64,000 bases of DNA, taken from positions 26,447 to 90,446 of the forward strand of contig JANRIL010000032.1 of the NCBI GenBank assembly GCA_033764955.1, in the 5' to 3' direction. Below are positions 1 to 64,000 of the stretch, one piece after another. The position numbers were made by a program, and so were the translations under genes. How positions within the stretch are numbered: position 1 is the stretch's first letter; the number at the start of each line of letters is the position of its first letter. The notes under the pieces were generated by a model that made no database searches, was not told where the DNA came from, and saw nothing but the letters and a program-made list of their open reading frames with translations. The DNA is from Cyanobacteriota bacterium (GTDB taxonomy: Bacteria > Cyanobacteriota > Cyanobacteriia > Thermostichales > Thermostichaceae).

Positions 1-2
1 CC

Positions 3-914
3 GCTAATCTACATCTACTCGCTTCACTTTTAAGTGAGGAGGGCTACGATGTGCGCTGCGTTTTGACGGGATCCGCCGCTCTCATGGGATCTCAAGCCGA
101 TCCTCCCGATCTAATTCTTTTGGATATTATGATGCCACAAATGGATGGCTACCAAGTATGCCATGAGCTTAAGTCTCATGCAGTGACTCAATTGATTCCA
201 GTTATTTTTCTCAGTTCTTCAGGTGAGCTTTTTGACAAAGTTAAGGCTTTCAAGATGGGAGGAGTGGATTATATTACTAAACCATTCCAGGCAGAAGAAG
301 TCTTAGCACGTATCGAAAATCATCTCACCATCAAGCGATTACAACAACAGTTAATTCTTAAAAATCAGGAGCTGCAAATTGCCAATCAAGAGTTATTGCG
401 CTTGTCTCATCTGGATGGACTGACTCAATTAGCAAATCGTCGTCGATTTGATGATTATTTTCACCAGGAATGGAAACGGATGAGCCGCGAGCGCTCATTT
501 CTTTCTCTATTGCTGATTGATGTTGACTTTTTTAAGCGATTTAATGATCACTATGGGCATCCTGCTGGCGATCAATGTCTGCAACAGGTGGCCGATGCCC
601 TACGCCAATCTATTTTTCGCCCTAGTGACTTAGCGGCTCGTTATGGAGGAGAGGAGTTTGTTGTTGTTTTGCCCCACACCGATTCAGAAGGAATTCAGCA
701 AGTAGCTCAACGAATTCAAACCCAGCTTTATCAACAACAAATACCCCATCAACATTCTGAAGTTAGTTCATTCGTAACATTAAGTATGGGGGGCTGTTGT
801 GGGATCCCGACATCTGAGCAAGCTCCAGTCACCTGGATTGAAATAGCTGATCAACAACTTTATCAAGCTAAAAAACAAGGGCGCAACCAAATTATGATTA
901 AAAGTCTTTGCTAG
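3..914 (+). CDS. Response regulator receiver + diguanylate cyclase (PleD-like), 5' partial
   Basis: Receiver motifs DLILLDIMMP and YITKPF; DGLTQLANRR, RPSD I-site and GGEEF; the frame is open back to the window edge. Confidence 0.92.
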   Translation, partial: ANLHLLASLLSEEGYDVRCVLTGSAALMGSQADPPDLILLDIMMPQMDGYQVCHELKSHAVTQLIPVIFLSSSGELFDKVKAFKMGGVDYITKPFQAEEVLARIENHLTIKRLQQQLILKNQELQIANQELLRLSHLDGLTQLANRRRFDDYFHQEWKRMSRERSFLSLLLIDVDFFKRFNDHYGHPAGDQCLQQVADALRQSIFRPSDLAARYGGEEFVVVLPHTDSEGIQQVAQRIQTQLYQQQIPHQHSEVSSFVTLSMGGCCGIPTSEQAPVTWIEIADQQLYQAKKQGRNQIMIKSLC

Positions 915-970
915 GTATTCTAACTATTAGATTAGTTTTAGAATCCCCAACCAAAAAATTGAATTTCAGT

Positions 971-3082
971 TTATTTTCGCTTAAATACCAGCAGTGTAAT
1001 GTCATCATACACAGTTTGATCGCCAATGTGATGGCGTAGATCCTCAATGACCGCCTCTTTGATAGCTTCCGCCGATCGTTCCCAGTTATCTCTAATTACC
1101 CTACACAATCTTTCTATACCATAGAACTCTTTCTGCCGATTTTCAGCCTCTGTGATCCCGTCGGTAAAAAGAACAATACCCTCATTAATGTCTAGCTCAA
1201 TTAACTGATGGCTAATAAAATCGGCAATGTGGCTATCCATGCCAATAGGGAAACCAAGATTGATGGTATCCACTAATTCAATCTTGCCTCCCTGGCGTAT
1301 GATGATGGTTTCTTCATGCTGGCCACTAATGGTTACTTTACCCTCGAAATAGTTAAGGAGGGCAAGGGTCAAGTTTTTATCCGTATTCATTCTCTGAACA
1401 TTTTTATAGATGGTGCGGTTTAAGGCATCTAAAAACTTGATAGAGTCATACTCCTGCATCTCCTTAAGAGTTCGGACAGCGGTCTGGGTCATCAACATTA
1501 AAATACCGCTTTCCAAACCATGTCCTGTCACATCTCCAATACTAATAGTAGTGACTTCATCACCATACAAAACATCATAATAATCTCCACCCACTACCTC
1601 TGCAGGCTGCATAAAACCTGCAATATCTAAGCCTTTAATTTCTAGCTCTTTTGGTTTGGGTAAGATCATTTGTTGCATTCTTTTAATAATATCTAACTCA
1701 GCAGACATCTTCAGATTTTCTTTCTGTAATTGCTCATTAAGGTGGCTAATAGCTTGGTTTGCCACTGCCAATTCTTGAGTTCTTTCTGCTACCCTTAACT
1801 CAAGAGTGGAAAAAAATTCTTGTAGCTGACTAGACATACTATTAAATGCGATCGCCAACTTATTTAATTCCCAAATCTTACTCTGAGCAACAGTTTGATC
1901 GAAATTTCCCTGAGCCATTTTTTCAGAAGCAATCGTCAGTTGGTCGATGGGTCGGGTCAGCCACCTTGCCATAGCCAGTGCCGTAATCATGGCAATCATC
2001 AACGACACTCCACAAAGCATGATTGTGTTGCGATTATTTAGGTTAATTTCTGTTGCAAAATCAGATTCTGGAAGAGTAGTAACTATTAGCCAATCTAATC
2101 CATATTCATCCCGAAAGGGTTGAATTTTTACAAAATAGGTTTGATTTTCTATATTTAATCGCTCAAAAGTGGGTATGGCTACTAACTCAAATCCTCCATA
2201 ACGATCATATAGAAGATTAGCAATAGTTTTAGTGAGTGGGTGTTGGCTTTCTGTTACTAATACTCGCTCGGCACCGTAGTCTTTACGCTGAGATAAAAAG
2301 GGTTTTTCTCCAGTAGAGGTTGCTACTAATCCTCCTGATCGTTCAATCACAAAAGCTAAGCCTGTCTTACTTAACTTTAAATTATTTAGATAATTACTGA
2401 TGCTAGTCAGACTGAAATTCGACAGTAATACCCCACGCAATTGCTGGTTTTGATCATAAAAAGGGAGTGTAGCCCCTAAATAAGAAGTAACTCCTGCTGT
2501 ATTTGGATAAATTGGTCCCCAGGTAGCCCGCTTTGCAGAGACTGCTGCCTGATACCAAGGGCGAGTACGAGGATCAAAGGGAATTTGATGGAGAACTTTG
2601 AGATATTGACCTCTGACATCAGTAGCATAGGTATAAAACACAAATTGGGTTTCTTCGGTAGATACTCGCAGAGTTAATTGTCCATCGTCGTAGCGTTCTG
2701 AGCCAAGGTTGTGCTTATTTTCTAAGCCAACACCGACAAAAGATATCTTGGGAAACATCTGCACCTGTTGCAAAAAATAAAGCTCCAGTTGGCGCATATT
2801 TTCTAAGTCTAGTTGCCCTAGCTCAATCGCTTGGGCATTTAGGTGGTTAATATGATGGGGTAGGGCAATATACTCCCGTAAGTTGAGGGCAACCCGCTCG
2901 TTGGTCTCATCAAGCAGTGCCTCCGACAGGCGATTGATGGACTCTTGCCCATTGCGATAGGAAAAATAGCCAACTAAACTGACTGTAGCTAGTAGCAACA
3001 ATGCGAAGGGTGTGACTAGAATTGTTTTCAAAGAAATAGAACTATTAGAATCCATTCTCGATCTCCCAAAACTTCCCTGCAT
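971..3082 (-). CDS. Membrane sensor PP2C/SpoIIE phosphatase (Cache + HAMP)
   Basis: Two TM helices flanking a Cache-like domain (DPRTRPWY), a HAMP domain, and SpoIIE motifs VGGDYYD, IGDVTGHG, FTDGITEA, DDITL. Confidence 0.92.
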   Translation of the reverse strand: MQGSFGRSRMDSNSSISLKTILVTPFALLLLATVSLVGYFSYRNGQESINRLSEALLDETNERVALNLREYIALPHHINHLNAQAIELGQLDLENMRQLELYFLQQVQMFPKISFVGVGLENKHNLGSERYDDGQLTLRVSTEETQFVFYTYATDVRGQYLKVLHQIPFDPRTRPWYQAAVSAKRATWGPIYPNTAGVTSYLGATLPFYDQNQQLRGVLLSNFSLTSISNYLNNLKLSKTGLAFVIERSGGLVATSTGEKPFLSQRKDYGAERVLVTESQHPLTKTIANLLYDRYGGFELVAIPTFERLNIENQTYFVKIQPFRDEYGLDWLIVTTLPESDFATEINLNNRNTIMLCGVSLMIAMITALAMARWLTRPIDQLTIASEKMAQGNFDQTVAQSKIWELNKLAIAFNSMSSQLQEFFSTLELRVAERTQELAVANQAISHLNEQLQKENLKMSAELDIIKRMQQMILPKPKELEIKGLDIAGFMQPAEVVGGDYYDVLYGDEVTTISIGDVTGHGLESGILMLMTQTAVRTLKEMQEYDSIKFLDALNRTIYKNVQRMNTDKNLTLALLNYFEGKVTISGQHEETIIIRQGGKIELVDTINLGFPIGMDSHIADFISHQLIELDINEGIVLFTDGITEAENRQKEFYGIERLCRVIRDNWERSAEAIKEAVIEDLRHHIGDQTVYDDITLLVFKRK

Positions 3083-3227
3083 CTAGGTTGCCTTTTTAGC
3101 TACGCTTTAGTATTACAAACAGAACTATTGCTCACAAACCCGAGTTAATTTCTTAAAAGATGTTAGATATTAATATCACTTTTCTAGATTGAGGTAGCCC
3201 ACTCTTAGATGGAAAAAATCCTGAGCA

Positions 3228-6200
3228 TTACATAAACTTCTCAAGACTCTTTCGATGTTTCGAAGTGGCAGCAATTAGATTAAGCGTTTTAATAGGGGAT
3301 TGAGTGGGGTCAATCAAATCTAGCTTAGAGAGATAGTCGTTGTAGGTGTAGAATTGATATCCTAACCCTGCCAAAAATTCGGCTGACTCTCCTCCTGTTG
3401 ACTGACCCGCATGGAGATTTTCAAATAAAATAATTGGCTGACAAGTTTGCAACATCTGTCGGGATCCCTTAAAAATGGCTAGCTCAGCTCCCTCAGCATC
3501 TACCTTGAGCAGGTCAACCGACATTCTCCCGTTTTGTTGCCAGAGAGTGTCCAAAGTTAGCAAAGGAACCTTATAGCTACGCTGATGTTCGGCAACCTCA
3601 TTTTCAGTAACTACTCGGTTGAAAACACTTGCTTCTTCAGCCAACAAAAATATCTCTCCATCCTCTTGACCCGCTGCTGATTCAATCACAGTGACACAGT
3701 TTTCTAACTGATTAAGCTGAATGGTTTGACGTAGGCAATTCACACAATTAGAGGTAGGTTCTATGGCATAAACCTGACCCAAAGGAGACACAAGGCGAGC
3801 GGCTAAAAACGTATAAGCTCCAACATTAGCACCAACATCAATGACAGTCATTCCTGGCTGTAAGTATTCTTGACAAAAGCGGATTTCACCTTCGAACCAA
3901 TGCCCAATTGCTAATAAAACCCGCGTAACAATGCTATTCAGAGATGGCTCTAACGCCAATCGGTAATTTTCATAAGTAATGATAGGTAACTGTACTTGTG
4001 TTAACTGACCGAATGACTTGAGAATTATTTGCTTGGCGAGGCATAACCGCTCTAGATCAGGATGAGTTACCAAAAGTTGCTGAATATGAAATAACCCTTC
4101 TATTTGTCCCTGAGCGCATTGATGGAGAGCCAAAATAAGTCGTGCCTGCTGATCCTGAGGTTGTAAATCAGCAAGTAGTTGCCAAAAACGCAGTGATTCG
4201 GGGCGATAAACAACACCACTATGCTCAGCTAGCCAACGACTTAATATCACCATAAAAGACAGCTGTTCAGTCATTTTGGCTGATGATAAACTCTGGACAA
4301 GCTGTGTAGGCAACCAAACCAGTTGATGAGTCAATTCCTCTACGCTCCCACGCAGTTCCTCAGGTTTATGGATCAAAAGTTCAAATAACTGTCCAGCCAG
4401 ATTGAATGCTTGGTTACGTTGACCAATTACCAATAATCCATGAATTTGATTCATCCAAGCACAAAAATAATACGGATCCTTTCTGAGACTACGCCTCCAA
4501 TTGACTAATGCTAATTCCCAATATCTCAGCCGTAGGGATCCCGTCCAGGCATTGTCAATCTTTCGGACGTTATCAAGAGCTAATTGATTCCAATGTTGAG
4601 CCGAGTAATCTAACAAATATTCTTTGCAAAATTGCTCCTCTTGAATGGGTTCTCTCTTAGCTATAGCTTTATACACAGATTCAAGCAGTCGAGAGAATTC
4701 TCGACTATTCCAAACAACTGAACTACGATAAGAATCCTGAATCTTTTGTTTGATTTGTTTGAGCAGATTGGGCTGTTCAGCTATCTGGATTCCTCGTTGG
4801 ATATATTCTTCAATCGACCACGTAATACATTCGTCAAGTCCTATATTTTTGAGCAAACTATAGCTCATTCGTCCATAATAATGCTGCCCCACCTTGGTTA
4901 AGATCGGGATCCCCATATAGAGAGCTTCGAGAGTATGGGTTGCTCCAGTATAGGGGAAAGTGTCTAAGATTAAATCAAAAGCAGGAAGTTGTCCTCGATG
5001 CTCTTCGGCATGAATAGTCGTCTGCAAGAAACGCACACGATTTTCTATCCCTTTTGTCTTTGCTTGGGATAAGTATAGATCCATAACTGAGGCAATCTCT
5101 CCGGTTCCTTTGATAACCAGTAGGGAGTGAGGCACCTGTTTAAGAATTTCTAGCTGGGCATCAATACACTCGACCGTTCGTTTGCGAGCGTTGGCTGCTG
5201 TTAAGAGCAAAATTGTTTTGTCGTTTGCCCCTAATGCTTGACGAATTTCTTGACGAGAACTTGCAGTAACCACAAGACTATCTACACAAGCATAAGTGCT
5301 CAAGCGAATAATTTTTTCTCGAAAATCCTGCTGGGATCCCTCTCGCAAAACGTATGGATCAGCAAAGCAATAGTCAATTTCTGGCAACCCAGGGGAATCT
5401 CCACCCAACCAACTAATTTGAATAGGGGCTAGCCGCATAGCAACAAGGTTACACCCCTGCTGACTGGTAACGGAATCTAGATAAACCAATATATCCAATT
5501 GATCCGATCGAATTCTTTTCACCATATCCGATGTCTCACCAGTTAAATGATGGAACTGATGAGTTGATCGATTAAGAGTTTGATAAACAAGATCAGTTTC
5601 CAGAGCTTTGGGATCCCTGATTGGATGGTAGTAGTAACAATAAATTTCCACTGATTCAGATCGGTGATTAGCAATCGTCTGATAGCTGAGAAATCCAACA
5701 GAATGTCTATGGAAAGTGCTACTTAAGTAGCCAATTTTTAGAGGTTTAGATAAGCTAGTTTTGTCTATTGGCTTTGGTTCACTGTTAGTCTTCCAATCTA
5801 AATTTTCATTTTTTGCTCGATAATACAGGCACTCACTAAATTTCTGACCTCCCACTTGCAAAAATGACCTTAACATAGCTTGATCATCCATAATATATGA
5901 CCAAAATGCCGAGGAAACAATTAACATACAACTCAACAAATAAACTTCATTCCAATTGCTTTGATTGATGGTAGTTTGAGCTAATTCTTGAATAGGATAG
6001 ATTTCGATAATAAGGCTAACAATACTCTTTACCTTTTCAGATTGAGCTGCTTGTGAATAATAGTTAGCTGCTTCCATTAATGCTCGTATTTGAGAGATAC
6101 AACCTCTCTCAAATAAATAAGCTATTTTCTCTAAACTTTCTCCCAAGATAGAATATCCCCGATTGGCGGAACGGTAAAGAAGCTGCTCCGCCAAAGTCTT

Positions 6201-7010
6201 TGTTTGTCCGCTGAGCAAATCCTCAAAATTCCACATCAAATGATACTGTAGGGACTTTTCTGGAAGGTAGAAAGCGGCTATCTGGGATAGTATGGCGGAT
6301 AGGGATCCCCGTTCATGGGGGCTAACAGCTTGAACGATTCCCATGCCCAATTCAAAAAAAGCTTCATCATAACCATGATTCAGGAGAAAGCTAAGGGCTT
6401 GCTGAGCAACTAAGTTATCAAGAAATGGAAATGGGGAGGGTTGGTGAGCAAGGGCTTCTAAAGCTGCTTGTAAATAGATAGAAAGAGAGAATTCCTGTTC
6501 TGCTTTTCCATAAACAAGCATCAAAGTCAAAATATTATTAACATTATTAGGATCCAATTCAAAAATGATCTCTCGAATAGGAATGGACAAGGAGGGTTGT
6601 AGTGCTTGATCAAAAGATTTGGCAGATTCAGTCAAAAAGTTACATAAGGTTTGCTGATTCAGATCAAATCGTAGGGTATCTACAAGATTAGGGCGACTTA
6701 AACGATCGCTGTCAATAGAATCAAATAACAGGTTTTGAATAAGGGCATAGGCTATTTGTATTTTTTCTCCTTGAAGGAGGGCGAAGATTACCCGTTGGCT
6801 TGCCTTTAGAAAGCTTTCAGGAGGGATCCCTGAGAGAACCAAATCCTCTCCTTCTACCAGATACAGCAAGATCATTTGCCACTCAGTTGACGTTAAATCA
6901 AGCGGCAAATCACTAACCCATTCCCAAAATACTTGGCTGGAGTCCATAAAGGCTGCCTTACCCTGGTTAAGCAAACTTTCGGTTAGCCTTAAGGTCATTG
7001 GATTCCTCAA
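3228..7010 (-). CDS. GT41 (OGT/SPINDLY-like) glycosyltransferase fused to a C-terminal FkbM-family methyltransferase
   Basis: GT41 motifs LKIGYLSSTFHRHSVG, RLAPIQISWLG, LDTFPYTGATHTLEALYMG; FkbM motifs VIDVGANVG, AIEP, LLKVDAEGAE. Confidence 0.88.
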   Translation of the reverse strand: MRNPMTLRLTESLLNQGKAAFMDSSQVFWEWVSDLPLDLTSTEWQMILLYLVEGEDLVLSGIPPESFLKASQRVIFALLQGEKIQIAYALIQNLLFDSIDSDRLSRPNLVDTLRFDLNQQTLCNFLTESAKSFDQALQPSLSIPIREIIFELDPNNVNNILTLMLVYGKAEQEFSLSIYLQAALEALAHQPSPFPFLDNLVAQQALSFLLNHGYDEAFFELGMGIVQAVSPHERGSLSAILSQIAAFYLPEKSLQYHLMWNFEDLLSGQTKTLAEQLLYRSANRGYSILGESLEKIAYLFERGCISQIRALMEAANYYSQAAQSEKVKSIVSLIIEIYPIQELAQTTINQSNWNEVYLLSCMLIVSSAFWSYIMDDQAMLRSFLQVGGQKFSECLYYRAKNENLDWKTNSEPKPIDKTSLSKPLKIGYLSSTFHRHSVGFLSYQTIANHRSESVEIYCYYYHPIRDPKALETDLVYQTLNRSTHQFHHLTGETSDMVKRIRSDQLDILVYLDSVTSQQGCNLVAMRLAPIQISWLGGDSPGLPEIDYCFADPYVLREGSQQDFREKIIRLSTYACVDSLVVTASSRQEIRQALGANDKTILLLTAANARKRTVECIDAQLEILKQVPHSLLVIKGTGEIASVMDLYLSQAKTKGIENRVRFLQTTIHAEEHRGQLPAFDLILDTFPYTGATHTLEALYMGIPILTKVGQHYYGRMSYSLLKNIGLDECITWSIEEYIQRGIQIAEQPNLLKQIKQKIQDSYRSSVVWNSREFSRLLESVYKAIAKREPIQEEQFCKEYLLDYSAQHWNQLALDNVRKIDNAWTGSLRLRYWELALVNWRRSLRKDPYYFCAWMNQIHGLLVIGQRNQAFNLAGQLFELLIHKPEELRGSVEELTHQLVWLPTQLVQSLSSAKMTEQLSFMVILSRWLAEHSGVVYRPESLRFWQLLADLQPQDQQARLILALHQCAQGQIEGLFHIQQLLVTHPDLERLCLAKQIILKSFGQLTQVQLPIITYENYRLALEPSLNSIVTRVLLAIGHWFEGEIRFCQEYLQPGMTVIDVGANVGAYTFLAARLVSPLGQVYAIEPTSNCVNCLRQTIQLNQLENCVTVIESAAGQEDGEIFLLAEEASVFNRVVTENEVAEHQRSYKVPLLTLDTLWQQNGRMSVDLLKVDAEGAELAIFKGSRQMLQTCQPIILFENLHAGQSTGGESAEFLAGLGYQFYTYNDYLSKLDLIDPTQSPIKTLNLIAATSKHRKSLEKFM

Positions 7011-7081
7011 TAGTAAGAAAGTGGTGAGAATGTTAGCTTGCTAAAAGAAAGCCAATCTGAGAAATTTCGCAAAACTATTTT

Positions 7082-7654
7082 CTACTTATCGTTGATAATA
7101 AAATCACTTGCGGTAAAGTTCCAATCTCCTCGAATATTTCCTGTCGATGTTTGCCAAGTACCTATAATGGTGTTCCGATCCTCAGAAAAGCGACCCTGAT
7201 AAAGACCATGCGCCAAGCCTGCTGGATAATGCCACCAAATTCCACTGACTTGATCCAAATCCTTTTGCTTCAGCTCCAAAATATAAACACCATCTTGACC
7301 AGTAGCTAACCGGAATATGATTTGTTCTGCGCTTCGGGTCATCAGTGCTTTAGCCTGAAAGTTAACCTGTTGCTCATTTTCAACAGATGTCCAGGTTGTG
7401 TCATATTCCCTAATGATTAAAGGGGATCCCACTTGAGCTGGGTTATCAATGATGTTTTCTGGTAATGGAGACTTTCTGCTCTTATTTTGTATTGAAACAA
7501 CGGTCGCAAAACCAGAACCAAGGGTTGCTCCTAGAGATAATAACCTAATCAGCCAGTTGGGAGCGGCCAAAAAAACAACCGAAGAGCATAGGGCTGCGGC
7601 ACCCGCACCAAACTGAAGCCAAAACTGCTGAGGTAATGTAGGATAGTCTGACAT
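7082..7654 (-). CDS. Hypothetical membrane protein
   Basis: 190-aa ORF co-oriented between the two GT41 genes; two N-terminal hydrophobic segments and a beta-rich C-terminus. Confidence 0.6.
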   Translation of the reverse strand: MSDYPTLPQQFWLQFGAGAAALCSSVVFLAAPNWLIRLLSLGATLGSGFATVVSIQNKSRKSPLPENIIDNPAQVGSPLIIREYDTTWTSVENEQQVNFQAKALMTRSAEQIIFRLATGQDGVYILELKQKDLDQVSGIWWHYPAGLAHGLYQGRFSEDRNTIIGTWQTSTGNIRGDWNFTASDFIINDK

Positions 7655-7715
7655 TGGGATCCCGTTCTAATTACTAAAAGAAACCTATTAAGGTCAGCGA
7701 AGTAAATCATCAAGC

Positions 7716-10121
7716 TTAACTGGATGACAGTGGATGTGATCCAGCAAAAGTATACTCATCAAACGGCATCCCCAGAGCCAAATGGTGATAGACGTTTTCC
7801 AGAACTTGACAGAATCCGACCGGATCCCAAATCACAGAGTTTGGATAAGAAGCTTTTACTTTTGCTTTCACATTATCGAGTAAATTGGGTTCAGAAGCGA
7901 GACGAACAGCCTGAGCAATATAATCATCGACACTCCAAGTAATACATTCTTCCAGTTGAATATTCTTTAGTAAACTGTAGCTCATTCGTCCATAATAATG
8001 CCTACCTACTTTGGTTAAAACAGGTACTCCCATATAGAGAGCCTCCATTGTATGGGTTGCTCCGGTATAAGGGAAGGTATCTAAAATCAAGTCGAAAGCA
8101 GGTAGTTGACCTCGATGATCTGCCTGGTAAGTGGCAGTCTCCAAAAATCTAAGTCTATCGCTAACTCCCAAAGTCTCCGCCTTCTCCTTATAGGTTTCTA
8201 TCACGGCAGCAATTTCGCCAATCCCCTTAACCACCAAAACTCCATGAGGTACTTGTCGCAGGATCTCTAATTGAGCTTTGATACACTCTTGAGTTCGTTT
8301 GGTAGCATTAGCAGCTGTTAAAAACACAACATTTTCATCCGTTGCCTTTAATTGTTGCCTAACAAGTTGTCTATCAACAGGATTTACCGGAAAACCACTC
8401 GTACAAGCATACGTGGGTAGCCTGATAATCTTTTCTCGATACTCAGCTTGGGATCCCTCTGCCAGCACATATGGATCGGCAAAGCAGTAATCAATTTCAG
8501 GTAGACCAGGGGAATCTCCTCCCAGCCAACTGATCTGGATAGGAGCAAGTCGCAGAGCAGTCAGAAGACAACCACTGTGGCTAGTCATAGTATCCATGTA
8601 AATCAATATATCTAAGCCATCTGATCTAATCATCTCAGCAAAGCTCAGCAACTCTCCATTCATTACACAAAACTGATGGGAATTTTCTTGAATTTCTCTG
8701 TAAATATAATCATTTAGAGCAAGTTCTCTGTTTTGTATTCCTTCATAGTAATAGCAATAAGTCTGTACTTTAGTAGGGTCATGAGCAATAATGGTCTGAT
8801 AGCTTAACATGCCGACAGAATGAGAGTGGAAGGCATTAGATAAGTAACCGATTTTCAAAGGTCTGGCCGGATATAATTTTTCTCTAATCCTGTCAAACGA
8901 TTGATATTGATGCCATGTCATTTCCCGCTGATTTGCCTTAAACTGTATACATCTACTAAATAGATTTCCCCCCTCCTGCAAAAACGCTCTTAATCGACTT
9001 TGATCATCACTTAAATAAGACCAAAATGTTGATATTCTCATGAGAAATACACAAGATAAAGCATAAACCTCCTGCCAGTTCTCCTGATCGATGGTTAAAT
9101 AGCTTAGATCCTTCACCGGATAAAGATGGAGCAAATAGTTAAGTATGGATTTCACTCTTTCTAATTGCCCAGCTTGCAAAAAATAATTGGCTGACTCAGA
9201 TAGGAGATGAACTTGGTTAGAATAGCCATTCTCAAAGACTAGCGCGATTTTTTCTAGAGACTCACCCAAGATTGAGTATCCCTTGTTAGCTGAACGATAG
9301 AATAGACCTCTAATGATTCGGCTAACATTTTGACTCAGCAAATCATCAAGGATCCACAATCCACTATAATCAGTTATTCGATGAGGACTGTAAAAAGTGG
9401 CAAGTTGGGACAACACAGCATAGAAGCACTCTTGCTCTCGATCTTGATGACTGCAAAATCTAGCAATAGCTGTTGCCAAATCAAAAAAGAATTCGTCATA
9501 GCACTTGTCAAGTAGATATCTCACTGAATGTTGAAGAATTCCATCGGATAAGATTGATATCTCTTTGTTTTGAGTGTGAAGCGCCTCAATAGCAGCATTC
9601 AAATAAACAGAAATAGAAAACTCATCATTAGCTTCAGCATGATGCAACATGAGTAATAAGTTATTATGAATATCAAACGGATCTAACTCAAACACTAAGT
9701 TGCGAAGCAAAATTGCCAAAAACTTCAGAGATGCTGTACCATCGATTGAGCTAGCTGTTTCCTTCAAGTAATCTATTAGTTTTGATTTCGATATCAAATA
9801 AATTTCGTTTTCACTTTCACTCTGCGGGCAATCCTTTGTCAAGGCATGGCTCAATAGATAAGCTAAGCGTATATTCCCAGATTCCAAATGGTAGAGAATA
9901 CTTTCAGAAAAAGCCTCAAAATAGCTAGTGGGTTCTGACAAGCCTTTGCTTTGTGGCTCTGTTTTTTGTCCGGCTATTTCAATTAACAACTGTTGCCACT
10001 GTCTTGGGCTAAAGTCAGCAGGCAAGTCAAGTATCCATCTGTGAAATGATTCTGATGACTCAGTAATGGCTGCCTGGGCTTGCGTCCAAAGTATCTCTGA
10101 TGATTGAAAAGAGGTTGACAT
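7716..10121 (-). CDS. GT41 (OGT/SPINDLY-like) glycosyltransferase
   Basis: LKIGYLSNAFHSHSVG, RLAPIQISWLGGDSPG, LDTFPYTGATHTMEALYMG; paralogous to 3228..7010. Confidence 0.88.
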   Translation of the reverse strand: MSTSFQSSEILWTQAQAAITESSESFHRWILDLPADFSPRQWQQLLIEIAGQKTEPQSKGLSEPTSYFEAFSESILYHLESGNIRLAYLLSHALTKDCPQSESENEIYLISKSKLIDYLKETASSIDGTASLKFLAILLRNLVFELDPFDIHNNLLLMLHHAEANDEFSISVYLNAAIEALHTQNKEISILSDGILQHSVRYLLDKCYDEFFFDLATAIARFCSHQDREQECFYAVLSQLATFYSPHRITDYSGLWILDDLLSQNVSRIIRGLFYRSANKGYSILGESLEKIALVFENGYSNQVHLLSESANYFLQAGQLERVKSILNYLLHLYPVKDLSYLTIDQENWQEVYALSCVFLMRISTFWSYLSDDQSRLRAFLQEGGNLFSRCIQFKANQREMTWHQYQSFDRIREKLYPARPLKIGYLSNAFHSHSVGMLSYQTIIAHDPTKVQTYCYYYEGIQNRELALNDYIYREIQENSHQFCVMNGELLSFAEMIRSDGLDILIYMDTMTSHSGCLLTALRLAPIQISWLGGDSPGLPEIDYCFADPYVLAEGSQAEYREKIIRLPTYACTSGFPVNPVDRQLVRQQLKATDENVVFLTAANATKRTQECIKAQLEILRQVPHGVLVVKGIGEIAAVIETYKEKAETLGVSDRLRFLETATYQADHRGQLPAFDLILDTFPYTGATHTMEALYMGVPVLTKVGRHYYGRMSYSLLKNIQLEECITWSVDDYIAQAVRLASEPNLLDNVKAKVKASYPNSVIWDPVGFCQVLENVYHHLALGMPFDEYTFAGSHPLSSS

Positions 10122-10369
10122 AAGGTAAGGAGGGTAAAACAGTTTCAGATAACCCTAAGCATAAAAGTCTCAAACCCCCGTAGGCTAGAGTCAGGTTGGA
10201 TCTTCCATAGATTCGCCATTTCTAGAGTAAGTCCAGTAGTGAGGTTTGCTTCCTCCATTCTTAACCTACGCACGTTTTCTCTGTGGTGTCACTCCGCCAA
10301 ATGGCGTAAAGTTTTACCAAAAATCAGCGATGTTACTGAGATAGCGATGATATCAATCGCCGGGATTGG

Positions 10370-10376
10370 GGGTAAG
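10370..10376 (+). promoter_or_regulatory. Putative SigF-type promoter element (GGGTAA) upstream of the pilin gene
   Basis: GGGTAAG about 50 nt before the pilin start; matches the SigF element known at cyanobacterial pilA1 promoters, but is a short motif. Confidence 0.45.
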
Positions 10377-10425
10377 TTAGGTCTGGCAGGATACTGCTTA
10401 CTGAACTAAATCCATAGGAAACAAC

Positions 10426-10965
10426 ATGAGCGCTAAGTCTCGTAACTCTCTTTTCCGTGCCAAGCTTGCTCAGCACATGCTCCAGCAAGCCAAAGGCTTT
10501 ACCCTGATTGAATTGTTGGTTGTGATCGTGATCGTCGGCGTTTTGTCTGCTGTTGCGATTCCTACCTTCTTAAACCAAGTTCGCCGCTCTCGTACTGCTG
10601 AAGCCCAAGCCGCTCTGACCGCAGTTAGCCGTGGCGCTGAAGCTTATCGCTTAGACACTACCTTCTTCCCTAAAGGCTACAGTGACATTGAATTTGGCTG
10701 TGTGGGTGCTGGTGTTTCCTCCTGCGGTGCTAAGGGCGACAAGTTTATGAATGACCCCTGGAGTGCTCCTAATTATCAAACTCCTGTTGCCTCTGTACAA
10801 ACCCAGTCTTCTCTAAGATGGGATACCACTGCTAATGCTGCTTCTACTGCTTTTGTGAATGCCTCTGGTATTCCTATTCAGTGTGCTGTTGGTCTAGGTT
10901 CTGAAGAGTCTGTGGTTGCCACTACTGAATTCTACGTTGGCAAGAGCTGCAACGTGTTTGACTAA
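10426..10965 (+). CDS. pilA: Type IV pilin (likely major pilin)
   Basis: Class III signal G|FTLIELLVVIVIVGVLSAVAIP, C-terminal Cys pair, own terminator. Confidence 0.92.
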   Translation: MSAKSRNSLFRAKLAQHMLQQAKGFTLIELLVVIVIVGVLSAVAIPTFLNQVRRSRTAEAQAALTAVSRGAEAYRLDTTFFPKGYSDIEFGCVGAGVSSCGAKGDKFMNDPWSAPNYQTPVASVQTQSSLRWDTTANAASTAFVNASGIPIQCAVGLGSEESVVATTEFYVGKSCNVFD

Positions 10966-11013
10966 TTTTTTGATTGCCTAGACATCATTTTGTTTAGAAA
11001 GTTTATTTTCATG

Positions 11014-11036
11014 GCTCCCTCCGTGGGAGCTTTTTT
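11014..11036 (+). terminator. Intrinsic terminator after pilin 1
   Basis: GCTCCC-tccgt-GGGAGC followed by T6. Confidence 0.75.
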
Positions 11037-11262
11037 AACGACTATCTCCTAATGAGATTGAGCAAAAATGGATTGATGTAGAGTGAATTTCAATAAAATG
11101 TTGTGATTTACACTTTGATTTTTTTGCTAGGTTTATACTATTAATAGAGTATCTAGACTAAGTCTTACTGTCCTCGTTTATTTCCAAGCGTTGCCCACCA
11201 TAATTTTGCTTGAGAACCTTAATTAAGACATCGAGTTTAATAGTCTAATGAAGGAGTTTAGG

Positions 11263-11742
11263 ATGAAGTTCCCTTTTTATAGCCAATACAAACAATTCCT
11301 GTTTCAGAAGATGAAGGGATTCACAATGATGGAACTTCTAACCGTTACGATTATTGTGGGAGTGCTAACCGCAGTCGCCATACCCACTTTTATTAATCTC
11401 TCGCGCCGCTCCAAAGTTGCCGAAGTTCAGACTGCACTGACTGCGGTGAGTCGTGGCTCTGAGGTTTATCGCCTACGTTATACCACCTATCCATCAGCTT
11501 ATGCAGATATCGAATGGTCACCTACTAACAAACACTATATGAATGATCCCTGGAGTGCGGCAAATTATAACGAACCAGTGGTTCAAACTTTAACTATTAG
11601 TGGGATCCATTGGAGTTCTGAGGCAATCAACTATGTCAACAGCAATGGGGATCTCTTACGCTGTGATGTGGGATTAGGGGATCAAACTTCGATAGTCGAA
11701 TCATCTATCTATTCTTTCAGGAACTCTTGTAACGTCTACTAA
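11263..11742 (+). CDS. Second type IV pilin (paralog)
   Basis: G|FTMMELLTVTIIVGVLTAVAIP; shares ALTAVSRG and MNDPWSA with pilin 1; AAGGAG RBS precedes the ATG at 11263 (alternative start 11248). Confidence 0.9.
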   Translation: MKFPFYSQYKQFLFQKMKGFTMMELLTVTIIVGVLTAVAIPTFINLSRRSKVAEVQTALTAVSRGSEVYRLRYTTYPSAYADIEWSPTNKHYMNDPWSAANYNEPVVQTLTISGIHWSSEAINYVNSNGDLLRCDVGLGDQTSIVESSIYSFRNSCNVY

Positions 11743-11855
11743 CCTTTGATCGAGAGAATTGTGGAGACATAAAACTCAGACATCTATTTCGACATGAAGA
11801 TAAGTTCAGCCACATCATGTATGATACTTAGTAACGCTGACGATCCTTAAGGAAT

Positions 11856-13157
11856 ATGGCTGTGCCTGATCTTGATTTGATTACTCAAGCTGTTCAGCTT
11901 CAATACGAAGATTTTCCTTACCCTCCAATTCCTATAGACGCTCCCATTAAGGGTTTTTTCCCGATGGATAGCTATATCCTGGGTCAATACGCCCGAACCC
12001 GCCAGTTCCATTCACCTCAAGACAAGCGATTTTTAGTAGCAGGCTGTGGGACAGGTCATGAGTTACATGGCTTAGTCAGCAGTAATCCTGGTTATCAGGA
12101 AGTGATTGGGATTGATATTAGTCGAAAATCAATCGAAATCGCTAACCAAAGAATTGCTTATCATCAACTGTCAAATGCTACTGCCCAACTCGGAGATATT
12201 CTTAATCCAGCAACATGGCCAGCAGGTGATTTTGACATGATTTGCTCTTATGGAGTAATTCACCATACGGCTGATCCTTTGCAATCCATCCGTAATCTAG
12301 CCGCTCGCTTAAAAAAAGGTGGAGTTATGGGGCTGATGCTCTATAACCGATCAGGGCGTTGGCAAGTTTATCGTATTCGACAGGCAATGGCCATCTTAGG
12401 CATTCGAGAACCTGCGACAGAAAACAACCTAAAATTTGTGATGTCTCTACTTAAAGATGCTGGTGAAAGCACTTTTTTGGGAATTCACTATCAAGCCAAT
12501 AAAGAGTATTATGAGAAACCTGAAAATGTAGTTGATAATTTTTTCCATGCCCAAGATATTCCCTTTGACATTGGGGAAATACCTGAATTTTTAGAAAAAG
12601 CTGGCCTAGAGTTTTTAGATGTTGCTCCACAACGGCATTACTGGGATCCAAAACGACTTGTCAGCCCTACCAACAAAGACTTTCATGATAAATTCCAGAC
12701 ATTGTCACGAATAGAACAGCTAACAGTTCAAGAATTATTAGATCCTTTTTACCAAACCCAAAATATCTTTTGGTGCTGTCGCCAAGGAGAAAACCAATAC
12801 TTTTCTGGATTTGATAAAGAATGGTTCAAACAAACACAATGGAGGACAAACCCGATGTTCCTAGCCCATGGTGGCCTAGAGGCTATGGGTGATAGCTTTT
12901 CGTTTGAATCGGTTTATCATGATCCTCATAGGATCCCTAAGTACATCCGAAAAGTTGATATCATTTGGCCTTTATGCCAAACCCCAGAATTTTCAATAGC
13001 TTCAACTCGATATCAGGTGATAGATTTATTATTGCCATTAACAAATCAGCCTAAGCTGGGTGCAGAGCTTCTCCAAGATCTGGATTCTGAACAGCAGGAA
13101 CATCACTTGTCTTTGTTTAAGCAATGGGAAAAAGATAGAATTATTCTGGCTTGCTGA
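11856..13157 (+). CDS. Class I SAM-dependent methyltransferase
   Basis: LVAGCGTG, GIDIS and FDMICSYGVIHH motifs. Confidence 0.88.
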   Translation: MAVPDLDLITQAVQLQYEDFPYPPIPIDAPIKGFFPMDSYILGQYARTRQFHSPQDKRFLVAGCGTGHELHGLVSSNPGYQEVIGIDISRKSIEIANQRIAYHQLSNATAQLGDILNPATWPAGDFDMICSYGVIHHTADPLQSIRNLAARLKKGGVMGLMLYNRSGRWQVYRIRQAMAILGIREPATENNLKFVMSLLKDAGESTFLGIHYQANKEYYEKPENVVDNFFHAQDIPFDIGEIPEFLEKAGLEFLDVAPQRHYWDPKRLVSPTNKDFHDKFQTLSRIEQLTVQELLDPFYQTQNIFWCCRQGENQYFSGFDKEWFKQTQWRTNPMFLAHGGLEAMGDSFSFESVYHDPHRIPKYIRKVDIIWPLCQTPEFSIASTRYQVIDLLLPLTNQPKLGAELLQDLDSEQQEHHLSLFKQWEKDRIILAC

Positions 13158-13249
13158 CATGCTTAGTTTAGCTGTATTAATCAGCATTATTAAATAAACT
13201 AGCTAACAAGTCAGATGAAATCAGAAGACTAGTACAGGAGACTAGTAAC

Positions 13250-14941
13250 ATGCTGCATTTCTTTTGGACAGGCTACTTTTTAGATGAGGCAAGCTATACC
13301 ACCTATGAATCAGCAAATAAAGAGATTGCTAAATGGGCAGAGTATTATTTGGGTCAGCATGTTGCTTTTCATCAATCATTGGTAGGGTCAGGCAAAGTTA
13401 CTGAAAGTCCTCATGACATTTTGATAGGACAACCCACATTTGATCAGCGGCTTGAAGCTGGATTTGGGAGAGGTAAGCTCTTACGAAATTGGGTCAAAGA
13501 TAATGCCCTAAGTCAACAGGATGAATGTCACCCTAATACCTTTATCTTCAACGCTTGGGTTCCCCAGCTACCTCCCGAATGGGCGCGTTGGATGCCCTAT
13601 TATGAAAGTCAATTGCTAGCTGCCCCTAAGATTTTAGGCTTATGTGGAGATATTTGGTATGAGAAGACACTGGAGAAAAATGATGATTCAATCGAAGCAC
13701 AGATCAAAGACAAACTAACTTGTTTCAATATGGGTTTAGCCATTAATAATTTTCGATATACGAAGAAATCATTTAATCCACTTGGGGAACGGCAGCTATT
13801 GCATATCAGCCATCTTGGATCCTATAAAGGGTTTGATATAACTTGCAAAAGCCTATTGGGGTTGGATGTGCTTTTACATGTTGGAAGTCATGCCATTCCA
13901 CAAGAACCTGGATTAATTGAGTATCGATTTCCTGACTTCTCTTACTCATTTAACTATCTCGGTAGTATTGATAATAGTGACCCTGAATTTAACCAGTGGG
14001 TGGCAGAATCTTGTGATTTTTACATTCATACGGCAACTATGGATGCTCAGGCTACGGTTATTCTCGAAAACTGTGCTCGTGGTTTGATCCCCCTTGTTAC
14101 CCCCGAAAGTGGTTTTAGAAGTGATGCTGCTATTTATTTAACCCACGACCCAGAGATAAACCGAAAAATTATTGATGAAGCCCTACATTTACCAGAATCA
14201 GAACTTCAGGCTCGCAGTCAGAAATTACGTGAGCAGATTCAACGAGAGCATAATTGGAAGGATATTTTCGAGAAGATTTGGCATGAGATATCTAGCCATG
14301 TTAAAGTCCATGATCAGCTAGGCTCTATTCCACCCATGTCAAGAGAACCCTCTATCCCTTCAAAGTCACCACTATCAATTGATGAGCGTATTTATCTCAG
14401 TCGAGAACGGCTGACAGAAATTGAGGCTCAGATTCGCCTAGAACGACATGTGGAACGTTATGCTCTACTGCGGCAATTTGCGAAGGGTGTGGTTTGTGAT
14501 GCAGCTTGTGGGTGTGGTTATGGTAGTTACTTAATGAGTAAAAATCCTGATGTTAAGAAAGTGATTGGTCTGGATATGGATGAAGCGGCAATAGCTTTAG
14601 CTAGACAGGATTATGTGACCGAGAAAACCGAATTTTATCAAGCATCACTGGATGAGTGGACTAGTTCTGAATCCATTGATATGTTAGTTACTGTCGAAAC
14701 TATTGAGCATATTAAAGATGCCTCTGTAATACCTAATTTTGTAGAGAGAAATCGGATAAAGCATGTTATTTTAACCTATCCATCCAAAAAAACATCTCAC
14801 TATAATCCTTATCATCACTATGATTTTAGGCTGCAAGATATTTTGGATTTATTCCCTAAGTTTACTTGCTACAAACACTTTAACTGGCAATATGAGTTCG
14901 ATGTAGTTTTCTTGCTCAGGAATCCTGAGGATTTTCTTTGA
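13250..14941 (+). CDS. Glycosyltransferase (GT-B-like) fused to a C-terminal SAM methyltransferase
   Basis: GT-B-like segments YKGFD...DAQATVILENCARG...HNWKDIF; methyltransferase motifs HVERY, DAACGCGYG, ETIEH. Confidence 0.75.
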   Translation: MLHFFWTGYFLDEASYTTYESANKEIAKWAEYYLGQHVAFHQSLVGSGKVTESPHDILIGQPTFDQRLEAGFGRGKLLRNWVKDNALSQQDECHPNTFIFNAWVPQLPPEWARWMPYYESQLLAAPKILGLCGDIWYEKTLEKNDDSIEAQIKDKLTCFNMGLAINNFRYTKKSFNPLGERQLLHISHLGSYKGFDITCKSLLGLDVLLHVGSHAIPQEPGLIEYRFPDFSYSFNYLGSIDNSDPEFNQWVAESCDFYIHTATMDAQATVILENCARGLIPLVTPESGFRSDAAIYLTHDPEINRKIIDEALHLPESELQARSQKLREQIQREHNWKDIFEKIWHEISSHVKVHDQLGSIPPMSREPSIPSKSPLSIDERIYLSRERLTEIEAQIRLERHVERYALLRQFAKGVVCDAACGCGYGSYLMSKNPDVKKVIGLDMDEAAIALARQDYVTEKTEFYQASLDEWTSSESIDMLVTVETIEHIKDASVIPNFVERNRIKHVILTYPSKKTSHYNPYHHYDFRLQDILDLFPKFTCYKHFNWQYEFDVVFLLRNPEDFL

Positions 14942-15196
14942 TATAGCTTACTTAGAGTTAGTGATAACTCAACTGAAGCAAGAAGCTAACTGGCGTAGTC
15001 AGGTTATTCACAAAATTCAGAAAAATCGTCATTTATTATTTAACGACTTAGATTGTGTCAAGGCTTTGGAATCTTTCTACGAAGATATTCATGGTTCATC
15101 TTAACAACAAAATCATGCTCAAGTGTTCAACAAATTTTGATCCATCCTCTTGACCAATTAAAGAGTGGGCTAAACTTTAGCCGAAAAATAGGTCTT

Positions 15197-15670
15197 TTAT
15201 TCTTCATCTTTCTCACTAATCTGTTGCCAGGTCTGCCAGGTTGCTGCGGGTTGAAACCCTCGATAAGCCAAATAGTTCCAAATCTTAACCTTCGTTTTAG
15301 GATCCGCTTGATCTAAGCTTTCTAGGTGGTATTTCCTTAATATTTTCGCCTTTAAGTTCAAAATATTCTGAGAATTTTCTAGGTTTGACTCTAGAATTTG
15401 CTCTTCCCAAATTTGATCGAATAGACTAGCCTGGATCCCCTTACTTAGGCATTTAGTCTTGAGGCGTTGTTTTCCATATTGTCCTCGACTTTGCCGGATG
15501 AGACTGATGATATAACGAGTATCAGGTTCATATCCCTGCTGCTGCAATGCTTCCAATGCTTCTTGGATTTCTGTATCCGTAAAGTTATTTTGTTTAGCTT
15601 TTTGGATGAGTTCCCAGCGGGTGTAATCGCGGCGGCCCAAGCATGTTAGCCAATAATGTAGACAAGTCAT
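15197..15670 (-). CDS. recX: Regulatory protein RecX
   Basis: LGRRDYTRWEL, YGKQRLK..KGI and YLAYRGF motifs; 157 aa. Confidence 0.85.
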   Translation of the reverse strand: MTCLHYWLTCLGRRDYTRWELIQKAKQNNFTDTEIQEALEALQQQGYEPDTRYIISLIRQSRGQYGKQRLKTKCLSKGIQASLFDQIWEEQILESNLENSQNILNLKAKILRKYHLESLDQADPKTKVKIWNYLAYRGFQPAATWQTWQQISEKDEE

Positions 15671-17240
15671 GAGTCCTCTCGATGATCCTTTCCCTCAGTC
15701 TGCCGGACGACCTTTAGCAGCGGCTAGTGATCCGTCTCTGCCTCAAATACCTCAAGAGGCTTCCTCCTCTTGGCGGCTAGTGGGAGATGTCGTAGCCACA
15801 CTGGAAACCCAAGCCACCATCTGGTTAGAGCAGCTTTTGCTAGGGATCCCTTATGATCCGGTGCCAGGGCTGCAAGCGCAACAGGTTTTGGGATGGATCG
15901 AGCAGGTTTTACTGCCCAAACTGCAACAAACCCCCGATGAGATCCATTATCTGCTGCACGGCTTGGCGGGGGGATATGTGCCGAGTGGTGCCGCCGGAGC
16001 ACCGACCCGTGGGCGGGTGGATGTTTTACCAACGGGGCGTAATTTTTATGCCGTGGATATTCGCGGGATCCCGACTGAAACGGCTTGGCAGGTGGGCTAT
16101 CGAGCCGCCAATGCGGTTGTAGAACGCTACGTGCAAGCGGAGGGAGAATATCCACGCCGTTTGGGGTTATCAGTGTGGGGAACCTCGACCATGCGGACAG
16201 GCGGCGATGATTGGGCGGAAGCCCTGGCGCTCTTGGGGGTAAAGCCCGTTTGGGATGGCTCAGCGCGGCGGGTTTTGGATTTTGAGATCTTGTCCCTCGA
16301 TGTCTTGCAGCGGCCACGGGTGGATGTGACATTGCGAATTTCCGGATTCTTTCGGGATGCTTTTCCCAACTTGATTAGTTTGTTTGATCAGGCGGTGAAA
16401 GCTGTGGCCGATCTGCCGGAAAGTGAAGCGGATAATCCCTTGCGGGCAAGCGTTTTGCGAGATCAGGCTTACTGGCAAGTGCAAGGGATCCCGGCGGATC
16501 AAGCGGCAGCCAAAGCCAAGCTCCGCATTTTTGGATGCAAGCCAGGAGCCTACGGGGCTGGATTACAAGGATTGATTGAAGGGCAAAACTGGCTAAGCGA
16601 TCACGACCTGGCGAGAGCCTATCTCAACTGGAGTAGCTACGCTTATACCGGAGAAGCGCAAGGGCAAGCCGCCGCCGCGATGCTGGAGCGACAACTCAGT
16701 CAACTGCAAATTGTCCTCCACAACCAAGACAACCGCGAACATGATCTCCTCGACTCTGACGACTACTATCAGTTTCAGGGAGGGATGACGGCGGCAGTGC
16801 GTAGCTTGAGCGGTCGGGATCCCCAGATCTTTTTTGGGGATCATGCTCAGCCCCAACGCCCGCGTGTCAAGCTACTGCGCGAAGAAATCGACAAGGTTTA
16901 TCGTTCGCGGGTGATCAACCCCCAGTGGATTGCAGGAGTGATGCGGCATGGCTATAAAGGAGCTTTTGAAATGGCCGCCACCGTGGATTATTTGTTTGCC
17001 TATGATGCCACCACCCACTGCGTCGAAGATTTTATGTATGCGGGGGTAACGCAAGCCTATCTGCTGGATCCCCAAGTGCAAGCCTTTATGCAGCAACACA
17101 ATCCCTGGGCAGTACGGGATATCAGCGAGCGCCTTTTGGAAGCCCATCAGCGCGGGCTTTGGCAACACCCTGAACCTGCCCTTCTCGATCAACTACAAAC
17201 CATTTTGCTGGAGGCAGAGCTAGCGGTAGAACAGCATTAA
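15669..17240 (+). CDS. cobN: Cobaltochelatase CobN, C-terminal part only (split gene or fragment)
   Basis: GAPTRGRVDVLPTGRNFY, WGTSTMRTGGDD, RISGFFRDAFP, HNQDNREHDLLDSDDYYQF; only 523 aa, with an in-frame TAA at 15654. Confidence 0.85.
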   Translation: MSPLDDPFPQSAGRPLAAASDPSLPQIPQEASSSWRLVGDVVATLETQATIWLEQLLLGIPYDPVPGLQAQQVLGWIEQVLLPKLQQTPDEIHYLLHGLAGGYVPSGAAGAPTRGRVDVLPTGRNFYAVDIRGIPTETAWQVGYRAANAVVERYVQAEGEYPRRLGLSVWGTSTMRTGGDDWAEALALLGVKPVWDGSARRVLDFEILSLDVLQRPRVDVTLRISGFFRDAFPNLISLFDQAVKAVADLPESEADNPLRASVLRDQAYWQVQGIPADQAAAKAKLRIFGCKPGAYGAGLQGLIEGQNWLSDHDLARAYLNWSSYAYTGEAQGQAAAAMLERQLSQLQIVLHNQDNREHDLLDSDDYYQFQGGMTAAVRSLSGRDPQIFFGDHAQPQRPRVKLLREEIDKVYRSRVINPQWIAGVMRHGYKGAFEMAATVDYLFAYDATTHCVEDFMYAGVTQAYLLDPQVQAFMQQHNPWAVRDISERLLEAHQRGLWQHPEPALLDQLQTILLEAELAVEQH

Positions 17241-17584
17241 TCGCTTGTGGATTCTGGGTGAGGAGGCTGGATGGGATTGGCTGAGTTGCCGAGTTCCTCA
17301 GGTTCTCCCCTGCCCAAACCTTGCCAGTAGCGGAGCAGTTGTTGGCGGATTTGTGGAACGCCGGCTCTGGGGGCAAAGCGGGGCAGGGATCCCTCCCGTC
17401 CATGCTCATCTACCCACATCAAAACAGGAATCTCTAGCTGAAAGCGCTGCCACCACTCCGGTTGCTGAGTAATATCGCGCACCTGCAAACTCGTGACCTC
17501 AGGGATCCGTGACAATTTTTCCCACAGCCCCTCACAGAGATGACAGCCTGGCTTGCTGTAGAGAATCAGAGGAGGCCAGCTCAT
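17237..17584 (-). CDS. Glutaredoxin-like protein (DUF836 type)
   Basis: LYSKPGCHLCE CxxC motif; EIPVL. Confidence 0.85.
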   Translation of the reverse strand: MSWPPLILYSKPGCHLCEGLWEKLSRIPEVTSLQVRDITQQPEWWQRFQLEIPVLMWVDEHGREGSLPRFAPRAGVPQIRQQLLRYWQGLGRGEPEELGNSANPIQPPHPESTSD

Positions 17585-18411
17585 ACGGCGGTGAGACGGC
17601 GATGTTCAAGAGAGGGCATCTGTCGCCGTACCTGACGCAACCGCTCTGGGTTAATTTCGGCAATCGCTACCCCCGGTTTGTCTCCTCCATCCGCCAGGAT
17701 CACACCCCAGGGATCGACGATCATGGCGTGTCCGTGGCACTGCCGCCGTTCATAATGGGTGCCCACCTGAGCCGGAGCAATTACATAGGCGGTGTTTTCG
17801 ATAGCTCGACACTGAATCAAAATCTGCCAGTGATCCCGTCCGGTATAGGCTGTAAATGCCGCCGGAATCAGCAAAACTTCTGCCCCTTGCGCCACCAAGC
17901 CACGATACAGTTCGGGGAAGCGAACATCATAACAAACCGATAAACCGAGGATCCCTAAGTGAGGGGTTTTGGCAATCTGCAATTGCTGTCCGTGGGCCAC
18001 CGTATTGGACTCACGGTAGGTGTTGCCATCCGGCAAATTCACATCAAACAGATGAATCTTTTGATAGCGGGCTAGCTCCTCACCGTTAGGGCCAACCAAC
18101 GTCGCGGTATTAAAAACTCGCCCCTGATGATCGGGAACCGGATAACCCCCACCCAAGATCGTCACCTGAAACCGTTGCGCCATCTTCCGCAAAAACTGTT
18201 CGGTGGTTTTGGCGATCTCCTCGGCGAGGCGGGTTTTGTCTTCTTCCAAACCCATAAAGGCAAAATTTTCTGGCAAGCTGATCAACTCACAGCCTTGCTG
18301 CACAGAAAATTCAATCCACTCTTCCGCCTGAGCTAAGTTGGCTGCTAAATCTGGGACACTGGTCATTTGAACAGCAGATGCCAAGTATGGGCGCATCATG
18401 ACAGTCTCCAA
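17581..18411 (-). CDS. Carbon-nitrogen hydrolase (Nit1/deaminated glutathione amidase-like)
   Basis: LPENF, YQKIHLFD, SVCYDVRFPE (E-K-C triad), RAIEN. Confidence 0.92.
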   Translation of the reverse strand: METVMMRPYLASAVQMTSVPDLAANLAQAEEWIEFSVQQGCELISLPENFAFMGLEEDKTRLAEEIAKTTEQFLRKMAQRFQVTILGGGYPVPDHQGRVFNTATLVGPNGEELARYQKIHLFDVNLPDGNTYRESNTVAHGQQLQIAKTPHLGILGLSVCYDVRFPELYRGLVAQGAEVLLIPAAFTAYTGRDHWQILIQCRAIENTAYVIAPAQVGTHYERRQCHGHAMIVDPWGVILADGGDKPGVAIAEINPERLRQVRRQMPSLEHRRLTAV

Positions 18412-18415
18412 TCGC

Positions 18416-18652
18416 TCATTCGAGAGGCGTAAGGTGCCACCAGCCGAAGGCAGGGCCTACAAATCGTATCACAACCCAGTAGACCATCAATAGAATGATG
18501 CCAGCCCAGGCTCCTTGGGTACTCCACTGATAAAACTGGCGGGCTTGGCCTTTTGTAATCGGGATATCTTTGAGGCGCGGAAACAACAACTCCTGATCGG
18601 GATCCCCATATTTACTGCCCAATTCTTCTTTACGTCGTTTGGCATCACCCAT
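18416..18652 (-). CDS. Small cyanobacterial membrane protein (DUF2839-like)
   Basis: MGDAKRRK N-terminus; GAWAGI...RFVGPAFGWW. Confidence 0.8.
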   Translation of the reverse strand: MGDAKRRKEELGSKYGDPDQELLFPRLKDIPITKGQARQFYQWSTQGAWAGIILLMVYWVVIRFVGPAFGWWHLTPLE

Positions 18653-18869
18653 ACATTTCGACTCCTAAGCGGATGGCTTATCCTGCTTTTTAGCATTTTC
18701 CCTGTCTTTTTATGGACTGGATTGAATGACCCTGAAAATGTAAAGGATCTTTAGAAGAAATCAGCCAACCCTATCCAGTTAGCCCATCAGGTCAGGAGTG
18801 AAACACAGGCTAGTCCCACTACTTGTTATTTGAGTCACAATGAGGGCTGTTGAGGTCAAGTAACAGGCT

Positions 18870-19535
18870 ATGACCAAGGAACCGCTCACGGGATCCACTC
18901 CCGTCAGACATCGCTCGATCTTCCCCACTGCCTGGGCGCTACTCCTGCTGCTAGTTAGCTTAAGCTGGCTGAGTATGGGATCCCTAGCCTGGGCAGAGAG
19001 CCAATGGAAGGTAGCTGGAGAACCCATCCTGACCCTGCGTGTCCCCAGCGGTGGAACCAAGATGCGTCTGGCTCAGTTAGAGGCAACCTTTCAAGGCATT
19101 GTGGATAGAGTGATTGAGCCACCCCTACAAGTCAGCGTGGAGGGAGATGAAAAACAGGCTCAAATTAGCCTGAATGGTCAACTGTTGCTAACGGTCACCC
19201 CAGAGGATGCAGCGGCCAACGCCACCACCCAAGCCGTCGCGCTAGCCGAACTGTGGGGCAATCGCCTGCAATCGGTGCTCAATCAACAGCAGGTTCAGCG
19301 ACAGCTCTTCTCAACGGGTGGCCTGCCCAGTCAGTTTCAGTGGGGGAATCGTTATTATCAACAACAACAAGTCAGTCCCGATGTAGGCAAATTTGTTACC
19401 GATGGGACACGGGTTTTGAACCGAGTTCTGTTTTGGGAAGGGCAGGGAGAAGGAGAACCCATGCCGGCTCCGGCTCCGAAAACCCTCTATCTGCTCAATC
19501 GTTATCGTCAGTTTGTGGCCTATACGGCTCCCTAA
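18870..19535 (+). CDS. Hypothetical exported protein
   Basis: Signal-peptide-like N-terminus; LLTVTPEDAAAN...LAELW segment. Confidence 0.65.
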   Translation: MTKEPLTGSTPVRHRSIFPTAWALLLLLVSLSWLSMGSLAWAESQWKVAGEPILTLRVPSGGTKMRLAQLEATFQGIVDRVIEPPLQVSVEGDEKQAQISLNGQLLLTVTPEDAAANATTQAVALAELWGNRLQSVLNQQQVQRQLFSTGGLPSQFQWGNRYYQQQQVSPDVGKFVTDGTRVLNRVLFWEGQGEGEPMPAPAPKTLYLLNRYRQFVAYTAP

Positions 19536-19586
19536 CCATCCTCAGGCCAGTAGGGATCCCAGTTTTGATGAGTCTTGATAGCAGAC

Positions 19587-19619
19587 AAAAAAGCAGACCC
19601 ATCATTTAGGATCTGCTTT
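19587..19619 (-). terminator. Intrinsic terminator after the LivK-like gene
   Basis: AAAGCAGA...TCTGCTTT inverted repeat with a T-run on the minus strand. Confidence 0.55.
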
Positions 19620-19664
19620 ATGGAATTCATGATCGATTCCTCTTACCTATTGACTAACTCCGGT

Positions 19665-20885
19665 TTACTTGAGTCCGCTGACAAACTCAAACTTGCCATT
19701 TTTAACTTCAAAACCAGAGTAGGTGGTGATGGAGGTATCGCCATTTTCATCAAAACTGAAGGAGCCTAGCACGCTGTCAAAGTCTTGGGTAGCCATTACC
19801 GCATCCCGCACGGCTGCGCGGTTATTTTCGCAAACCTGGTCGAGGGCTGCCACAACGACTTGAGCGGCAGCAGCACCATAAATGGCGTAAGGTTCCGGCT
19901 CAGAGTTGTATTTAGCTTTGTAGTTGTCGTACCAAGTTTTGGCGGCTCCTGTGAATTCGCTAAAGGGCAATCCACCAAAGGTGGCGTAAACCCCCTCTCC
20001 ATCTTTGCCACTGGCTTCGATGAAGGCTTGCTCTTGGATCCCATCCGGCCCCATAAATTTGGTTTCGGCCATGCCCACGTTCCGCATATCCCGCACCAAC
20101 TGACCCGCATTGTTTTGGGTGATGCCGCCGTAGTAGATCAGGTCTGGGTTGAGACTTTTGATCTTGGTCATGAGGGCTTTGTAGTCAGCGGCTTTGCCAT
20201 CAATCCCTTCTCGTCCTGCCACAGTCATGCCTAATTCTTTGGATGTCGCCTCAAACACGTCGGCGATCCCTTTGCCGTAGAGTTCTTGGTCATCCAGAAT
20301 ATAGACCGTTTTGGCTCCCAAGGACTGTGCCCAGCGAGCGGCCACTGCCCCCTGAATATCATCCGCCGGGATCACACGGGCATAGTTCCGTTCTCCGTTG
20401 GGATAGTATTTGTCCGGTTCCCCGGCTTCCCCTTTGCCTGGCTTGGTGAGTCCAGGGTAGGTGTTAGCGGGGCTGACCATGACCAAGTTGCTTTCGTTGA
20501 GGATGGGGATCGAGAGTTGCGCCGCTCCTGAGTTGAAATGGCCAATCACCGCCACAATATCTTCGTCGGCAACAATTTTGTTGGCGTTGTCGGTGACTTG
20601 ACCCGGATCCCACTTGCCAGCGGCGGCGGTGGCATCATCGTATTGCTCAAATTCAATTTTTAACTTGCCATCACAAACGGCATAGTCTGTCTCTTCAAAA
20701 ACCTGTTCGATAGCATTGACAATCGTCTGCGTCTGACCGAGGGAGCTACCCGTCATGGGGAGCGCCGAAACCACTTTGACGGTGGCTTCTGATTGAGAGC
20801 GGGCTGTTTCCATCCAACCCATGCCAGAAACAGCCGCTACGGCGAGCACCAGCAGGCTGCGATTCACAAGCTTTTGCATGGTCAT
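19665..20885 (-). CDS. Branched-chain amino acid ABC transporter substrate-binding protein (LivK/LivJ-like)
   Basis: Signal peptide; VIGHFNSG, SPANTYPGLT, DDQELYGKGIAD, FDENGD. Confidence 0.9.
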   Translation of the reverse strand: MTMQKLVNRSLLVLAVAAVSGMGWMETARSQSEATVKVVSALPMTGSSLGQTQTIVNAIEQVFEETDYAVCDGKLKIEFEQYDDATAAAGKWDPGQVTDNANKIVADEDIVAVIGHFNSGAAQLSIPILNESNLVMVSPANTYPGLTKPGKGEAGEPDKYYPNGERNYARVIPADDIQGAVAARWAQSLGAKTVYILDDQELYGKGIADVFEATSKELGMTVAGREGIDGKAADYKALMTKIKSLNPDLIYYGGITQNNAGQLVRDMRNVGMAETKFMGPDGIQEQAFIEASGKDGEGVYATFGGLPFSEFTGAAKTWYDNYKAKYNSEPEPYAIYGAAAAQVVVAALDQVCENNRAAVRDAVMATQDFDSVLGSFSFDENGDTSITTYSGFEVKNGKFEFVSGLK

Positions 20886-21419
20886 AATAAAGTCATTTCC
20901 TCTTCATAAAATCGGGTAAAGTCTTGATCTAACAAAACATGATCATACACAGGGATCCCTGATGCTTACGGACTTATCTGGGGAGAATCATCCGCGTAAC
21001 TGATGGATAATGCCCCTATCCAGATAGACATAAATAACCCCAAGCAACTGCTCATGAAGAACAAGCTTAAGGATCCTGTGTAAAAAGCAGTTTGTCAGTC
21101 AAGAGGGTACTGGTAGCTGCTTGACGTTGCCCGTGAGGGATCAGTTCCGGATTTGACTCAGCTTTTGGCTTCGTTCTGTGGGATCCCGCTGTGGGGAGTG
21201 GGATTATTTGCCTTGTCAGCCAATCTCTGATGATCGATGAGACACGGAGTGGAGAGTAAAAGCTTCAGGCAGGGGGAAGGGAGCTAACTCCATTTAGGAA
21301 GTCAGTCACAAAGGATCCCAAATCTTTCGTATCAAACTTTACCTTTTCGGGTAAAAGTTATGGGAACATCAAAACAATTTGGCAGTCAAGATGTCTTAAG
21401 GTTGCAAGGAGGCTTGAGC

Positions 21420-22484
21420 ATGAAGAAATGGATCTCGCTGGCGGTGATGGTAATCTGTTGCCTGGGCATTGGCTTAGGATTTCGCCCCGACAGTAGCCTT
21501 GCTCAGGAAAAAACCCTGGTCTTCTACAATTTTGCTGAATATATCGACCCACAAATTATCAGCGATTTTGAACAAGAGACCGGAGCCAAAGTGGTGAGTG
21601 CCTTCTTTGAATCCAACGAAGAAATGGTGGCGAAGCTGGAGGGAGGTGGAGTCAGCCAATACGATGTGGTGGTAGCTAGTGATTATGTCATCCCTGCCCT
21701 CATCCAAAAGCAACTGATTCAACCCCTACAAAAAGATCAAATTCCCAATATCAAAAATCTCTCCAGCAAATTTGTCGATCCGCCTTTTGATCCGGGCAAT
21801 GTCTATAGTGTCGGCTATCAGTGGGGAACTACGGGTATTGGCTATCGCAAAGATAAGGTCAATGAACCGCTGGAGCCATCCTGGAGTTTAATTTTTGATG
21901 CTAGCAAGCAGCAGGGACCTTTTGTCTTGATGGATGATCAGCGCCCGATGATTGGCATTGCCGCCCGCTATCTCGGCTTTGATATGAACACCACCAACAA
22001 AGAGGAATTGCAAAAGGTGCAGGAATTGTTGCTGGATGCCAAAAAGCGCAGCATTGGATTTATTGGTGGTGTGGGAGCCAACAACAAGCTGCTAGAGGGA
22101 ACAGCGAATGTGGCGGTGGTCTGGAATACGGATGTGTTGCGTTCAAAACCAGAACAACCCAATTTGGAATATTTTGTCCCTCAGGAAGGGAGCAATCTTT
22201 GGATTGACAACATGATGATTGCGGCACAGGCTCCCCATCCTGAGTTGGCTCATCAATTCATCAACTATCTGCTAGATGCCGAAGTGGGAGCGCTTTTGAG
22301 CACCTACAACAGTTGTGGATCCCCCAATGAGGCGGCTAAAGCCTTTATTGATCCGGTAGATCTGAATAACCCGATTATTTATCCCTCAGCCGAAGACCTA
22401 GAAAAGCTAGAGTATGTGAAAGAGATTTCTCCCGATGAGCTACGATTGATTGACGCCCTCTGGACGAATGTCAAGAGTGGCTGA
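21420..22484 (+). CDS. Spermidine/putrescine ABC transporter substrate-binding protein (PotD/PotF family)
   Basis: AGGAGG RBS; YNFAEYIDP, FESNEEM, YQWGTTGIGY, EGSNLWIDN. Confidence 0.9.
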   Translation: MKKWISLAVMVICCLGIGLGFRPDSSLAQEKTLVFYNFAEYIDPQIISDFEQETGAKVVSAFFESNEEMVAKLEGGGVSQYDVVVASDYVIPALIQKQLIQPLQKDQIPNIKNLSSKFVDPPFDPGNVYSVGYQWGTTGIGYRKDKVNEPLEPSWSLIFDASKQQGPFVLMDDQRPMIGIAARYLGFDMNTTNKEELQKVQELLLDAKKRSIGFIGGVGANNKLLEGTANVAVVWNTDVLRSKPEQPNLEYFVPQEGSNLWIDNMMIAAQAPHPELAHQFINYLLDAEVGALLSTYNSCGSPNEAAKAFIDPVDLNNPIIYPSAEDLEKLEYVKEISPDELRLIDALWTNVKSG

Positions 22485-22520
22485 TCCCTGGTTCTCGCTA
22501 CTGGGCAAGACTGAGGAATA

Positions 22521-23609
22521 GTGAGTGTGACCAATCCACCAGATCCGCAGACCAGGATCCCCCTGCTGGGGCAATCCCAACAAGCTCTCCGGGACTGGGC
22601 AGTGGCTCAGCAGCAGCCCAGCTATCGGGGGCAACAACTTTACGATTGGATTTACCACAAAGGGATCCATTCCCTGGATGAAATCTCAGTTTTGCCCAAG
22701 GCGTGGCGAGAAACGATAGCCGACTATCCCGTGGGTCGTTCGCAGGTGGTCTATCGCTCCCAGGCGGCGGATGGCACTCTCAAGTTACTGCTGCAACTGG
22801 TGGATGAGCAAACCATCGAAACCGTTGGGATCCCTACGCCCAAGCGCCTAACCGTCTGTGTCTCCTCCCAGGTGGGCTGCCCGATGGCCTGTGACTTTTG
22901 CGCCACGGGCAAGATGGGCTATCGCCGTAACTTGGGATCCCATGAAATCTTGGATCAGGTGCTCACTATCCAAGAGGTGTTTGGGCGACGGGTCAGTCAT
23001 ATTGTCTTTATGGGGATGGGAGAACCCCTGCTCAATCGAGAAGCCGTTGTAGAAGCCATCCACTCCCTCAACCGCGATATTGGTATCGGGCAGCGGCACA
23101 TCACCCTTTCGACGGTAGGGGTGCCCAAACAAATTCGCCATTTAGCGGAGCAGCAGTTACAAGTCACGCTGGCTGTCAGTCTTCATGCTCCTTCCCAACT
23201 GTTACGGGAACAACTCATCCCCTCTGCCAAGCACTATCCTTTAGAAGCCCTGCTCGACGATTGCCGCTTCTACATGCAAACCACAGGTCGGCGGATTAGC
23301 TTTGAATATACCCTCCTGCATGGAGTGAATGATCAGCCCCCCCACGCCCGTGCTTTAGCCGAGCTGCTGCATCAAGCCGCTCAATCGGGGTTTCGGGCCC
23401 ATGTCAATTTGATCCCCTACAATCCCATCTCGTTGGCTGACTATCAACGTCCATCGGCAGCTGCTATTCACCAGTTTGTGCAACAGCTAGAGTCTCATCA
23501 GATTGCCACGACGGTGCGGCAAACCCGTGGCTTGGATCAAGAGGCTGCCTGTGGTCAGTTGCGTAGTCTGCAGGTTGCTAGTCTTCAGACACCCCTACAT
23601 TTCCCCTAG
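22521..23609 (+). CDS. rlmN: 23S rRNA m2A2503 / tRNA m2A37 radical SAM methyltransferase
   Basis: [35 protein letters not shown]. Confidence 0.96.
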
Positions 23610-23677
23610 TGTTTCTCAATAATGGCAAGCCCTACACGGACGGGGGCAACCACTCAACTAATGAGCAAATAATGAGC

Positions 23678-23704
23678 AAAAAAGGCAGGTGCGAGCACCT
23701 GCCT
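23678..23704 (-). terminator. Intrinsic terminator after psaL
   Basis: AGGCAGGTGC/GCACCTGCCT inverted repeat followed by a T-run on the minus strand. Confidence 0.8.
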
Positions 23705-23764
23705 AAGAATTTAATATATCTATCGCTAGGAACGAAGAACAACAGGTATCGGCTGTCCCGCTTC

Positions 23765-24232
23765 CTAGAGAGCTAGGTTAAACCCACTGGTCACCAAATC
23801 TACATTTAGCAGCAATAGATAGGCAACCACCGCGCCACCCACACCGCCGATCAAAAATCCAGAGGAAAATTCACTCCAGCCCTTAGAGTCGCCCACAGGA
23901 GTATCAATGCCAGGGGTGGCATAGCCATAGATGTTGAGGGCAATCGTCATCAAAAGAACAATGGTTGCTGCTCCCAACAAACCCACCACTAAGCCAACGG
24001 GTTCAGAGCGCAGAGGACCTAGCTGGGAGAAGGGGCCGACCAGCCAATAGCCATGAGCCATGCCAATTTCTAGGCCGCGCGCCAGGGAAGAAATACCTGG
24101 ACGATTGATGGGCAGCCAGTCGATAAACAGCTTAATGATCGGGGTGTTGTTGATGGGAGTGAAGAAGTTGCCAATTTGGGGATCCCCATCGGGAACGGTA
24201 ATGTAGGCGCGTGGTTCAGTGCTTTGTACCAT
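23765..24232 (-). CDS. psaL: Photosystem I subunit XI
   Basis: DPQIGNFFTPIN, RGLEIGMAHGY, LGPLR, GWSEFSSGFLIGGVGG. Confidence 0.95.
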   Translation of the reverse strand: MVQSTEPRAYITVPDGDPQIGNFFTPINNTPIIKLFIDWLPINRPGISSLARGLEIGMAHGYWLVGPFSQLGPLRSEPVGLVVGLLGAATIVLLMTIALNIYGYATPGIDTPVGDSKGWSEFSSGFLIGGVGGAVVAYLLLLNVDLVTSGFNLAL

Positions 24233-24291
24233 AAGGAGTATTGTCCTGTGAGGGTAAACAAAAGAGAGGAAAATAACCGCTCAGGGGATCC

Positions 24292-24411
24292 CTAAAAGGT
24301 CAAGATATCGGGGAAAAAGCGATTGATCTCGATAAACAAACCCAAGATGAAGGTTGAGAACAAGACCAATGCCACCGGAGCTGTTGTGAGAAACTTTGTA
24401 AAGTCAGCCAT
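24292..24411 (-). CDS. psaJ: Photosystem I subunit IX (below the ORF-track size cutoff)
   Basis: Hand translation [39 protein letters not shown], lying between psaF and psaL. Confidence 0.95.
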
Positions 24412-24493
24412 GAGGATTTACCTTGAAAAAACAATAGAACAAACGAATTGAATTACCCAGTAAATTAGCCGGACAAATCAGTCAAGCCAGGAG

Positions 24494-25039
24494 TTAGCGA
24501 GGAGAGACGGGCACAGCTTCTTCGGGGGTACTCATTTGTCCACTGGCAATCTCAGCAAAGGCTAAAGCTGGCCACGATAGAGCAGTGACAAAACACTTAA
24601 GCGCCAGAGGAGCGTCGATGATGCTTTCTTTTTCTTCGGGGTTATCGGTAGCGCGCACAGCAATCAGGTAGGAGCGACCGGCCCAACCTAACCAACCTGC
24701 CAAATAGAGAAAGGCCAGCCCTGGGATAAGAAATTCTCCGGCATGATTGAGGCGACCATCCGTCACCAAGTGGGGTAAGCCCTCATCCCCACACAGTAAG
24801 GTGCTGTACCGCTCAAATCGTTTGGTGGCTTGATCCAGACGATGCTCGTAGACCTTGGCCATCGCTGGTCCAGCCGCTTCAATTTTTTCTTCTAGGGCTG
24901 TCAAGCGAGCATCCATCCGCTCTTGAAACGCAGGGACTTCACGACAAGGCTTTAAGCCGATCAGCGGCTCCGCATGGACGGCACTGGCAAAGCCAACAGC
25001 AAGGAAACAGGCCAGAATCAGGCTCAGTAATTTTCGCAT
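24494..25039 (-). CDS. psaF: Photosystem I subunit III
   Basis: MRKLLSL signal peptide, LKPCREVPAF, LCGDEGLPHL, YLAGWLGWAGRSYL, VSPR end. Confidence 0.95.
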   Translation of the reverse strand: MRKLLSLILACFLAVGFASAVHAEPLIGLKPCREVPAFQERMDARLTALEEKIEAAGPAMAKVYEHRLDQATKRFERYSTLLCGDEGLPHLVTDGRLNHAGEFLIPGLAFLYLAGWLGWAGRSYLIAVRATDNPEEKESIIDAPLALKCFVTALSWPALAFAEIASGQMSTPEEAVPVSPR

Positions 25040-25459
25040 AGGAGTTGTCCTTGGGGTCATCTTGTCTGATAAACAACGGAGAGAGTGGGTCGGACTCAAA
25101 AAATCAGGGTTAGCAAAACCATCCACAAATCACACCAACCCACAAAATTCAGATTGACCGCTCATCTGGGATGGGCTGGAGGCCAACGGTAAGTATCATA
25201 CTCCTGACTGGATCGCCCCACGGGGATCCCTTTGTCAGGCAACACAATTCTTAAGGAAATCCGGTTTTACCCCTTTTCGCTTTCCGAAGATTTGGCTGAG
25301 ATGGTGAGGGTTGGGTTGGATTGGCGGCTTTATAGAGCTTTATACAATGGATATCTAGAGAGATATCTAGAGCATCACTATCTGGGGATTTCTGGTTTCT
25401 CGAACTAACTTTCTTTGCTCTTTTTGCCCAGTTGCTCCTCTACCGAGATCTTTTGAGTC

Positions 25460-26482
25460 ATGGCCAAGATCCTTGCCATAGAAACCAGTTGTGATGAAAC
25501 GGCGGCGGCGGTGGTAGAGCAGCGAACCGTGGTGAGTTCGCAGGTGGCCTCGCAAATTCCCCAGCATCAGGAGTTTGGCGGGGTGGTGCCGGAGGTGGCT
25601 TCGCGGCTGCATGTGGAGGCGGCCATGGCCGTGGTGGAAGCCGCTCTCGAACAGGCTCAGGTGGGGATCCCTGACATCGCCGCCATCGCCGTGACTGTGG
25701 CTCCTGGCTTGGTGGGATCCCTGTTGGTGGGTCTGATGACCGCTAAGACCCTCGCCCTGGTTCACAACAAGCCTTTCTTAGGGATCCACCATCTGGAGGG
25801 ACATATCTTTAGTGGTTTTTTGGCGGATCCCCATCTGGCTCCCCCCTGTTTGTGCCTATTGGTTTCGGGGGGACACACCAGCTTGATTCATGTGCTGGAC
25901 TATGGGGTATATCGCACAGTGGGACAAACCCGTGATGACGCCGTGGGAGAAGCCTTTGATAAGGTGGCACGGCTGCTGCACCTGGGGTATCCGGGCGGGC
26001 CAATCATCGATCGCTTAGCGGCTGAAGGGGATCCCCAGCGCTTTGCCTTGCCGATGGGGAAAGTAGCGGATCCCTATGACAGCAGTTTTAGCGGCCTCAA
26101 GACAGCGGTGTTACGCCTAGTGGAAAAACTGGAGCAAACCGGACACGATCTGCCGATTGCTGATATCGCCGCCAGCTTTCAGGCCACGGTCACCCAGGTG
26201 CTAACCCAAAAAGCCCTCGCCTGTGCCCAATCTCTCGGATTGTCCTCCCTCTTGCTGACGGGGGGAGTCGCGGCCAATCGAGAGTTGCGCCAACGGTTAC
26301 AAGCGGCGGGAGTAGCAGCGGGCATTCGGGTAGTGGTTCCTCCCTTCCATCTCTGCACTGATAATGCGGCCATGATCGGGGCAGCGGCGGCTGTGCATTT
26401 TGAGCGGGGAGCACGATCACCTTTGTCCCTAACGGTTCAATCTCGGTTGGGGTTAGAAGCAATAGCGGCTCTTTATGCTTAG
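25460..26482 (+). CDS. tsaD: tRNA N6-adenosine threonylcarbamoyltransferase
   Basis: [43 protein letters not shown]. Confidence 0.96.
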
Positions 26483-26747
26483 GAACAAGCTATTTTTCTG
26501 TTTTGGCAAGTGTTCGGTAAGTGAATCACTGGCGCTAGCGAAAAAAGGGATCCCTTCTGCGATCAGGAGCTAAATATCTTATTGTTTTCTTAACCTCTAT
26601 AGGGAAGCATTTACTTAGAGAAAAGGTAGAGAAACCTCTCAGTAAATTCCCCTAAATTAGGTGTGGGTAATCCACAATACAGACAGAAAAAACAGGCAAC
26701 TACTAATGTTTAGGCAATGAGGCAATCCATCTCTAGGATCTACGGCT

Positions 26748-27929
26748 ATGGCAAATGATCACGATCCAGTGCTTGGTTCGCTGGCTCAGGGATCCACAAA
26801 ACTTTTAATTAGCTCGATTGCGGCAGAATTAGAGGCTCGTTGTCGGCAGCAGGCATCGGGTCAACTTACACTTAGTACCGCTGATCAAACCTGGCATCTC
26901 TACTTTTTTATGGGGCGATTACTTTATGCCACGGGGGGTAGCCATCGGGTTCGGCGTTGGCAACGGGCACTCAAGCGTCATTGCCCTGGATTTATTCCCA
27001 ACAAGCAGGTGCAGGGGGATCCTTGGGAATACGATTTGCTCATTCAAGCGGTGGATCAGCAACACATCACCATCATACAGGCGCGGTCGATTATTCAGGA
27101 TGCGGCGCAGGAGGTTTTATTTAGTTTGATGGCGCATGATGTCTTGGTGGGACAGTGGATGCCGGATCGGCAGTTGGCACGACAACTAGTTCTCATCCCC
27201 ATCGATCACCTGACCGAACAAGTGCAGCAGTTATGGGAACAGTGGCAAGCCAAAGGGTTGAGAAAACTGGATGCCGATGCTGTTCCTTTGCTAAAGAATC
27301 CCCAGCAGTTTCAGGGACAAGTTTCGGCGGGAGTTTATCAGATATTAACGGTACTTTTGGACGGCCATAATTCCCTTTGGGATATCGCCCAACAAATGCG
27401 CTGGCCTTTACCAGTGATCACCCATTCGCTACTGCCTTTTATTCAACAAGGTTGGATCACACTTCGTAAAATTTCTGATTTGCCTTTGCCGGTGCAGTTA
27501 CCCCCGATCCGTTCCAGCTATGCCTCTCCAGTCAAGCAACCCAGAGGGGATCGTCCTGTTATCGCCTGTATTGATGATAGTCCTTTGATTGCAGCCACAC
27601 TGGAGCGAATTTTAGAACCGGCTGGTTTTCAGGTGATCACCATTTTGGATCCCTTAAATGCGATGGCTAGCCTCCTCAAAAGCAGACCGGTTCTGATCTT
27701 TTTAGATTTGTTGATGCCCAACACCAATGGCTATGAGCTGTGTGCGTCCCTGCGGCGTATTTCTCTCTTTAAGGACATACCTATTATTATTTTGACGGGA
27801 CAAGACAGTATTGTTGATCGGGTGCGAGCCAAGTTGGTGGGATCCACTGATTTTATGGCCAAACCCCCCGAACCCGATAAAGTTTTGCAGGTGGTTCACA
27901 AATACCTAGAAGTGAAAGCTGAAGTTTAA
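26748..27929 (+). CDS. PatA-family response regulator (PixG/PilG-like)
   Basis: PATAN-like N-terminus (GRLLYATGGSHRVRRW) plus C-terminal receiver (IACIDDSP, LDLLMP). Confidence 0.9.
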   Translation: MANDHDPVLGSLAQGSTKLLISSIAAELEARCRQQASGQLTLSTADQTWHLYFFMGRLLYATGGSHRVRRWQRALKRHCPGFIPNKQVQGDPWEYDLLIQAVDQQHITIIQARSIIQDAAQEVLFSLMAHDVLVGQWMPDRQLARQLVLIPIDHLTEQVQQLWEQWQAKGLRKLDADAVPLLKNPQQFQGQVSAGVYQILTVLLDGHNSLWDIAQQMRWPLPVITHSLLPFIQQGWITLRKISDLPLPVQLPPIRSSYASPVKQPRGDRPVIACIDDSPLIAATLERILEPAGFQVITILDPLNAMASLLKSRPVLIFLDLLMPNTNGYELCASLRRISLFKDIPIIILTGQDSIVDRVRAKLVGSTDFMAKPPEPDKVLQVVHKYLEVKAEV

Positions 27930-27969
27930 CCAAACTATTCCCATCTACTTAAGGCAATCCAGGATCATC

Positions 27970-28335
27970 ATGGCTACGGTACTTGTGGTAGAAGATAGTG
28001 CGTCCGAAGCAGCCATCATCACTAGTTGTCTGCAAAAGGGAGGGCTGATTCCGATTATTGTGGGCAGCAGTGAAGAGGCTCGTCAAAGACTAGAACAGCA
28101 GAAGCCTGATCTGATTGTTTTGGATGTGGTTTTGCCGGGATCCAGTGGATTTGAGTTTTGTCGAGAGTTGCGGAAAAAACCAGAAACCGCTCATTTGCCG
28201 ATTGTGATCTGCTCTACGAAAGATGGAGACATGGATAAGTTTTGGGGCATGAAACAAGGAGCCTCTGCCTATATCACCAAGCCCATTAACCAGGAGGAAT
28301 TACTGCGAACGGTACAAGCCTTGATTAAAGCTTAG
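27970..28335 (+). CDS. CheY-like response regulator (PixH/PilH-like)
   Basis: VLVVEDS, LDVVLP, DKFWGMKQGA, YITKP. Confidence 0.92.
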   Translation: MATVLVVEDSASEAAIITSCLQKGGLIPIIVGSSEEARQRLEQQKPDLIVLDVVLPGSSGFEFCRELRKKPETAHLPIVICSTKDGDMDKFWGMKQGASAYITKPINQEELLRTVQALIKA

Positions 28336-28525
28336 GGAAAGGTTAATTCAGACTTAGACTTGATATCTAGGAAATCTGGATAAAGTCAAGGAACTAGCCT
28401 GACGCACCGAATAACCACTGTCTATGCGTGGGGGAGTATCGGAAGCATATCGGGTGGATTGGAGTTGAGAGGATAAGGAAAAAGAAGCCACTGTTTTTTC
28501 GAGGCAAGCTGAAGGGTAAACACAA

Positions 28526-28999
28526 ATGGTTGAAATGATCCTTCCTGAGCAGACCCAGACCCAATCCTATTTATCCCTCAGTTTGGCGGGGGAGCGGCAG
28601 GTGGTTTTGCCCCTCGATCAGTTGCTGGAAGTTCTCACCCTACCTCTCCATCAGATTGTCCCTCTACCCGGAATGCCCGCCGCCGTTATGGGCATTATCA
28701 ACTGGCGGGGGGAAGTGCTCTGGTTGCTGGATCTGGGATTGCTGTTGGCGGCCACTCCCCTTGACCCGATCTCCTCTGGGCAGCCCGCCTATCCAGTTGT
28801 CATCCTCAAGGTCGGTGAGCAACGGTTGGGGGTGGTGATTGAGCAGGTGGGGCAAATTGTCCACTGGGATCCCGCCCAGCTCATCCCTGCACCTAATCAG
28901 GCTTTTTTACAAGGCTATGGCCTAGATGCCCACGGAAAAAGGTTTGATGTCTTGGATATTTCAGGTTTTTGGCGGCAACTGAATCCGGCTGCTGGGTAG
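28526..28999 (+). CDS. CheW-like coupling protein
   Basis: IVPLPGMPAAVMGIINWRGEVLWLLDL. Confidence 0.9.
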   Translation: MVEMILPEQTQTQSYLSLSLAGERQVVLPLDQLLEVLTLPLHQIVPLPGMPAAVMGIINWRGEVLWLLDLGLLLAATPLDPISSGQPAYPVVILKVGEQRLGVVIEQVGQIVHWDPAQLIPAPNQAFLQGYGLDAHGKRFDVLDISGFWRQLNPAAG

Positions 29000-29065
29000 C
29001 TGCTGCCTGCCAATTCACTAATTGCCGACCCACTGATTCCTGACCCACGTATTCTGGAGATTTCT

Positions 29066-32059
29066 ATGAGCGCCCTCGACTATCCCGCTACCCCCTCCTC
29101 CACAAGCCCATCGGGATCCCGTGGGATCCGGTCTGCCCCACCCCCCAAACCTGGGCAGCTCCGCTATCGCCTCAACTCGATTGGATCGCGGCTATTTTTA
29201 TATGTCTTGGGGGGAGCTTTATTAGGACTGGGGGGTATGTCCTTTCTGTTTTATCAAGCGCTGCAACAGCAAGCCGAAGACAAAATTCAGGGAACCCTCG
29301 CCACCCAGGTGGCAGCCATTGACGGAGAGCTGATCCAGACGGAGCAGACAATTACTAGCTTGATTGCCGCCGTCAACAACCTAAAAAAGAGTGGCATTAA
29401 AGATAAAGCCATCTATAAAAATCTTGCTTTTGAGTATTTTAGAAATAGTCGATCTGACCTGACGATTGGTATTGGGTTTGGTCAAGGCTCCAATAAAATC
29501 ATTCCCGATGTGCAGTGGTATTGGCCTTATTTCTATGAAGATCAAGGAGCTGCTTTAGCTGATGCCGTGGGAGTTTTGATGCCTCCTCCTTATCAGAATG
29601 TGCGCGATGCCGAGTTGCATCAGTATGACCAATATGCCAGCAAAGATTACTATAAAGATTATGTTTTGCCCCAAAAACCTCTCTGGCCAGAACCCTACCC
29701 CTGGGCGGGTATTGCCCTAGCTAGTTACTATAAACCCATCTTTGCGGAGAATGGCGAATGGCTGGGGGTGGCGGCCACTGATATCAACATTGCCGCCTAT
29801 AGCGAACGAATTGGCGATGCGACGGTCTTTGAGGATGCTGGTTATTTTGTAATTCTCTCCAAAGCGGGAAATTTGATTGCCTATCCCCCTGCTCCCGATT
29901 TAGCCAAAAACCTGCAAAGCTATCAAGAATTGCCGGATTTGAATCGCATCTGGCCCGACATTCAAGGGGATGAAGGGCTGTTGCGCTCGGATGGTCAATA
30001 CTGGGCTTATCAACGGATCCCCACCACCGAATGGGCGATGCTGGCGGTTGTGCCCCAATCGGTTGTCTTGCAGCCTGTGTTGTTAATTACGCTGGCGGGC
30101 ACTCTGGGAGCGGGTATTTTGCTGGCTGGGGTGGTGATCCTGTTTGTGCGGCAACTCAATCAACGCCTGGATCCCATCTTGCAGGGTTGCCGAGAAATGT
30201 CCGCCTTTAACAGCCAACGGGTGGGGACGGCTGGGGATCCCATTTTGGAGGGTCGAGATGAACTGGAGGTGTTGTCCCGCTCCTTTAGCCAAATGGCAAC
30301 TCAGCTCAAAGCCTCATTCTCCGCCCTAGAACAATCCAACCGTCAACTGGAACAACGGGTGGAAGCCCGCACCGCCGATCTGCAACGCAGTGAACAACGC
30401 CTGCGCCGTCAGAATGAGGTGCTGGCGCTATTGGCACGGGATGAAGCCCTGGTGCGGGGGGATCTGGGAGCCGTAGCAGCTACCTTTACGGAGGCTATCG
30501 CCGACACCCTAGAGGTGGAACGGGTGAGCATTTGGCTCTATAGTCCTGATCAAACAGCAATCCAAGCCATCGATCTCTACGTCCGCACCCCACGGCAACA
30601 CTCGCCGGGATCCCAACTCAAGCGCGAGGATCATCCCGCCTACTTTGCTGCCCTAGACGAGAAACGGACGATTGCTGCCCAAAATGCCCATACGGATCCC
30701 GCCACCCAGGAATTTTCCGCTAGCTACCTGACGCCTCTGGGGATCACTTCCATGCTGGATGCCCCCATTTTGGTGACTGGACAGTTGAAGGGGGTGGTCT
30801 GCTGTGAACATGTCGGATCCGAACGGGTCTGGGCAGTGGAGGAACAGGGTTTTGTCACTTCCACGGCTAACTTGATTGCCCTGGCGCTGGAAGCTACGGA
30901 ACGCTTGCAAGCGCAGCAGGAACTTAGCCGCAGTGAGCAGCAACAACGTATGGAAAAGGAATCCCTGCAAAAACGAGCCATGGAACTCTTGATGGAGGTG
31001 GATCCCGTTTCTCAGGGAGATCTGCGGGTACGGGCGCGAGTCACCCCCGATGAGATTGGCACGATTGCCGATTCCTACAACGCCATCATCAGTAGCCTGC
31101 GGGATATCGTAGTGCAAGTACAAGCTTCCGCCCAGCAGGTGACCCAGACAGCAGCCAGCAACGAAACCTCCGTGAAAACCCTCTCGGTGGAAGCCCTGCA
31201 ACAGGCGGATGCCCTAGCCACGGCCTTGCAGCAAATCGAGGCGATGGTGCAGTCCATTCAGACCGTCGCCCAGCGGGCACAGCAGGCGGAGGTGCAGGTG
31301 CAGGAGGCCAGCCAGACCGTCAGTCGTGGGGATCAGGCCATGAACCGCACCGTGTCGGGTATTCTCGCCATTCGAGAAACTGTGGCCGAAACGGCCAAAA
31401 AAGTGAAGCGGCTGGGGGAAGCCTCCCAGAAGATTTCTAAAGTGGTCAGTCTGATCAACAATTTTGCGGCTCAAACCAACCTACTCTCCCTGAATGCCGC
31501 TATCGAAGCAGCCCGCGCCGGGGAACAGGGGCGGGGATTTGCCGTGGTGGCGGAGGAGGTGCGTTCCCTCGCCCAACAATCCAGCACGGCTACGGGCGAG
31601 ATCGAGCAGCTAGTAGAAGCCATTCAACGGGAAACCAACGAGGTGGTGGCCGCCATGGAACGGGGAACCGAACAGGTGGTGGTGGGAACGCAACTGGTGG
31701 AGGAAACCCGCCAACAACTCAGCCAGATCACGCGGATCAGCGGCCAGATCTTGACGCTGGTGGAGGAAGTGGTAGAAGCGGCGGCTTCCCAGGCGGAAAC
31801 TTCCGCCACGGTCAGCCAAACCATTCAACAGGTAACCGATATTGCCCGACAAACCTCCACCCAGTCCGTTGCCCTGGCGGACTCCTTCGGCAACCTGTTA
31901 CGGGTGGCGCAGCAGTTGCAAGTGAGTGTCTCTCAGTTCAAGCTGGATACGCCATCAGCGGATCCCTCTACGGGATCCCATTCCCCAACCACCCCAGAGG
32001 ATCCGCCACGAGTTCTCAATATTCCGGCGGCTCTCCGGTCGCCCATGCTGCGCCGCTGA
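29066..32059 (+). CDS. Methyl-accepting chemotaxis protein (Cache-HAMP-GAF-MA)
   Basis: Two TM helices, periplasmic Cache-like domain, GAF (SMLDAPI), signalling hairpin [31 protein letters not shown]. Confidence 0.93.
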
Positions 32060-32096
32060 TGTTGGCAGAGAAGACTGAGTTTGGAGAACAAGGGAT

Positions 32097-35000
32097 ATGG
32101 GGCTAGAGGCTGACCTGCTGGATCATGCGTATCAACTGTTTTGCCAGGAAGCTTTGTCCCACTTGCGGGGGCTAGAGGCAGAGTTGCTACAGCTACGGCA
32201 GGCGGCTCCGGTGTCGCGCATTCATAGCTTGATGCGGGCGGCTCACTCCATCAAAGGGGGATCCCTGAGTTTGGGCTGGCAGGGGATTGCCCAGTTGGCT
32301 CACCACTTGGAGGACAGCTTTCGTGCCCTCTACGCCGCCAGTGGTGAGATTGATGGGGTTCTGGAAGAACTGCTGCTGCAAGCCTACGATGCCCTGCGCA
32401 TCCCCTTGGTCAAACAGATCGAGAGTGGAGCCATCCACCCCCTGCCCATCCCCTGCGAAACCGAAGACATTTTTTCGGCCTTGCGCGCTCGTCTGGAGGG
32501 AGCCCCGGCCTCTGCCCTCGCCAGTTCCGCCGAGTTGGGGGTGGATATTACCGAGGCTATCTTGAGCAGCGATGTGGAGAGCAGTCTGCAACGGTTAGCC
32601 TACCTGCTGGACAATCCAGATGGACAGGAAGTACGAGGGGAAATTCGGGTGCAGGCGGAGGTATTTATGGGCATGGGGGAGATGCTCCATCTGCCTGGAT
32701 TTGTCGAGATCGCCCAAACCACTCGGCAAGCCCTGGCTACCCATCCCGATAACTATTTGGTGATTGGCAAACTGTCCCTGGCGGATTTTCGCGCCGCCCA
32801 AGCCGCTATCCTGGCCGGAGATCGGCAGCGGGGAGGGGATCCCTCACGCGGCTTGCGCCGTCTCACCCAGCCCCTCTCCCCTACCCAACAGCAGTTGCTT
32901 CAGCAGGCTGGTCATTTGCTGGGATCCCAACCGGAGGATTTGCAGGATCTGGCCACCGTTTTAGAAGAGGTTAGCCTCCTGGATGCCCCGATGAGAGAAG
33001 CAGGCGAGGGGGATCCCGCTGAGGATCCCCCCCCTCAACCCAGTTCCTTTGCCCTCCTGGAAAGCCTGTTTAGCCCCGATCTTCACCCCGATCATCCTGA
33101 CCATAGGGATCCCCTGCCTCCGCCTGCCCTTGACTCCACCCTGTCTGGTGATTTTGCCTCCCTTGACCAACTGTGGAGCCAAGCCCTAACCCACAACCCA
33201 GAGCTAGGGATCCCGCCGGATCCGTTACCCCTGCCTGGTATGAGCGAGGAGTTCGCCCACTTACAGGCGATTTTTCAGACCCCCCTCCCCCCAGGCCATG
33301 CTGATCCTTCAGAGGCTTCTCAACTGATCTCCCCAACCACCGACTCCCCTCCAGATCTCAGCCAAGCCGTCGCCCACCTGGAGGATCTCTGGGGATCCAT
33401 TGCCAGCCCTGAACCCCTCCCGCCCCCCACCCCTGCTCCACCCCTCCAGGATCCCGTCACTTATCAAATCTTTCGGCAAGAGACCCAGGAACTTTTGCAG
33501 GTTTTGGAGGAAGGGCTATTAAACCTCCGCCAGGATCCCCAACCCAGCCAGATCCACAACCTGATGCGGGCTGCCCACTCCATCAAAGGCGGATCCGCTC
33601 TCATGGGCTTAACGGAGATCAAAACCATTGCCCATCAACTGGAAAATGTCTTTCAACGGCTCTACCCTAGCCAAGGTCTCTGGGATAGCGAGCTGGAGGA
33701 TCTCCTCTTAAAAGCCTATGACTGCCTGCGGATCCCGTTAATCAGCCAGTTGGAAACGGGATCCTATGACGGAGAAAGCAGCCTCACTCAGGCGGCGGAA
33801 GTGTTTGCTCAACTGCAACTTCGCCTCGGATATACCTTAGATGGGGAAGCCGCCCCCCCTTCGGCAGCAGAACTGGGGGTGAATGTAACCCAGGTAATTT
33901 TTGGTCAGGATGTTGCCGCCACCCTAGCGCAATGGCAGAGTGCCCTAGCGGATCCCCACACGGCGGCGTCTGAATTAACTTCCCAGCTAAAGGAAGGGCT
34001 GGAGGTGTTTCTTGCCATTGCCGAGATGCTCAGCCTTCCCCAATTTGCCGCCCTTGCCCAAACCTGCCAAACCGCCCTCGCCACCCATCCTCAGCAGGTA
34101 TTCCCCATTGCTCACCTGGCACTGGCACAGTTCCAAATCGCCCAAGCCGCCATCTTACAGGGAGATCTGACCGAAAGCACCCTTGCCATTTCCCCTGAAC
34201 TACTGGCTTTTTGCCCAAGCAACTATCACCCGGCAGGCTTAAGCCCCTCTCCGGATCCCCTCCCCAGCCTCCCCCCCTCCCCGTCCTTGCCTCCCCTCCC
34301 CTCCGTTCCCCAGGTCAACCAGCCCAGCTTGACCACCGCCATCCGCGTTGATCTGAGTCGTCTCGAGCGGATCAACAACCAGATCGGGGAGTTGGTCACC
34401 CACGAAACCAGCCTTTTTCTCCAGCAGGATTATCTGCAACAAACTGTGCATCACCTGCAACAACGCCTCACCCGCTTTGCCGAGCTATCTCAGCAGGTGC
34501 AGGAAACGATGGATCATCTGATCTGGCACGGATCTCAATCCACTCCGTCCCCCAGGGGATCCGTTCTCCCGCAGCCACCAGAGGCATTCTCCGATTTTGA
34601 CTCCCTACAGATGGACTCCTACAGCCAGGTGCATAGCCTCATGCAGGTGGTTTTGGAAGAAATGAGCCAGGTGGAAGAATCCCTGCACGATCTCGGTCAC
34701 TTTAGCCAGCAATCGCAACACACCCTGAAAAAGCATCGGCAAACCCTGCGGCAAGTCAGGGATGATTTGTTGTGGGCGAGAATGCTCCCCCTAGCGGATC
34801 TCCTGCAACGCTTTCCCCGCATGATTCGTGACTTGGCCGCTCAGCAGGGCAAGCAGGTCAACTTTGTCGTCGAGGGGGGCGAAACCCTGGTGGATAAAGG
34901 GATGCTGGAAAAACTCTACGATCCCTTGGTTCATCTGGTTCGCAACGCTTTTGACCACGGCATTGAACCCAGCGAGACTCGCCAAGCCCAGGGCAAATCC

Positions 35001-36218
35001 CCCACAGGATTGATTCGCATCGCTGCCTACCATCGCGGCAACCAGACTCTGATCGAGGTCAAGGATGATGGGCGGGGCATCGACACTCAAAAGGTTTTGC
35101 AAAAAGCGATCCGCCTCAACCTGATTACTCCTGCCCAGGCTGACGAGATGAAGCAGGAAGCCATTTATGACCTGCTGTTTACGCCGGGATTTTCTACGGC
35201 GTCCCAAGTCAGCGAGATTTCGGGGCGAGGGGTGGGGCTAGATGTTGTGCGACTGCACGTGCAATCCTTGAAAGGCTCGATTCAGATTGACTCTCAGCCG
35301 GCAGTGGGAACCACCTTTACCCTCCGACTTCCCCTCACCCTGACAATTGCTAAACTGCTGATTTTGGGCACAGCCACCAGTCTGATGGCGATCCCTCTGG
35401 ATGTGTTGGTGGCCATCCTCACCCCCTCCCCCGCCCAGATTCGCTCAACCCCCGATCAGCCCCCGCAACTGCTTTGGCAGAATCAGACAATCCCTATCTA
35501 TGACATCAACCAACTCTTGCCCTATCACTATCCCAGCCTCAGATATGAGCGGGATCCCATCTCTCCCCTGTCTTTGCCCAGCGCCGATCAACCGCCCCTT
35601 CTGCTGATTGGCAAGGGATCCCAAATGATCGCCCTGCAAGTGGATCACCTGCTGCGGGAGCAAGAACTGGTTATCAAACCCCTCAGTCCCTTACTCACCC
35701 CCCCTGCCTATATTTTTGGCTGCACCACCTTAGGGGATGGACGGCTAGTTCCGGTTATGGATGGAGCGGCGTTAGTCGAGTTTTGCCTAGGATCCCCGCT
35801 GCCCGCAGTTGTACTGAGTCAACCCCTACCCAGCCCCATCAATATTCCGACGGTTTTGGTGACGGATGACTCTCCCACGATGCGGCAAACCCTCACCGCC
35901 AGCCTACAAAAAGTTGGGTATCGCGTCCTGCAAGCGCGGGATGGACAGGAAGCCCTCGACCGCCTAGAACAGGATCCCTCCATTCAAGCGGTGATCTGTG
36001 ATGTTGAAATGCCCCTTATGAATGGATTTGAATTTCTCAGCCTGCAACGGCGCAAGCGGCACGATCGCCATCTGCCGATTATTATGCTGACCTCCCGCAG
36101 TAGCCCCAAACACCGTCAACTGGCGCAGCAGCTAGGAGCCTCCGCCTATTTAACCAAACCTTTCTTAGAACAAGAGCTGCGTTCGACCCTAGCGGCCTGT
36201 TTATCCCCAATGAGCTGA
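32097..36218 (+). CDS. CheA-like hybrid kinase (2x Hpt, HATPase, CheW, receiver)
   Basis: MRAAHSIKGG occurs twice; HLVRNAFDHGIE, DDGRGID, GFSTA, SGRGVGLDVV; C-terminal receiver. Confidence 0.93.
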   Translation: MGLEADLLDHAYQLFCQEALSHLRGLEAELLQLRQAAPVSRIHSLMRAAHSIKGGSLSLGWQGIAQLAHHLEDSFRALYAASGEIDGVLEELLLQAYDALRIPLVKQIESGAIHPLPIPCETEDIFSALRARLEGAPASALASSAELGVDITEAILSSDVESSLQRLAYLLDNPDGQEVRGEIRVQAEVFMGMGEMLHLPGFVEIAQTTRQALATHPDNYLVIGKLSLADFRAAQAAILAGDRQRGGDPSRGLRRLTQPLSPTQQQLLQQAGHLLGSQPEDLQDLATVLEEVSLLDAPMREAGEGDPAEDPPPQPSSFALLESLFSPDLHPDHPDHRDPLPPPALDSTLSGDFASLDQLWSQALTHNPELGIPPDPLPLPGMSEEFAHLQAIFQTPLPPGHADPSEASQLISPTTDSPPDLSQAVAHLEDLWGSIASPEPLPPPTPAPPLQDPVTYQIFRQETQELLQVLEEGLLNLRQDPQPSQIHNLMRAAHSIKGGSALMGLTEIKTIAHQLENVFQRLYPSQGLWDSELEDLLLKAYDCLRIPLISQLETGSYDGESSLTQAAEVFAQLQLRLGYTLDGEAAPPSAAELGVNVTQVIFGQDVAATLAQWQSALADPHTAASELTSQLKEGLEVFLAIAEMLSLPQFAALAQTCQTALATHPQQVFPIAHLALAQFQIAQAAILQGDLTESTLAISPELLAFCPSNYHPAGLSPSPDPLPSLPPSPSLPPLPSVPQVNQPSLTTAIRVDLSRLERINNQIGELVTHETSLFLQQDYLQQTVHHLQQRLTRFAELSQQVQETMDHLIWHGSQSTPSPRGSVLPQPPEAFSDFDSLQMDSYSQVHSLMQVVLEEMSQVEESLHDLGHFSQQSQHTLKKHRQTLRQVRDDLLWARMLPLADLLQRFPRMIRDLAAQQGKQVNFVVEGGETLVDKGMLEKLYDPLVHLVRNAFDHGIEPSETRQAQGKSPTGLIRIAAYHRGNQTLIEVKDDGRGIDTQKVLQKAIRLNLITPAQADEMKQEAIYDLLFTPGFSTASQVSEISGRGVGLDVVRLHVQSLKGSIQIDSQPAVGTTFTLRLPLTLTIAKLLILGTATSLMAIPLDVLVAILTPSPAQIRSTPDQPPQLLWQNQTIPIYDINQLLPYHYPSLRYERDPISPLSLPSADQPPLLLIGKGSQMIALQVDHLLREQELVIKPLSPLLTPPAYIFGCTTLGDGRLVPVMDGAALVEFCLGSPLPAVVLSQPLPSPINIPTVLVTDDSPTMRQTLTASLQKVGYRVLQARDGQEALDRLEQDPSIQAVICDVEMPLMNGFEFLSLQRRKRHDRHLPIIMLTSRSSPKHRQLAQQLGASAYLTKPFLEQELRSTLAACLSPMS

Positions 36219-36256
36219 ATGGGAGCCGCTCGGCTGGGTCTCCAGAAGAAGGCGCA

Positions 36257-38686
36257 TCAACGCCCATTCATCCACCAAAGGTTGGCACAGGAGTCTCCAC
36301 TGCCACTGGCAAAGACATAACCATAGGCGCGTGGAGAAATCGGGGAAGCAATCCGACAGGGATTAAAGGCCACCGACCAAACCCCAAACTTATGCTGAGT
36401 CAGGTTAGTCCGCAGTTGACCGGAGGCAATATCCCAAACCTTGATGGTAGTATCGCCGCTGCCGCTGACCAGGGTTAATCCATCGGGGCTAAAGGCTAAG
36501 GCACGAATCCGCGAGGTATGTCCGCTAAAGGTGTGCACTGCTTGTCCGGTCACAACATCCCACAGGCGAATTTGTTTGCCCTCATGACCACTGGCTAAAA
36601 CGGTTTTGCTGGTTTCTGCCCGACCCGGCAAGGGCGTCACCCGCAGTGGGCTAAAGGCCACTGACCAGACCCCCGACTGATCCTTGAAGGTACGCAATAG
36701 GGATCCCGTAATCAAATTCCAAACTTTGATAGTGCCATCGCCACTGCCGCTGGCTAGGAGTAGGCTAGAGAGTCCATCGGAATTAAAGGAGAGGGAATTG
36801 ACCACGGAGGTATGCCCTTCTAAGGCAAAAATGGCCTCCAAACTGCTCAGATCCCAGACTTTTACCACCCGATCATCCCCGCTGCTGGCTAACAAATAAC
36901 GACTGCGGCGAGCCTGGTCTTTTTGCAGGTAGATATTTTGGAGGGGGCTAAAGGTGAGGGTTTTGACCTGAGATTGATGTCCGCTTAGGGTATGTAGAAG
37001 TTTATAGGTTGTGACATCCCAAAGTTTGATGGTGGTGTCTTCGCTGGCGGTTGCCAAGAGCCGTCCATCGGGACTAAAGGCAAGGCTATTCACCTTACCG
37101 GCATGACCTGTCAGGGTGGCGACAACCTTTCCCGTCGTCATCTGGCGGAGGGTAACCGTGGCATCTTCACTGCCTGTTGCCAACAACTCCCCATCAGGGC
37201 TGAAGGCGACCGCGAGCACCCAGCCGGAGTGATTGACAAAACTTTTGATGAGCGGTGAGGCTTTCCCATCCAAAAAAGCCGAGGCCGCAAAGGCAAGACT
37301 TTTGAACTGTTGATGCCAGAACATCTTTTTGGGGGTGCTTTGGGCTTCTGCTAAGGGAACACGAGGCAATCCCAGGGGAAAAGGCAAAGCGGTTACGGGC
37401 TGGGATCCCTCGGTTTCAGAGGGATCCCTTTGCCGGATCGGCTGACTGGAGGGAGTTAAAGGATCGGCAGCAGGTAAGGGGGGCAGGACAACATCGGTTT
37501 TGGAAATGACCGGCGGGTAGTCAGCAGTCAAAATTTCTGGCACCTGACCGACTAGGGTAGGAGTATGGCTACTATCTTGCCAAGGGTTGTCAGCTAATTC
37601 TTGCAAAATTTGCCAATAATCTTCCTCAGCAGGTTGCCCGTTTGCCGTGCGAACGGTAGGTTCCTCCGGTGGGGGAGCCAGCGGACGCTCCGGCTTGGGC
37701 ACAGCCGTCAGGGTAGACAAGGCTGGATCGGCGAGGGGAAGCGAGGGGGGGAGAGGCGTCATACTACCCAGCACTTCTTCTAGACTGAGGCTGAGTTCCT
37801 GCATGGTTTGGGGGCGATGCAGAGGATTTTTTTCCAGACAGGCTAGGACGATATCCTGGGCCGACTTGGGCACATGATGATGGGAGGCCAAATCATCAAA
37901 GCGGCGAGGTTGCTGGTAGTTGTGGGCTTGATACCAGCCTGGGAAGGAATCGGTATCGGGGTGAAAGGGCAGATCGCCGGTTAGCATTTCATAGATCACT
38001 ACCCCCAACGAATAGATGTCGGCACGCGGATCCAGGGATTTTCCCCGTAATTGTTCGGGGGCAGCATAGCGAGCGGTTCCAATAAATCCCAGCAATTGTG
38101 TTCCCAGCGTAATGGTGATGTCACTGAGGGCTTTGGAAATACCAAAATCTAAAAGGCGAATGGTCTCCCCCAGAGCACTATCCTTGATCACAAAAATGTT
38201 GCTGGGTTTGATGTCCCGATGGACAACTCCGCTGATCAGTTTTTCATCAATTTTCAATTCACAGGTATGGGCAAAATGCAGTCCAGCGCAAATTTGCTTG
38301 ATCAGAGGAAAGGCTCGTTCTAGGCTAAACGCTCCCTCACGGCTAATCAGATCAGCCAAACTGCTGCCCAACAGAGGGGGATCCCCGTAATATTCCATGA
38401 CTAAGTAGGGCTGGTTTTGATCGATGCCACTGTCAAACACCGAAACAATCAGTGGGTGTTCCCCCAAGCGGGCTGTCACCCACACTTCCTGTTCAAATCG
38501 TCGTAACAGAAGCTTGTGGGCATTCGATTCGGAACCTAGGGTGGAGTGCAACAGCTTTAATGCCGTCGGTCGCCCCTCGTAACGGGTGTCCAATGCCTTA
38601 AAGACAACCCCCATTCCCCCCCCGCCGATAAATTTCAGCAGACGGTAGCGATTGTTGATCAGGTCGTTAACTTGCCGTTCAGGCAT
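36257..38686 (-). CDS. Ser/Thr protein kinase with WD40 repeats
   Basis: GGGGMGVVF, HRDIKPSN, DFG, YAAPE; repeated GH...AFSPDG...WD units. Confidence 0.93.
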   Translation of the reverse strand: MPERQVNDLINNRYRLLKFIGGGGMGVVFKALDTRYEGRPTALKLLHSTLGSESNAHKLLLRRFEQEVWVTARLGEHPLIVSVFDSGIDQNQPYLVMEYYGDPPLLGSSLADLISREGAFSLERAFPLIKQICAGLHFAHTCELKIDEKLISGVVHRDIKPSNIFVIKDSALGETIRLLDFGISKALSDITITLGTQLLGFIGTARYAAPEQLRGKSLDPRADIYSLGVVIYEMLTGDLPFHPDTDSFPGWYQAHNYQQPRRFDDLASHHHVPKSAQDIVLACLEKNPLHRPQTMQELSLSLEEVLGSMTPLPPSLPLADPALSTLTAVPKPERPLAPPPEEPTVRTANGQPAEEDYWQILQELADNPWQDSSHTPTLVGQVPEILTADYPPVISKTDVVLPPLPAADPLTPSSQPIRQRDPSETEGSQPVTALPFPLGLPRVPLAEAQSTPKKMFWHQQFKSLAFAASAFLDGKASPLIKSFVNHSGWVLAVAFSPDGELLATGSEDATVTLRQMTTGKVVATLTGHAGKVNSLAFSPDGRLLATASEDTTIKLWDVTTYKLLHTLSGHQSQVKTLTFSPLQNIYLQKDQARRSRYLLASSGDDRVVKVWDLSSLEAIFALEGHTSVVNSLSFNSDGLSSLLLASGSGDGTIKVWNLITGSLLRTFKDQSGVWSVAFSPLRVTPLPGRAETSKTVLASGHEGKQIRLWDVVTGQAVHTFSGHTSRIRALAFSPDGLTLVSGSGDTTIKVWDIASGQLRTNLTQHKFGVWSVAFNPCRIASPISPRAYGYVFASGSGDSCANLWWMNGR

Positions 38687-38824
38687 AGCAGAGAAGTGGG
38701 AGGAGAAAAATCAGGCAGAAGGGATCCCCAAACAACGGCAGCTTAAGGGAACAGGGCAGCCAAACTAGACCGCTTGGCTTGAGCCAAGGTTTGTATCAAA
38801 GATATCCCTTCACTCTGTTATCTG

Positions 38825-39688
38825 TCAGGGAAGGAGACGATCCGTGATAATCACCCGCCGACTTTCTAGGCGAATACCGGATTGTCCCACCAGCATGACC
38901 GAAATCCACTGGGATCCGGCTTCGCTGGGGGCATCGGCTTGACGAAAGATACCTCCGGCTTGCAGCGGTTCGAGGGGGTAGGAAGCATCGTCGGTGTATC
39001 GTTTGGGAGTGATGCTTTCTTCGATAGCGGTTCCCAGCAGAACGTTGCTACCGAGGGGTTCATCCACAACCGCCGATAGGCTATAGGTGGATCCGGGTCG
39101 CACCGATTCGGGCAGTTGGAGAGTAACGGTGGGGGGGGCGCTACCAGAGGTAAGGCTACTGGATTCCCGCAGAACTTTTTGCTCGATCAGTTGCAGTTGC
39201 TGATCAGCTTCGGGGTTAGGACGATAGCGGTTGAGGGTAGTGGTACGACTGAGGAGTTGAAATTCACCCCGCTCCGAAACTTGGGATCCCTTAATTTCGG
39301 TGAGAACGGTCGCCACGAGATCGGATCCCTGCTTTTGCCAGGATTGAATTTCGGCTTGATAGGTAAGCTGAGGATGATGTTGCCAAAGGGTTTGCAGGGC
39401 GGCTTCCGTCTGATCAAAGTTGAGGCCATCTGCATGTTCAAAGGTGGGGCTATAGGTGGCCATCAGTTGAGGGAGATTCTGTTGATTAGCGGCCTCCATC
39501 TGCCGCTCCAAAAGTTCTTGCAGCACGGCAGGCGGATTCGTGGCTATCCCTTGAATGCCGCCATCCAAGGTGGTGGAGGGAGGAGCTGGGGTTTGCGCCA
39601 ACACAGGGATCCCTGAGGTGAGGAGGCTAGCCATGGAGGTAGCCAGAGTGAGGGAAGATGCAAGGAAAATGCAGGGTGTCCGTTTCAT
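38825..39688 (-). CDS. Exported NTF2-like domain protein
   Basis: Signal peptide; AANQQNLPQLMATYSPTFEHADG; AGGIFRQ. Confidence 0.65.
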   Translation of the reverse strand: MKRTPCIFLASSLTLATSMASLLTSGIPVLAQTPAPPSTTLDGGIQGIATNPPAVLQELLERQMEAANQQNLPQLMATYSPTFEHADGLNFDQTEAALQTLWQHHPQLTYQAEIQSWQKQGSDLVATVLTEIKGSQVSERGEFQLLSRTTTLNRYRPNPEADQQLQLIEQKVLRESSSLTSGSAPPTVTLQLPESVRPGSTYSLSAVVDEPLGSNVLLGTAIEESITPKRYTDDASYPLEPLQAGGIFRQADAPSEAGSQWISVMLVGQSGIRLESRRVIITDRLLP

Positions 39689-39746
39689 GGCCGATGCCGT
39701 AGCCTATTGCCCCCTAGTTATAGCTGAAATATCGCTGGTCGTCAGG

Positions 39747-40589
39747 TTAGGTGGCCGTGCAGGGGGGATGGGGCAGAGAGGGGTGCCCGTCAAGTGGGGG
39801 GACAGGATCCCTAGCTAGGGGGCTAAGGGGAGATCGGTGGGTGGGGACTAAGCTCTCCCAGAAGCCCAGAATTTTGGATCCCACTAGGGGGGCATGGTGG
39901 GTGTGAAAAAAATGTTTACCCGCCGGACAGACCCACAGTTGATCTTGAGGTTTCATCCAGGCTTGCCAGCGAAACAACCCAGCCAAGTCGATAATGGCAT
40001 CCTCACCTCCGCCGCAGATCAGCAGGGGAGGAGCAATACCCCCTTCGCTCAAGGTAATCAGACGGAACAGAGAGTGGGGCATGGGGGAAAAATCGAGGTC
40101 ATCTGCTAAGGCTTTCACCAACTGACAGGCGGGATGGGGAAAAGGCTGGGTGAGCAGTTGTCCTAACAAACGAGCCAGCACCTGCTGTCGGCTCCAGGGA
40201 AAAAGCTGCCGTTGTACATAATAGTGGGCGTGCCAGGTGGCCGCCGGTTGGGATCCCACCGCTAGCAACACCAACGATCGGACTTGTTGAGGATAACAAC
40301 GGGCATACAGCAGCCCCAGCACCCCACTCAAGCCATGCCCGATCAGGTGCAAAGGAGTGGCTTGTTTTTTGAGAAATTGATGCAGTAGCTTAACCTGTTG
40401 ATCAAGGGAAATAGCTTCGTCGAGCTGCTGAGAACATTCCCACTGGGCAATCCGGTGGTGCTGGGCAAGCCAGCGCAATAGGGGTTGATCTAAAGTTTTT
40501 AGGCTAGGGGTAGCGGATAAACAGACGGCGGCAATCCCAGTTGCTTCTGACATGATCCCCTGACTCCACGACTGTTTGGATGAAACCAT
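39747..40589 (-). CDS. Alpha/beta hydrolase, IsiC-like (iron-stress esterase family)
   Basis: HLIGHGLSG, WHAHYY, SPMPHSL and GKHFFH resemble cyanobacterial IsiC; Fur-like box upstream. Confidence 0.7.
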   Translation of the reverse strand: MVSSKQSWSQGIMSEATGIAAVCLSATPSLKTLDQPLLRWLAQHHRIAQWECSQQLDEAISLDQQVKLLHQFLKKQATPLHLIGHGLSGVLGLLYARCYPQQVRSLVLLAVGSQPAATWHAHYYVQRQLFPWSRQQVLARLLGQLLTQPFPHPACQLVKALADDLDFSPMPHSLFRLITLSEGGIAPPLLICGGGEDAIIDLAGLFRWQAWMKPQDQLWVCPAGKHFFHTHHAPLVGSKILGFWESLVPTHRSPLSPLARDPVPPLDGHPSLPHPPCTAT

Positions 40590-40709
40590 CCGATGGCATT
40601 ACGAAGAAAAGGTGAGGGGACTGGGGATCCCTAAATGGAGATGCCCCGGCTTTCCCCCCAACCCTCAGATGGTGTTAGCAAGTTTCTCGCTGACCTGATT
40701 ATGCTCACA

Positions 40710-40728
40710 GTTGAGACTCATTTGCAAC
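40710..40728. promoter_or_regulatory. Putative Fur box
   Basis: 19-bp imperfect palindrome GTTGAGACTCATTTGCAAC about 120 nt upstream of the IsiC-like gene. Confidence 0.55.
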
Positions 40729-40818
40729 TAATTTTAGAAAAATATCCTTCAATTCCTGTTTCTGTTGGCAGCAGTCGGTAGCTAGGACGCATCGGCTAGA
40801 CATTCACGCTGAGCCAGA

Positions 40819-42822
40819 CTAGCGACAAGCCTCGGCGAGTTCGCGGGCGGTGAGTCCCCAGGCTGGGCCTTCGTAATAGAGAGTGCCCTGTTTGTTGTAG
40901 CAACGAACCTCACCAGAGCGGGTAGGGGGTGGGGCTGGGGCGGTGGAGGGGTTGGTGGGCGTGGTGGTAAGGGTGGCTGGCTGTGCTACAGGCAGGGGGG
41001 TGGGTTGATTGCCCTTTTGCGCCTGTTGCAGGAGAGGAGCCTTCTGCTGGCGGCGGTAACTCGTATCCGAAAGTTGCTCCAGGGTGGTGATGGCGGCCTG
41101 CCACTGCCGCTGGGCGATTTGTTGTTGAGCCTGTTGCAGGCGTTGCTCATCGGCTTGCCAGAGGGTTTGCCATTCTTGCAGTTGAGCTTGGCTAGCCGCA
41201 TAAAGGCTGCTTTGGCTAGGGATCCCCTTGACCAGAGTTTGAGCTTGCTGGAGATTGCCCTGTTGGTAGGCTTGTTGAGCCTGTTGCAGGAGCTGGCTAG
41301 CGGCTTGATCGATGATCTTGAGGGCTGCGGGGGCGAGCAATGAGTGGTTGGCTATCCGACTGGCCTGCTGAGCCGCCTGCCGCCACTCCCCCTGATTCAA
41401 GAGGGCTTGAGCTTTTTGAAACTCCCCATCATCGCGGGCAATTTGACATTCCTCTGTGAGTCGCTGAAATTCGGTGAAATTCACGGATTTTTCGGGAATG
41501 GGCGGGTTAACCTCTAGACAATCTTGAAATTCTCCCGCCTGAATGTCCTCCACCATCCGTTGCAATATCGCTAACTCCCTCAGGGTGGTTTGCTGCTGTT
41601 GCCAACGATTGACCAACCAAAACCCAAGCAGCAAAGGGATCCCTACCGCTAACGTGGCGGCCATTCCGGTCAGCCAACCGTAGGTGGGGTTAGCAGAAGA
41701 CTTGGAGGGAGTGGAGCGGGGGGACTTGCCAGGATAGCCAAGGGGAGGGGGAGAGACAGTGGAAGTTGCCGTTGGGATCGCCGCTGTGGGTTGGGGGAAA
41801 TCAGGAAGGCGACGGGTGTCCAGCGCAGGCTCAGAGGGAGTGGCGGGTGGAACAGGACTCTGACCGACTGGGGCAAGCGCCCGCGGATAGGCAGTAGATA
41901 GGAGTGCAACCTGAAGGTGTTCCTGCACCATCTGCATAGAACTGGGGCGATTGTGCGGGTCTTTTTCTAAGCAGGCCAGCACAATCGTCTGCAATCGCTC
42001 CGGTAAACTGTAGCGTAAATCCAGATGGGCAAAGGGACGAGGTAGAAAGTTGTGATGGGCAAAGTACCAGCCGGGGAAGCTTGGCTCTTTGGCAAGAAAG
42101 GGCAGTTCACCCGTCAGCATTTCATAAAAGACGACCCCCAGGGAATAGATATCGGAACGCACATCCAAGGGGACGCCCCGCATTTGTTCGGGAGAAGCGT
42201 AGGGAAGGAGCCGTGGGTTGAGTTCCTGGGAGGGGCGCTGACTCGGTTGAGGGAGGGCAGCCAAGCGCTGACTAATGCCAAAATCGAGAATCTTCATGGT
42301 CTCGGTCAAGGACGAATCTCGAATCACAAACAAGTTGGCGGGCTGGATATCTTGATGGAGCAGTCCTGAGAAGTGGGCATCCTCCAACTCTAAAGGCAGA
42401 GTATGGGCAAACTGGAGGCCAGCACACATTTGCAGCCCTAGGGTGACCGCTCGTTCAGGCGGAAGGGATCCCTCTTTGTGCAGCAATTCCGCTAGGGTGG
42501 ATCCCAGCAACGGGGGGGAGGAGAGCAACTCCATCACCATATAAAGTTGATCTTGATCCAGTCCACACTCTTTGACCTGGATAATATGGGGGTGACGCCC
42601 CAAGAGGATCCCGACACGAGTTTCTGAGGCCAATCGTTTTTGCAAATGGGCACGGGATTCGGCTGAAGCGGTCATCCGGTTATGGAAGAGTTTAATGGCA
42701 ACGGGGGTGTCATAAAGGTGGGTATCTACCGCTGCAAAAACGCTGGAACTCTCTCGCATCGCCAAACGCTCCATCAGCCGATAGCGGTGGTTGATTAGCT
42801 TTTCCGATACGGATGACATCAT
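40819..42822 (-). CDS. Membrane Ser/Thr kinase-like protein with degenerate catalytic motifs
   Basis: VAIK, DFG and YASPE retained; G-loop lost; HQDIQPAN catalytic loop; one TM helix and a helical-repeat C-terminus. Confidence 0.85.
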   Translation of the reverse strand: MMSSVSEKLINHRYRLMERLAMRESSSVFAAVDTHLYDTPVAIKLFHNRMTASAESRAHLQKRLASETRVGILLGRHPHIIQVKECGLDQDQLYMVMELLSSPPLLGSTLAELLHKEGSLPPERAVTLGLQMCAGLQFAHTLPLELEDAHFSGLLHQDIQPANLFVIRDSSLTETMKILDFGISQRLAALPQPSQRPSQELNPRLLPYASPEQMRGVPLDVRSDIYSLGVVFYEMLTGELPFLAKEPSFPGWYFAHHNFLPRPFAHLDLRYSLPERLQTIVLACLEKDPHNRPSSMQMVQEHLQVALLSTAYPRALAPVGQSPVPPATPSEPALDTRRLPDFPQPTAAIPTATSTVSPPPLGYPGKSPRSTPSKSSANPTYGWLTGMAATLAVGIPLLLGFWLVNRWQQQQTTLRELAILQRMVEDIQAGEFQDCLEVNPPIPEKSVNFTEFQRLTEECQIARDDGEFQKAQALLNQGEWRQAAQQASRIANHSLLAPAALKIIDQAASQLLQQAQQAYQQGNLQQAQTLVKGIPSQSSLYAASQAQLQEWQTLWQADEQRLQQAQQQIAQRQWQAAITTLEQLSDTSYRRQQKAPLLQQAQKGNQPTPLPVAQPATLTTTPTNPSTAPAPPPTRSGEVRCYNKQGTLYYEGPAWGLTARELAEACR

Positions 42823-43081
42823 GATTCAGACATGAATAAAGCAGACTGATCGTAACTCAGGATCAACTCCATTCTCAGGGTGGGTGGGAGACCCATCACC
42901 ATCGAGGTGAAATCACAGGGTGGGTGAGTGGGATGAAAATAGGGGATCCCCAGTTGGGCTGAACACCCCCTCTGCCGCCCCTTTTGGGAATCGTGGAGAA
43001 GGGTGTTATGGTGAAGCGACGGCTATTTTTGATGGCTGAGCAAAGCGGAGCGGATAATTTTGGTAGGGGAGAGGGATCCCG

Positions 43082-43441
43082 ATGCAAATTTTAGGGCAGT
43101 TATCCGAGTTTTCTCGCACCTACTGTGTTTCTATCTGCGCTGTCATGGTGAGTGCGAACGTGATGGCAAGTTTACAAACTCTCTTCTGGGTGGGAGGGCA
43201 GCGTCCCTTTCCCCAAATTGGCTGGATGGCGGGGGTGGCCACTTTCTATGCCCTGGTGATGATGGCGCATGTTGCCACCTGGCTGAGTATTGGGGTAATT
43301 ATGCCCCCCACCTTTATCCTGTTAGGGTTTGGCAGCTTGTGTTTGTTGACCAATGCCTGGGCGGTTTTCCATCCGGTTAGCTTGCAGCGATTTTTGCGCT
43401 ATCTGCTGGCTAAAGTCCGACCCACGGCGATTGCCTCTTAA
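43082..43441 (+). CDS. Hypothetical membrane protein
   Basis: 119 aa with three hydrophobic segments. Confidence 0.65.
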   Translation: MQILGQLSEFSRTYCVSICAVMVSANVMASLQTLFWVGGQRPFPQIGWMAGVATFYALVMMAHVATWLSIGVIMPPTFILLGFGSLCLLTNAWAVFHPVSLQRFLRYLLAKVRPTAIAS

Positions 43442-43589
43442 GATAATTGAGGATCCGCGTGGACATTTCCTGTTTGCACGCCCTTTAGAGGCAACCCATC
43501 AGGCAAAAGGCCAGACAAATAGAATTAACCGATACAAATTACCTATGCTATCTCCGCTCTAATCGCAGTGATCCCTGGCGGGGCTATGT

Positions 43590-44702
43590 ATGCGGAAGCG
43601 CAATCTTGAGATAGCCGAAATTTCTACTCACCGATCGGCAAAGCCCTTGCAAGGATCGTTGCAACGAGTCTACGTGGGGCTACTTTTTTTTGTAGGCACA
43701 CTGCTGGTTGCCATAACGGGGTATATGGCAGCAGGCTGGAGCCTTTTGGACTCTCTTTATATGGTGGTGATCACCATTTTTGGCGTGGGGTATGGAGAAG
43801 TCCGCCCTATTACTGAGCCAGGTTTACGAGTTTTCACAATACTAGTGATTATCGCCGGAACTTCCGCATCGGTTTATACCATTGGTGGTTTTGTTCAGAT
43901 GATCACCGAAGGGGAAATTCATCAAGCTCTGGGAGCAAGACGTATGAGTCGAGGTATTGAAACCCTCAATCAGCATGTAATTATTTGTGGATTTGGCCGG
44001 ATTGGACAAATTTTGGCAAGAGAGTTGACAGGAGCAAAACAGCCATTTGTTGTGATTGATAATAAACAAGAAAAAGTAGATCAGGCTATAGCTTTGGGGT
44101 ATTGGACTAAGCTAGGAGATGCCACCCAAGAGGAGGTTTTGCAGTCGGTTGGCATCGATCGTGCCCAGGTTTTAGCTACTGTTTTACGCAATGATGCTGC
44201 CAATGTTTTTATTACCCTCACGGGTCGTAGCCTCAACCCCAACTTGATGATTGTGGCACGGGGAGAATTTCCCTCAACCGAGAAAAAGCTCCTACAAGCA
44301 GGAGCAGATCACGTGGTATTGCCCACAGCCATTGGCGGTCTGCGAATAGCTCATTTAATTACCCATCCGGCGGCAGTTGAGTTCCTCAATCAACAAGTTT
44401 CTCGCAGCCTCCTAAACGAACAACTCACCCAAATTGGGATCCAATTAGTCAATATCGATATTCCTGAGGGATCCCCGTTAGTGGGTCAAACCTTGGGCTA
44501 TTTGGAGGTGCGCGGAAAAAGCACATTTTTAATTGTTGCTCTGCGCCGTGCCGATGGTAGCGCGATTTCCGATCCGGGTCATGAGCTACTCCTGCAAGGG
44601 GGAGATAGTGTGATTGTGATTGGTCGTAAGGATGATATTCCGCAATTTGTCCAACGCTACCAAACCAAAAAGGAAATCAAATTTCGGGGGGCACAAGCCT
44701 AA
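43590..44702 (+). CDS. Potassium channel with RCK (TrkA-N/C) domains
   Basis: Pore motif TIFGVGYGE; RCK motif IICGFGRIG; AGADHVVLP. Confidence 0.92.
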   Translation: MRKRNLEIAEISTHRSAKPLQGSLQRVYVGLLFFVGTLLVAITGYMAAGWSLLDSLYMVVITIFGVGYGEVRPITEPGLRVFTILVIIAGTSASVYTIGGFVQMITEGEIHQALGARRMSRGIETLNQHVIICGFGRIGQILARELTGAKQPFVVIDNKQEKVDQAIALGYWTKLGDATQEEVLQSVGIDRAQVLATVLRNDAANVFITLTGRSLNPNLMIVARGEFPSTEKKLLQAGADHVVLPTAIGGLRIAHLITHPAAVEFLNQQVSRSLLNEQLTQIGIQLVNIDIPEGSPLVGQTLGYLEVRGKSTFLIVALRRADGSAISDPGHELLLQGGDSVIVIGRKDDIPQFVQRYQTKKEIKFRGAQA

Positions 44703-44770
44703 TTGGGGTATTTACCAAGATAGGGAGGTGCTCCGCCCATAGCACCCCCCTTACCATGATTGTTGTTTTC

Positions 44771-46300
44771 TTAGGGTTGCGGGTCAGCGATCAACTGAGC
44801 TTGCAGGCGGCGGGCGTGCTCAATATCGGTGAATGATCCCGTCCCTGTGGCCTGCCAGAGCAACAAAGCACTGTTGAGATCCCCCAAAATCAAGGGAGTG
44901 GCGGATCCCATGTTTAGCCTAGCTAAGGCTCGATAGTAGTAGGGATCCGGACGATAGGGTAGCCGTTCAATCGCCTCCGAATAGTCCGCGAAAGCCTCTG
45001 ACCACTGTTGCCGTGCTGCCCAAACTTGTCCCCGCAGCCAATAGGCTTCCGCTAGGGATCCCGTTTGGTTTTTCTGCAATCCGCTCTGGATGGCTTGGTT
45101 CGCATAGTGATGGGCGGCGGGCAGGTGCTCTTTCTGCATGAGAAGTTTGACCCACTCTAAGGTCAACGGCGGCAGTTGAGGATTGAGGGTAGCAAACATC
45201 TGCAAATCCTGTTCCGCCAAATCTAGCTCTCCCATCCGTCGATAAACCTGGCTACGCAGCCAATAGGCTTCAGCCAGTTGGGGATCCAGGGCAATAGCAA
45301 TGTCGAGATCTCGCCGCGCCGCTGCTAGATTGTGGGTAATCGCGGTGGCATCACTGGGCTGAGGGCGATGGGATCCCTCCAGGGATTGATGCCAGAAATG
45401 GTGGGCACGCTTCAGATAGTAAGAGGCGTCATCAGGAGCCTGCTGAACTTGCTGATTCAGTTGCTGCCCATAATCGACGTTGGCTTGTGAGCGATGGGTG
45501 GGTCGGGCGGCGATGGCTGTGGGGGGAAAGGTAGCTGTTGTGGAGGGGATCCCAACATTGGCCTCGGTCTGCCAAGTCAGGGTTGACTCTTGTTGCTTCA
45601 TCTGCCGCCATGCGCGGATCTGATAGGCTTGGTTACGAGCCACCCGTGCCTCTTCCCTTTTTCCCATAACCGCTGCTAAATCAGCACGATGTTGCCACAA
45701 CTCCGCCGACAGCGGATCATTCCACAACCCCGTCATCAGCGTGGCTTGAGCGGCTTGGGGATCCCCCATCTGCTGCTGCATGTCTGCTAGGGCTTGCCGT
45801 AGGGCAATATGGTTGGGATCGATAGCCAGGGATTGCTGGGCATCGGCACTAGCTGCTGCCAAATCACCCTTGAGGGCATAGGCTTGTGAGCGGAGGTGAT
45901 AAATGCGCGGGTTCTGGGGATCGAGAGCAAGCGCCTGAGTGAATTTGACAATGGCACAATGGCAATTGCCAGCAGCGAGATAGGCTTCCCCCCACTCCAC
46001 CCACAAATCAGCCGATTCAGGAGATTGGGCGACCACTCCGGCATAAAGCTGAATCGCCTTAGCATGGGATCCCTCTGCCATAGCCAGACGAGCCTGCTCT
46101 AGCCCTGATTTTTGAGTATCCTGTTTTAAACTTTCAAAATCCGCTTGCGGAAAACCAGACTGGGGTTGAGCAGCTTCACCAACAACCGCAGACTCTTTTT
46201 GCCCAGACTCAACTTGATTAGAGGAGGGTAATGCTTTCCACAAACAAACGCCAGCAACAAGGGAAAATGCCAGCAAAAGATTCGGCCTGAATAGCATCAT
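44771..46300 (-). CDS. Tetratricopeptide repeat protein
   Basis: Multiple TPR units (AEAYWLR..., AIALDP); signal-like N-terminus. Confidence 0.85.
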   Translation of the reverse strand: MMLFRPNLLLAFSLVAGVCLWKALPSSNQVESGQKESAVVGEAAQPQSGFPQADFESLKQDTQKSGLEQARLAMAEGSHAKAIQLYAGVVAQSPESADLWVEWGEAYLAAGNCHCAIVKFTQALALDPQNPRIYHLRSQAYALKGDLAAASADAQQSLAIDPNHIALRQALADMQQQMGDPQAAQATLMTGLWNDPLSAELWQHRADLAAVMGKREEARVARNQAYQIRAWRQMKQQESTLTWQTEANVGIPSTTATFPPTAIAARPTHRSQANVDYGQQLNQQVQQAPDDASYYLKRAHHFWHQSLEGSHRPQPSDATAITHNLAAARRDLDIAIALDPQLAEAYWLRSQVYRRMGELDLAEQDLQMFATLNPQLPPLTLEWVKLLMQKEHLPAAHHYANQAIQSGLQKNQTGSLAEAYWLRGQVWAARQQWSEAFADYSEAIERLPYRPDPYYYRALARLNMGSATPLILGDLNSALLLWQATGTGSFTDIEHARRLQAQLIADPQP

Positions 46301-46440
46301 AGGTTAACGCCGCAGAGGATGAGGATGGGAGGATGCCACCAGGGTAGTCGCTCCCGAAAGCATCTGTCCAGGCAGATCCCCTCTTGATTTCACCAGTTCT
46401 CACTAGTCCTTTTGGATCTCTGTGGACTTAGGGTTGCAGA

Positions 46441-46686
46441 CTAAGCTTGACGACCTTGCCGCCGTCGATCCCCAATCCCACAATCTCCACAACATTCCGG
46501 ACGCTTAAAATCATCCCAGTGAAGGCAGGCTCGACATCCCTTGGTCATTTCTGGCCAACGTTCTTGAATGAGTAATTGTCGTAATTTAACGTCTTGGGAT
46601 TCCGAAAAATGAGATTGTGATTGTGACCGTTCCATAACCCAACTCTGAAGCTCTTCCTCCGGTATAAGAGGTTTTATTGACGGCAT
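46441..46686 (-). CDS. Possible small Cys-rich protein (81 aa)
   Basis: Internal ATG of the 162-aa ORF; CRAC...CCGDC motif. Confidence 0.3.
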   Translation of the reverse strand: MPSIKPLIPEEELQSWVMERSQSQSHFSESQDVKLRQLLIQERWPEMTKGCRACLHWDDFKRPECCGDCGIGDRRRQGRQA

Positions 46687-46951
46687 TCTCAAACATTGGT
46701 ATGGCTTAAGAATTGAATTAGGTAGAGCTAATGAAATAAGGAAATGACCTATAAAATTTTGCACAAACAATGCAACAGGATAACATCTATAAATAAATGC
46801 TAAGAAATAAGTCGCAATTGTTATCGTGATCTCAGGATCCCCTGATGGAAGATGAGTTAGGCGTGGGATGGGAAATAGGGATAGGGATCCAAACCCTACG
46901 AATGGATCCCTGTGGATCCACGTAGTCAATCTTACTTAATCAGGATCCCAA

Positions 46952-47115
46952 TGGATCTAATCGGAATCGAACCGATACCTGCCCTGTGAGAGTCTCACTC
47001 ACACCTCATGCAAGTTTACAAAGCGTCTCTGTTTCTTCCTAACAAGAAGGTATGTAAGCTTTGTGGATCTGGGCACGAGTTGGTTATGGGCGCTCTACCC
47101 TAGAGCTATAGACCC
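46952..47115 (-). ncRNA. tRNA-like RNA (164 nt) with a G3:U70 acceptor and a 103-nt structured insert replacing the anticodon loop
   Basis: Acceptor GGGUCUA/UAGAUCC-A, D arm GCUC/GAGC, T arm AUCGG-UUCGAUU-CCGAU; no anticodon loop. Confidence 0.8.
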
Positions 47116-47222
47116 CAAAAATGTCAATGGATAGGATGAATTGCTTTTTATCAATACAACGGTAAATGATTGAACCCATTGAACAAAACCTGAGTCAGTC
47201 TTAACCACTCACCGAAGTGGAG

Positions 47223-47296
47223 ATGCGAGGGCAGGGCTTGAACCTGCAAACTCCTGGTTCAGAGCCAGGTGACTTTACCAATTCGTCTACCTCGCA
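47223..47296 (-). tRNA. tRNA-Gln(CUG), atypical; CCA not encoded
   Basis: UGCGAGG/CCUCGCA acceptor; CCUGG-CU-CUG-AA-CCAGG anticodon arm; GCAGG-UUCAAGC-CCUGC T arm. Confidence 0.85.
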
Positions 47297-47332
47297 GCCA
47301 AGTGGGGGCTAGCAAACCCGTTTGTGATGGGA

Positions 47333-47406
47333 TCCTCTCGACGGGACTTCAACCCGCAATCTTTGCTTTGAAGGAGCAATGGCTTAGTCGTTTCGCCTAC
47401 GAGAGG
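47333..47406 (-). tRNA. Aberrant tRNA-Glu(UUC)-like gene or pseudo-tRNA
   Basis: CCUCUCG/CGAGAGG acceptor; UUGCU-CC-UUC-AA-AGCAA arm with C33; T loop UUGAAGU; D loop lacks GG. Confidence 0.65.
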
Positions 47407-47516
47407 AGGAGCATTCCCTTAACAAAATACATGAGCAGTTAGCAAAAAACGAATCAACTATTTTCTCATCCATCAAACCAACCCATCAAATAGCTAGGTT
47501 ATTTAGGGATCCATCA

Positions 47517-47714
47517 TCACAAAAATAAAGCATGTTGCATTAAATATTGATGGCGAATCTTTTCCATTTCTAGGATGGCTTGAGCATGAGCTTGTTTAGC
47601 CAGTTGAGCTTGTTGGAGTTGCTCGGCCTGCTCTTGCTGCTTTTCTCGTGCTTTCTGTAGAGTGACTTGGTAGAGAATCCACTCGGATAGAGAGATTGTT
47701 TTTTGGACGAGCAT
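47517..47714 (-). CDS. Small hypothetical helical protein (65 aa)
   Basis: MLVQKTISLSEW...; Gln/Ala-rich coiled-coil; co-oriented with the operon. Confidence 0.55.
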   Translation of the reverse strand: MLVQKTISLSEWILYQVTLQKAREKQQEQAEQLQQAQLAKQAHAQAILEMEKIRHQYLMQHALFL

Positions 47715-48044
47715 AATATTTCCCTGAAACTCACTTCCTATGCAAATACTACAAATGTAATATGCCATTGTCAAGCTCCCAAAATTAAAAAAGGTCATAG
47801 ATATCATGAATAATTTAGATGGTGCTTAGGTGATTCTAAAACCAAGTTAGTTGGCTGATTATCCATGCAAAAATCTGATCGATATGAGGATCGATCAAGC
47901 CAACTTATTCATGAAAAACTCTCGATCAATAGTGAATTTTTGACTCAAATAGGGATCCCTTTTCTTCGCCGTGGAATAGCTCCTAACCATTGGGCGGAGC
48001 GAAGGGATCCCTTAGGTAACAGACAAGGAAACGAATGGATTGGT

Positions 48045-48425
48045 CTAGTTGTCGGGGGAATGGGTCATCATGGCTGTAGATCCTTCTGACAGTTGCCATA
48101 ACTGAAGAAGTTGTGCTTCTACAAGATGATCCAGAGCATCACAGACAAAAACACCTTCGGATCCCTGGGCATTACTGGATATCCACATTCCCTCTAAGCT
48201 GACCTCCAGATAATCGGTGTCACAAATATCGAGATCAATTTGTTCGGCAAGAGTTTCCAGCCCAGGCAAATCCGCAGGTAGCAGGAAGGAAGCCGCACTA
48301 CTTTCTATGACGAAAGGTTGATCTAGGCAGGCTGACAGAGATTGACGGATTGCTAACCAATCCTGCAAAGACTCCGCCACAATTTCAAGATAAATTCCAG
48401 TTTCGGTGTAGATCAATTTCAACAT
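48045..48425 (-). CDS. Alr0857-family protein
   Basis: MLKLIYTETG...LE, ASFLLPADLP, EVSLEGMW, EGVFV motifs recognised from this cyanobacterial family. Confidence 0.75.
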   Translation of the reverse strand: MLKLIYTETGIYLEIVAESLQDWLAIRQSLSACLDQPFVIESSAASFLLPADLPGLETLAEQIDLDICDTDYLEVSLEGMWISSNAQGSEGVFVCDALDHLVEAQLLQLWQLSEGSTAMMTHSPDN

Positions 48426-48449
48426 AAATATATGATCCTTTCCTCACAC

Positions 48450-48968
48450 TTAAGGATGGTGATGATAATGGTCACGCCAAAACAATTCAGCAAAAGCAAC
48501 CGTGGGATGCATGGGAGCTTTGGGTTTGGTCAATAAGGGCATGGCAGCTTGTTCGGGGGTGCGGTTACCTTTGCGCTGGTTACAGGTTTCGCAAGCGGTA
48601 ACAAGGTTTTCCCAGGTATCTCTGCCCCCTTGCGAAAGTGGAATGACATGATCCAGAGTGAGGTGATGACCACAACCGCAGTATTGGCAGGTGTGGTGGT
48701 CTCGCCTAAACACGTCGCGGCGGTTGACCGCCGGAACCCTCCAGCCCCGTTCGCACCCTCTGGTCAGGAGGCGAATGTGTTCGGGAACCTCCAGCACCTG
48801 ATGGGCAGAACGGATCCGCCAGATCGGAACATTCATCAGTAGGAGGGGTTCGGCTTTGCCCGTCAGCAAAAGAACAATCGCCCGCTTGATGGGGATCCGG
48901 GTGATGGGCAAATAGTTTGGCGAAAAAACCACGATGGACGCTTGCAAAAAATGAGTGGCTACGGTCAT
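48450..48968 (-). CDS. HNH endonuclease (McrA-like)
   Basis: [11 protein letters not shown]...[13 protein letters not shown]...[25 protein letters not shown]. Confidence 0.93.
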
Positions 48969-48985
48969 GGTTCGCTCCTCAACGT

Positions 48986-49019
48986 AAAACCCCCGCTTCG
49001 TGGGTGTGAAGCGGGGGTT
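48986..49019 (-). terminator. Attenuator terminator between the leader ORF and the HNH gene
   Basis: AACCCCCGCTTC-N8-GAAGCGGGGGTT 12-bp stem ending in UUUU. Confidence 0.75.
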
Positions 49020-49040
49020 GAGAATAAACGGATTCTCTTC

Positions 49041-49292
49041 CTAGATGGGTACAGCTAGCCTGTACCTCCCGCTTTGTGTAAAGTATGGTTTGCCGCCATC
49101 GGGCTTGCCGAAGAAGTTGCTAGTCATAGACCACCCACGATGGGAAATGGGGGCTTGAATCGGGTAAGTCGTAGCCATGCCAGCAGCCGTTCTGGTTAGT
49201 GCCGCTATCTCCAATGCCAACATGCCTACACTCTCACTGCCGAGGCAGAGGGAGATAGGAGATGAAAGCAGGCGGAGAAGCAGAAGGCTCAT
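49041..49292 (-). CDS. Putative leader peptide (83 aa)
   Basis: GAGGAG RBS before the ATG; its 3' end carries a sequence complementary to the terminator's 5' arm. Confidence 0.55.
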   Translation of the reverse strand: MSLLLLRLLSSPISLCLGSESVGMLALEIAALTRTAAGMATTYPIQAPISHRGWSMTSNFFGKPDGGKPYFTQSGRYRLAVPI

Positions 49293-49334
49293 GACACTCT
49301 CCTCAAGAGGAGGATGATAAGGTTAATTGCGCTT

Positions 49335-49364
49335 ATACTACACTGGTATTACAGGGCTTGTCTA
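49335..49364 (-). promoter_or_regulatory. Putative sigma70 promoter with an overlapping repeat operator
   Basis: TAGACA-N18-TAGTAT; GTAATAC-CAGT-GTAGTAT repeat overlaps the -10. Confidence 0.5.
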
Positions 49365-49478
49365 GTCTTTTATCCAGAAATATCTAGAAAAATATCCAGA
49401 AATTTTTTTGCCTTTTTTCACGAGCCAATTGGTTCAGAGAAGATTGAGCCGGATTACGCTAAGTCACCTGAGGGGGCA

Positions 49479-50801
49479 TTAAGGCTGAAGGGGATCCCGG
49501 ATGGATAGCCAGTCTTGCCCCACTTTGATGGTGATATCCGAGTCAAGGGTTCCTGTAGACTCGACGATGGTTTGCCCTAGACCCAACAAAGACTGTACTT
49601 CTAAAGCTCCTTGTAAATCTCCTTGCTGAGCAATGATCTGGGTCTGCTCAAGCATTTGGTGGGCATCTTCGACAGCAAACACCGAGGTAAAGCCTTTGTT
49701 GCGTAGTTCCTGAGCCATCTTACGGGCTATCTCCGCTTGTCCGGTCGCGTTTTGAACGGCAATCCGCAGGCGATTCGGGGGGGTGGGCAACAGGTCTCCC
49801 TGGCTGGGTTGAGCGTCAAAATAGTTGACGGCAATTTGATAGACCCCCTCTGGGTCGGGGAGCCAATAACTGGTGGAGTATTCGTAGGGCTGGCTAAATC
49901 GCCCCGGCAGCAAGACCATATCTAGGCTATCTTGCCCGGAGGTAAGCATAAATTTGGCTAAAGAGAGCAGCTCTTCCCAGGTGAGGTTGGTGTCAAGATT
50001 ATCTCGCACCGCTTGAAGAATGACGGGCGCTTTTGCCCAGGTGGTTGGTTTGAGCAGTTCTAGGCTGAGGGCACGCATGAGTTGCTGTTGCCGTTGCACC
50101 CGCCCGATATCGCCGAGGGCATCTTGGCGGAACCGAACAAATTGGTGGGCTTGTTCCCCATTTAACCGCTGCAAGCCCGGTTCGAGATCAATATAGAGTT
50201 TTTGGGTGACATCGGTATATTTCATCCGCTCCGACACATAGACTTCTACACCCCCCACCGCATCGATTAGGGCGGCAATGCCTTGGGAGTTGAGGCGGAC
50301 GTAGCGATCAATTGGGATGTCTCCTAGCATCTGACTGACCACCCGTGCTGTTAGAGCCGGACCACCTAAGGCATGGGCAGCGTTAATTTTTTGGGTTCCA
50401 TAGCCGGGGATGGGCACACGGGTATCGCGGGGAATGGAAAGCAAAGCAATTTTGTTGGAGTCAGGATTAAATCGGACAAACAGCAAGGTATCACTCCGCA
50501 CAGGTAGGTTGGAGTGGCTGGTTTGTTGATCCTCTTCAGAATCAATGCCATCCACACCGAGCACCAAAATATTCAGGGAGTAGTCGAGGGAGGCTGCTCG
50601 TAGCTGATCATCCCGAAAAGCGCTCTTGTCTGCGGGGGAGAGGATCTGTGGCATGATCTGTTGAGGCAATAACACCGCCACTAAAGCGCCTGCTGTTCCG
50701 GCAAAAACCGCCGTAAAACCAAACAGCAACCACAATAGCCAATGCTCAAAAGCGAAAGAACGAGGGGATCCAGCGCGGCGAGGGTGAGGGAAGGATGACA
50801 T
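49479..50801 (-). CDS. LCP (LytR-CpsA-Psr) family protein with LytR C-terminal domain
   Basis: NILVLGVD, RSDT, SIPRDT, KINAA, RFRQD..GDIGRVQRQQ, VQNATG. Confidence 0.92.
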   Translation of the reverse strand: MSSFPHPRRAGSPRSFAFEHWLLWLLFGFTAVFAGTAGALVAVLLPQQIMPQILSPADKSAFRDDQLRAASLDYSLNILVLGVDGIDSEEDQQTSHSNLPVRSDTLLFVRFNPDSNKIALLSIPRDTRVPIPGYGTQKINAAHALGGPALTARVVSQMLGDIPIDRYVRLNSQGIAALIDAVGGVEVYVSERMKYTDVTQKLYIDLEPGLQRLNGEQAHQFVRFRQDALGDIGRVQRQQQLMRALSLELLKPTTWAKAPVILQAVRDNLDTNLTWEELLSLAKFMLTSGQDSLDMVLLPGRFSQPYEYSTSYWLPDPEGVYQIAVNYFDAQPSQGDLLPTPPNRLRIAVQNATGQAEIARKMAQELRNKGFTSVFAVEDAHQMLEQTQIIAQQGDLQGALEVQSLLGLGQTIVESTGTLDSDITIKVGQDWLSIRDPLQP

Positions 50802-50889
50802 GCGTTAGATCGGAACCTCTAGGTAAGTTCGGTGCAAATTTTGACTGCGGAATGTCAAAGTTATCTTATCCCATGACCTGAAATAGTCT

Positions 50890-51837
50890 ATGCAAGCTGT
50901 AATTCTTGCTGGTGGCAAAGGAACTCGCCTCAGACCGCTGACCCGCCAACAGCCCAAACCCCTCGTGCCCCTTTTGGAGATCCCCTTCCTGCATTGGATG
51001 GTGGAGCGGTGTTGTCAGGTTGGCGTGGATTCAATAGTCATTAGTCTGGGGTATCGGGGGGATCAGATCAAGGATTTTTTGGGGGACGGATCAGCATGGG
51101 GGATCCCGATTCAGCTCATTCAAGAATCTACCCCTCTCGATACGGCTGGGGCGCTGGTGCTGGCTCGACCCTATTTTACGAAGGATCCCTTGCTGGTGTT
51201 TAATGCCGACATCCTCACGGATTTGGATTTACGGGCTGTCATGGACTACCACCGTGCCACGGGATCCCAGGCTACCCTCACCTTGACGCGAGTGGCTGAC
51301 ATCACCGCCTACGGACTAGTGGAGTTAAATGTCCAGGGAAAAATTCAATCCTTTCGAGAAAAGCCTAGCCCTGCTGAGGCTCAGCTTATTACCACTAACA
51401 CGATCAATGCCGGAACCTATGTTTTGGATCCGGCTATTTTTGACGCTTATCAGCCTGGGGATCCTTTGAGTTTTGAGCGCCAAGTATTTCCCCAACTTTT
51501 GGGGAGGGGAGGCCAAATGCAGGGCTACATTCATGAGGGCTATTGGCGGGATCTGGGCAACCCAGCCAGCTACTATCAGGGGCAGTTGGATATTTTGTTG
51601 GGCAACATGACCGACTTTCCGTTAGTGGATGTGGAGCAGCCACAGCCGGGAATTTGGATCCATCGCACCGCTCAGGTAGCGGCGGAAGCCAGCCTATCCT
51701 CCCCTTGCTATGTGGGATCCCATACGGTGGTGGGGGCACGAGCGGTGGTGCCAGCGGGAACGATTATAGCCGGAGACAGTTGGGTTGATGGCCGTATTGC
51801 ACCGGGAGCCTATGGACAGGGAACGTTGTTGGTTTGA
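50890..51837 (+). CDS. NDP-sugar pyrophosphorylase (mannose-1-P guanylyltransferase family)
   Basis: ILAGGKGTRLRPLT..PKP, FREKP, INAGTY, YWRDLG. Confidence 0.9.
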   Translation: MQAVILAGGKGTRLRPLTRQQPKPLVPLLEIPFLHWMVERCCQVGVDSIVISLGYRGDQIKDFLGDGSAWGIPIQLIQESTPLDTAGALVLARPYFTKDPLLVFNADILTDLDLRAVMDYHRATGSQATLTLTRVADITAYGLVELNVQGKIQSFREKPSPAEAQLITTNTINAGTYVLDPAIFDAYQPGDPLSFERQVFPQLLGRGGQMQGYIHEGYWRDLGNPASYYQGQLDILLGNMTDFPLVDVEQPQPGIWIHRTAQVAAEASLSSPCYVGSHTVVGARAVVPAGTIIAGDSWVDGRIAPGAYGQGTLLV

Positions 51838-52002
51838 TATGCGGATGTTTGACCGCAGCATCTCCAAATATAAATAGTTGCCAGGTTGAGGGTGAACCGT
51901 AGAGGAACTTACCGGAGACTGTATGGGGTGAGGGGATCCCGATTGATTAGGATGAGCCTAGGATCCCTCATAAAACATGCTGGGGGAAGGGAAGAGGGCA
52001 CT

Positions 52003-53322
52003 ATGTTGAGCAAGGTTGGTTGGTTGGGAATGGCGCTAACGGCTGGGATCCTCCCCATGATTGGGATGAATAGTCCTGTTGTGGCTCATGATTATTTCCT
52101 GTCAATACCAGTTTCGACTGAGAATACTTTTGTGGCCGAACTGCCGGATTACTTGGCTAATGATCAGGGCAGTTCTAACCCCCTGGAAGGAGCAACAACC
52201 TCTGTGACATCTACTGTATCTGCCTCCATCCCCTTTAGTTTAGATTTGTTTTCCAGGGTGGTTCAAGATTATTCCCAGGCGAATATTTTGATTTCTCCTC
52301 TGAGTGTTCAACTGGCCTTAGGAATGACCCTAGAGGGGGCAGCAGGAGAGACGCAAGCAGAGATAGCTAAAGTGTTAGGAATTGCCCCCGATCAACTGGC
52401 GGAATGGCATCGAACTAACCAAAAACGGCTAGTGGAGCTAACGGAAGCAACTGACAACTCTCTGCAACTGCAAATCGCTAATTCCCTCTGGTTGGCGGAA
52501 GGGATCCCGATATTTCCTGAGTTTATTCGAGCCAATCAAGACTATTATCAGGCTCAGGTCAATTCCGTAACTTTTGGTCAGCCAGCAGCAACTAATCGGA
52601 TCAACGATTGGGTTGCGGAAAACACGGCGGGCAAAATCACCAGCATTGTGGATCGAACTGAGCCAGATACGCTATTGATGTTACTTAACACGGTTTATTT
52701 CAAAGGTAATTGGCGCTATGCCTTTGATCCGACAGCTACCCGTGAAAGTATCTTTACGTTAGCCAATGGCCAAGAGAAACAGCATCCTTTCATGGAGCAA
52801 TCCGGTACTTATCGCTATGCAGAATCAACCTTATTTCAAGCCATTCAATTACCCTACGGAGAAGGGGAATGGGTGATGACTATTCTCTTGCCCCAACCGG
52901 AGCAAACTCTTGCTGAGGTGATGGCTCAACTCAACCCAACGACTTGGCAAGCCTGGATGAATAGCCTACGCTCCACTCAGGGATCCCTACAACTGCCCTC
53001 ATTTCGTCTGGAATCTAGTGTGGCATTGGAAAGTATTTTGGCGGAGATGGGAATGCCCCAAGCTTTTCGCCCCACGGCTAACTTTAGTCAGATGAGTGCC
53101 CAGCCCACCTACATCAGCCAGGTGAAACACAAGGCTATGATAGAGGTGAATGAAGTGGGCACGGAAGCGGCGGCTGTAACGGCCATCACCATGACCCGCA
53201 CCTCGATGAGCAAGCAGCCGCCTTTTTCGATGGTGGTGAACCGCCCCTTTCTCTATGCCATTCAGAGCGTGGATAGCGGAGAAATTTTGTTTATGGGATC
53301 CGTCGTCAACCCAGAGCGCTAA
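52003..53322 (+). CDS. Secreted serpin (serine protease inhibitor)
   Basis: NILISPLS, INDWVAENTAGKI, LNTVYFKGNW, hinge EVGTEAAAVT, NRPFLY, LFMGSV; signal-like N-terminus. Confidence 0.93.
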   Translation: MLSKVGWLGMALTAGILPMIGMNSPVVAHDYFLSIPVSTENTFVAELPDYLANDQGSSNPLEGATTSVTSTVSASIPFSLDLFSRVVQDYSQANILISPLSVQLALGMTLEGAAGETQAEIAKVLGIAPDQLAEWHRTNQKRLVELTEATDNSLQLQIANSLWLAEGIPIFPEFIRANQDYYQAQVNSVTFGQPAATNRINDWVAENTAGKITSIVDRTEPDTLLMLLNTVYFKGNWRYAFDPTATRESIFTLANGQEKQHPFMEQSGTYRYAESTLFQAIQLPYGEGEWVMTILLPQPEQTLAEVMAQLNPTTWQAWMNSLRSTQGSLQLPSFRLESSVALESILAEMGMPQAFRPTANFSQMSAQPTYISQVKHKAMIEVNEVGTEAAAVTAITMTRTSMSKQPPFSMVVNRPFLYAIQSVDSGEILFMGSVVNPER

Positions 53323-53340
53323 CCTGATAGAGTCCCTTGC

Positions 53341-54726
53341 GTGACATTGACGGCAGCATCCATGAAAACGGTCTATCGACATCTGGCTGTCCGCCTCACG
53401 ATTGGTGTCGTGCTCTTGGTGGGCAGCGTCAGTATCCTGCCACGGGATCGGGTTTGGGGATTGGTGGGGTTAGCCGGAGCAGTCAGCGCGATTGCCGGAG
53501 CCAAACCGGGGCGATTGCTCTTGCAGGAAGGCATGGATCGGACGGCGCAAAGAAACTACGCGGCGGCTCTCCAGTCCTTTAACCAGGTAATCGAGTGGGA
53601 TCCCAAATCCACCGCTGGCTGGCTGGGGCGCGCTCATGTGCAAACCCTCCTAAAAAATTATCCAGCGGCTTTACGGGATCTGGATATGACAGAAAAATTG
53701 GAGCCCTCCCTGCCTGCCATTTTTTGGGCACGCGCCCTGATCTATCAAAAAACAGAGGATCCCCAATCGGCTCTACAGGAGATCAACCGCTATCTACAAC
53801 GGCAGCCGGATGCCAAAGGCTATAGCCTGCGGGGGGGGATCCACTGCCAACTGGGCTATCAGGAAGCCGCACAAGCCGATTTTGACCTGGCGATTGCTCA
53901 GGATCAGCACTACAGTCAAGCTTATTGGGAACGTGCCCAGTTCTTTTTGCAGCGCGGTAGCTTTTGGGAAGCCATCGTTGATTTTACTCAGGTATTGAAT
54001 CGGGATCCGCGCTCTTTACCTGCTTTGCTGGGACGTGCCCATGCCTATGCCTATCAGGGAGATTATCCCCCAGCCATTGCTGATCTGACGGAAGTTTTGA
54101 GACAAATGGAGCAACCTCATTTGACAATTTATCAAGGATTAATTCTCAATCCTCAACATCCATCAGACAAAGAAGCTAGCTATTATTATCGGCGAGGTTT
54201 GTTTTATTATCAACAGAGTGATTTGTTGGAATCTATTGCGGATATGGATCAGGTCATTCGGCGAACTCCTGACTATCTCATGGCCTATATTTTGCGAGGA
54301 AATGCCCATTATGATATGGGACAAGTGCAACAGGCTTTTGCCGATTATGAAGGAGTTTTTAAGCTGGAGTTAGTGGATTGGGATCCCGATGACGAGTTTA
54401 GCTGTCAGGCTTTAGCACTGGCTCGCCTGCGGATGGGCGATCGAGAGGGAGCCTTACTGGATCTAGAAAAAGCTATCCGAATCAGCGGGCAGCATCACAA
54501 TCTTCCACTCCAACAAAAAGCTGAAGCGCTCCTGAAAACATGGCGGCATGGCGCTCATTCTGATCATTCTACCTGCGTGGAAGCCAGCAATTCTGACAGC
54601 TATTTTGTAATGAGTCCCATAATGACTCCTCTAATAGGCACTGAAATTAACAGTGAAATACCCTTCAACATCCAACCAGAAGTTAACCGAGAAACTGAGA
54701 TAGAAACCAAAACAAATATTAGCTAA
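53341..54726 (+). CDS. Tetratricopeptide repeat membrane protein
   Basis: Two N-terminal hydrophobic segments followed by many TPR units. Confidence 0.85.
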   Translation: MTLTAASMKTVYRHLAVRLTIGVVLLVGSVSILPRDRVWGLVGLAGAVSAIAGAKPGRLLLQEGMDRTAQRNYAAALQSFNQVIEWDPKSTAGWLGRAHVQTLLKNYPAALRDLDMTEKLEPSLPAIFWARALIYQKTEDPQSALQEINRYLQRQPDAKGYSLRGGIHCQLGYQEAAQADFDLAIAQDQHYSQAYWERAQFFLQRGSFWEAIVDFTQVLNRDPRSLPALLGRAHAYAYQGDYPPAIADLTEVLRQMEQPHLTIYQGLILNPQHPSDKEASYYYRRGLFYYQQSDLLESIADMDQVIRRTPDYLMAYILRGNAHYDMGQVQQAFADYEGVFKLELVDWDPDDEFSCQALALARLRMGDREGALLDLEKAIRISGQHHNLPLQQKAEALLKTWRHGAHSDHSTCVEASNSDSYFVMSPIMTPLIGTEINSEIPFNIQPEVNRETEIETKTNIS

Positions 54727-54783
54727 AATAGTTAACGGAACACAGTCAAATGAGTCTTTTAGGAATTACCTTTTTTAGACGGA

Positions 54784-55665
54784 TTAGAGTAAAAAACTAG
54801 CATGATAATCTAAATGATCCTCAATAAAAGTATTGACAAAATAATAGCTATGGTCATACCCGATCTGACGCCGCAGTTGTAAGGATTGCCCGACTTGGGC
54901 ACAGGCGGATTCCAGATGGTCGGGCAGGAGCTGTTGGCTTAAAAATATATCCTCTGTGCCCTGATCCACCAAGATCGAAGGATAGCGGGATCCATAATCG
55001 AGCAACAACTGACAAGCATCCCAGTCACGCCAGAGGGACAGATCGGATCCCAAATAGTGACGAAATGCTTTTTGACCCCAAGGGCAGCGCATGGGAGCGG
55101 CAATAGGAGCCAAGGCTGAAACCGAACGATAGCGATCCGGATTTTTGAGGGCACAGATCAGCGCCCCATGTCCCCCCATTGAATGCCCCAAAATCCCCTG
55201 CTGGCGGCCTAGAGCCGGGAACTCCGCTTGGATGAGAGCAGGTAATTCTTCCACAACATAGCTATACATGCGGAAGTGCCTTGCCCAGGGATCCTGAGTG
55301 GCATCCAGATAAAACCCCGCTCCGCTTCCTACCTCCCCATCGCTATCTTCCTGAGGAATGCCGGTATGGCGAGGACTGGTATCAGGCATCACCAACATCA
55401 CCCCCAACTGAGCCGCCCGTTTGAGCGCTCCCGCCTTGGTGAGAAAGGTTTCTTCGGTGCAGGTGAGTCCTGCCAAACAATAGAGGACGGGGACAGCGTG
55501 CTGTTGCGCTTGGGGTGGTTGATAAACGGCAAACGACATCGAGCTGTGGCAGATCGGCGAATCATGGCGAAAAAATCCCACCCACCCGCCCCAGCAGGCC
55601 TGTTTTTTCAGGAGGTGACATCCAGAAGTAGAGTCGCCGGGAGCAGAGTTGGTGGTCAAAGGCAT
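54784..55665 (-). CDS. fghA: S-formylglutathione hydrolase
   Basis: LAGLTCTEE, PDTSPR, GAGFYLDAT, GHSMGGHGA, YDHSYYF. Confidence 0.93.
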   Translation of the reverse strand: MPLTTNSAPGDSTSGCHLLKKQACWGGWVGFFRHDSPICHSSMSFAVYQPPQAQQHAVPVLYCLAGLTCTEETFLTKAGALKRAAQLGVMLVMPDTSPRHTGIPQEDSDGEVGSGAGFYLDATQDPWARHFRMYSYVVEELPALIQAEFPALGRQQGILGHSMGGHGALICALKNPDRYRSVSALAPIAAPMRCPWGQKAFRHYLGSDLSLWRDWDACQLLLDYGSRYPSILVDQGTEDIFLSQQLLPDHLESACAQVGQSLQLRRQIGYDHSYYFVNTFIEDHLDYHASFLL

Positions 55666-55711
55666 CGTCAGGGATCCCCCATTAGGCCATGAATGATCGT
55701 GTTAGTTGCCG

Positions 55712-56140
55712 CTAGTTAGCCAGTTCCACATTACGGGTTACGGAAGCCGCCTGCCCTGTCCGGTCAAATACGCGAAAGGTAACCGCATATTCCCCTATAC
55801 TCAACCCGCTGGGCGGAGTAATGCCAAAAGCCGTAGAACAACTGGTGGCTCCCGCTCCACAGCCCGCCTGATTAGCAGAGAGGGTCTGCACCTGAAACCC
55901 TCCCCAGGACAGTTGAAAGGCATTACTGGTGGGCAATCCCCCTGGTACTGTCACCGAAAAAGCCAATGGAAACGCTTGTCCTTGGTTGACGCTAGCCGGA
56001 ATCTCCAGGCTGGTGATCAAAGGGGGCGTCGATACCGCCGTATCCCCCTCACTGCCACATCCACCTAGACCCAGCCCTGCCACGGTCAGAACCAGCGCCC
56101 CAGACAGGGATCCCCATCGGTAGGGGTGTTGTACCTTCAT
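55712..56140 (-). CDS. Hypothetical lipoprotein with an Ig-like fold
   Basis: Lipobox LGGC; beta-rich mature region. Confidence 0.65.
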   Translation of the reverse strand: MKVQHPYRWGSLSGALVLTVAGLGLGGCGSEGDTAVSTPPLITSLEIPASVNQGQAFPLAFSVTVPGGLPTSNAFQLSWGGFQVQTLSANQAGCGAGATSCSTAFGITPPSGLSIGEYAVTFRVFDRTGQAASVTRNVELAN

Positions 56141-56399
56141 CTCCGCCTCTCCTCAAACAGGATTCACCCGCCCTTGATACTACCGGAGAGGGGGGGTGGC
56201 TGTCTCCTCAGGTAAACGGAGCTTGCGGATCTTGGGTCAAGAATTTTTCATGAGTTTGGCAGTAGTAGTGTCAAAAATGACCTACTTAGCTAATAATGTC
56301 CATATATAGTGGAAGGTGCTGAGGGCATTAGCATCAACCCATTGGATCCCAGCCCACCGTCTCATTTCTTACCTTTTGTTACCCTTTCTCGGTACAGCG

Positions 56400-57992
56400 A
56401 TGGAAACCCCAGAAGAACAACTCAAAATCCTCAAGACTCGAGTTCGCAACCTAGAGCGATCCTTGGCGGAGTCAGAAGCCTTGTCTCTGGAGCAGATCGA
56501 GTGTACCCATCGCCTAGAAAAGCAACTGTTGGAGGCTCAAAGTCAAATTGAAGCCCGCGATCAAGCGATCATCGCCTGTCAGCAAGAACAGGCCCAGTTG
56601 ACCGAGCGCCCCACCCTAGAAGCCTATCAGTTGCAATCTCAGCACATCCAAGAACTTCAGCAAATGGTCTGGCAACTGGAGCGGCGACCCAGTGTGGAAC
56701 ACTACCAAGTTTTGCAACAGCAACTCGCCACCAGCCAGTCGGAAATCGAGATGCTCAAGAGCGAGCTGCAACGGCGGGTGGATCCCTCCCGGTTTTATCA
56801 ACTGCAACAGGAGTTGGGTGAACTGAAGGACTATGCCAACCAACTGGGGGAATACGCCGCCCGTCTGCCGCAGGTGCAACTGCAACATGCCCAATCGCAA
56901 CTGCACAGCCATGAGCTAGAGACCCAACTTTCGGAGATGACGACTCGCCTACAAGCCCTAGAAGAACGTCCCACCCCCGAAGACGTGGCTGCCCGCCTGC
57001 ACGCCATCCAGCAAGAACACCAGGCGAGTTTGCAAACCCTGACGGATCAACTCACCCAGGCGCAGCAGCAACTCACTGTTTTACAGGAACGACCTGATTT
57101 TGAGCAGGTGCAGCAGTGGCAACAGCAGTTTGAACACCTACAACGGGAACTAGCAGCCTCCGAGGCGGATCGGGCGGCTTTGGCTACCGATCTGGCAAAG
57201 CGTCCTTCTGGCCAAGTCCTGGAGGCATTACAGCAGCAGGTGGAAGAACTCCGCACTCAACTGGAGATGGCTCAAACCACCCATACGCAATTGCAAGCGG
57301 AGTTATCCCAACGACCCGCCAGCCAAGAGCTAGAGACCCTGCGGGAGGAACTTCAGCAATTACAAGCGGCTCATGAGCAACTGCGGCAGGAGGCTGAACA
57401 GCGCCCCACTCTAACGGAATGGCAGGAATCGAAGCGCCGACAAGAGCTGGCAGAAGCCCATCACATCGTTAGCAAAAAGCAGATTGAACGGTTACAACAG
57501 CAGATCGAAGAACTAAAGGCGGAATGCGTACAGGCTCACGCCTACGCCCAAACCCAAGAGAAAGAAGTCGCTCTTTTGGAAGCAGTCAAGCAAGACCTGG
57601 AAAGTCGGCTGAGATGGCAGCAAGGCGAAGCAGAGCCATCAGCCACTACCAGTCCACCCATCCATCTGCCTACGATGTCTCCAACTGCCCGACCTGGCCT
57701 ACCTCAGTTGGAGGTTTTGCCCAGCCGTTCTGGTTTCCCCTCCCCTCGCTTTCCTGAGTCGCAGCCTGCCGCCCAAGGGCAGGAAGAAGCGATACCTGTG
57801 GCGGCGACAGCGACGGGTCGCCCTGCCGCCAGCGGGATCCCTCCCCTGACCCTAGCTCCGGCTCCCCAGGTTTCGGACTCCCTGCTGCGCCGCCGATTGA
57901 TGGGGGAAGAAAACACGCTGCCCTCTCCCAGTCGCCCGAAGTCCACCCGCAGTATCGAGTTGCCTGCCTTTGTGCAGCGCCGTCCTCGTTAA
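56400..57992 (+). CDS. Long coiled-coil protein with RP-punctuated repeats and a Pro-rich tail
   Basis: Q/E/L-rich heptads; recurrent xRP(T/S)xE; conserved-looking IELPAF end. Confidence 0.75.
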   Translation: METPEEQLKILKTRVRNLERSLAESEALSLEQIECTHRLEKQLLEAQSQIEARDQAIIACQQEQAQLTERPTLEAYQLQSQHIQELQQMVWQLERRPSVEHYQVLQQQLATSQSEIEMLKSELQRRVDPSRFYQLQQELGELKDYANQLGEYAARLPQVQLQHAQSQLHSHELETQLSEMTTRLQALEERPTPEDVAARLHAIQQEHQASLQTLTDQLTQAQQQLTVLQERPDFEQVQQWQQQFEHLQRELAASEADRAALATDLAKRPSGQVLEALQQQVEELRTQLEMAQTTHTQLQAELSQRPASQELETLREELQQLQAAHEQLRQEAEQRPTLTEWQESKRRQELAEAHHIVSKKQIERLQQQIEELKAECVQAHAYAQTQEKEVALLEAVKQDLESRLRWQQGEAEPSATTSPPIHLPTMSPTARPGLPQLEVLPSRSGFPSPRFPESQPAAQGQEEAIPVAATATGRPAASGIPPLTLAPAPQVSDSLLRRRLMGEENTLPSPSRPKSTRSIELPAFVQRRPR

Positions 57993-58020
57993 TTCCGTTG
58001 GTTTTGGGTGGGGTGGGTGG

Positions 58021-58929
58021 TTACTGCGCCCCTAGATTGCCTGCTTTGATCCAGCCCTCCTCCCCCGTTTGACGGCGAACCCGCTGCCAGCGCCCGTCAC
58101 TGCTGACCTCTAGAACGATGACAATCTCGTTGACAGGGATCCCCCCAAGATACTGACCGTCCGCTTGTGGCTCGGCTCGCAGGGCTAAGCCAATCGGTTC
58201 AATCACCCGCCCCTGGGATCCCGCCCCAATAGTAACGGGTTGGGGGGGAGGAGTAGCTGGGGAGGATGTGGTTTGAGGGACAACAGCCGGGGCAGGGGCA
58301 TCCGTTGGCTCTAGGTTCCCCGCTTTCACCCACCCCTCTTGTCCATTCAACTCTCGCCGTACCCGTTGCCAAGCTCCATCCCCACTTGCCTCTAAAACGG
58401 TGACTGTTTCCCCCACAACGATTCCCCCCAAATAGGCTCCTTCTAGAGAAGGACCACTGCGGATGGCTAGCCCAAGAGGCTCGATCACCCGCCCGCGACT
58501 GCCCGCCCCAACGGTTCCCGAATTCACGAGCGGATCAGGGGAAGCCGCCGCTGTGCCCTGGGGAATGGGGGTGGGATCCGGAGGGGGAATGACCGCCTGT
58601 TCAAATTTGGGGGGAGCCGGCGGCTCTAGCATGGGTGCTACATACTGCCACACTTGCCAGCCAATAGCAGCCAAAGCCCCCACCATAACACTGCCCACCA
58701 TCAGTGAGGCCAACGGCATGGTCTGACCGGAGTAACTGGATTTCGACCAACGGGATCCCATGGAATCACTCAAGCCTTGCTTCTTCAGCCGTACAGAACG
58801 CACTCTCGGATCCCGATCAAGGGTATAGGGATCCGCCTCTAGCTGGGGAGATGGCTTCTGCCCAGCATCAAACCTGTTGAGGGAGGACTGTTGAGGAGGA
58901 TGCGGATCCTGAGGGGGATAAACGCTCAT
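58021..58929 (-). CDS. Membrane-anchored protein with two bacterial SH3 domains
   Basis: One TM helix; duplicated GRVIEP.GLA.R..P...YLGGI...W.RVRR...EGW.KAGNL. Confidence 0.85.
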   Translation of the reverse strand: MSVYPPQDPHPPQQSSLNRFDAGQKPSPQLEADPYTLDRDPRVRSVRLKKQGLSDSMGSRWSKSSYSGQTMPLASLMVGSVMVGALAAIGWQVWQYVAPMLEPPAPPKFEQAVIPPPDPTPIPQGTAAASPDPLVNSGTVGAGSRGRVIEPLGLAIRSGPSLEGAYLGGIVVGETVTVLEASGDGAWQRVRRELNGQEGWVKAGNLEPTDAPAPAVVPQTTSSPATPPPQPVTIGAGSQGRVIEPIGLALRAEPQADGQYLGGIPVNEIVIVLEVSSDGRWQRVRRQTGEEGWIKAGNLGAQ

Positions 58930-59164
58930 AGACTAACGTCAGCCCAGAGAAGTAGCGGAGGAAATCTCAACCCTAATGGGAATGAATGAGAGGAGTATCG
59001 TTCTTTAACGCTAAGATCATACACTGACTGCTAATGAAACATTCCTTCACAACTGTCTCCTCATATTCACGGGGGTTGCCCAGTTAGACCCAGTCTTTGG
59101 CTCCCACCAAACTCAAGCCGCAATTCGATAACATTTGTAAAAGCTGGCGGGTCATTTCTCCACC

Positions 59165-59285
59165 CAGGCTAGGCTGATAGCCTGAAAGGCCAAGTTTGGG
59201 GAAAGTGCGGTGTCAATCCGCCACTGTGACGCAACTGTGATGTGGGCTAAGCCTGCTCAGTCAGAACACCCATTGGCTGACCCTC
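59165..59285 (+). promoter_or_regulatory. Cobalamin riboswitch (ends approximate)
   Basis: GGGGAAAGTGCGGTGTCAATCCGCCACTGTGACGCAACTGTGA...AGTCAGAACACC core directly upstream of cbiX. Confidence 0.85.
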
Positions 59286-59323
59286 CCTAGCCTCCTTGCG
59301 ATTCACAAGGAAAGGATTTTTAT

Positions 59324-60352
59324 TTGGTTACCCACCTCGCTTTATCTAACCCCGCCTCTTTCAGCCAGCCGGATGAGGCTCCTTTGCTCCCCCTGTTGCT
59401 GATCGGCCACGGATCCCGCGATCCTGAAGGACAAACGGAATTTCTCAAGTTGGCCGCCACCTATCAAGCCGCCACCCCCCATCGACCGATTTTTCCTTGC
59501 TTTTTAGAGCTAACGGATCCCTCGATTGCCGACGGGATCCAGCGCTGTCTGGAGGCAGGCTATCAGGAAGTCATTGCTTTGCCCGTTTTGTTGTTTGGGG
59601 CACGGCATAACAAATACGATGTCACGCTGGAGTTGGATCGCTGGCAGCAGATCTATCCCCAGCTCAAGCTCCACTATGGCGGCCCTTTGGGGATCCGTAA
59701 CGATATTTTGGATCTGCTGCGACAACGCTTAGTTCACCTACAAGACCAGCATCCCCAGATTGCGGCGGCGGAGACCGTCCTCTTGTTTGTGGGGCGGGGG
59801 TCTAGTGATCCAGAAGCAAATGGGGAAGCCTGTAAGTTAGCGCGGATGGTGTGGGAGGGATCCGGCTATGCCTCAGTGGAAACCTGTTTTATTGGCATTA
59901 CCCATCCCCGCCTCTCGGTTGGTTTTGCACGGGCACTTTTGCTGAAGCCGCGCCGCCTGATTGTGATCCCTTATTTTTTGTTTACCGGTGTGCTTCTGAA
60001 AAAGATTGAGCAGGACACCCAGCAACAACGGCAGCAACATCCTGAGGTGGAGTTTTACCTATTGCCGGAAATTGGCATCCATCCCACCGTATTGACCGGA
60101 CTTTGGGAGCGGGAACAGGAGGCGATTGCTGGAACCACCCCGATGAATTGTCACCTCTGCAAATTTCGCCGAGCGGTGGCGACCCAGACCCTCGCCAGCT
60201 CCGGTCATCTCCATCATCCTACTGATCCTCATGACCATGACGCCCATTCCCACCCTCACCCGCATCGTCATGCCCATCCCCATAGCCATGCCTCCGTCGA
60301 TGTCTATGAGCGGGAAGCCGACTACCATCAAAAAATCTGGCAGGTTCCTTAA
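59324..60352 (+). CDS. cbiX: Sirohydrochlorin cobaltochelatase, long form with His-rich tail
   Basis: LIGHGSRD, CFLEL, VGRGSSDP, PYFLFTG, MNCHLC motif, poly-His tail; TTG start. Confidence 0.92.
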   Translation: MVTHLALSNPASFSQPDEAPLLPLLLIGHGSRDPEGQTEFLKLAATYQAATPHRPIFPCFLELTDPSIADGIQRCLEAGYQEVIALPVLLFGARHNKYDVTLELDRWQQIYPQLKLHYGGPLGIRNDILDLLRQRLVHLQDQHPQIAAAETVLLFVGRGSSDPEANGEACKLARMVWEGSGYASVETCFIGITHPRLSVGFARALLLKPRRLIVIPYFLFTGVLLKKIEQDTQQQRQQHPEVEFYLLPEIGIHPTVLTGLWEREQEAIAGTTPMNCHLCKFRRAVATQTLASSGHLHHPTDPHDHDAHSHPHPHRHAHPHSHASVDVYEREADYHQKIWQVP

Positions 60353-60394
60353 CGGTTTCTTGCTCTGAGGTGAGCCGTGAGGCTTTCGGTTTGT

Positions 60395-62929
60395 TTAATG
60401 GCGGGAGGGGGATCCAGGGATAGACACGGAGGGAGAGAGAGGAGAAAGCGGCTCAGCACCAGGGCTAGTCGTACTAGGGGCAAAGGCGCTGGCCTCCACG
60501 GCCTTGGGATAAGGGATCCGCTCATGATTGGATTGCCACCACACCTCTACGAAGGCTTCGGCAATCACGGCTAAGTCGGCCAGTTGCAGGCGACTATCGA
60601 TCAGTTGTCCATCCTGCCAACGAGCTTGACAGATGCGCTGCACCGTCGCCTTAGCCTGTTCGATGCTCTCGCTGCTCAAGCAATCGATGGATCCCATACT
60701 GCGGAGGGCAGCTTCACAGGCATCCGCCAACATGACGACCCCCGTTTCTGGGGTTTGGGGAATTGGGCCATCGTAGCGAAACGGCTCGTCGGGAATGGCT
60801 TGTCCGTTGGCCTTGAGTTGAGCCTGATGATAAAAGTAAGCGATGCGAATGGTTCCCTGGTGCTCCGGGATAAACGCCTGGATAGCCGTGGGCAGATGGT
60901 ACTGTCGAGCTAGTTTCAGCCCATCGCTAACATGAGCCTTGATGATGGCGGCACTACGATAGGGATCATCCAGTTGGGTGTGAGGATTAACGCCACCCAT
61001 TTGGTTCTCGATGAAGTAGCGAGCGTGCAGCATCTTGCCGATGTCATGGTAGAGGGTGCCGGTTCGCACCAACTCGGCGTTGAGATTTAAGCGCTGGGCT
61101 GCCCGTTCCGCTAGAGTAGCCACAAACAGGGTGTGCTGAAAAGTGCCGGGAGCTTCCGTGGCGAGCCGCCGCAGCAGGGTGCGGTTGGGGTTAGCCAGTT
61201 CCAAGAGGCGGATGGGGGTAATCAGGTCAAACAGCCGTTCCAGATAAGGGCTGGCTCCCAAGGCAATAATGCTCCAGCCCAGACCCGTCCCGCCCGCTAG
61301 GGCAATCGTTCCCAGGTTAATTCCCCCTCCGGTCAAGAGGCTGAGCAACCCTTCTCCCACCATCTGGGTCAAGGCTGCGACTCCCCCCAAAAGTGCTAAT
61401 TCTTCCCGTGAACGGAGTCGCCCAGCCCCCAGGCAAGCCACTAAACTGCCGATCACAAGGGGACCTAAGGTTCCCAAGCTGGCGGGAGCCACTAAGGGTA
61501 GAAGGAGAGCTTCCCCCGCCACCACAATTAATCCCAAGCCGGTGCCATAAAAACTACTGACCAGTAGGCCAACCGCAGGCAATGAGGAGAAGGGAATGCC
61601 AAAAGCGGAAGCGAGGGGAGCCACCGTCAGGGTCAACAACAGCACCAGCAGTTGATCGCGGCGGCGGAGCTGCCAATGGAAGCGTCTCTGCAACCAGATA
61701 AAAATCACCAACGTGGATCCCATCAATCCAGCCACGCCAGCCAACCCCCAGCCGTTGATACGGCGTTGAGTGAAATCAAAGTGATCCAAAGCCAGAAAAA
61801 TTTCGGGAGTGATGGTCTCTCCTGAGCGGACTAGCACCTCCCCTTTAGTTACCACAATCACTTCTGGCTGGACGGCTTTCACGGCTGCTTCCATCTGAGC
61901 CTTGGTTTGGAGGCTATCCAGCTTGAGATTTGAGGTTAGAACCCCCTGGAGACAGGTGACGAGAGTCGATTGCAAAGCCTCCTGGATCCCCTGCTGCTGC
62001 CAGCTTAGGGGGAGATTGTCTTGAATTTGAGCCAGGATCCCTGCTTCTCTGACGGCATTGGGCAATCCCTCAGCAAGGCCAATGGCTTGAATGCGGTAAA
62101 GGGTACGCTGAGCTAAAGTTTGGAAGTCTTGCCAATTTTGATGGGTTAGATCCAGCAGCAGGGTTGGCAGGGCAGGTTGCAAAGCGGCTAACTCCGCAAC
62201 CCCTTTCTGATAGCGACCCTGGGCTTGTTCGATTTGGGTGATCAGATTTTGATAGGGATCCCGTCCCCGTTCCTCCACCCGAATGGTGCCGGTGCGGCCA
62301 TAGGTTTTTTGCCAAAATTGCCCTAGCTCCTGTTCCGCTCGTTCTCGAGGGGTTAAGAGTTGCTCAGATGGCAGCAGGTTTTGATCGATGAGCGGGTAGG
62401 GGGTTGGGGTTGCCATCCTCTGGTGAAGTTCCTGCCAATCGCCTGGGGGGAGTTGGCGCAGATAGGTTTGGCTAGCCGGAGAGAGGATGTCGGTAGGAGC
62501 AAAGGGGAGGGATCCCACCTGCTGACGGATGCGCTCAATTTTGACCAAGAGGCTTTGCAGTTTTTCCTGCATGGCCTGGTTAGCATCGGCATCAATTTGT
62601 AGGGCTTTAGGGGCTTGGTCTCGGGCTTTGGCTCGCTTGGCTTCGGTGGCTTCCTCATCTTCGATCGTGGTGGCAGCAGGAGCAAAAAAGGTTTGGGGAG
62701 CCAGACTGCCCACCATCAACTGGGGTTCGTTGTAGTAGCGAATGCCATGGACAGCGGTCAACGAGAGCAGGGAAATGAGATAGCCGGCGACTTGGCTGGA
62801 TTTTCCTCGCCAGGTTGGTTGCGGGGCAGGGGAGGCAGACACACGCTTGGGCTGAATGACTGGGGATCCCATGACTGACCAAGTGGACCACCGTTGCTTT
62901 AGCGTTGACTTAAAACGATTCATAACCAA
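60395..62929 (-). CDS. 7TM-HD (HDIG) phosphohydrolase, PgpH-like
   Basis: Extracytoplasmic domain, multi-TM region, EAPGTFQH, YHDIGK, EHQGT, MLADACEAA. Confidence 0.9.
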   Translation of the reverse strand: MVMNRFKSTLKQRWSTWSVMGSPVIQPKRVSASPAPQPTWRGKSSQVAGYLISLLSLTAVHGIRYYNEPQLMVGSLAPQTFFAPAATTIEDEEATEAKRAKARDQAPKALQIDADANQAMQEKLQSLLVKIERIRQQVGSLPFAPTDILSPASQTYLRQLPPGDWQELHQRMATPTPYPLIDQNLLPSEQLLTPRERAEQELGQFWQKTYGRTGTIRVEERGRDPYQNLITQIEQAQGRYQKGVAELAALQPALPTLLLDLTHQNWQDFQTLAQRTLYRIQAIGLAEGLPNAVREAGILAQIQDNLPLSWQQQGIQEALQSTLVTCLQGVLTSNLKLDSLQTKAQMEAAVKAVQPEVIVVTKGEVLVRSGETITPEIFLALDHFDFTQRRINGWGLAGVAGLMGSTLVIFIWLQRRFHWQLRRRDQLLVLLLTLTVAPLASAFGIPFSSLPAVGLLVSSFYGTGLGLIVVAGEALLLPLVAPASLGTLGPLVIGSLVACLGAGRLRSREELALLGGVAALTQMVGEGLLSLLTGGGINLGTIALAGGTGLGWSIIALGASPYLERLFDLITPIRLLELANPNRTLLRRLATEAPGTFQHTLFVATLAERAAQRLNLNAELVRTGTLYHDIGKMLHARYFIENQMGGVNPHTQLDDPYRSAAIIKAHVSDGLKLARQYHLPTAIQAFIPEHQGTIRIAYFYHQAQLKANGQAIPDEPFRYDGPIPQTPETGVVMLADACEAALRSMGSIDCLSSESIEQAKATVQRICQARWQDGQLIDSRLQLADLAVIAEAFVEVWWQSNHERIPYPKAVEASAFAPSTTSPGAEPLSPLSPSVSIPGSPSRH

Positions 62930-63387
62930 TGGATGTCCCTAAAGGGGTGAAAGGAGCACCTTGGCAACGGCAAGTCGGAGGAGGAAAGGCTACTCGCCAA
63001 GGCAGGAAGGAGCGGAAGGGTGATGAAAACTCCTAACACAACAGCAAATACGAACCTATCTCTACAACCTCAAGATCTATCTTCAGGACTTATGGCCTCA
63101 GAGGGTAAGATTACCCCTCAGCAAGGGGAGCAAGGTTATCTTTAATTTATTGTTTCTTATATTGGTTCTAACATTTTTGTAGGGATCCCCGCAGGTGGAG
63201 TGATCTATCTAACCAAAGTGGCTGGGTTTTGCCTCTGTAGGGTCTTAATGCCTAGAGCAGCAGGCGGCTATCAAAATCTCTTGAGAGTTTGTGGCAGTGG
63301 CAAGATTGGCTGATCAAGATGGAGGGCAGTTCAGCTAGTTTTTGTTATACTTTAGTGATGTTAAGGATCAATGATTGCTAACCAAGA

Positions 63388-63783
63388 GGGGCTGTAACGG
63401 TTTCGACGAGGTGGCGAACCAGGATTGATGATGCAGGTCGGGATTGAGCTTATCCCGTTATCAACAGGCTCAAAACAAGTACGTGCGAACAACGTCGTAC
63501 CCTTTGCTCGTAAAGCCGCCGTCTTGGCTGCCTAAGACTCAGATCCTAGTAGATTTTTGAGTTCGAGAATCCTCCGATGACTCCGTTAAATGGGAGGATT
63601 TAACCCCAACGGACGCTGCTCTAGGTCTTCTCCTCGGTCGAGACAGAGCCTAAGCCTAGACTGAGGAATCCTGCCACTGGGATCAATAGTGGACCTTGTT
63701 TCTAGGGTTTTAGAAACTAAACCTGTGAATGATTCAGTCCCCAATACCCATTTCGGACACGGGTTCGACTCCCGTCAGCTCCA
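63388..63783 (+). ncRNA. ssrA: tmRNA; tag ANNVVPFARKAAVLAA* at 63485..63535
   Basis: 5' GGGGCTGTAACGGTTTCGAC; 3' GGGTTCGACTCCCGTCAGCTCCA; cyanobacterial-type tag. Confidence 0.97.
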
Positions 63784-63799
63784 TAATTTGATAATCCAA

Positions 63800-64000
63800 T
63801 AGTGTCCAAGGAAGTCCTAGAAATCCTGATTTGTTGGGGATTTGAGCGATTTCGATGTCTACAGCTTTTTCGTTATTTACATAGAACATGAATGAGTTAA
63901 GGTTAGAGAGGTTGAGTTTTCCAACAGCATGAGCCGTTATTCCCTTGACCTCCGAAAGAAAGTGGTAGCAGCCTATCATCTCGGCAATACCTCCATCCGC
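63800..64000 (+). mobile_element. Left end of an IS630-family element; transposase starts at 63929 (partial)
   Basis: MSRYSLDLRKKVVAAY...SIR matches the IS630 HTH N-terminus; candidate TA boundary at 63800 (uncertain). Confidence 0.7.

Follow-up and report, generated by a model that had tools for sequence, protein, structure and literature searches.

The window analysed here is a 64,000-nt stretch of a cyanobacterial contig. Its minus strand carries a compact series of genes made up of an HNH endonuclease gene, a gene of the alr0857 family, tRNA-Glu, tRNA-Gln and a 164-nt element with the outline of a tRNA and a long folded insert (Table 1). The alr0857-family gene, like the HNH gene, precedes large tRNA arrays elsewhere, and with its same-strand run of tRNAs behind the conserved HNH gene the locus is a reduced form of such an array. 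The window also has a small ORF (47517-47714) upstream of tRNA-Glu, and BLASTP found no similarity between it and the 72-aa ORF located ahead of a large array. In relatives, the element is embedded in long cyanobacterial arrays as part of a longer run that includes Arg(UCU)-Ala(UGC)-element-Ala(UGC), and the arrays share their gene order and their upstream HNH gene with the long tRNA arrays represented by the trn operon of Anabaena PCC 7120 (PMC8421152, PMC10272220). We refer to the architecture of the element, a tRNA-Ala-like body in which a Y-RNA-like module replaces the anticodon arm, as type C.

Table 1. Features of the locus, in order along the minus strand (positions in the window).
Feature	Position	Strand	Remarks
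HNH endonuclease gene	48450..48968	-	conserved gene ahead of long tRNA arrays (PMC8421152)
alr0857-family gene	48045..48425	-	NF045647, 110 bits here, 143.6 bits in L043
promoter-like TTGACA-17-TAGTAT	47746..47774	-	consensus match only
tRNA-Glu(UUC)	47330..47407	-	52.6 bits; first gene of the mini-array
tRNA-Gln(CUG)	47222..47296	-	65.2 bits; immediately upstream of the element
whole element, 164 nt	46952..47115	-	sequence reading; covariance model R1, 154.6 bits
acceptor stem, 5' strand GGGUCUA	47109..47115	-	G3 at 47113
D arm GCUC / UAGGGUA / GAGC	47092..47106	-	G18 and G19 present, helix 100% paired
anticodon-stem remnant, 5' side CCC	47088..47090	-	pairs with 46982-46984
insert, 103 nt	46985..47087	-	nested helices, hairpin fold
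module helix H1, 5' strand CUCGUGC	47073..47079	-	pairs with 47011-47005
large internal loop, 5' side CCAGAUCC	47065..47072	-	family pattern CCCNNAY (alignments)
module helix H2, 5' strand ACAAAGC (47058-47064), with near-invariant UUACAUAC	47050..47064	-	
tip hairpin H3, anticodon-stem-loop-like	47035..47049	-	here CUUC-UUGUUAG-GAAG
module helix H2, 3' strand GCUUUGU	47018..47024	-	
module helix H1, 3' strand GCAUGAG	47005..47011	-	preceded by conserved internal-loop ACUUG
side hairpin H4 UGUGAG-UGAGACU-CUCACA	46986..47003	-	loop pattern U-G-N-R-A-Y-U
anticodon-stem remnant, 3' side GGG	46982..46984	-	
variable loop CAGGU and canonical T arm AUCGG-UUCGAUU-CCGAU	46960..46981	-	
acceptor stem, 3' strand UAGAUCC (46959-46953), and discriminator A73 (46952)	46952..46959	-	

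Reading of the sequence bore out every part that the original prediction had placed on the minus strand. The body has a 7-bp acceptor stem, a T loop of the UUCGAUU type and a GG-bearing D arm; the latter has the predicted 4-bp stem and the GG in its loop but is not fully canonical, as the nearly universal A14 gives way to U in the majority of copies and to G in three of those aligned. Only 3 bp of the anticodon stem are left, with compensatory change in two of these three pairs, compared to the 5-bp stem and 7-nt anticodon loop of a decoding tRNA. The copy in the window has no encoded CCA, and UUG follows A73. The original prediction had proposed a check with ARAGORN and Rfam, and neither recognizes the element: it is called neither by ARAGORN in standard mode nor by the Rfam tRNA model, and Rfam scans, both at the gathering thresholds and relaxed to an E-value of 10, returned only chance-level matches, to the Plastid-ycf2 model (18.9 bits) and to mir-3931.

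The insert had been predicted to be a structured module, and comparison among copies indicates that selection acts on it. Taken alone, the fold of the single sequence is modest evidence: the minimum free energy structure contains the same helices at -52.8 kcal/mol (z = -2.65) and is matched by 3 of 200 shuffles. RNAalifold, applied de novo to a MAFFT alignment of 12 diverse copies, returned the same eight helices with compensatory change in 12 of 45 pairs. In an alignment of 25 copies, which is fitted to the tested model and composed of related sequences, 98.2% of cells pair and 18 of the 45 pairs change on both sides, a pairing result equalled by none of 500 shuffles, while slid controls pair at 33-45%. 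The helices of the insert covary among homologues, as the original prediction had anticipated of a real structure, with compensatory change in four of the eight pairs of H1 and five of the six pairs of H4 (100% paired), and with H4 and the junction covarying within a single fold. The loop of H4 presumably resembles a T-loop, and the tip hairpin H3 reads CUUC-CUGUUAA-GAAG in most relatives. On the strength of this comparative evidence, namely the compensatory pairs and the de novo fold, the element is beyond chance; judged from its sequence and that of its homologues, it is a genuine, selected and conserved non-decoding RNA gene of cyanobacteria.

Full-length homologues were found in 22 of 401 sampled cyanobacterial genomes (4 of the 22 being partial matches), and 21 loci in a species-level genome collection were confirmed by the covariance model. 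Culturable strains, for example of Leptolyngbya or Calothrix, are among the holders. Six of 53 loci found by pattern, in metagenome-assembled genomes with non-cyanobacterial titles, had no covariance model match and represent fortuitous hits to the pattern. Identity among most copies is 90-96%, leaving some 6-8 effective independent lineages. A rival explanation would make the element a dead gene, a tRNA-Ala pseudogene into which a mobile hairpin or MITE has inserted and which travels passively with a mobile array. Long arrays do have frequent insertions, duplications and pseudogenes, and 3 of 26 Anabaena genes were undetected, according to the available portion of PMC8421152; truncated copies of the element also exist, with two that lack 24 nt (L029 and L083) and fragments in two genomes (G369 and G243). 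Against such passive carriage, copies from different families remain 74-77% identical, compensatory changes are seen in the tRNA part as well as in the insert, and homology to relatives ends exactly at the RNA ends (query 16-179 of 201), the flanks being unrelated. The element is also single-copy in the window's own genome, where the only two relatives consist of the module by itself; with one full copy there, a MITE or dispersed repeat was rejected, and we regard the dead-gene explanation in general as highly improbable. A pattern scan of viral contigs gave no matches and hence no sign of a viral origin, and a search of sequencing runs for holders of the element returned one soil DNA run (0.04 of words) and no RNA run.

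The pair G3:U70 together with A73 suffices as a determinant for alanyl-tRNA synthetase (AlaRS). These marks were found in all 33 distinct copies, 16 of which encode CCA, so that the alanine identity ascribed by the original prediction to a non-decoding, tRNA-shaped RNA proves to be a conserved trait. One variant (L028:1670) retains G3:U70 with three other acceptor pairs changed. Within the arrays, the acceptor and T arm of the element match the tRNA-Ala(UGC) directly upstream. Chimeras with a non-alanine tRNA identity were looked for and none was found; low-scoring matches to the full model in L052 and L069 represent tandem module RNAs.

In engineered tRNA scaffolds, the anticodon arm is exchanged for a structured RNA of foreign origin, which the cell then processes and stabilizes as it would a tRNA. 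These are laboratory designs, and the element would be their equivalent in nature, one in which the identity for aminoacylation is conserved. It could accordingly be proposed that the alanine body serves only for excision by RNase P and RNase Z and for stabilization and is never charged, with G3:U70 as inherited baggage or a processing aid and the hairpin as a functional ligand or sponge for the Ro60-like protein described below. The position in a polycistronic array makes tRNA-type excision the obvious route of maturation, the missing A14 hints at relaxed tRNA constraints, and the module as such can do without the tRNA part, since the hairpin also exists independently. On the other hand, the acceptor is the least variable helix, with six of seven pairs invariant against compensatory change in 17 of the 38 remaining pairs, and the G·U wobble persists in 33 of 33 copies, including the one with three other acceptor pairs changed, where for processing alone a G-C or A-U pair at 3:70 would be tolerable. 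We consider a body that is never charged to be unlikely.

The stem-bulge-stem module of the insert is shared with other RNAs, as it occurs in three further forms besides the element. In the first, nhmmer and covariance model matches to model positions 36-114 are found alone, as a free hairpin of ~70 nt, and at 23 of 23 such loci it precedes a gene for a 477-aa protein on the same strand, at a distance of 30-210 nt from the start of that gene. In the second, the module is the stem of weak, sub-threshold matches to YrlA (Y RNA-like A, Rfam RF02553, gathering score 69 bits) and carries a permuted unit of T arm, closed acceptor stem-loop and D arm, to which the Rfam YrlA model aligns over its full length with 26.6-32.6 bits against the threshold of 69. 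In the third, the module wraps ordinary tRNA-like units. The module is the sole part common to all architectures: the outer helix of the stand-alone RNAs is the homologue of H1, a whole tRNA-like unit occupies the position of H3 in other architectures, and UACAUAC is kept in all four regardless of its pairing partner. The CCCNNAY bulge is a candidate site of protein contact, as suggested by its pattern in the alignments. A tmRNA-like tag frame starting in GCAAAGCUUACAUACUAA was rejected, its stop not being conserved (the copy in the window has none) and the stretch being base-paired in the sister architectures.

The existence of homologous hairpins outside tRNAs also speaks against an intron-like insert, of which the 103 nt or a part would be removed, for instance by an endonuclease and RtcB-type ligation, to leave a working tRNA. 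The insert is located where tRNA introns sit, the long variants keep a complete anticodon stem of 5-6 bp, and rtcB of Anabaena is co-regulated with such arrays, as stated in the available portion of PMC8421152. No excision leaves a conserved anticodon loop, however, as ARAGORN in intron mode proposes CUC here, none in one relative (L017) and UCU in another (L024), and Rfam contains no group I, group II or ribozyme match even up to an E-value of 10, nor is there a group I core. H4 and the junction moreover covary within one fold. We regard splicing as very improbable, in agreement with the original view that this is not an intron-containing tRNA.

The 477-aa protein encoded beside the free hairpins is named only 'vWA domain protein' in database records. 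AlphaFold with 16 near-identical sequences gave an unusable model (pLDDT 55.5) and an alignment of 69 sequences was needed, with which AlphaFold2 reached a pLDDT of 90.1. Foldseek ranks 1-12 for this model are all Ro60, Rsr or TROVE structures, matched over the full length with E-values from 3e-12 to 2e-10, and the ESM Atlas places the protein beside TROVE clusters. At the level of sequence, Pfam and NCBIfam gave weak vWA matches only; Pfam TROVE matched none of 27 homologues, Pfam vWA_Ro60 was above its cut-off in one of 27 remote homologues, and phmmer and profile searches of the PDB with the protein found no Ro60. As predicted by modelling, the protein is a Ro60/Rsr fold, and the link to Ro60 is one of predicted fold. 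Its family comprises 1230 matches at E <= 1e-3 among cluster representatives and constitutes an overlooked protein family that is missed by Pfam TROVE.

Genes for the Ro60-like protein accompany the element across genomes. They are present in 21 of 22 genomes with the element versus 23 of 379 others, a count in which related genomes are not independent, and in 13 genomes a total of 15 copies of the element precede such a gene on the same strand by 0.7-2.8 kb. In the genome of the window, the element and the Ro60-like gene (C30:17252-18676) are on different contigs; the two module-only RNAs are located ~1.5 kb upstream of the latter, with an AAA ATPase gene between them and the Ro60-like gene. 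Other loci have two to three module RNAs in tandem, with other genes between them and the Ro60-like gene. Conceivably, the hairpin could be an autoregulatory leader in cis that is bound by the Ro60-like product, with the tRNA-borne copy acting as a sponge in trans when the array is induced. The location of the 23 free hairpins ahead of a start codon is equally compatible with a 5' UTR and with a separate gene, and the module alone being common to all architectures is in line with such a function. The tandem RNAs separated from the gene by other genes fit Y-RNA-like genes better, and a leader would leave the conserved alanine identity unexplained; we hold this explanation to be improbable.

Y-RNA-like genes upstream of Ro60 genes, with a stem-bulge-stem shape, are described in the available portion of PMC12135203. 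The Y RNAs of the Yrn1 type in Deinococcus and Yrl1 and Yrl2 of phage phiLo likewise have a stem-bulge-stem just upstream of a Ro60 gene, often in tandem, and this layout recurs here in the free hairpins as well as in the acceptor-joined tRNA-like units (available portions of PMC4201824 and PMC12135203). By those same accounts, they differ in having CGAA rather than CCCNNAY in the bulge and in that none is embedded in a tRNA; a further difference is that the protein partner here is too divergent for Pfam TROVE. Similarly, YrlA has a tRNA-like domain of T and D arms joined at the anticodon-stem position to a stem that contacts Ro60, and its gene is near a Ro60-type gene, as the available part of PMC4201824 describes. 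YrlA is circularly permuted, in the order T arm, closed acceptor stem-loop and D arm, and has its ends in the Ro60 stem, whereas in the element the order is that of a normal tRNA, the acceptor ends are free and the distal hairpin is closed, insofar as YrlA is described there; at other loci, permuted forms are present next to the element; in addition, the element carries the alanine identity set and is located inside a tRNA array. The Rfam YrlA model does not match the element, the gathering score of RF02553 not being reached, and the Ro60-contact motifs GNCGAAN0-1G, GGUCCGA and CGAA, as given in the available portions of PMC4201824 and PMC12135203, are absent from it, the bulge being CCCNNAY. 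A free acceptor end does have a parallel in YrlA of M. smegmatis, which is cut by RNase P and then gains CCA (available portion of PMC4201824). The original prediction held that the RNA fits none of the known kinds, a claim that does not stand: the stem module carried in the insert is that of the Y-RNA-like RNAs associated with a Ro60-like protein, and among known kinds the element therefore stands nearest to the bacterial Y RNA and its YrlA tRNA mimic, rather than forming an orphan class.

Another RNA close to the element is tmRNA, and a true tmRNA with the same alanine marks is present in the window at 63388-63786. Both have the G3:U70 and A73 acceptor, a T arm and a long helix in place of the anticodon arm, and both are non-decoding. 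The element differs in lacking a tag reading frame and pseudoknots, in having a full D stem and in being 164 nt long compared to ~400 nt, and neither the Rfam tmRNA model nor ARAGORN in its tmRNA mode matches it, as expected from the original view that it is not a tmRNA.

Taken together, the element looks like a new kind of bacterial Y RNA that may be chargeable with an amino acid. The explanation we favour, with a probability of roughly 0.58 in our estimate, is that it is an array-borne chimera of tRNA-Ala and a Y-RNA-like hairpin, excised in the manner of a tRNA, probably alanylated, and docking the Ro60-like ring. According to this model, it would be transcribed together with the array and excised by RNase P together with the enzymes that mature tRNA 3' ends, as for the neighbouring tRNAs, and CCA would be added to copies in which it is not encoded. 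The long arm may then dock the Ro60-like ring via the CCCNNAY bulge and the UACAUAC stretch, leaving the free acceptor end, marked by G3:U70, to be charged by AlaRS and/or recognized by tRNA-handling proteins. In this manner the element could tether the Ro60-like protein to tRNA and the translation machinery, by analogy with other Y RNAs, which tether Ro60 to an effector. The roles in rescue and as a nuclease decoy that were originally offered are speculation. In a bolder version, which we regard as doubtful and which draws on analogy with tmRNA-SmpB, the element would be the first Y RNA capable of aminoacylation: charged by AlaRS, it would allow EF-Tu or another reader of aminoacyl-tRNA to deliver the bound Ro60-like ring to tRNA-repair enzymes or to ribosomes that are stalled or damaged, and the arrays would form one arm of an island for Ro60-based RNA surveillance and repair that is turned on under translational stress.

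A Y-type stem on a normally ordered tRNA with an invariant alanine pair constitutes a natural complementary experiment on the purpose of the tRNA-like domain of Y RNAs, and it opens two ideas to direct test: an interaction of the tRNA half with AlaRS, EF-Tu or RNase P, and one of the stem with Ro60. It also exposes an annotation gap, as standard tRNA and Rfam pipelines miss the element and its three sister architectures.

The long tRNA arrays are repressed and become induced by translational stress, and their neighbourhood is rich in RNA-processing genes (PMC8421152, PMC10272220). Chloramphenicol and tetracycline are inducers of the trn operon in Anabaena (PMC8421152). The main text of these two papers names no tRNA-like chimera, Ro60, TROVE or Y RNA, nor does the available portion of the supplement to PMC8421152, in which the gene list of the Anabaena operon contains ordinary tRNAs only. 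The finding connects stress-induced long tRNA arrays with quality control by Ro60 and Y RNAs, which have been studied apart until now. Promoter-like sites in the region as a whole are no more numerous than in shuffles; the -10 of the one listed in Table 1 overlaps a sequence that resembles the published TrcR operator.

We rate the 164-nt element as belonging with the Y RNAs and tRNA mimics, as a variant new to that kind: a tRNA-Ala-like body whose insert contains a Y-RNA-like module (helix H1, an internal-loop bulge, helix H2 and UACAUAC). As an RNA it is predicted from the DNA sequence. The tRNA-like arms, G3:U70 with A73, the CCC/GGG remnant and the nested insert helices of the original prediction are present as described, and a single-sequence thermodynamic fold yields the same helices, with a modest z of -2.65. 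In the alignment of copies, position 14 departs from canonical tRNA in being U (G in three relatives), not A. Standard ARAGORN and Rfam scans of the window left the element unreported and called the neighbouring tRNAs and the true tmRNA at 63388-63786.

Features of the element and of its surroundings in the window
Feature	Position	Strand	Basis or remark
Whole element	47115..46952	minus	sequence reading; agrees with the original prediction
Acceptor stem, 7 bp, GGGUCUA/UAGAUCC, G3:U70, discriminator A73		minus	sequence reading
D stem, 4 bp, loop with GG		minus	sequence reading
Variable loop CAGGU and canonical T arm		minus	sequence reading
Anticodon stem cut down to CCC/GGG		minus	sequence reading; leads into insert
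Insert, 103 nt	47087..46985	minus	sequence reading
H1, outer insert helix, CUCGUGC/GCAUGAG			followed by large internal loop
H2, second insert helix, ACAAAGC/GCUUUGU
UUACAUAC, unpaired			between H2 and tip hairpin
H3, small hairpin			insert tip
H4, side hairpin, UGUGAG/CUCACA			adjoins GGG of anticodon-stem remnant
tRNA-Gln(CUG)	47222-47296	minus	ARAGORN/Rfam
tRNA-Glu(UUC)	47330-47407	minus	ARAGORN/Rfam
Promoter-like site	47774..47746	minus	upstream of mini-array; -10 inside TTACATTTGTAGTAT
alr0857-family gene	48045-48425	minus	as upstream of arrays
HNH endonuclease gene	48450-48968	minus	as upstream of arrays

The element is a conserved RNA and not an accidental one. The window's own genome (48 contigs, 89% complete) carries the 164 nt once, which rules out a dispersed repeat. 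Among 61 relatives, five full-length copies (74-77% identity) occur in two genomes of other families, with homology over exactly the predicted RNA span and flanks that do not match; in the class at large, 22 of 401 sampled genomes have a match, four of them partial (G243, G348, G369 and, as a split match, G343). A pattern scan limited to one genome per species gave 53 loci, of which 21 carry the full element according to R1, the covariance model built in this analysis, 26 are module-only or tandem relatives, and six with non-cyanobacterial titles lack a model match and are chance hits. Carriers are chiefly Leptolyngbya-like, Coleofasciculaceae, Microcoleaceae and Calothrix genomes.

When 25 copies were aligned to the model, pairing held in 98.2% of cells and 18 of 45 pairs showed double-sided change; none of 500 column shuffles matched any of five measures, and structures slid by 1-3 columns paired in only 33-45%. 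Since that alignment was fitted to the model, RNAalifold was also run on 12 diverse copies aligned by MAFFT alone; the same eight helices were predicted there, and 12 of 45 pairs are compensatory. H4 was judged the single most convincing helix, with five of six pairs compensatory and none broken. With 90-96% identity among most copies, the number of informative lineages shrinks to about six to eight, namely the window, L032, L030/L039, L011, L033, L012, the main group and the long variants.

G3:U70, the alanine identity pair, is kept together with A73 in all 33 distinct copies; the acceptor stem is fully paired in 29 of these, and CCA after A73 is DNA-encoded in 16, the window copy being without it. 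In the 25-copy alignment the acceptor stem varies less than any other helix (six of seven pairs invariant), and in one long variant (L028:1670-1884, acceptor GAGUUCG/CGAAUUC) compensatory changes at three other pairs leave the 3:70 wobble in place. The element has its acceptor 5' strand and T arm in common with the tRNA-Ala(UGC) directly upstream in large arrays, and the long variants retain a 5-6-bp anticodon stem resembling that of the same tRNA; the element therefore derives from a tRNA-Ala of the array, with the anticodon loop replaced. Run in intron mode, ARAGORN placed the window copy at precisely 46952..47115 but typed it 'Glu(CUC)' on a 4-bp stem containing a mismatch, typed a long variant 'Arg(UCU)', and made no call on the close homologue in locus L017; an anticodon loop is not recoverable, and the assertion that the element is not an intron-containing tRNA is supported.

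The long variants form a subfamily of 215-218 nt (L024:1278-1495, L034:610-825, L028:1670-1884, L063:511-728), in which the module tip holds a ~75-nt insert instead of the small hairpin; in L024 and L063 they stand in tandem with the standard form. Because the upstream tRNA-Ala(UGC) (L017:1419-1495, L024:1196-1272 and equivalents) has an extra A in the acceptor 3' strand, its ARAGORN drawing shows G2·U71 and, at G3·A70, a mismatch; G3:U70 is cleaner in the chimera than in this neighbouring decoding tRNA.

In relatives, the element lies near the 3' end of arrays with 22-32 tRNA genes, usually in the order ...Arg(UCU)-Ala(UGC)-element-Ala(UGC)-Ser..., which are preceded by an HNH endonuclease gene and an alr0857-family gene. 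After these two genes the window array holds only Glu, Gln and the element, and the locus is, judged by gene order, a long tRNA array in reduced form. Santamaria-Gomez et al. call arrays of this type 'L-arrays' and report for them that the HNH gene is conserved, that translation inhibitors induce them and that they are co-regulated with rtcB (PMC8421152). At the promoter-like site, a hand count over TTACATTTGTAGTAT plus three flanking bases gives 14 of 18 positions identical to the TrcR operator in reverse complement (sequence as quoted in PMC10272220); this likeness at the -10 (47746-47763, minus) suggests, as a lead only, the same stress-responsive repression as in Anabaena.

Beyond the full element, its profile matches further sites in the same loci, covering only its positions ~33-116, and four architectures share the H1 / bulge / H2 / UACAUAC module. 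In architecture A a tRNA-like unit in circularly permuted order (T arm, closed acceptor stem-loop, D arm) is closed off by the module. In B the tRNA-like unit has the normal order and its acceptor stem (CAUAC/GUAUG) continues the module; its 'anticodon' differs among orthologues (UAU, CAU, CAA, UUU, UGA). C is the element itself, the module within a tRNA-Ala body, and in one genome (L033) bears a whole tRNA-like unit at its tip. D is the lone module, a ~70-nt hairpin with a 4-5-bp stem at the tip, the 7-nt loop of which (CUNNNAA or CUNNNAC) is shaped like an anticodon loop. The Rfam model of YrlA, the bacterial Y RNA, aligns full-length to architecture A, in the core of T arm, acceptor stem-loop and D arm, with scores of 26.6-32.6 bits against a gathering score of 69; the likeness is therefore weak, and we regard these RNAs as YrlA-like but not as members by Rfam's rule. 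Chen et al. report that few YrlA RNAs were found in cyanobacteria (PMC4201824).

Downstream of the large arrays come a small ORF ending ...LIIRPEAVYG, architectures A and/or B, an endonuclease V gene in some loci, and then the gene of a 477-aa protein with a weak vWA match, named hypothetical or vWA protein in public records. Sequence methods gave this protein no Pfam TROVE and no PDB match; a profile search with it yielded 1230 relatives. The AlphaFold2 model from a 69-relative alignment has pLDDT 90.1 and pTM 0.77, and in Foldseek against the PDB ranks 1 to 12 are all Ro60/Rsr/TROVE structures with full-length alignment, led by D. radiodurans Rsr (E 3.4e-12, TM 0.61), followed by the Ro60 proteins of Xenopus, human and a Thermus phage; ordinary vWA domains appear only from E 1.7e-5 on. 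Weaker signals come from the ESM Atlas, where the protein neighbours TROVE clusters (score 0.95, 191 shared features), and from Pfam vWA_Ro60, above cut-off in one of 27 remote homologues and sub-threshold in six; Pfam TROVE matched none of the 27. The Ro60 fold is clear in the model, and kinship to Ro60 rests on this predicted fold.

The module travels with the gene of this protein. All 23 free hairpins (D) from the pattern scan lie 30-210 nt upstream of its start codon on the same strand, where the hairpin could also be an mRNA leader; 15 element copies in 13 genomes lie 0.7-2.8 kb upstream, again on the same strand. Among the 401 genomes, related ones not being independent, the gene is present in 21 of 22 with the element versus 23 of 379 others, and the exception, G340, has IS transposases at its expected site. 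The window's own genome carries the gene (69% identity) on contig 30 (L109:1501-1785; L051:157-2931), outside the window, in the order small ORF (...LIIRPEAVYG), two module RNAs, AAA ATPase gene, Ro60-fold gene directly after it, and methyltransferase gene; one of these RNAs is of architecture B and wraps a tRNA-like unit whose 'anticodon' is CAA. As a side result we attach some weight to this Ro60-like family, hitherto unrecognised, which lies together with its RNA partners in islands of tRNA arrays. In the large-array loci, the Ro60-fold gene is followed by genes for Tpt1/KptA, GNAT, NADAR, an RNase T-like exonuclease, a PolyA_pol-head nucleotidyltransferase and DUF4291. This RNA-end-chemistry block downstream of large arrays is conserved (L043:12668-15970, L044:12952-16097, L045:9227-13450) and, with the 2'-phosphotransferase Tpt1/KptA and endonuclease V in its list, looks like an RNA repair island.

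According to two papers (PMC4201824; PMC12135203), Y RNAs adjoin Ro60 genes and contact Ro60 mainly via the 5' strand of their stem-bulge-stem, YrlA has its tRNA-like domain attached via the anticodon-stem position, and in M. smegmatis YrlA RNase P cuts in the acceptor loop, after which CCA is gained. The element is in effect the un-permuted counterpart of this processed RNA. We propose that it is excised from the array transcript in the manner of a tRNA and that its long arm may bind the Ro60-like ring, the CCCNNAY bulge and the UACAUAC stretch being candidate contacts because they are constant in the four architectures whatever their pairing. AlaRS requires little besides G3:U70, A73 and CCA, and the acceptor end may be alanylated; a charged end might permit delivery to EF-Tu and the ribosome, offer a handle for tRNA enzymes, or confer stability alone. 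Canonical Ro60 motifs are missing from the element, which counts against this reading, as do the unlinked positions of element and Ro60-fold gene in the window's own genome, the protein's kinship by predicted fold, and the possible role of the free hairpin as an mRNA leader.

In the literature searched we found no description of the chimera, of a Ro60-type protein in these arrays or of an aminoacylatable Y RNA. The text of PMC8421152 mentions no TROVE, Ro60, Y RNA, vWA or Tpt1, though a feature at the element's position may be drawn in its array maps (Supplementary Figure S8). The three tRNA-mimic families of a 2026 preprint (skipping-rope, DUF2693-FD and salivarius-1) are, as presented in part of its text, other RNAs.

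Several further features of these loci deserve mention. Both mini-array tRNAs are unusual: tRNA-Glu(UUC) begins C1-G72 by Rfam alignment, intron-mode ARAGORN adding a U-A pair to give an 8-bp stem, and tRNA-Gln(CUG) has U1-A72 and discriminator U. Several array tRNAs, Arg(ACG), Met(CAU) and others, measure 93-100 nt by ARAGORN or Rfam, with ~20-25 extra nucleotides (L044:5583-5682, L046:12231-12330, L046:12867-12962, L019:1398-1491, L023:1210-1302). A 162-aa ORF with a TTG start (46441-46929, minus) begins 23 nt downstream of the element; neither Pfam nor NCBIfam matches it, and it is perhaps not a gene. Finally, the palindrome GGGATCCC occurs 84 times in the 64-kb window against ~2 expected (e.g. 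47952-47959, 48004-48011, 46066-46073); it is a highly iterated palindrome of this genome, and several GGATCC cores cluster directly downstream of the element (46830-46945).

Follow-up and report, generated by a model that had tools for sequence, protein, structure and literature searches.

A reduced tRNA-array locus in a cyanobacterium of the Thermostichaceae, probably part of a TrcR translational-stress regulon

RESULTS

Layout of the locus

The window (the whole 64,000-nucleotide stretch of contig JANRIL010000032.1 that was analysed) contains a compact group of genes and signals between positions 46952 and 49364, all of them on the minus strand. In the direction of transcription the order is promoter P1 with its operator, a leader open reading frame (ORF), an attenuator, an HNH gene, an alr0857 gene, a terminator-like hairpin, promoter P2, tRNA-Glu, tRNA-Gln and a 164-nt RNA. 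The earlier note on this DNA had described these elements as lying on one strand behind one promoter and as including three non-standard tRNA-like RNAs. The elements and their common strand were found as described; the single promoter and the non-standard nature of all three RNAs were not. The features are:

49335..49364, minus: promoter P1, TAGACA-18-TAGTAT, from a promoter scan
49352..49335, minus: TrcR-type operator GTAATACCAGTGTAGTAT in P1, over the -10 box
49041..49292, minus: leader ORF, 83 aa, with GAGGAG 7 nt upstream of the ATG and C-terminus ...SGRYRLAVPI
48986..49073, minus: attenuator (A-box, H1, leader stop, H2, terminator)
49073..49065, minus: A-box AGCGGGAGG of the attenuator
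49066..49048, minus: hairpin H1 of the attenuator
49043..49041, minus: leader stop codon, within the attenuator
49037..49020, minus: hairpin H2 of the attenuator
49019..48986, minus: terminator AACCCCCGCTTC-loop-GAAGCGGGGGTTTT, conserved attenuator hairpin
48450..48968, minus: HNH endonuclease, 172 aa; PF01844 58.8 bits (cut-off 21.4), PF14279 59.8 bits
48045..48425, minus: alr0857-family protein, 126 aa; NF045647 116 bits (cut-off 75)
47869..47898, minus: terminator-like hairpin with T run, 3' of alr0857
47807..47517, minus: small ORF, 96 aa, from the list of open reading frames
47742..47774, minus: promoter P2, TTGACA-17-TAGTAT, with TGTAGTAT over the -10 box TAGTAT, from the promoter scan
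47517..47714, minus: orphan ORF of 65 aa within the P2 leader, what is left of the 96-aa ORF
47330..47407, minus: tRNA-Glu(UUC), array-type; Rfam tRNA 52.6 bits
47222..47296, minus: tRNA-Gln(CUG), array-type; Rfam tRNA 65.2 bits, canonical cloverleaf
46952..47115, minus: tRNA-Ala-derived shell RNA, 164 nt; called by ARAGORN in intron mode only, conserved at full length elsewhere
47079..47005, minus: clamp of the shell RNA, helices Pa and Pb with the invariant AAAGCUUACAUAC, replacing the anticodon arm
47002..46986, minus: hairpin Pc of the shell RNA, replacing the anticodon arm together with the clamp

LytR and TPR genes flank the locus, which is apparently chromosomal.

The general layout in relatives is trcR, an operator promoter, a leader ORF with terminator, HNH, the alr0857 gene, a second operator promoter and tRNA genes. 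Four longer loci read trcR, sites, HNH, alr0857, two sites and 28–36 tRNA genes, compared with the three RNA genes found here, and all four have the window's order of Glu(ttc), Gln(ctg) and clamp RNA. The earlier note had expected linkage of these genes in other genomes, and a synteny survey agreed: HNH adjoins alr0857 at 29 of 30 loci, with tRNA genes no more than 1.5 kb downstream at 12 of the 30.

Promoters, TrcR sites and TrcR

The trcR operator footprinted in PMC10272220, taken as its reverse complement, agrees with the P1 operator at 17 of 18 bases, and the P1 -35 box and operator recur in the leaders of relatives. The P2 site is identical to the trn promoter site quoted in the same paper. 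TGTAGTAT was present upstream of HNH at all 30 loci. Only 28 such sites exist on both strands of the 3.8 Mb genome, two of these being the two -10 boxes of the locus. The generic promoter scan was not above chance, giving 5 sites against 3.9 ± 2.1 in shuffled sequences. The promoters are considered significant because the operator matches and is conserved in relatives, not on the strength of the generic scan. Relatives have one or two TGTAGTAT-type sites between alr0857 and the first tRNA, a tandem pair in most cases; P2 carries one. In Anabaena, a test promoter needed two repeats to come under regulation (PMC8421152).

There are thus two promoter-like sites, P1 and P2 (49364..49335 and 47774..47746 in the scan), each with TGTAGTAT over the -10 hexamer, in place of the one proposed earlier. 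With two promoters, the HNH/alr0857 unit and the RNA unit are likely to be co-regulated, and co-transcription of HNH/alr0857 with the three RNAs is doubtful.

A divergent TrcR-like ORF of 110–113 aa lies beside the HNH locus in 27 of 30 relatives. In the window trcR is not adjacent; a homologue is encoded on another contig (C38:12532-12203; tblastn, 60% identity over 110 aa), where its gene has its own tandem TGTAGTAT sites. Two marks of membership of the TrcR regulon are therefore found: the ribbon-helix-helix repressor is encoded in the genome, and P1 and P2 both show a sequence match to its binding motif over the -10 box. In the Anabaena trcR mutant, asr0855-alr0856(HNH)-alr0857 was derepressed 7–9 fold (PMC10272220).

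The leader ORF and attenuator

The leader ORF is the positional counterpart of asr0855 and gave no family match in Pfam and NCBIfam profile searches. The leaders of relatives contain an ORF of 71–119 aa with unconserved sequence and, among the leaders listed, 9 of 10 of these ORFs stop just past hairpin H1. The attenuator recognised in the earlier note was confirmed, as a switch between antiterminator and terminator into which the end of a conserved leader ORF extends. Across 18 sequences 96.3% of the terminator cells are paired, and 5 of the 7 pairs between the A-box and the 5' strand of the terminator are kept in 17–18 of the 18. The nascent transcript is predicted to fold as the antiterminator (-27.7 kcal/mol) and the full-length transcript as the terminator (-40.1 kcal/mol). 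As the helices are mostly invariant, covariation was weak, with 2 pairs in the terminator and 1 in the antiterminator, values often equalled in shuffles. Support for the switch therefore comes from sequence conservation and folding energies.

At the level of sequence and folding, the region has the leader ORF, the U-tract terminator and the competing antiterminator overlapped by the ORF that characterise a leader-peptide attenuator. Like trp/pyr-type and antibiotic-sensing leader attenuators, it has an ORF upstream, antiterminator and terminator pairings that exclude each other, and a U tract. It differs from them in that no run of regulatory codons is evident, and the signal proposed here is the overall arrival of ribosomes at the end of the ORF. 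The leader ORF/terminator switch upstream of HNH may thus be regarded as a candidate ribosome-sensing attenuator. As the antiterminator is a three-way junction enclosing two hairpins, sensing of a ligand or protein is also possible. No description of such a switch was found in the part of PMC10272220 cited here.

The HNH and Alr0857 proteins

The HNH domain (approximately residues 82–148) follows an N-terminal 80 aa which form a conserved domain of no named family. All 23 sequences compared share the residues C94, C97, C126, C129, D106, H107, N121 and N130, and the PF01844 match includes the HNH motif with its zinc-binding cysteines. The protein is 50–62% identical to the HNH proteins whose genes adjoin alr0857 (29 of 30 loci). 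An HNH gene is conserved upstream of L-arrays and is co-induced with them (PMC8421152).

The match of the neighbouring protein to NF045647 spans model positions 1–120 of 121 and places it in the alr0857 family, which was found in 102 of 401 sampled cyanobacterial genomes. The window copy is among the most divergent, at 115 bits compared with 130–175 for most others. Its predicted structure is of high confidence (AlphaFold2 mean pLDDT 92.9), but no clear solved relative of the fold was found (best E 0.2 for Foldseek against the PDB; best Z 3.7 for VIA wide). Both reading frames are intact and retain all family-invariant residues. PADLOC returned generic HNH matches only, and none for Alr0857, for the small ORF or for the 162-aa ORF downstream.

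The terminator-like hairpin at 47898..47869 stands between alr0857 and P2. The small ORF of the earlier note exists as an open frame, but P2 lies inside its 96 codons, so that at most a 65-aa ORF from 47714 is left. The 65-aa ORF had no homologue but itself among 5.8 billion proteins, and the small ORF gave no tblastn match in 50 related loci. The 65-aa ORF is probably not a gene.

The two tRNA genes

Both tRNA-Glu and tRNA-Gln exceed the Rfam tRNA gathering score of 29. tRNA-Gln(CUG) is canonical, which corrects the earlier description of three non-standard RNAs; that description holds for tRNA-Glu and the 164-nt RNA, so the statement that mostly non-canonical RNAs were retained stands for two of the three. 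tRNA-Gln is identical to the array Gln(CUG) of another genome at 67 of 77 positions and to the housekeeping Gln(UUG) of the genome studied here at 42 of 75, and is the sole Gln gene with a CUG anticodon in the assembly. tRNA-Glu(UUC) has lost U33 (now C33), G18G19 and C56 (now G56). It matches array tRNA-Glu at 49 of 78 positions and the housekeeping tRNA-Glu of its own genome at 43 of 78. Its loss of features fits decay as well as a new role. CCA is not encoded here, unlike in relatives.

The 164-nt shell RNA

On the evidence of its sequence and pairing, the last RNA is not a decoding tRNA; a tRNA shell of alanine type encloses an RNA module that is conserved and undescribed. The acceptor stem (G3·U70, A73), D arm and T arm are retained. 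G3·U70 with the discriminator A73 marks alanine-accepting RNAs, tRNA-Ala and tmRNA among them. G3·U70 and A73 are kept in 14 of 14 and 37 of 37 copies of the shell RNA, and the sequence has the 7-bp acceptor stem also expected of an alanine acceptor. Shell RNA genes adjoin array tRNA-Ala genes with an identical acceptor 5' strand. The shell RNA is probably chargeable with alanine and unable to decode.

The shell RNA is conserved in 15 of 401 sampled cyanobacterial genomes, all 15 of which also have alr0857. In its helices 99.7% of cells are paired and 9 pairs show compensatory changes, and the covariation score was equalled in none of 500 shuffles. The window copy keeps every helix and the invariant 13-mer, and its one acceptor change, G7-C66 to A7-U66, is compensatory. 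The folding energy taken by itself was not significant (z = -1.55). No match to the tRNA family RF00005 was found at E<=10, Rfam held no family for the RNA or its clamp, and the insert is single copy in this genome when searched for as a repeat.

The RNA shares with the tRNA-like domain of tmRNA the G3·U70 acceptor stem, the T arm and the replacement of the anticodon arm by a large structured domain, as well as a translation-stress context. Unlike tmRNA it has no tag-peptide reading frame or series of pseudoknots, and neither ARAGORN nor Rfam calls it tmRNA. Both programs call a normal tmRNA in the window at 63388..63783.

The clamp in other RNAs

The clamp is built of two helices, outer and inner, and an asymmetric internal loop that is conserved, and covariation is strong across its 89 unique copies. 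In other cyanobacterial RNAs its cargo is a tRNA whose anticodon loop changes fast, a YrlA-like module or a piece of 23S rRNA. Thirteen copies with identical body carry 8 different anticodon loops, the anticodons of clamp-held tRNAs are often CUA, and the 23S cargo includes a 27-nt stretch identical to 23S rRNA. Sister cassettes of clamp and permuted tRNA-like cargo match the full Rfam YrlA model (RF02553) at 35–42 bits, E 1e-7 to 1e-5, all below the gathering score of 69. The window RNA gave no match to RF02553 at E<=10. It resembles YrlA and other bacterial Y RNAs (Chen et al. 2014, PMC4201824) in being modular, with a conserved stem joined to a tRNA-like domain. It differs from them in that its tRNA-like part forms the outer shell around an internal stem, in scores under the family threshold and in the lack of a detected Ro60 gene in this genome.

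Two free cassettes in this genome are found immediately upstream of genes for an AAA ATPase and for a conserved protein of 477–481 aa, which has a helical N-terminal part and a vWA domain. The 481-aa protein was considered as a Ro60 homologue and rejected. Pfam and NCBIfam gave no TROVE match, and phmmer and profile searches against the PDB gave no match. BLASTP against a cyanobacterial TROVE protein aligned the MIDAS region only (E 0.28), with an hhalign probability of 1.3%. Its single-sequence AlphaFold2 model (pLDDT 41.5) was too poor for a structure search. Of five genomes with long-cargo cassettes, 3 carry TROVE.

In a plasmid collection 12 records, none from PCC 7120, contained a cassette or shell, with no annotated feature beneath the matches. 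The single match in viral contigs was within a protein-coding frame and was judged to be chance. Searches of the literature on tRNA arrays, Y RNA/YrlA and tRNA mimics gave no description of the clamp or of an array-nested tRNA; the supplements of PMC8421152 (array comparisons) and PMC4201824 (cyanobacterial YrlA lists) may bear on this.

Comparison with known systems

The locus shares with the Anabaena/Nostoc PCC 7120 trn operon and other L-arrays (Santamaria-Gomez et al. 2021, PMC8421152) the upstream HNH gene, the TGTAGTAT-type repeat over the -10 box and tRNAs which are unlike the housekeeping set and like the array tRNAs of other species. Unlike these arrays it holds 3 RNA genes compared with 26–43, one of its RNAs lacks universal tRNA features, one is not a tRNA, and CCA is not encoded. 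It also differs in its apparently chromosomal position between LytR and TPR genes. L-arrays are long and dense, and the defining surveys counted ~20 or more tRNA genes in an array; two tRNA genes plus one tRNA-like RNA fall short of this size. Two other marks of an L-array, an HNH endonuclease gene upstream and tRNAs (Gln, Glu) nearer to other species' array tRNAs than to the host housekeeping set, are present.

With the Anabaena asr0855-alr0856(HNH)-alr0857 operon beside trcR (all0854) (PMC10272220) the locus shares the order small ORF, HNH, alr0857 and an operator near-identical to the one footprinted before trcR. It differs in having trcR on another contig and tRNA genes directly downstream. 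A small nuclease gene likewise accompanies a tRNA cluster in phage T4, where the homing endonuclease SegB lies by the tRNA gene region (cited in PMC8421152; PMC13096335). The nuclease here differs in being of the HNH type and in having a constant protein partner, whereas SegB is a GIY-YIG enzyme.

DISCUSSION

Spare tRNA arrays help cyanobacteria to survive translation inhibitors. There is good support for kinship of the locus with the Anabaena trn/TrcR system; it matches full cyanobacterial arrays in gene order, in operator sites and in the relatedness of its tRNA sequences, in line with the earlier proposal of a minimal relative. We consider that the locus is probably a reduced descendant of the L-array module within the TrcR translational-stress regulon, arranged as two adjacent minus-strand units. 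Its anatomy, conservation, covariation, operator matches and RNA kinship were computed directly. The first unit would comprise P1 and its TrcR operator, a leader ORF that is translated and whose final codons overlap the antiterminator/terminator switch, the HNH nuclease and its constant partner Alr0857. The second would consist of P2 with a TrcR site and three RNA genes remaining from an array of ~30: tRNA-Glu(UUC), which is degenerating, a spare tRNA-Gln(CUG) that is intact, and a non-decoding RNA of alanine identity with a two-helix clamp.

From these features we infer regulation, ribosome sensing, charging and a role for HNH in homing or array maintenance. During normal growth TrcR, encoded elsewhere in the genome, would occupy both -10 boxes, and its repression would be released when translation falters. 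Ribosomes would also no longer arrive at the leader ORF's end, leaving the A-box to pair with the terminator's 5' strand, and transcription would continue into HNH-alr0857. The RNAs would be matured in tRNA fashion, the shell RNA probably being alanylatable and unable to decode. The HNH protein may act in homing or maintenance of the array.

Other readings of the third RNA can be weighed against this. In intron mode ARAGORN calls a Glu(CUC) tRNA with a 94-nt intron (the insert is ~110 nt between the 3-bp stem strands), which would make it an intron-bearing gene spliced into a decoding tRNA; the genome encodes an RtcB ligase, and RtcB belongs to the TrcR regulon of Anabaena (PMC10272220). However, the supposed anticodon loop (UCUCAC) is the 3' strand of Pc, which covaries with 2 compensatory pairs, the anticodon stem would have only 3–4 pairs and the insert also occurs free-standing between genes. 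A group I intron requires a model match and a catalytic core of ~200 nt or more; the 94 nt are far under this size and no group I intron or ribozyme family was matched, so that splicing is very improbable. Alternatively, the third RNA and the clamp family may be handle RNAs bound by protein, of the kind represented by Y RNA and YrlA; the clamp would be the protein-binding stem, and the proposed cargo (tRNA, permuted tRNA, 23S fragment or the alanine shell itself) would serve the repair or quality control of RNA as a bait or tether. The YrlA scores of the permuted-cargo cassettes, the strong clamp covariation and the two cassettes upstream of the AAA ATPase and vWA genes are consistent with this. 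TROVE (Pfam) is present in 7 of the 15 shell-RNA genomes compared with 52 of 401 overall, although related genomes are not independent samples. Against it, the window RNA has no YrlA match, all YrlA scores are below 69, no TROVE (Ro60) protein was found in this 89%-complete genome or in 8 of the 15 shell-bearing genomes, and the vWA protein is not detectably related to cyanobacterial TROVE. A Y-RNA-like role is possible but unlikely.

The earlier note had taken the RNAs to be decoys for anticodon nucleases, or RNP partners of HNH and Alr0857, in an RNA-repair or anti-phage response. Eight anticodon loops over 13 identical clamp bodies are what would be expected of bait under diversifying pressure, the window tRNA-Glu(UUC) retains its anticodon though its elbow contacts are lost, and in Anabaena VapC-type tRNases are induced and array tRNAs cleaved (PMC8421152). 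alr0857 accompanies the shell RNA in all 15 genomes and, as a lead only, an Atlas feature search ties Alr0857 clusters to the WapI immunity family (16–17% of members, scores 0.89–0.90). Yet the window shell RNA has no anticodon loop, its clamp holding a short hairpin only, alr0857 is widespread in the same families anyway (38 of 45 in one family, f7), and PADLOC gave nothing beyond its generic HNH matches, which makes the proposal improbable. The locus could also be a functionless remnant, an L-array eroded by deletions and caught before its loss. The fall from 28–36 RNA genes to 3, the loss of U33, G18G19 and C56 from tRNA-Glu, the lack of encoded CCA, the relocated trcR, the divergent alr0857 copy and the orphan ORF filling the P2 leader would all agree with erosion. 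But the HNH and alr0857 frames are intact with their invariant residues, as are both operators, the leader ORF, the A-box and the terminator, and the shell RNA keeps its helices and 13-mer, with a sole acceptor change that is compensatory. Given these retained parts, lack of function appears quite improbable.

Returning to the reduced, TrcR-controlled array, such a minimal locus gives a view of what selection retains after near-total loss of tRNA genes: two TrcR-type promoters, a leader switch, the HNH/Alr0857 pair, one good tRNA and a non-decoding alanine-type RNA. It offers as targets for testing the candidate ribosome-sensing attenuator preceding HNH, Alr0857 as a constant companion of the nuclease with no named fold, and a widespread structured RNA handle with no Rfam entry. 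A wider suggestion, which we hold only tentatively, is that the clamp is the constant handle of a cyanobacteria-wide and so far undescribed class of modular RNAs mimicking RNA of the translation machinery, placed in the window within an alanine-accepting shell, and that the leader switch is a sensor of ribosome occupancy layered on TrcR. If so, the window RNA would be stress-induced, chargeable and non-decoding, standing between tmRNA and Y RNA, and would bring a partner protein to components of translation that are damaged or stalled. The mimic cargos would be the tRNAs with fast-changing anticodons, the permuted tRNA-like modules and the 23S-matching fragment. Handle cargos with fast-changing anticodon loops may also inform on how cells defend themselves against toxins that cut tRNA and rRNA.

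Organisation of the locus

Every element of the locus lies on the minus strand, from 49364 down to 46952. The features are listed below, with the basis of each assignment in brackets.

49364..49335, minus, P1, promoter-like site TAGACA-18-TAGTAT (promoter scan)
49292..49041, minus, 83-aa leader ORF (ORF call)
49019..48986, minus, G+C-rich hairpin and U tract (hairpin/fold analysis)
48968..48450, minus, HNH endonuclease gene (PF01844 and PF14279 matches)
48425..48045, minus, alr0857-family gene (NF045647, 116 bits, cut-off 75)
47898..47869, minus, terminator-like hairpin (sequence scan)
47774..47746, minus, P2, promoter-like site TTGACA-17-TAGTAT (promoter scan)
47407..47330, minus, tRNA-Glu(UUC) (tRNA gene calls)
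47296..47222, minus, tRNA-Gln(CUG) (tRNA gene calls)
47115..46952, minus, 164-nt RNA (ARAGORN alone, which reads it as an intron-containing tRNA, intron 94 nt)

The earlier note had placed an HNH gene, an Alr0857-like gene, a small ORF and three non-standard tRNA-like RNAs behind a single promoter. Two TrcR-type promoters, P1 and P2, were found instead, TrcR being the repressor of the Anabaena trn operon. The HNH gene, the alr0857-type gene and the RNAs are present but the small ORF (96 aa, 47807..47517) does not stand as a gene. P2 falls inside it and leaves downstream a 65-aa ORF, an orphan with no homologue except itself among 5.8 billion proteins and none in 50 related loci, which is probably P2 leader sequence and not a gene. 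The observation behind the note was otherwise largely right.

A 162-aa ORF (46441-46929, minus strand) begins 23 nt past the third RNA; Pfam, NCBIfam and PADLOC gave nothing for it. An ordinary tmRNA gene (63388-63783, plus strand, tag peptide ANNVVPFARKAAVLAA) lies 16 kb away. In the source genome GGGATCCC, with 4915 copies, is the highly iterated palindrome, not GCGATCGC (109 copies); GGGATCCC has many copies in 46900-49500, and several RNA genes of the locus are flanked by GGATCC sites.

Kinship with long tRNA arrays

The alr0857 family was found in 102 of 401 sampled cyanobacterial genomes (60 of 156 genera). The 30 best loci were examined with 1.5-kb flanks. HNH lies directly upstream of alr0857 in 29 of them, TGTAGTAT occurs ∼400-500 nt upstream of HNH in all 30 and, beyond this site, 27 have a divergent ORF of 110-113 aa encoding a ribbon-helix-helix, TrcR-like protein. 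The downstream flank holds the start of tRNA genes in 12 of the 30, usually past a tandem TGTAGTAT pair. Twenty further loci with more divergent alr0857 copies, two of which were earlier loci taken again with longer flanks, have HNH in eight cases and a fragmented HNH in one; three carry arrays after alr0857, of 7, 21 and 27 tRNAs. The full plan is seen at four loci from three genomes (L246-L249): trcR, sites, leader, HNH, alr0857, two sites and 28-36 tRNA genes; two of the four are without HNH and/or alr0857. Near the far end of these arrays, adjoining tRNA-Ala genes, is an RNA bearing the two-helix module (Pa and Pb) that we call the clamp.

Glu(ttc), Gln(ctg) and the clamp RNA keep the same relative order in L246-L249 and in the window. 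The window Gln(CUG) shares 67/77 positions with the array Gln(CUG) of another genome versus 42/75 with the housekeeping Gln(UUG) of its own genome, and the window Glu(UUC) shares 49/78 with array Glu versus 43/78 with housekeeping Glu. According to the available text of PMC8421152, long arrays of tRNA genes (L-arrays) have a conserved HNH gene upstream that is co-induced with the array. The portion of PMC10272220 available gives asr0855-alr0856(HNH)-alr0857 of Anabaena, adjoining trcR (all0854), as derepressed 7-9 fold in a trcR mutant. The locus agrees with both published descriptions. Gene order, TrcR-type sites and tRNA kinship all support the likeness to the Anabaena system proposed in the earlier note; this comparison is well supported, and the locus is probably a shrunken L-array module. 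Induction, processing and charging at the locus are predictions.

TrcR-type sites and the regulator

P1 carries GTAATACCAGTGTAGTAT, which matches the reverse complement of the footprinted trcR operator, as given in the available part of PMC10272220, at 17 of 18 positions. At P2, TGTAGTAT lies over the TAGTAT -10 box, the same arrangement as in the Anabaena trn promoter quoted in that paper. Counting both strands, TGTAGTAT occurs just 28 times in the whole genome; by simple arithmetic, a pair within 1.6 kb on the same strand is very unlikely to have arisen by chance. A first regulatory layer would be TrcR acting at P1 and P2.

All that was found upstream of P1 is the 3' end of a gene of the LytR family. 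A TrcR homologue (60% identity over 110 aa) is encoded on another contig of the source genome (C38:12203-12590), with a tandem TGTAGTAT pair in its promoter region. The position of this homologue indicates that trcR is separated here from the HNH-alr0857 operon, its neighbour in 27 of 30 relatives. The RtcB RNA ligase gene of the source genome (C42:114456-115804) has a TrcR-type site, ATACTACA, ∼250 nt upstream, and may belong to the same regulon as in Anabaena.

Leader ORF and terminator

The interval from P1 to HNH was compared in ten leaders, nine from relatives and one from the window. All ten have an ORF of 71-119 aa, the sequence of which is unconserved save at its very end, where it overlaps a conserved RNA with the order A-box (AGCGGGAGG), hairpin H1, stop codon, hairpin H2, terminator. 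The stop codon (TAG, TAA or TGA) is directly past H1 in nine leaders. Since the frame of the tenth stops earlier, the conservation at the leader end is, as far as these sequences indicate, at the RNA level.

The A-box nearly repeats the 3' strand of the terminator and can base-pair with the 5' strand. Pairing in the terminator stands at 96.3% across an alignment of 18 sequences, and five of the seven A-box pairs are kept in 17-18 of them. Neither helix varies much, which leaves little covariation, and the values seen are often equalled in shuffles; it is conservation and energetics that carry the case for a putative switch. For the transcript as far as the terminator 5' strand, the predicted fold is the A-box pairing with H1 and H2 inside it (-27.7 kcal/mol) while the complete sequence is predicted to adopt the terminator fold (-40.1 kcal/mol). 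A ribosome that reaches the end of the leader ORF would sit over the A-box, allowing the terminator to form, whereas with ribosomes stalled or scarce the antiterminator would stay. The sensor could alternatively be a ligand or protein bound at the three-way junction. With either sensor, the leader ORF and terminator would provide a second regulatory layer. The conserved arrangement of leader ORF, antiterminator and terminator before HNH is new relative to those parts of the published TrcR and L-array accounts that were available.

HNH and Alr0857 proteins

The HNH protein keeps its family's invariant cysteines and D-H...N...N residues; its N-terminal 80 aa are conserved and have no family match. 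The predicted fold of Alr0857 is of high confidence (pLDDT 92.9), and structure searches returned no solved structure resembling it. A language-model feature search placed WapI-type immunity proteins among its neighbours, which is a lead only. In the window 24 nt separate HNH from alr0857, and the constant position of alr0857 after HNH suggests that its product is a partner or inhibitor of HNH.

The three RNAs

The three RNAs had been described as non-standard, and this holds for tRNA-Glu(UUC) and the third RNA whereas tRNA-Gln(CUG) is canonical, being the sole Gln gene of the assembly with a CUG anticodon. The RNAs might act as decoys or RNP partners, as the earlier note suggested. The tRNA-Glu(UUC) has C33 and G56 and is without G18G19, while its array homologues retain U33, GG and C56; either it is in decay or it has ceased to decode.

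The third RNA has 74-77% identity over its whole length in three other cyanobacterial genomes (G080, G294 and G434) and is ∼208 nt long in about ten genomes of one family (f7). The structure derived from 14 sequences has 99.7% of its cells paired, with compensatory changes at nine pairs. The covariation score was reached by 0 of 500 shuffles, and sliding the partners reduced pairing to at most 53%. The outer part is a tRNA shell with a 7-bp acceptor stem, D arm and T arm. In place of the anticodon arm are a 3-bp stem, Pa, an internal loop, Pb with an invariant AAAGCUUACAUAC, a tip and, apart from these, hairpin Pc.

The ARAGORN call would make this RNA an intron-bearing tRNA. The anticodon loop that it proposes coincides with a strand of Pc, and the covariation of Pc argues against splicing to a decoding tRNA. 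A pseudogene is rejected on the conservation over the full length and the covarying helices. The shell acceptor has G1-C72, G2-C71, G3·U70 and A73 in 14 of 14 sequences and in 37 of 37 further copies among the matches listed from a wide scan, and in arrays the shell RNA adjoins tRNA-Ala genes with the same acceptor 5' strand. The identity rule of AlaRS, a G3·U70-type acceptor, predicts alanine charging; by this rule the shell RNA should be chargeable with alanine. We recognise the third RNA as an alanine-identity shell round a widespread covarying RNA handle, which is new relative to the available parts of the published accounts.

The clamp family and its cargos

A scan with the clamp pattern, covering one genome per species (596 Gb), gave at least 150 loci, with ∼140 chance hits estimated; even so, about four in five of 80 listed records are cyanobacterial. 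Among the matches listed, 130 of 155 parse as Pa-loop-Pb cassettes (clamp plus cargo) and only 37 lie within an alanine shell. Pa positions 4-10 pair in 87-89 of the 89 unique clamps listed, with CG, UA, GC and AU exchanged. Judged from these alignments, the clamp is an RNA family of its own, absent from Rfam.

Cargos of clamp cassettes among the matches listed
Short hairpin: 7, all in shells, as in the window
tRNA-sized insert: 111, 30 in shells
tRNA with T-loop insert: 5
Long insert: 7

The tRNA cargos have the acceptor stem UACAUAC/GURUGAA in common. Where cassette tRNA cargos have the same body, nearly all their differences fall in the 7-nt anticodon loop (L083-L232, e.g. L084, L088, L095, L116), eight different loops being found among 13 such copies in the matches listed. 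A CUA anticodon was present in 27 of 91 ARAGORN-called cargos and, among the same matches, the cargo in shells mostly reads CUA, the amber-reading anticodon. An insertion of 20-30 nt inside the T loop is seen in some array or cassette tRNAs (L058 in G080 C23, L110, L154, L164 and L196).

Where the cargo is a permuted tRNA-like module, the cassettes hit the whole length of the Rfam YrlA model with 35-42 bits, short of its gathering score, 69. One locus (L229:142-627) has three tandem cassettes with three cargo kinds: a permuted tRNA-like module (YrlA, 42 bits), a 137-nt module that shares an identical stretch of 27 nt with E. coli 23S rRNA genes, and a tRNA-like module.

TROVE genes occur in 7 of 15 shell-bearing genomes versus 52 of 401 overall, a hint only as the genomes are kin; none was found in the source genome, which is 89% complete. 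The source genome has two free-standing cassettes (C30:∼15480-15790, within locus L252, 15480-18682), preceded by a 66-aa ORF and followed by genes for an AAA ATPase and a 481-aa helical plus vWA protein. The latter is ∼70% identical across cyanobacteria, and phmmer, BLASTP, hhalign and PDB profile searches found no relation to Ro60. The cargo of one of these cassettes is tRNA-like and has a CAA anticodon loop; ARAGORN takes it for a second tRNA-Leu(caa). In several Nostoc records (L084, L088, L095, L101, L103 and L127) a 22-codon ORF (MKKINSFNIEPE.FDEFDDFCF) with a Shine-Dalgarno-like GGAGG lies past a free cassette.

Follow-up and report, generated by a model that had tools for sequence, protein, structure and literature searches.

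This locus raises the question of how a gene that lies directly behind a transcription terminator comes to be expressed. In the window, by which the whole 64,000-nucleotide stretch of DNA analysed here is meant, an HNH endonuclease gene (Pfam HNH_5, 2.5e-16; HNH, 5.8e-16) follows a leader ORF from which it is separated by an intrinsic terminator. Because its ribosome-binding site starts 6 nt past the U-tract, with no room for a promoter in between, the HNH gene can be transcribed by read-through only, read-through into it having already been proposed in a preliminary description of this DNA; its start is too close to the terminator for a promoter of its own. This absence is explained by the element upstream, whose parts (leader ORF, antiterminator segment, hairpin P1, stop codon, hairpin P2 and terminator) are all encoded on the minus strand (Table 1).

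The locus is the leader of the asr0855-alr0856(HNH)-alr0857 operon, which belongs to the cyanobacterial TrcR translational-stress regulon. The 83-codon ORF and the 12-bp terminator, said earlier to lie about 22 nt apart, were found again at the same coordinates, the distance from stop codon to terminator stem being 21-22 nt according to how the first A-U pair is counted. The same description extended read-through as far as the tRNA cluster, for which no support was found: in the window, the tRNA genes have a TrcR-type promoter of their own and a terminator-like hairpin follows the alr0857-family gene. For a model of the protein encoded by the latter gene (pLDDT 90.5), neither a Foldseek search of the PDB (best E 0.07) nor a wide VIA-align search (best Z 4.1) gave a convincing fold match.

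Table 1. Features of the leader region and its surroundings, in the order of transcription. AT, G-rich antiterminator segment; P1 and P2, hairpins; T, terminator; SD, Shine-Dalgarno.
Feature	Position	Strand	Description
Three tandem TTTCTRGATA repeats	49371-49402	-	AT-rich stretch upstream of the -35 box; read from the sequence
Promoter-like site	49335-49364	-	TAGACA, 18-nt spacer, TAGTAT; 9/12 matches in a consensus scan
TrcR-type operator	49335-49352	-	GTAATACCAGTGTAGTAT; GTAnTAy repeats in tandem over the -10 box
Small 5'-UTR hairpin	49297-49316	-	UCCUC/GAGGA; MFE fold; pairs the leader SD GAGGAG (49304-49299)
Leader ORF	49041-49292	-	83 codons, ATG at 49292 to TAG at 49043-49041; positional equivalent of Anabaena 7120 asr0855
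AT segment	49074-49064	-	AAGCGGGAGGU; complementary to the terminator 5' arm
Hairpin P1	49048-49066	-	GGUACAG (49066-49060), loop GCUAG, CUGUACC (49054-49048)
Leader stop codon	49041-49043	-	TAG; in the P1-P2 junction
Hairpin P2	49020-49037	-	GAGAAU (49037-49032), loop CCGUUU, AUUCUC (49025-49020); adjoins T
Intrinsic terminator (T)	48986-49019	-	12-bp G+C-rich stem, 8-nt loop, U-tract
Arms and U-run of T	49019-49008; 48999-48988	-	AACCCCCGCUUC; GAAGCGGGGGUU; then UUUUACGUU, final U at 48986
HNH endonuclease gene with SD	48450-48980	-	ATG at 48968; 172 aa; ortholog of alr0856/all8564
SD of HNH gene	48980-48975	-	GAGGAG; 6 nt past the U-tract
alr0857-family gene	48045-48425	-	126 aa; NCBIfam NF045647, E 1e-33, 116 bits (cut-off 75)
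Terminator-like hairpin	47875-47898	-	3' of the alr0857-family gene; consensus scan
Second TrcR-type promoter and operator	47746-47774	-	TTGACA, 17-nt spacer, TAGTAT; ATATTACATTTGTAGTAT at 47763-47746
Gln-rich ORF	47714-47517	-	65 codons; downstream of the second TrcR-type operator
tRNA-Glu(UUC)	47407-47330	-	downstream of the second TrcR-type operator
tRNA-Gln(CUG)	47296-47222	-	downstream of the second TrcR-type operator

A 111-nt region of the element folds better than its shuffled versions (z -4.9; none of 200 shuffles equal), and the terminator hairpin alone reaches -23.1 kcal/mol. This hairpin is missed by a simple terminator scan because the scan demands five T in eight bases. The AT segment lies exactly where it had been placed, and P1 and P2 were recovered with the arms already described. 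As for the 10-bp pairing with one bulge between AT and the 5' arm, it is indeed possible, but its last three bases (GGU) are common to P1, so that the full pairing and a full P1 are mutually exclusive; RNAfold chooses instead 7 bp (AAGCGGG:CCCGCUU) together with GG (49040-49039):CC. The terminator state is predicted to be 12.4 kcal/mol more stable than the antiterminator state (-40.1 versus -27.7), and the latter could therefore act kinetically only.

The same arrangement is present in 65 distinct sequences of other cyanobacteria, a recurrence that places its features far beyond chance. Searched with a covariance model, 71 of 151 genomes of the cyanobacterial class (50 of 81 genera) contain the element, in up to five copies each, and the genome studied here contains one; 44 of the 55 genomes that hold a close HNH ortholog also hold the element. 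Throughout these 65 copies, 95.8% of the terminator cells are paired, with compensatory changes in five pairs; the 5'-arm core CCCCGCU is invariant or nearly so, and the U-tract comprises five to seven U in 64 copies. P1 exhibits compensatory changes in five of its seven pairs, while the P2 segment forms a hairpin of at least 4 bp in every copy (median z -1.95). The AT helix (91.9% of cells paired) is almost invariant, changes on both sides being found in one of seven pairs only, for which reason the pairing is deduced from conserved complementarity and not from covariation. In the genomes G014 and G017 the helix is retained with another sequence (GAAGC-GUCGG versus CCGAC-GCUUC). The segment reads GGGAGG in 48 of the 65 copies.

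Conservation of the alternative pairing, a check suggested in the preliminary description, was addressed by folding nascent transcripts that end at the 5' arm. With 0 or 30 nt of flanking sequence, AT pairs with the 5' arm in 65/65 copies, and with longer flanks in 59 (100 nt) or 60 (250 nt). Natural sequence taken 40 nt upstream pairs in 12 of the 65 copies. Composition-preserving shuffles of the 12-nt AT segment still yield five or more pairs to the C-run (1013 of 1300 trials), so that G-richness by itself is enough for the outcome of this fold.

As for the second check suggested, conservation of the reading frame, the frame is open in all 65 copies, and its stop keeps a constant position with respect to the RNA structure. 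At this locus the leader frame is open for 84 codons upstream of AT (18 and 16 in the other two frames), and in every copy one frame is open for at least 63 codons and continues through AT, with a median of 80 against 17 and 4 in the others. The position of this frame relative to AT is identical in 63 copies, and the leaders range from 64 to 148 codons. In a 23-row Nostocales alignment, the indels of the ORF body are all multiples of three (6, 12, 21 and 36 nt), and the dN/dS values of the leader peptide are 0.58 and 0.45, versus 0.12 and 0.08 for the HNH protein in the same pairs. To judge from these comparisons, the leader ORF is a conserved, probably coding frame that evolves in frame and whose peptide is weakly constrained. 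The peptide bodies fall into two large families and 17 small groups, with no detectable relationship across families. A search of a large word-indexed protein database within the range of 45-146 aa yielded no relative of the 83-aa peptide, and the same peptide, trimmed at its C terminus, matched only itself when jackhmmer was run against the other 64 leader peptides and shuffled decoys. SD-like sequences are weakly enriched before the candidate starts (33/65 versus 443/1300 in the control). The Anabaena gene asr0855, which agrees with this ORF in position and length, carries the annotation of a hypothetical protein (83 aa). A 47-codon ORF considered for the Nostocales (ATG after GGAG-N9) was dropped because protein-level conservation across orders extends upstream of it; the 83 aa of asr0855 fit instead a GTG with which the open frame begins.

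The only positional feature conserved within the leader is the place of its stop codon; no regulatory codons or stall site are conserved, and the leader ORF has no run of codons for one amino acid, a point made previously with the exception of early Leu. In 64/65 copies the stop falls in the interval from the P1 loop to the beginning of P2: at alignment column 42, as at this locus, in 40, at column 48 in 12, at column 39 in two and inside P1 in ten, the remaining one being elsewhere. All three stop codons are used.

The best reading of this element, held with a confidence somewhat short of even, is that of a ribosome-coupled transcription attenuator behind a TrcR-controlled promoter. Against it speak the near-invariance of the AT helix, the greater stability of the terminator state and the Anabaena RNA-seq data described below, besides the length of the leader, its lack of a regulatory codon run and the weak SD enrichment. 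Transcription is predicted to start from a promoter with a TrcR operator over its -10 box, and the first ~340 nt of the RNA carry the leader ORF, whose last codons pass through AT and P1. AT and the terminator 3' arm would be rivals for pairing with the 5' arm. With no ribosome close by as the polymerase completes this arm, AT would pair with it and close a three-way junction composed of the AT helix, P1 and P2, leading to read-through. A ribosome moving in step, located on the last codons or at the stop, would unwind P1 and P2 and separate AT from the 5' arm, and the terminator would then form. In the preliminary description, a ribosome at the stop codon was thought to mask the antiterminator; this step needs revision, as AT is located 22-31 nt upstream of the stop in most copies and would remain uncovered, so that the ribosome would act by separating the strands instead. 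The anti-SD tail of the translating ribosome could also pair with the GGGAGG of AT and thereby mask it directly. Ribosomes slowed or stalled by elongation inhibitors would allow more read-through, and the attenuator would add a direct check of translation speed to TrcR derepression, the tRNA arrays of other genomes being guarded by the same module. A broader proposal, which we put forward more tentatively, regards the module as a sensor of ribosome speed that is complete in itself and has spread in cyanobacteria; it might represent the first leader-ORF attenuator class of the phylum, act as an AND gate together with TrcR, travel with horizontally spreading tRNA arrays and restrict the production of extra tRNAs, the HNH nuclease and the alr0857 protein to times when elongating ribosomes lag behind the polymerase.

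Regarding the promoter, transcription is predicted to start at ~49328, and the promoter sequence is conserved in genome G004 and in the 23 Nostocales rows. Read on the plus strand, the operator is ATACTACACTGGTATTAC, with 17 of its 18 bases identical to the published TrcR motif ATACTACACTTGTATTAC (PMC10272220), and the site at 49352-49335 is the sole zero-mismatch match in its genome. Operator-type repeats occur at most 150 nt upstream of the first in-frame start in 30 of the 65 copies under a strict pattern and in 19 more under a loose one. Elsewhere, the genome encodes a trcR homolog (G000:C38:12209-12538), with 61% identity (E 4e-39) to the gene that in Nostoc is transcribed divergently from the leader; it has an operator-like site 35 nt upstream and no Pfam family at E values up to 0.001.

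According to the published accounts of this regulon in Anabaena (PMC10272220; PMC8421152), inhibition of elongation switches on, via TrcR, a tRNA array, the HNH nuclease, RtcB and other genes. The regulon, which includes the asr0855-alr0856-alr0857 operon, is induced by translation-elongation inhibitors, chloramphenicol inducing asr0855 and alr0857, and in a trcR mutant asr0855, alr0856 and alr0857 are upregulated 9.2-, 7.2- and 8.5-fold, respectively (PMC10272220). The suggestion that the leader senses translation stress stands in part: the operon does belong to a regulon responding to elongation inhibitors, but induction, as published, depends on the TrcR repressor acting at the promoter. 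Moreover, the operator repeats alone confer chloramphenicol regulation when moved to a foreign promoter (PMC8421152), so the attenuator is not needed for induction. The manner in which the stress is sensed is left open in the Discussion of PMC10272220.

The Anabaena RNA-seq values (PMC10272220 Supplementary Data 2), whose units are unclear, are 23.4 in the wild type and 214.6 in the trcR mutant for asr0855 (252 nt), 97.1 and 701.5 for alr0856 (546 nt), and 46.8 and 397.1 for alr0857 (390 nt). Neither an excess of the leader nor a drop across the terminator is seen in these unstressed strains (PMC10272220). Were termination efficient under normal translation, a different signal would be predicted; the comparison involves another species, edge effects at the 5' end and the loss of short transcripts in library preparation.

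The fold changes, alike for the three genes and with no sign of a regulated step, are also what would be expected of an ordinary small-protein gene of the asr0855 family followed by a partly leaky terminator, which would set a fixed ratio between the leader and the downstream genes. AT and P1 would then be kept for another reason, for instance a C-terminal SGRY...VPI motif or the stability of the 3' end. The annotation of asr0855 as a protein agrees with this explanation, as do the dN/dS values below 1 in the two large peptide families and the constant frame relative to AT, through which the C-terminal motif is conserved as well. However, the invariance at third codon positions of AT is 86-97% among taxa of unlike G+C content, and the compensatory substitutions in P1 change the peptide (e.g., Y to C, or AVPI to LTPT). 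The ten copies with the stop inside P1 indicate that the C-terminal residues are dispensable, the peptide bodies are unrelated across families and the one encoded here lacks relatives, and an invariant stem is not needed by plain terminators. A small-protein gene with a leaky terminator is considered rather unlikely.

A post-transcriptional role has less in its favour and is judged improbable. Cleavage in the A/U-rich junction might leave the terminator hairpin as a protective 5' end of the HNH-alr0857 mRNA, or stacking of P2 on T might bring the stop codon beside the HNH start for re-initiation (translational coupling). The RNA-seq signal of the downstream genes is at least as high as that of the leader, P2 adjoins T, and the HNH SD starts 3-20 nt past the U-tract in most copies. 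At this locus, in addition, a CUCAAC immediately ahead of the C-run could base-pair with GUUGAG in the ribosome-binding site of the HNH gene; yet this pairing is not conserved, and in 15/65 copies the next gene is 9-213 nt away. The module is found intact before pure tRNA arrays or HNH remnants in four of the 65 copies, an arrangement in favour of a transcriptional role; among them are tRNA arrays (L103/L122 and L126) in which the module is not directly followed by an intact protein gene. A post-transcriptional role would leave the conserved AT and the tract of 5-7 U without a function.

It is very unlikely that the three-way junction formed by the AT helix, P1 and P2 acts as an aptamer for a metabolite or a protein (e.g., an operon product or a ribosomal component), whose binding would stabilise the antiterminator independently of leader translation. 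A compact junction is predicted in all copies, and an antiterminator facing a terminator 12 kcal/mol stronger needs added stability. The element has, furthermore, no Rfam match: at the gathering score only a tmRNA and two tRNAs are detected in the window, and at E values up to 10 the region 48800-49500 gives chance-level rows only. Against binding of a ligand, length and sequence are both freely variable in the P1 and P2 loops, the sole conserved bases of the junction are those of the stop codon (be it TAG, TAA or TGA), and the conserved long ORF that enters the element is left unexplained. That the conserved palindrome of the element acts at the DNA level, as a site of recognition, homing or recombination connected with the HNH 'homing endonuclease' and the mobility of tRNA arrays, hardly merits credence, despite the unusually invariant stem and the presence of up to five copies per genome beside tRNA arrays reported to spread horizontally (PMC8421152), because the terminator stem holds strand-specific G-U pairs in 13-16 sequences per position, which fit RNA and not duplex DNA, P1 and P2 covary as hairpins, the U-tract is always on the sense strand and the orientation always matches that of the ORF and the downstream genes.

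A structured RNA directly upstream of an HNH-domain gene is also known from HEARO, the IscB omega-RNA. The HNH protein matches the NCBIfam IscB model only partially and below the cut-off (58 bits versus 175), in its HNH part; unlike in the HEARO system, the protein has 172 aa, the RNA has no Rfam match at E values up to 10, and it contains a putatively translated ORF and a terminator.

The attenuator reading brings the element closer to the classical leader-peptide attenuators, those of the trp, his, leu, thr and pheA operons of enterobacteria, in which leaders have 14-32 codons. Common to both are a leader ORF, an intrinsic terminator immediately ahead of the first structural gene, a segment farther upstream (putative in the element) as rival of the terminator 3' arm for the 5' arm, a terminator thermodynamically favoured over the antiterminator, and a ribosome whose position is expected to decide the outcome. 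In contrast to those systems, the leaders of 64-148 codons described here have no single-amino-acid codon run, the stop codon is inside the antiterminator junction, and a stress nuclease operon and tRNA arrays take the place of a biosynthetic operon as the output. Nor is an anti-antiterminator (segment 1) evident, so that absence of a ribosome should result in read-through and not in super-attenuation.

The antibiotic-responsive, ribosome-mediated attenuators of Firmicutes (bmrB-bmrCD, vmlR, lmo0919 and others) control resistance genes for ABC-F proteins or transporters. They resemble the proposed attenuator in that the signal is translation stress, the leader can have tens of codons, and read-through would follow ribosomes slowed by elongation inhibitors, not the lack of a single amino acid. 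They differ from it in that the cyanobacterial module forms a second layer behind a dedicated repressor, TrcR, is conserved on the scale of a phylum, accompanies genes for an HNH nuclease and an alr0857-family protein as well as tRNA arrays, and has no identified stalling motif.

Another related system is the TrcR regulon of Anabaena sp. PCC 7120 with its trn (L-array) operon, which shares asr0855, alr0856/all8564 and alr0857, the operator repeats that overlie the -10 box and an HNH gene linked to tRNA arrays (PMC10272220; PMC8421152). Unlike the attenuation model, both accounts attribute regulation solely to the repressor. None of the strings terminator, attenuat-, leader or antitermin- occurs in the main text of PMC8421152, and the passages of PMC10272220 considered here mention no terminator; in a supplementary figure, an 'orf1' is drawn beside all8564 (PMC10272220; PMC8421152). 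A literature search, not exhaustive, found no published description of an attenuator at an asr0855-type leader.

A survey of 2016 stated that reliable data for attenuation in cyanobacteria were lacking (PMC4833913), a gap that the element would fill if it works as proposed. A leader ORF and a switchable terminator behind a TrcR operator constitute a candidate for a direct cis-acting read-out of ribosome speed, and the element also provides a new structured RNA family missing from Rfam. Were attenuation not to take place, the invariant stem and the fixed position of the stop codon would still need to be explained. Further upstream, at the position equivalent to that of the small 5'-UTR hairpin (Table 1), genome G004 bears a hairpin of another sequence.

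All features lie on the minus strand, where the coordinates and pairings of the preliminary description were confirmed on the window sequence (see table). The space between the terminator and the HNH gene leaves no room for a promoter, and its transcription therefore requires read-through past a canonical terminator. The 10-bp antiterminator helix proposed earlier, in which a G-rich segment competes with the 3′ arm of the terminator for its 5′ arm, can form, but its last three bases are also the first three of hairpin P1. The best antiterminator state predicted by RNAfold in the window consists of 7 bp plus a GG:CC pair beside the stop codon. The terminator state (-40.1 kcal/mol) is more stable than the antiterminator state (-27.7 kcal/mol), and the switch could therefore act only kinetically, as do classical attenuators.

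Features of the leader and operon in the window
Feature	Position	Strand	Remarks
Promoter-like site TAGACA-18-TAGTAT	49364-49335	minus	
Leader ORF, 83 codons	49292-49041	minus	
G-rich segment AAGCGGGAGGU	49074-49064	minus	inside last codons of leader ORF
Hairpin P1	49066-49048	minus	
Leader stop codon TAG	49043-49041	minus	3′ of P1
Hairpin P2	49037-49020	minus	3′ of leader stop
12-bp G+C-rich terminator hairpin	49019-48988	minus	U-tract end 48986
GAGGAG, then HNH start codon	ATG 48968	minus	GAGGAG 6 bases past U-tract; 172-aa HNH protein; Pfam HNH_5 2.5e-16
alr0857-family gene, 126 aa	48045-48425	minus	3′ of HNH gene; NCBIfam, E 1e-33

The G-rich segment, P1, the stop codon, P2, the terminator (CCCCCGCUUC/GAAGCGGGGG) and the U-tract are found in the same order directly upstream of orthologous HNH genes, in carriers that include Nostoc, Calothrix, Coleofasciculus, Halomicronema, Chroococcidiopsis, Alkalinema and Leptolyngbyales. 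Across the class, a covariance model trained on 36 of these orthologous-locus sequences matched 71 of 151 genomes sampled, spread over 50 of 81 genera; among the 131 genomes of good quality it matched 62. There is one copy in the window's own genome, and other genomes have up to 5. An Rfam search of the region returned no matching family. Of the 55 genomes that carry a close HNH ortholog, 44 have the element, as do 27 genomes devoid of such an ortholog; it is absent from the five nearest genus g2 relatives (G001, G008, G012, G015 and G016).

Among 65 distinct copies from other cyanobacteria, 46 have an HNH-like ORF as the first one downstream, a figure biased because about half of the copies were gathered via the HNH gene. 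This first ORF belongs to the alr0857 family in 15 and is an HNH fragment in 2, and the other 2 have no ORF of at least 90 codons starting within 400 nt downstream. Since the alr0857 family stands directly behind the module in these 15 copies, it may be the constant cargo, rather than HNH. Arrays of 7-15 tRNA genes follow the element in 6 of the 15 multi-copy and family loci examined.

Two genus g2 genomes (G014 and G017) hold a split operon (loci L134, L135; L005, L006), with the leader, terminator and alr0857 gene at one locus and the HNH gene at another, where it is preceded by operator-like repeats and by a conserved 5′ UTR of ~130 nt, free of leader ORF or terminator. At two further HNH loci (L015, L016), a different terminator (GCCCCCG...CGGGGGUUUUU) is preceded by CUGCGGGGCAG, an arrangement outside the covariance model that may represent the same design in diverged form. 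The small HNH protein itself falls into two classes in cyanobacteria: the stress-operon type, in 55 genomes, and a distant paralog (~45% identity) in nearly all 151 sampled genomes, including the window's own (contig C45, 67605-68036). For the alr0857-family protein, a confident AlphaFold model (pLDDT 90.5) shows beta sheets and three helices, with no convincing match in the PDB (best Foldseek E 0.07; best VIA-align Z 4.1).

The module shows constraint at the RNA level. Third codon positions in the G-rich segment are 86-97% invariant, and the 5′-arm core CCCCGCU is invariant or nearly so. In the 65-sequence alignment, which was model-fitted and thus favours such counts, pairing reaches 95.8% in the terminator, where 5 pairs are compensatory and G-U pairs are numerous, and 85.7% in P1, again with 5 compensatory pairs. 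The antiterminator helix is 91.9% paired, compared with 37-55% in slid controls, with covariation in one pair only; two genomes of family f1 keep the helix with a different sequence. Transcripts ending after the 5′ arm are predicted to fold into a three-way junction in all 65 copies when 0 or 30 nt of 5′ flank is included, in 59/65 with 100 nt and in 60/65 with 250 nt. The shuffling control tempers this result: shuffles of the G-rich 12-mer also paired in 1013 of 1300 trials, and the natural sequence 40 nt upstream in 12 of 65. P2 is present in every copy. In three loci from Coleofasciculaceae / Microcoleus (L025-L027), a 5′-arm-like copy, GACCCCCGCCGGGG, lies ~85 nt 5′ of the terminator; in the full-length minimum free energy fold it pairs with the terminator 3′ arm, and the G-rich segment with a displaced stretch of the 5′ arm, which may give this clade an additional alternative fold.

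Comparison of the copies indicates that the leader ORF is real and its peptide of little importance. Every one of the 65 copies has a frame that stays open over 63 codons or more 5′ of the G-rich segment (median 80, versus 17 and 4 in the other frames), and in 63 it is the same frame relative to that segment. Indels in the ORF body of a 23-row Nostocales alignment are all multiples of three, and Shine-Dalgarno-like sequences are only weakly enriched before candidate starts. In the two large peptide families the ORF body has dN/dS values of 0.58 and 0.45, versus 0.12 and 0.08 for HNH in the same genome pairs; the lower dS of the leader (0.5-0.7, against 1.1-1.3 in HNH) indicates nucleotide-level constraint. 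The peptide bodies form two families (22 and 21 members) and 17 small groups, and the window's peptide has no detectable relative among database proteins of 45-146 aa or among the other 64 leader peptides. Between the window's leader start and promoter, a small 5′-UTR hairpin (49297-49316, minus strand) pairs UCCUC with GAGGA of the leader's own Shine-Dalgarno; a hairpin of different sequence occupies the equivalent position in G004 (locus L002, about 1218-1238).

Of the 65 copies, 40 have the stop codon at alignment column 42, 12 have it two codons further on and 2 at column 39; it falls within P1 in 10 and elsewhere in 1. In 59/65 it is 20-38 nt from the C-run of the terminator. TAG (33), TAA (22) and TGA (10) are all used.

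According to these data, ribosome-coupled attenuation is the most likely mechanism, held tentatively and at a little under an even chance. A ribosome on the last leader codons would block the antiterminator, while a lagging one would allow it to form. This reading was judged the most economical because the long ORF always reads into the competing segment, because the stop codon is fixed in the junction, and because the module is kept before pure tRNA arrays, which leave transcription as the only step open to control.

Expression values in PMC10272220 (Supplementary Data 2) argue against efficient termination. In Anabaena 7120, whose asr0855-alr0856(HNH)-alr0857 operon is equivalent, wild-type and trcR-mutant values are 23.4 and 214.6 for asr0855 (252 nt), 97.1 and 701.5 for alr0856 (546 nt), and 46.8 and 397.1 for alr0857 (390 nt). 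By these values, unstressed cells show neither a surplus of leader RNA nor a drop past the terminator, whereas efficient termination with translation running normally predicts the reverse. This counter-evidence is weakened, though not removed, by the loss of short transcripts, 5′-edge effects, unclear units and the different species. Three other readings are compatible with these values: read-through by default, should polymerase run ahead of the ribosomes; a terminator that is simply leaky; and a post-transcriptional role of the structures.

The preliminary description had also proposed general translation-stress sensing, which agrees with the published biology of the operon, but the published mechanism is a repressor at the promoter. 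PMC10272220 describes TrcR as a ribbon-helix-helix repressor whose deletion in Anabaena 7120 raises asr0855 9.2-fold, alr0856 7.2-fold and alr0857 8.5-fold, from a promoter common to the divergent trcR gene. It also reports induction of the regulon by chloramphenicol, spectinomycin and streptomycin. The conserved TrcR motif it reports, ATACTACACTTGTATTAC, is identical at 17 of 18 bases to plus-strand 49335-49352, a TrcR-type operator overlapping the minus-strand leader -10 box. A trcR homolog in the window's genome lies away from the leader, on contig C38, with an operator-like site of its own and 61% identity to the gene that diverges from the leader in Nostoc. According to PMC8421152, long tRNA arrays have a conserved HNH 'homing endonuclease' gene on their 5′ side that is co-induced with them, and tandem 9-nt repeats covering the -10 box and start site are enough to confer chloramphenicol control when transplanted.

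The operon, its repressor and the link to tRNA arrays are thus already published. In the main text of PMC8421152, terminator, attenuat-, leader and antitermin- each occur 0 times, and a supplementary figure draws 'orf1' without discussion. The part of PMC10272220 available makes no mention of a leader-terminator switch, nor does any other report in the literature searched, with its incomplete journal coverage and partly readable supplements. A 2016 survey states that reliable data for attenuation in cyanobacteria were absent (PMC4833913).

Just 5′ of the leader -35 box, TTTCTRGATA occurs three times in tandem with 10-12 nt spacing (49371-49402, minus strand); these repeats are distinct from that of TrcR and may bind another factor. 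A LytR_cpsA_psr family gene (49479-50801), also on the minus strand, lies directly 5′ of the leader promoter, and a tmRNA gene (63388-63783, plus strand) encodes the tag peptide ANNVVPFARKAAVLAA. On the minus strand 3′ of the operon, a second TrcR-type promoter/operator (TTGACA-17-TAGTAT; ATATTACATTTGTAGTAT at 47763-47746) is followed by a 65-codon Gln-rich ORF (47714-47517), which gave no match in a Pfam search, and by tRNA-Glu(UUC) and tRNA-Gln(CUG). This region (47222-47774) resembles a stress-induced tRNA array reduced to two genes and served by a promoter of its own.
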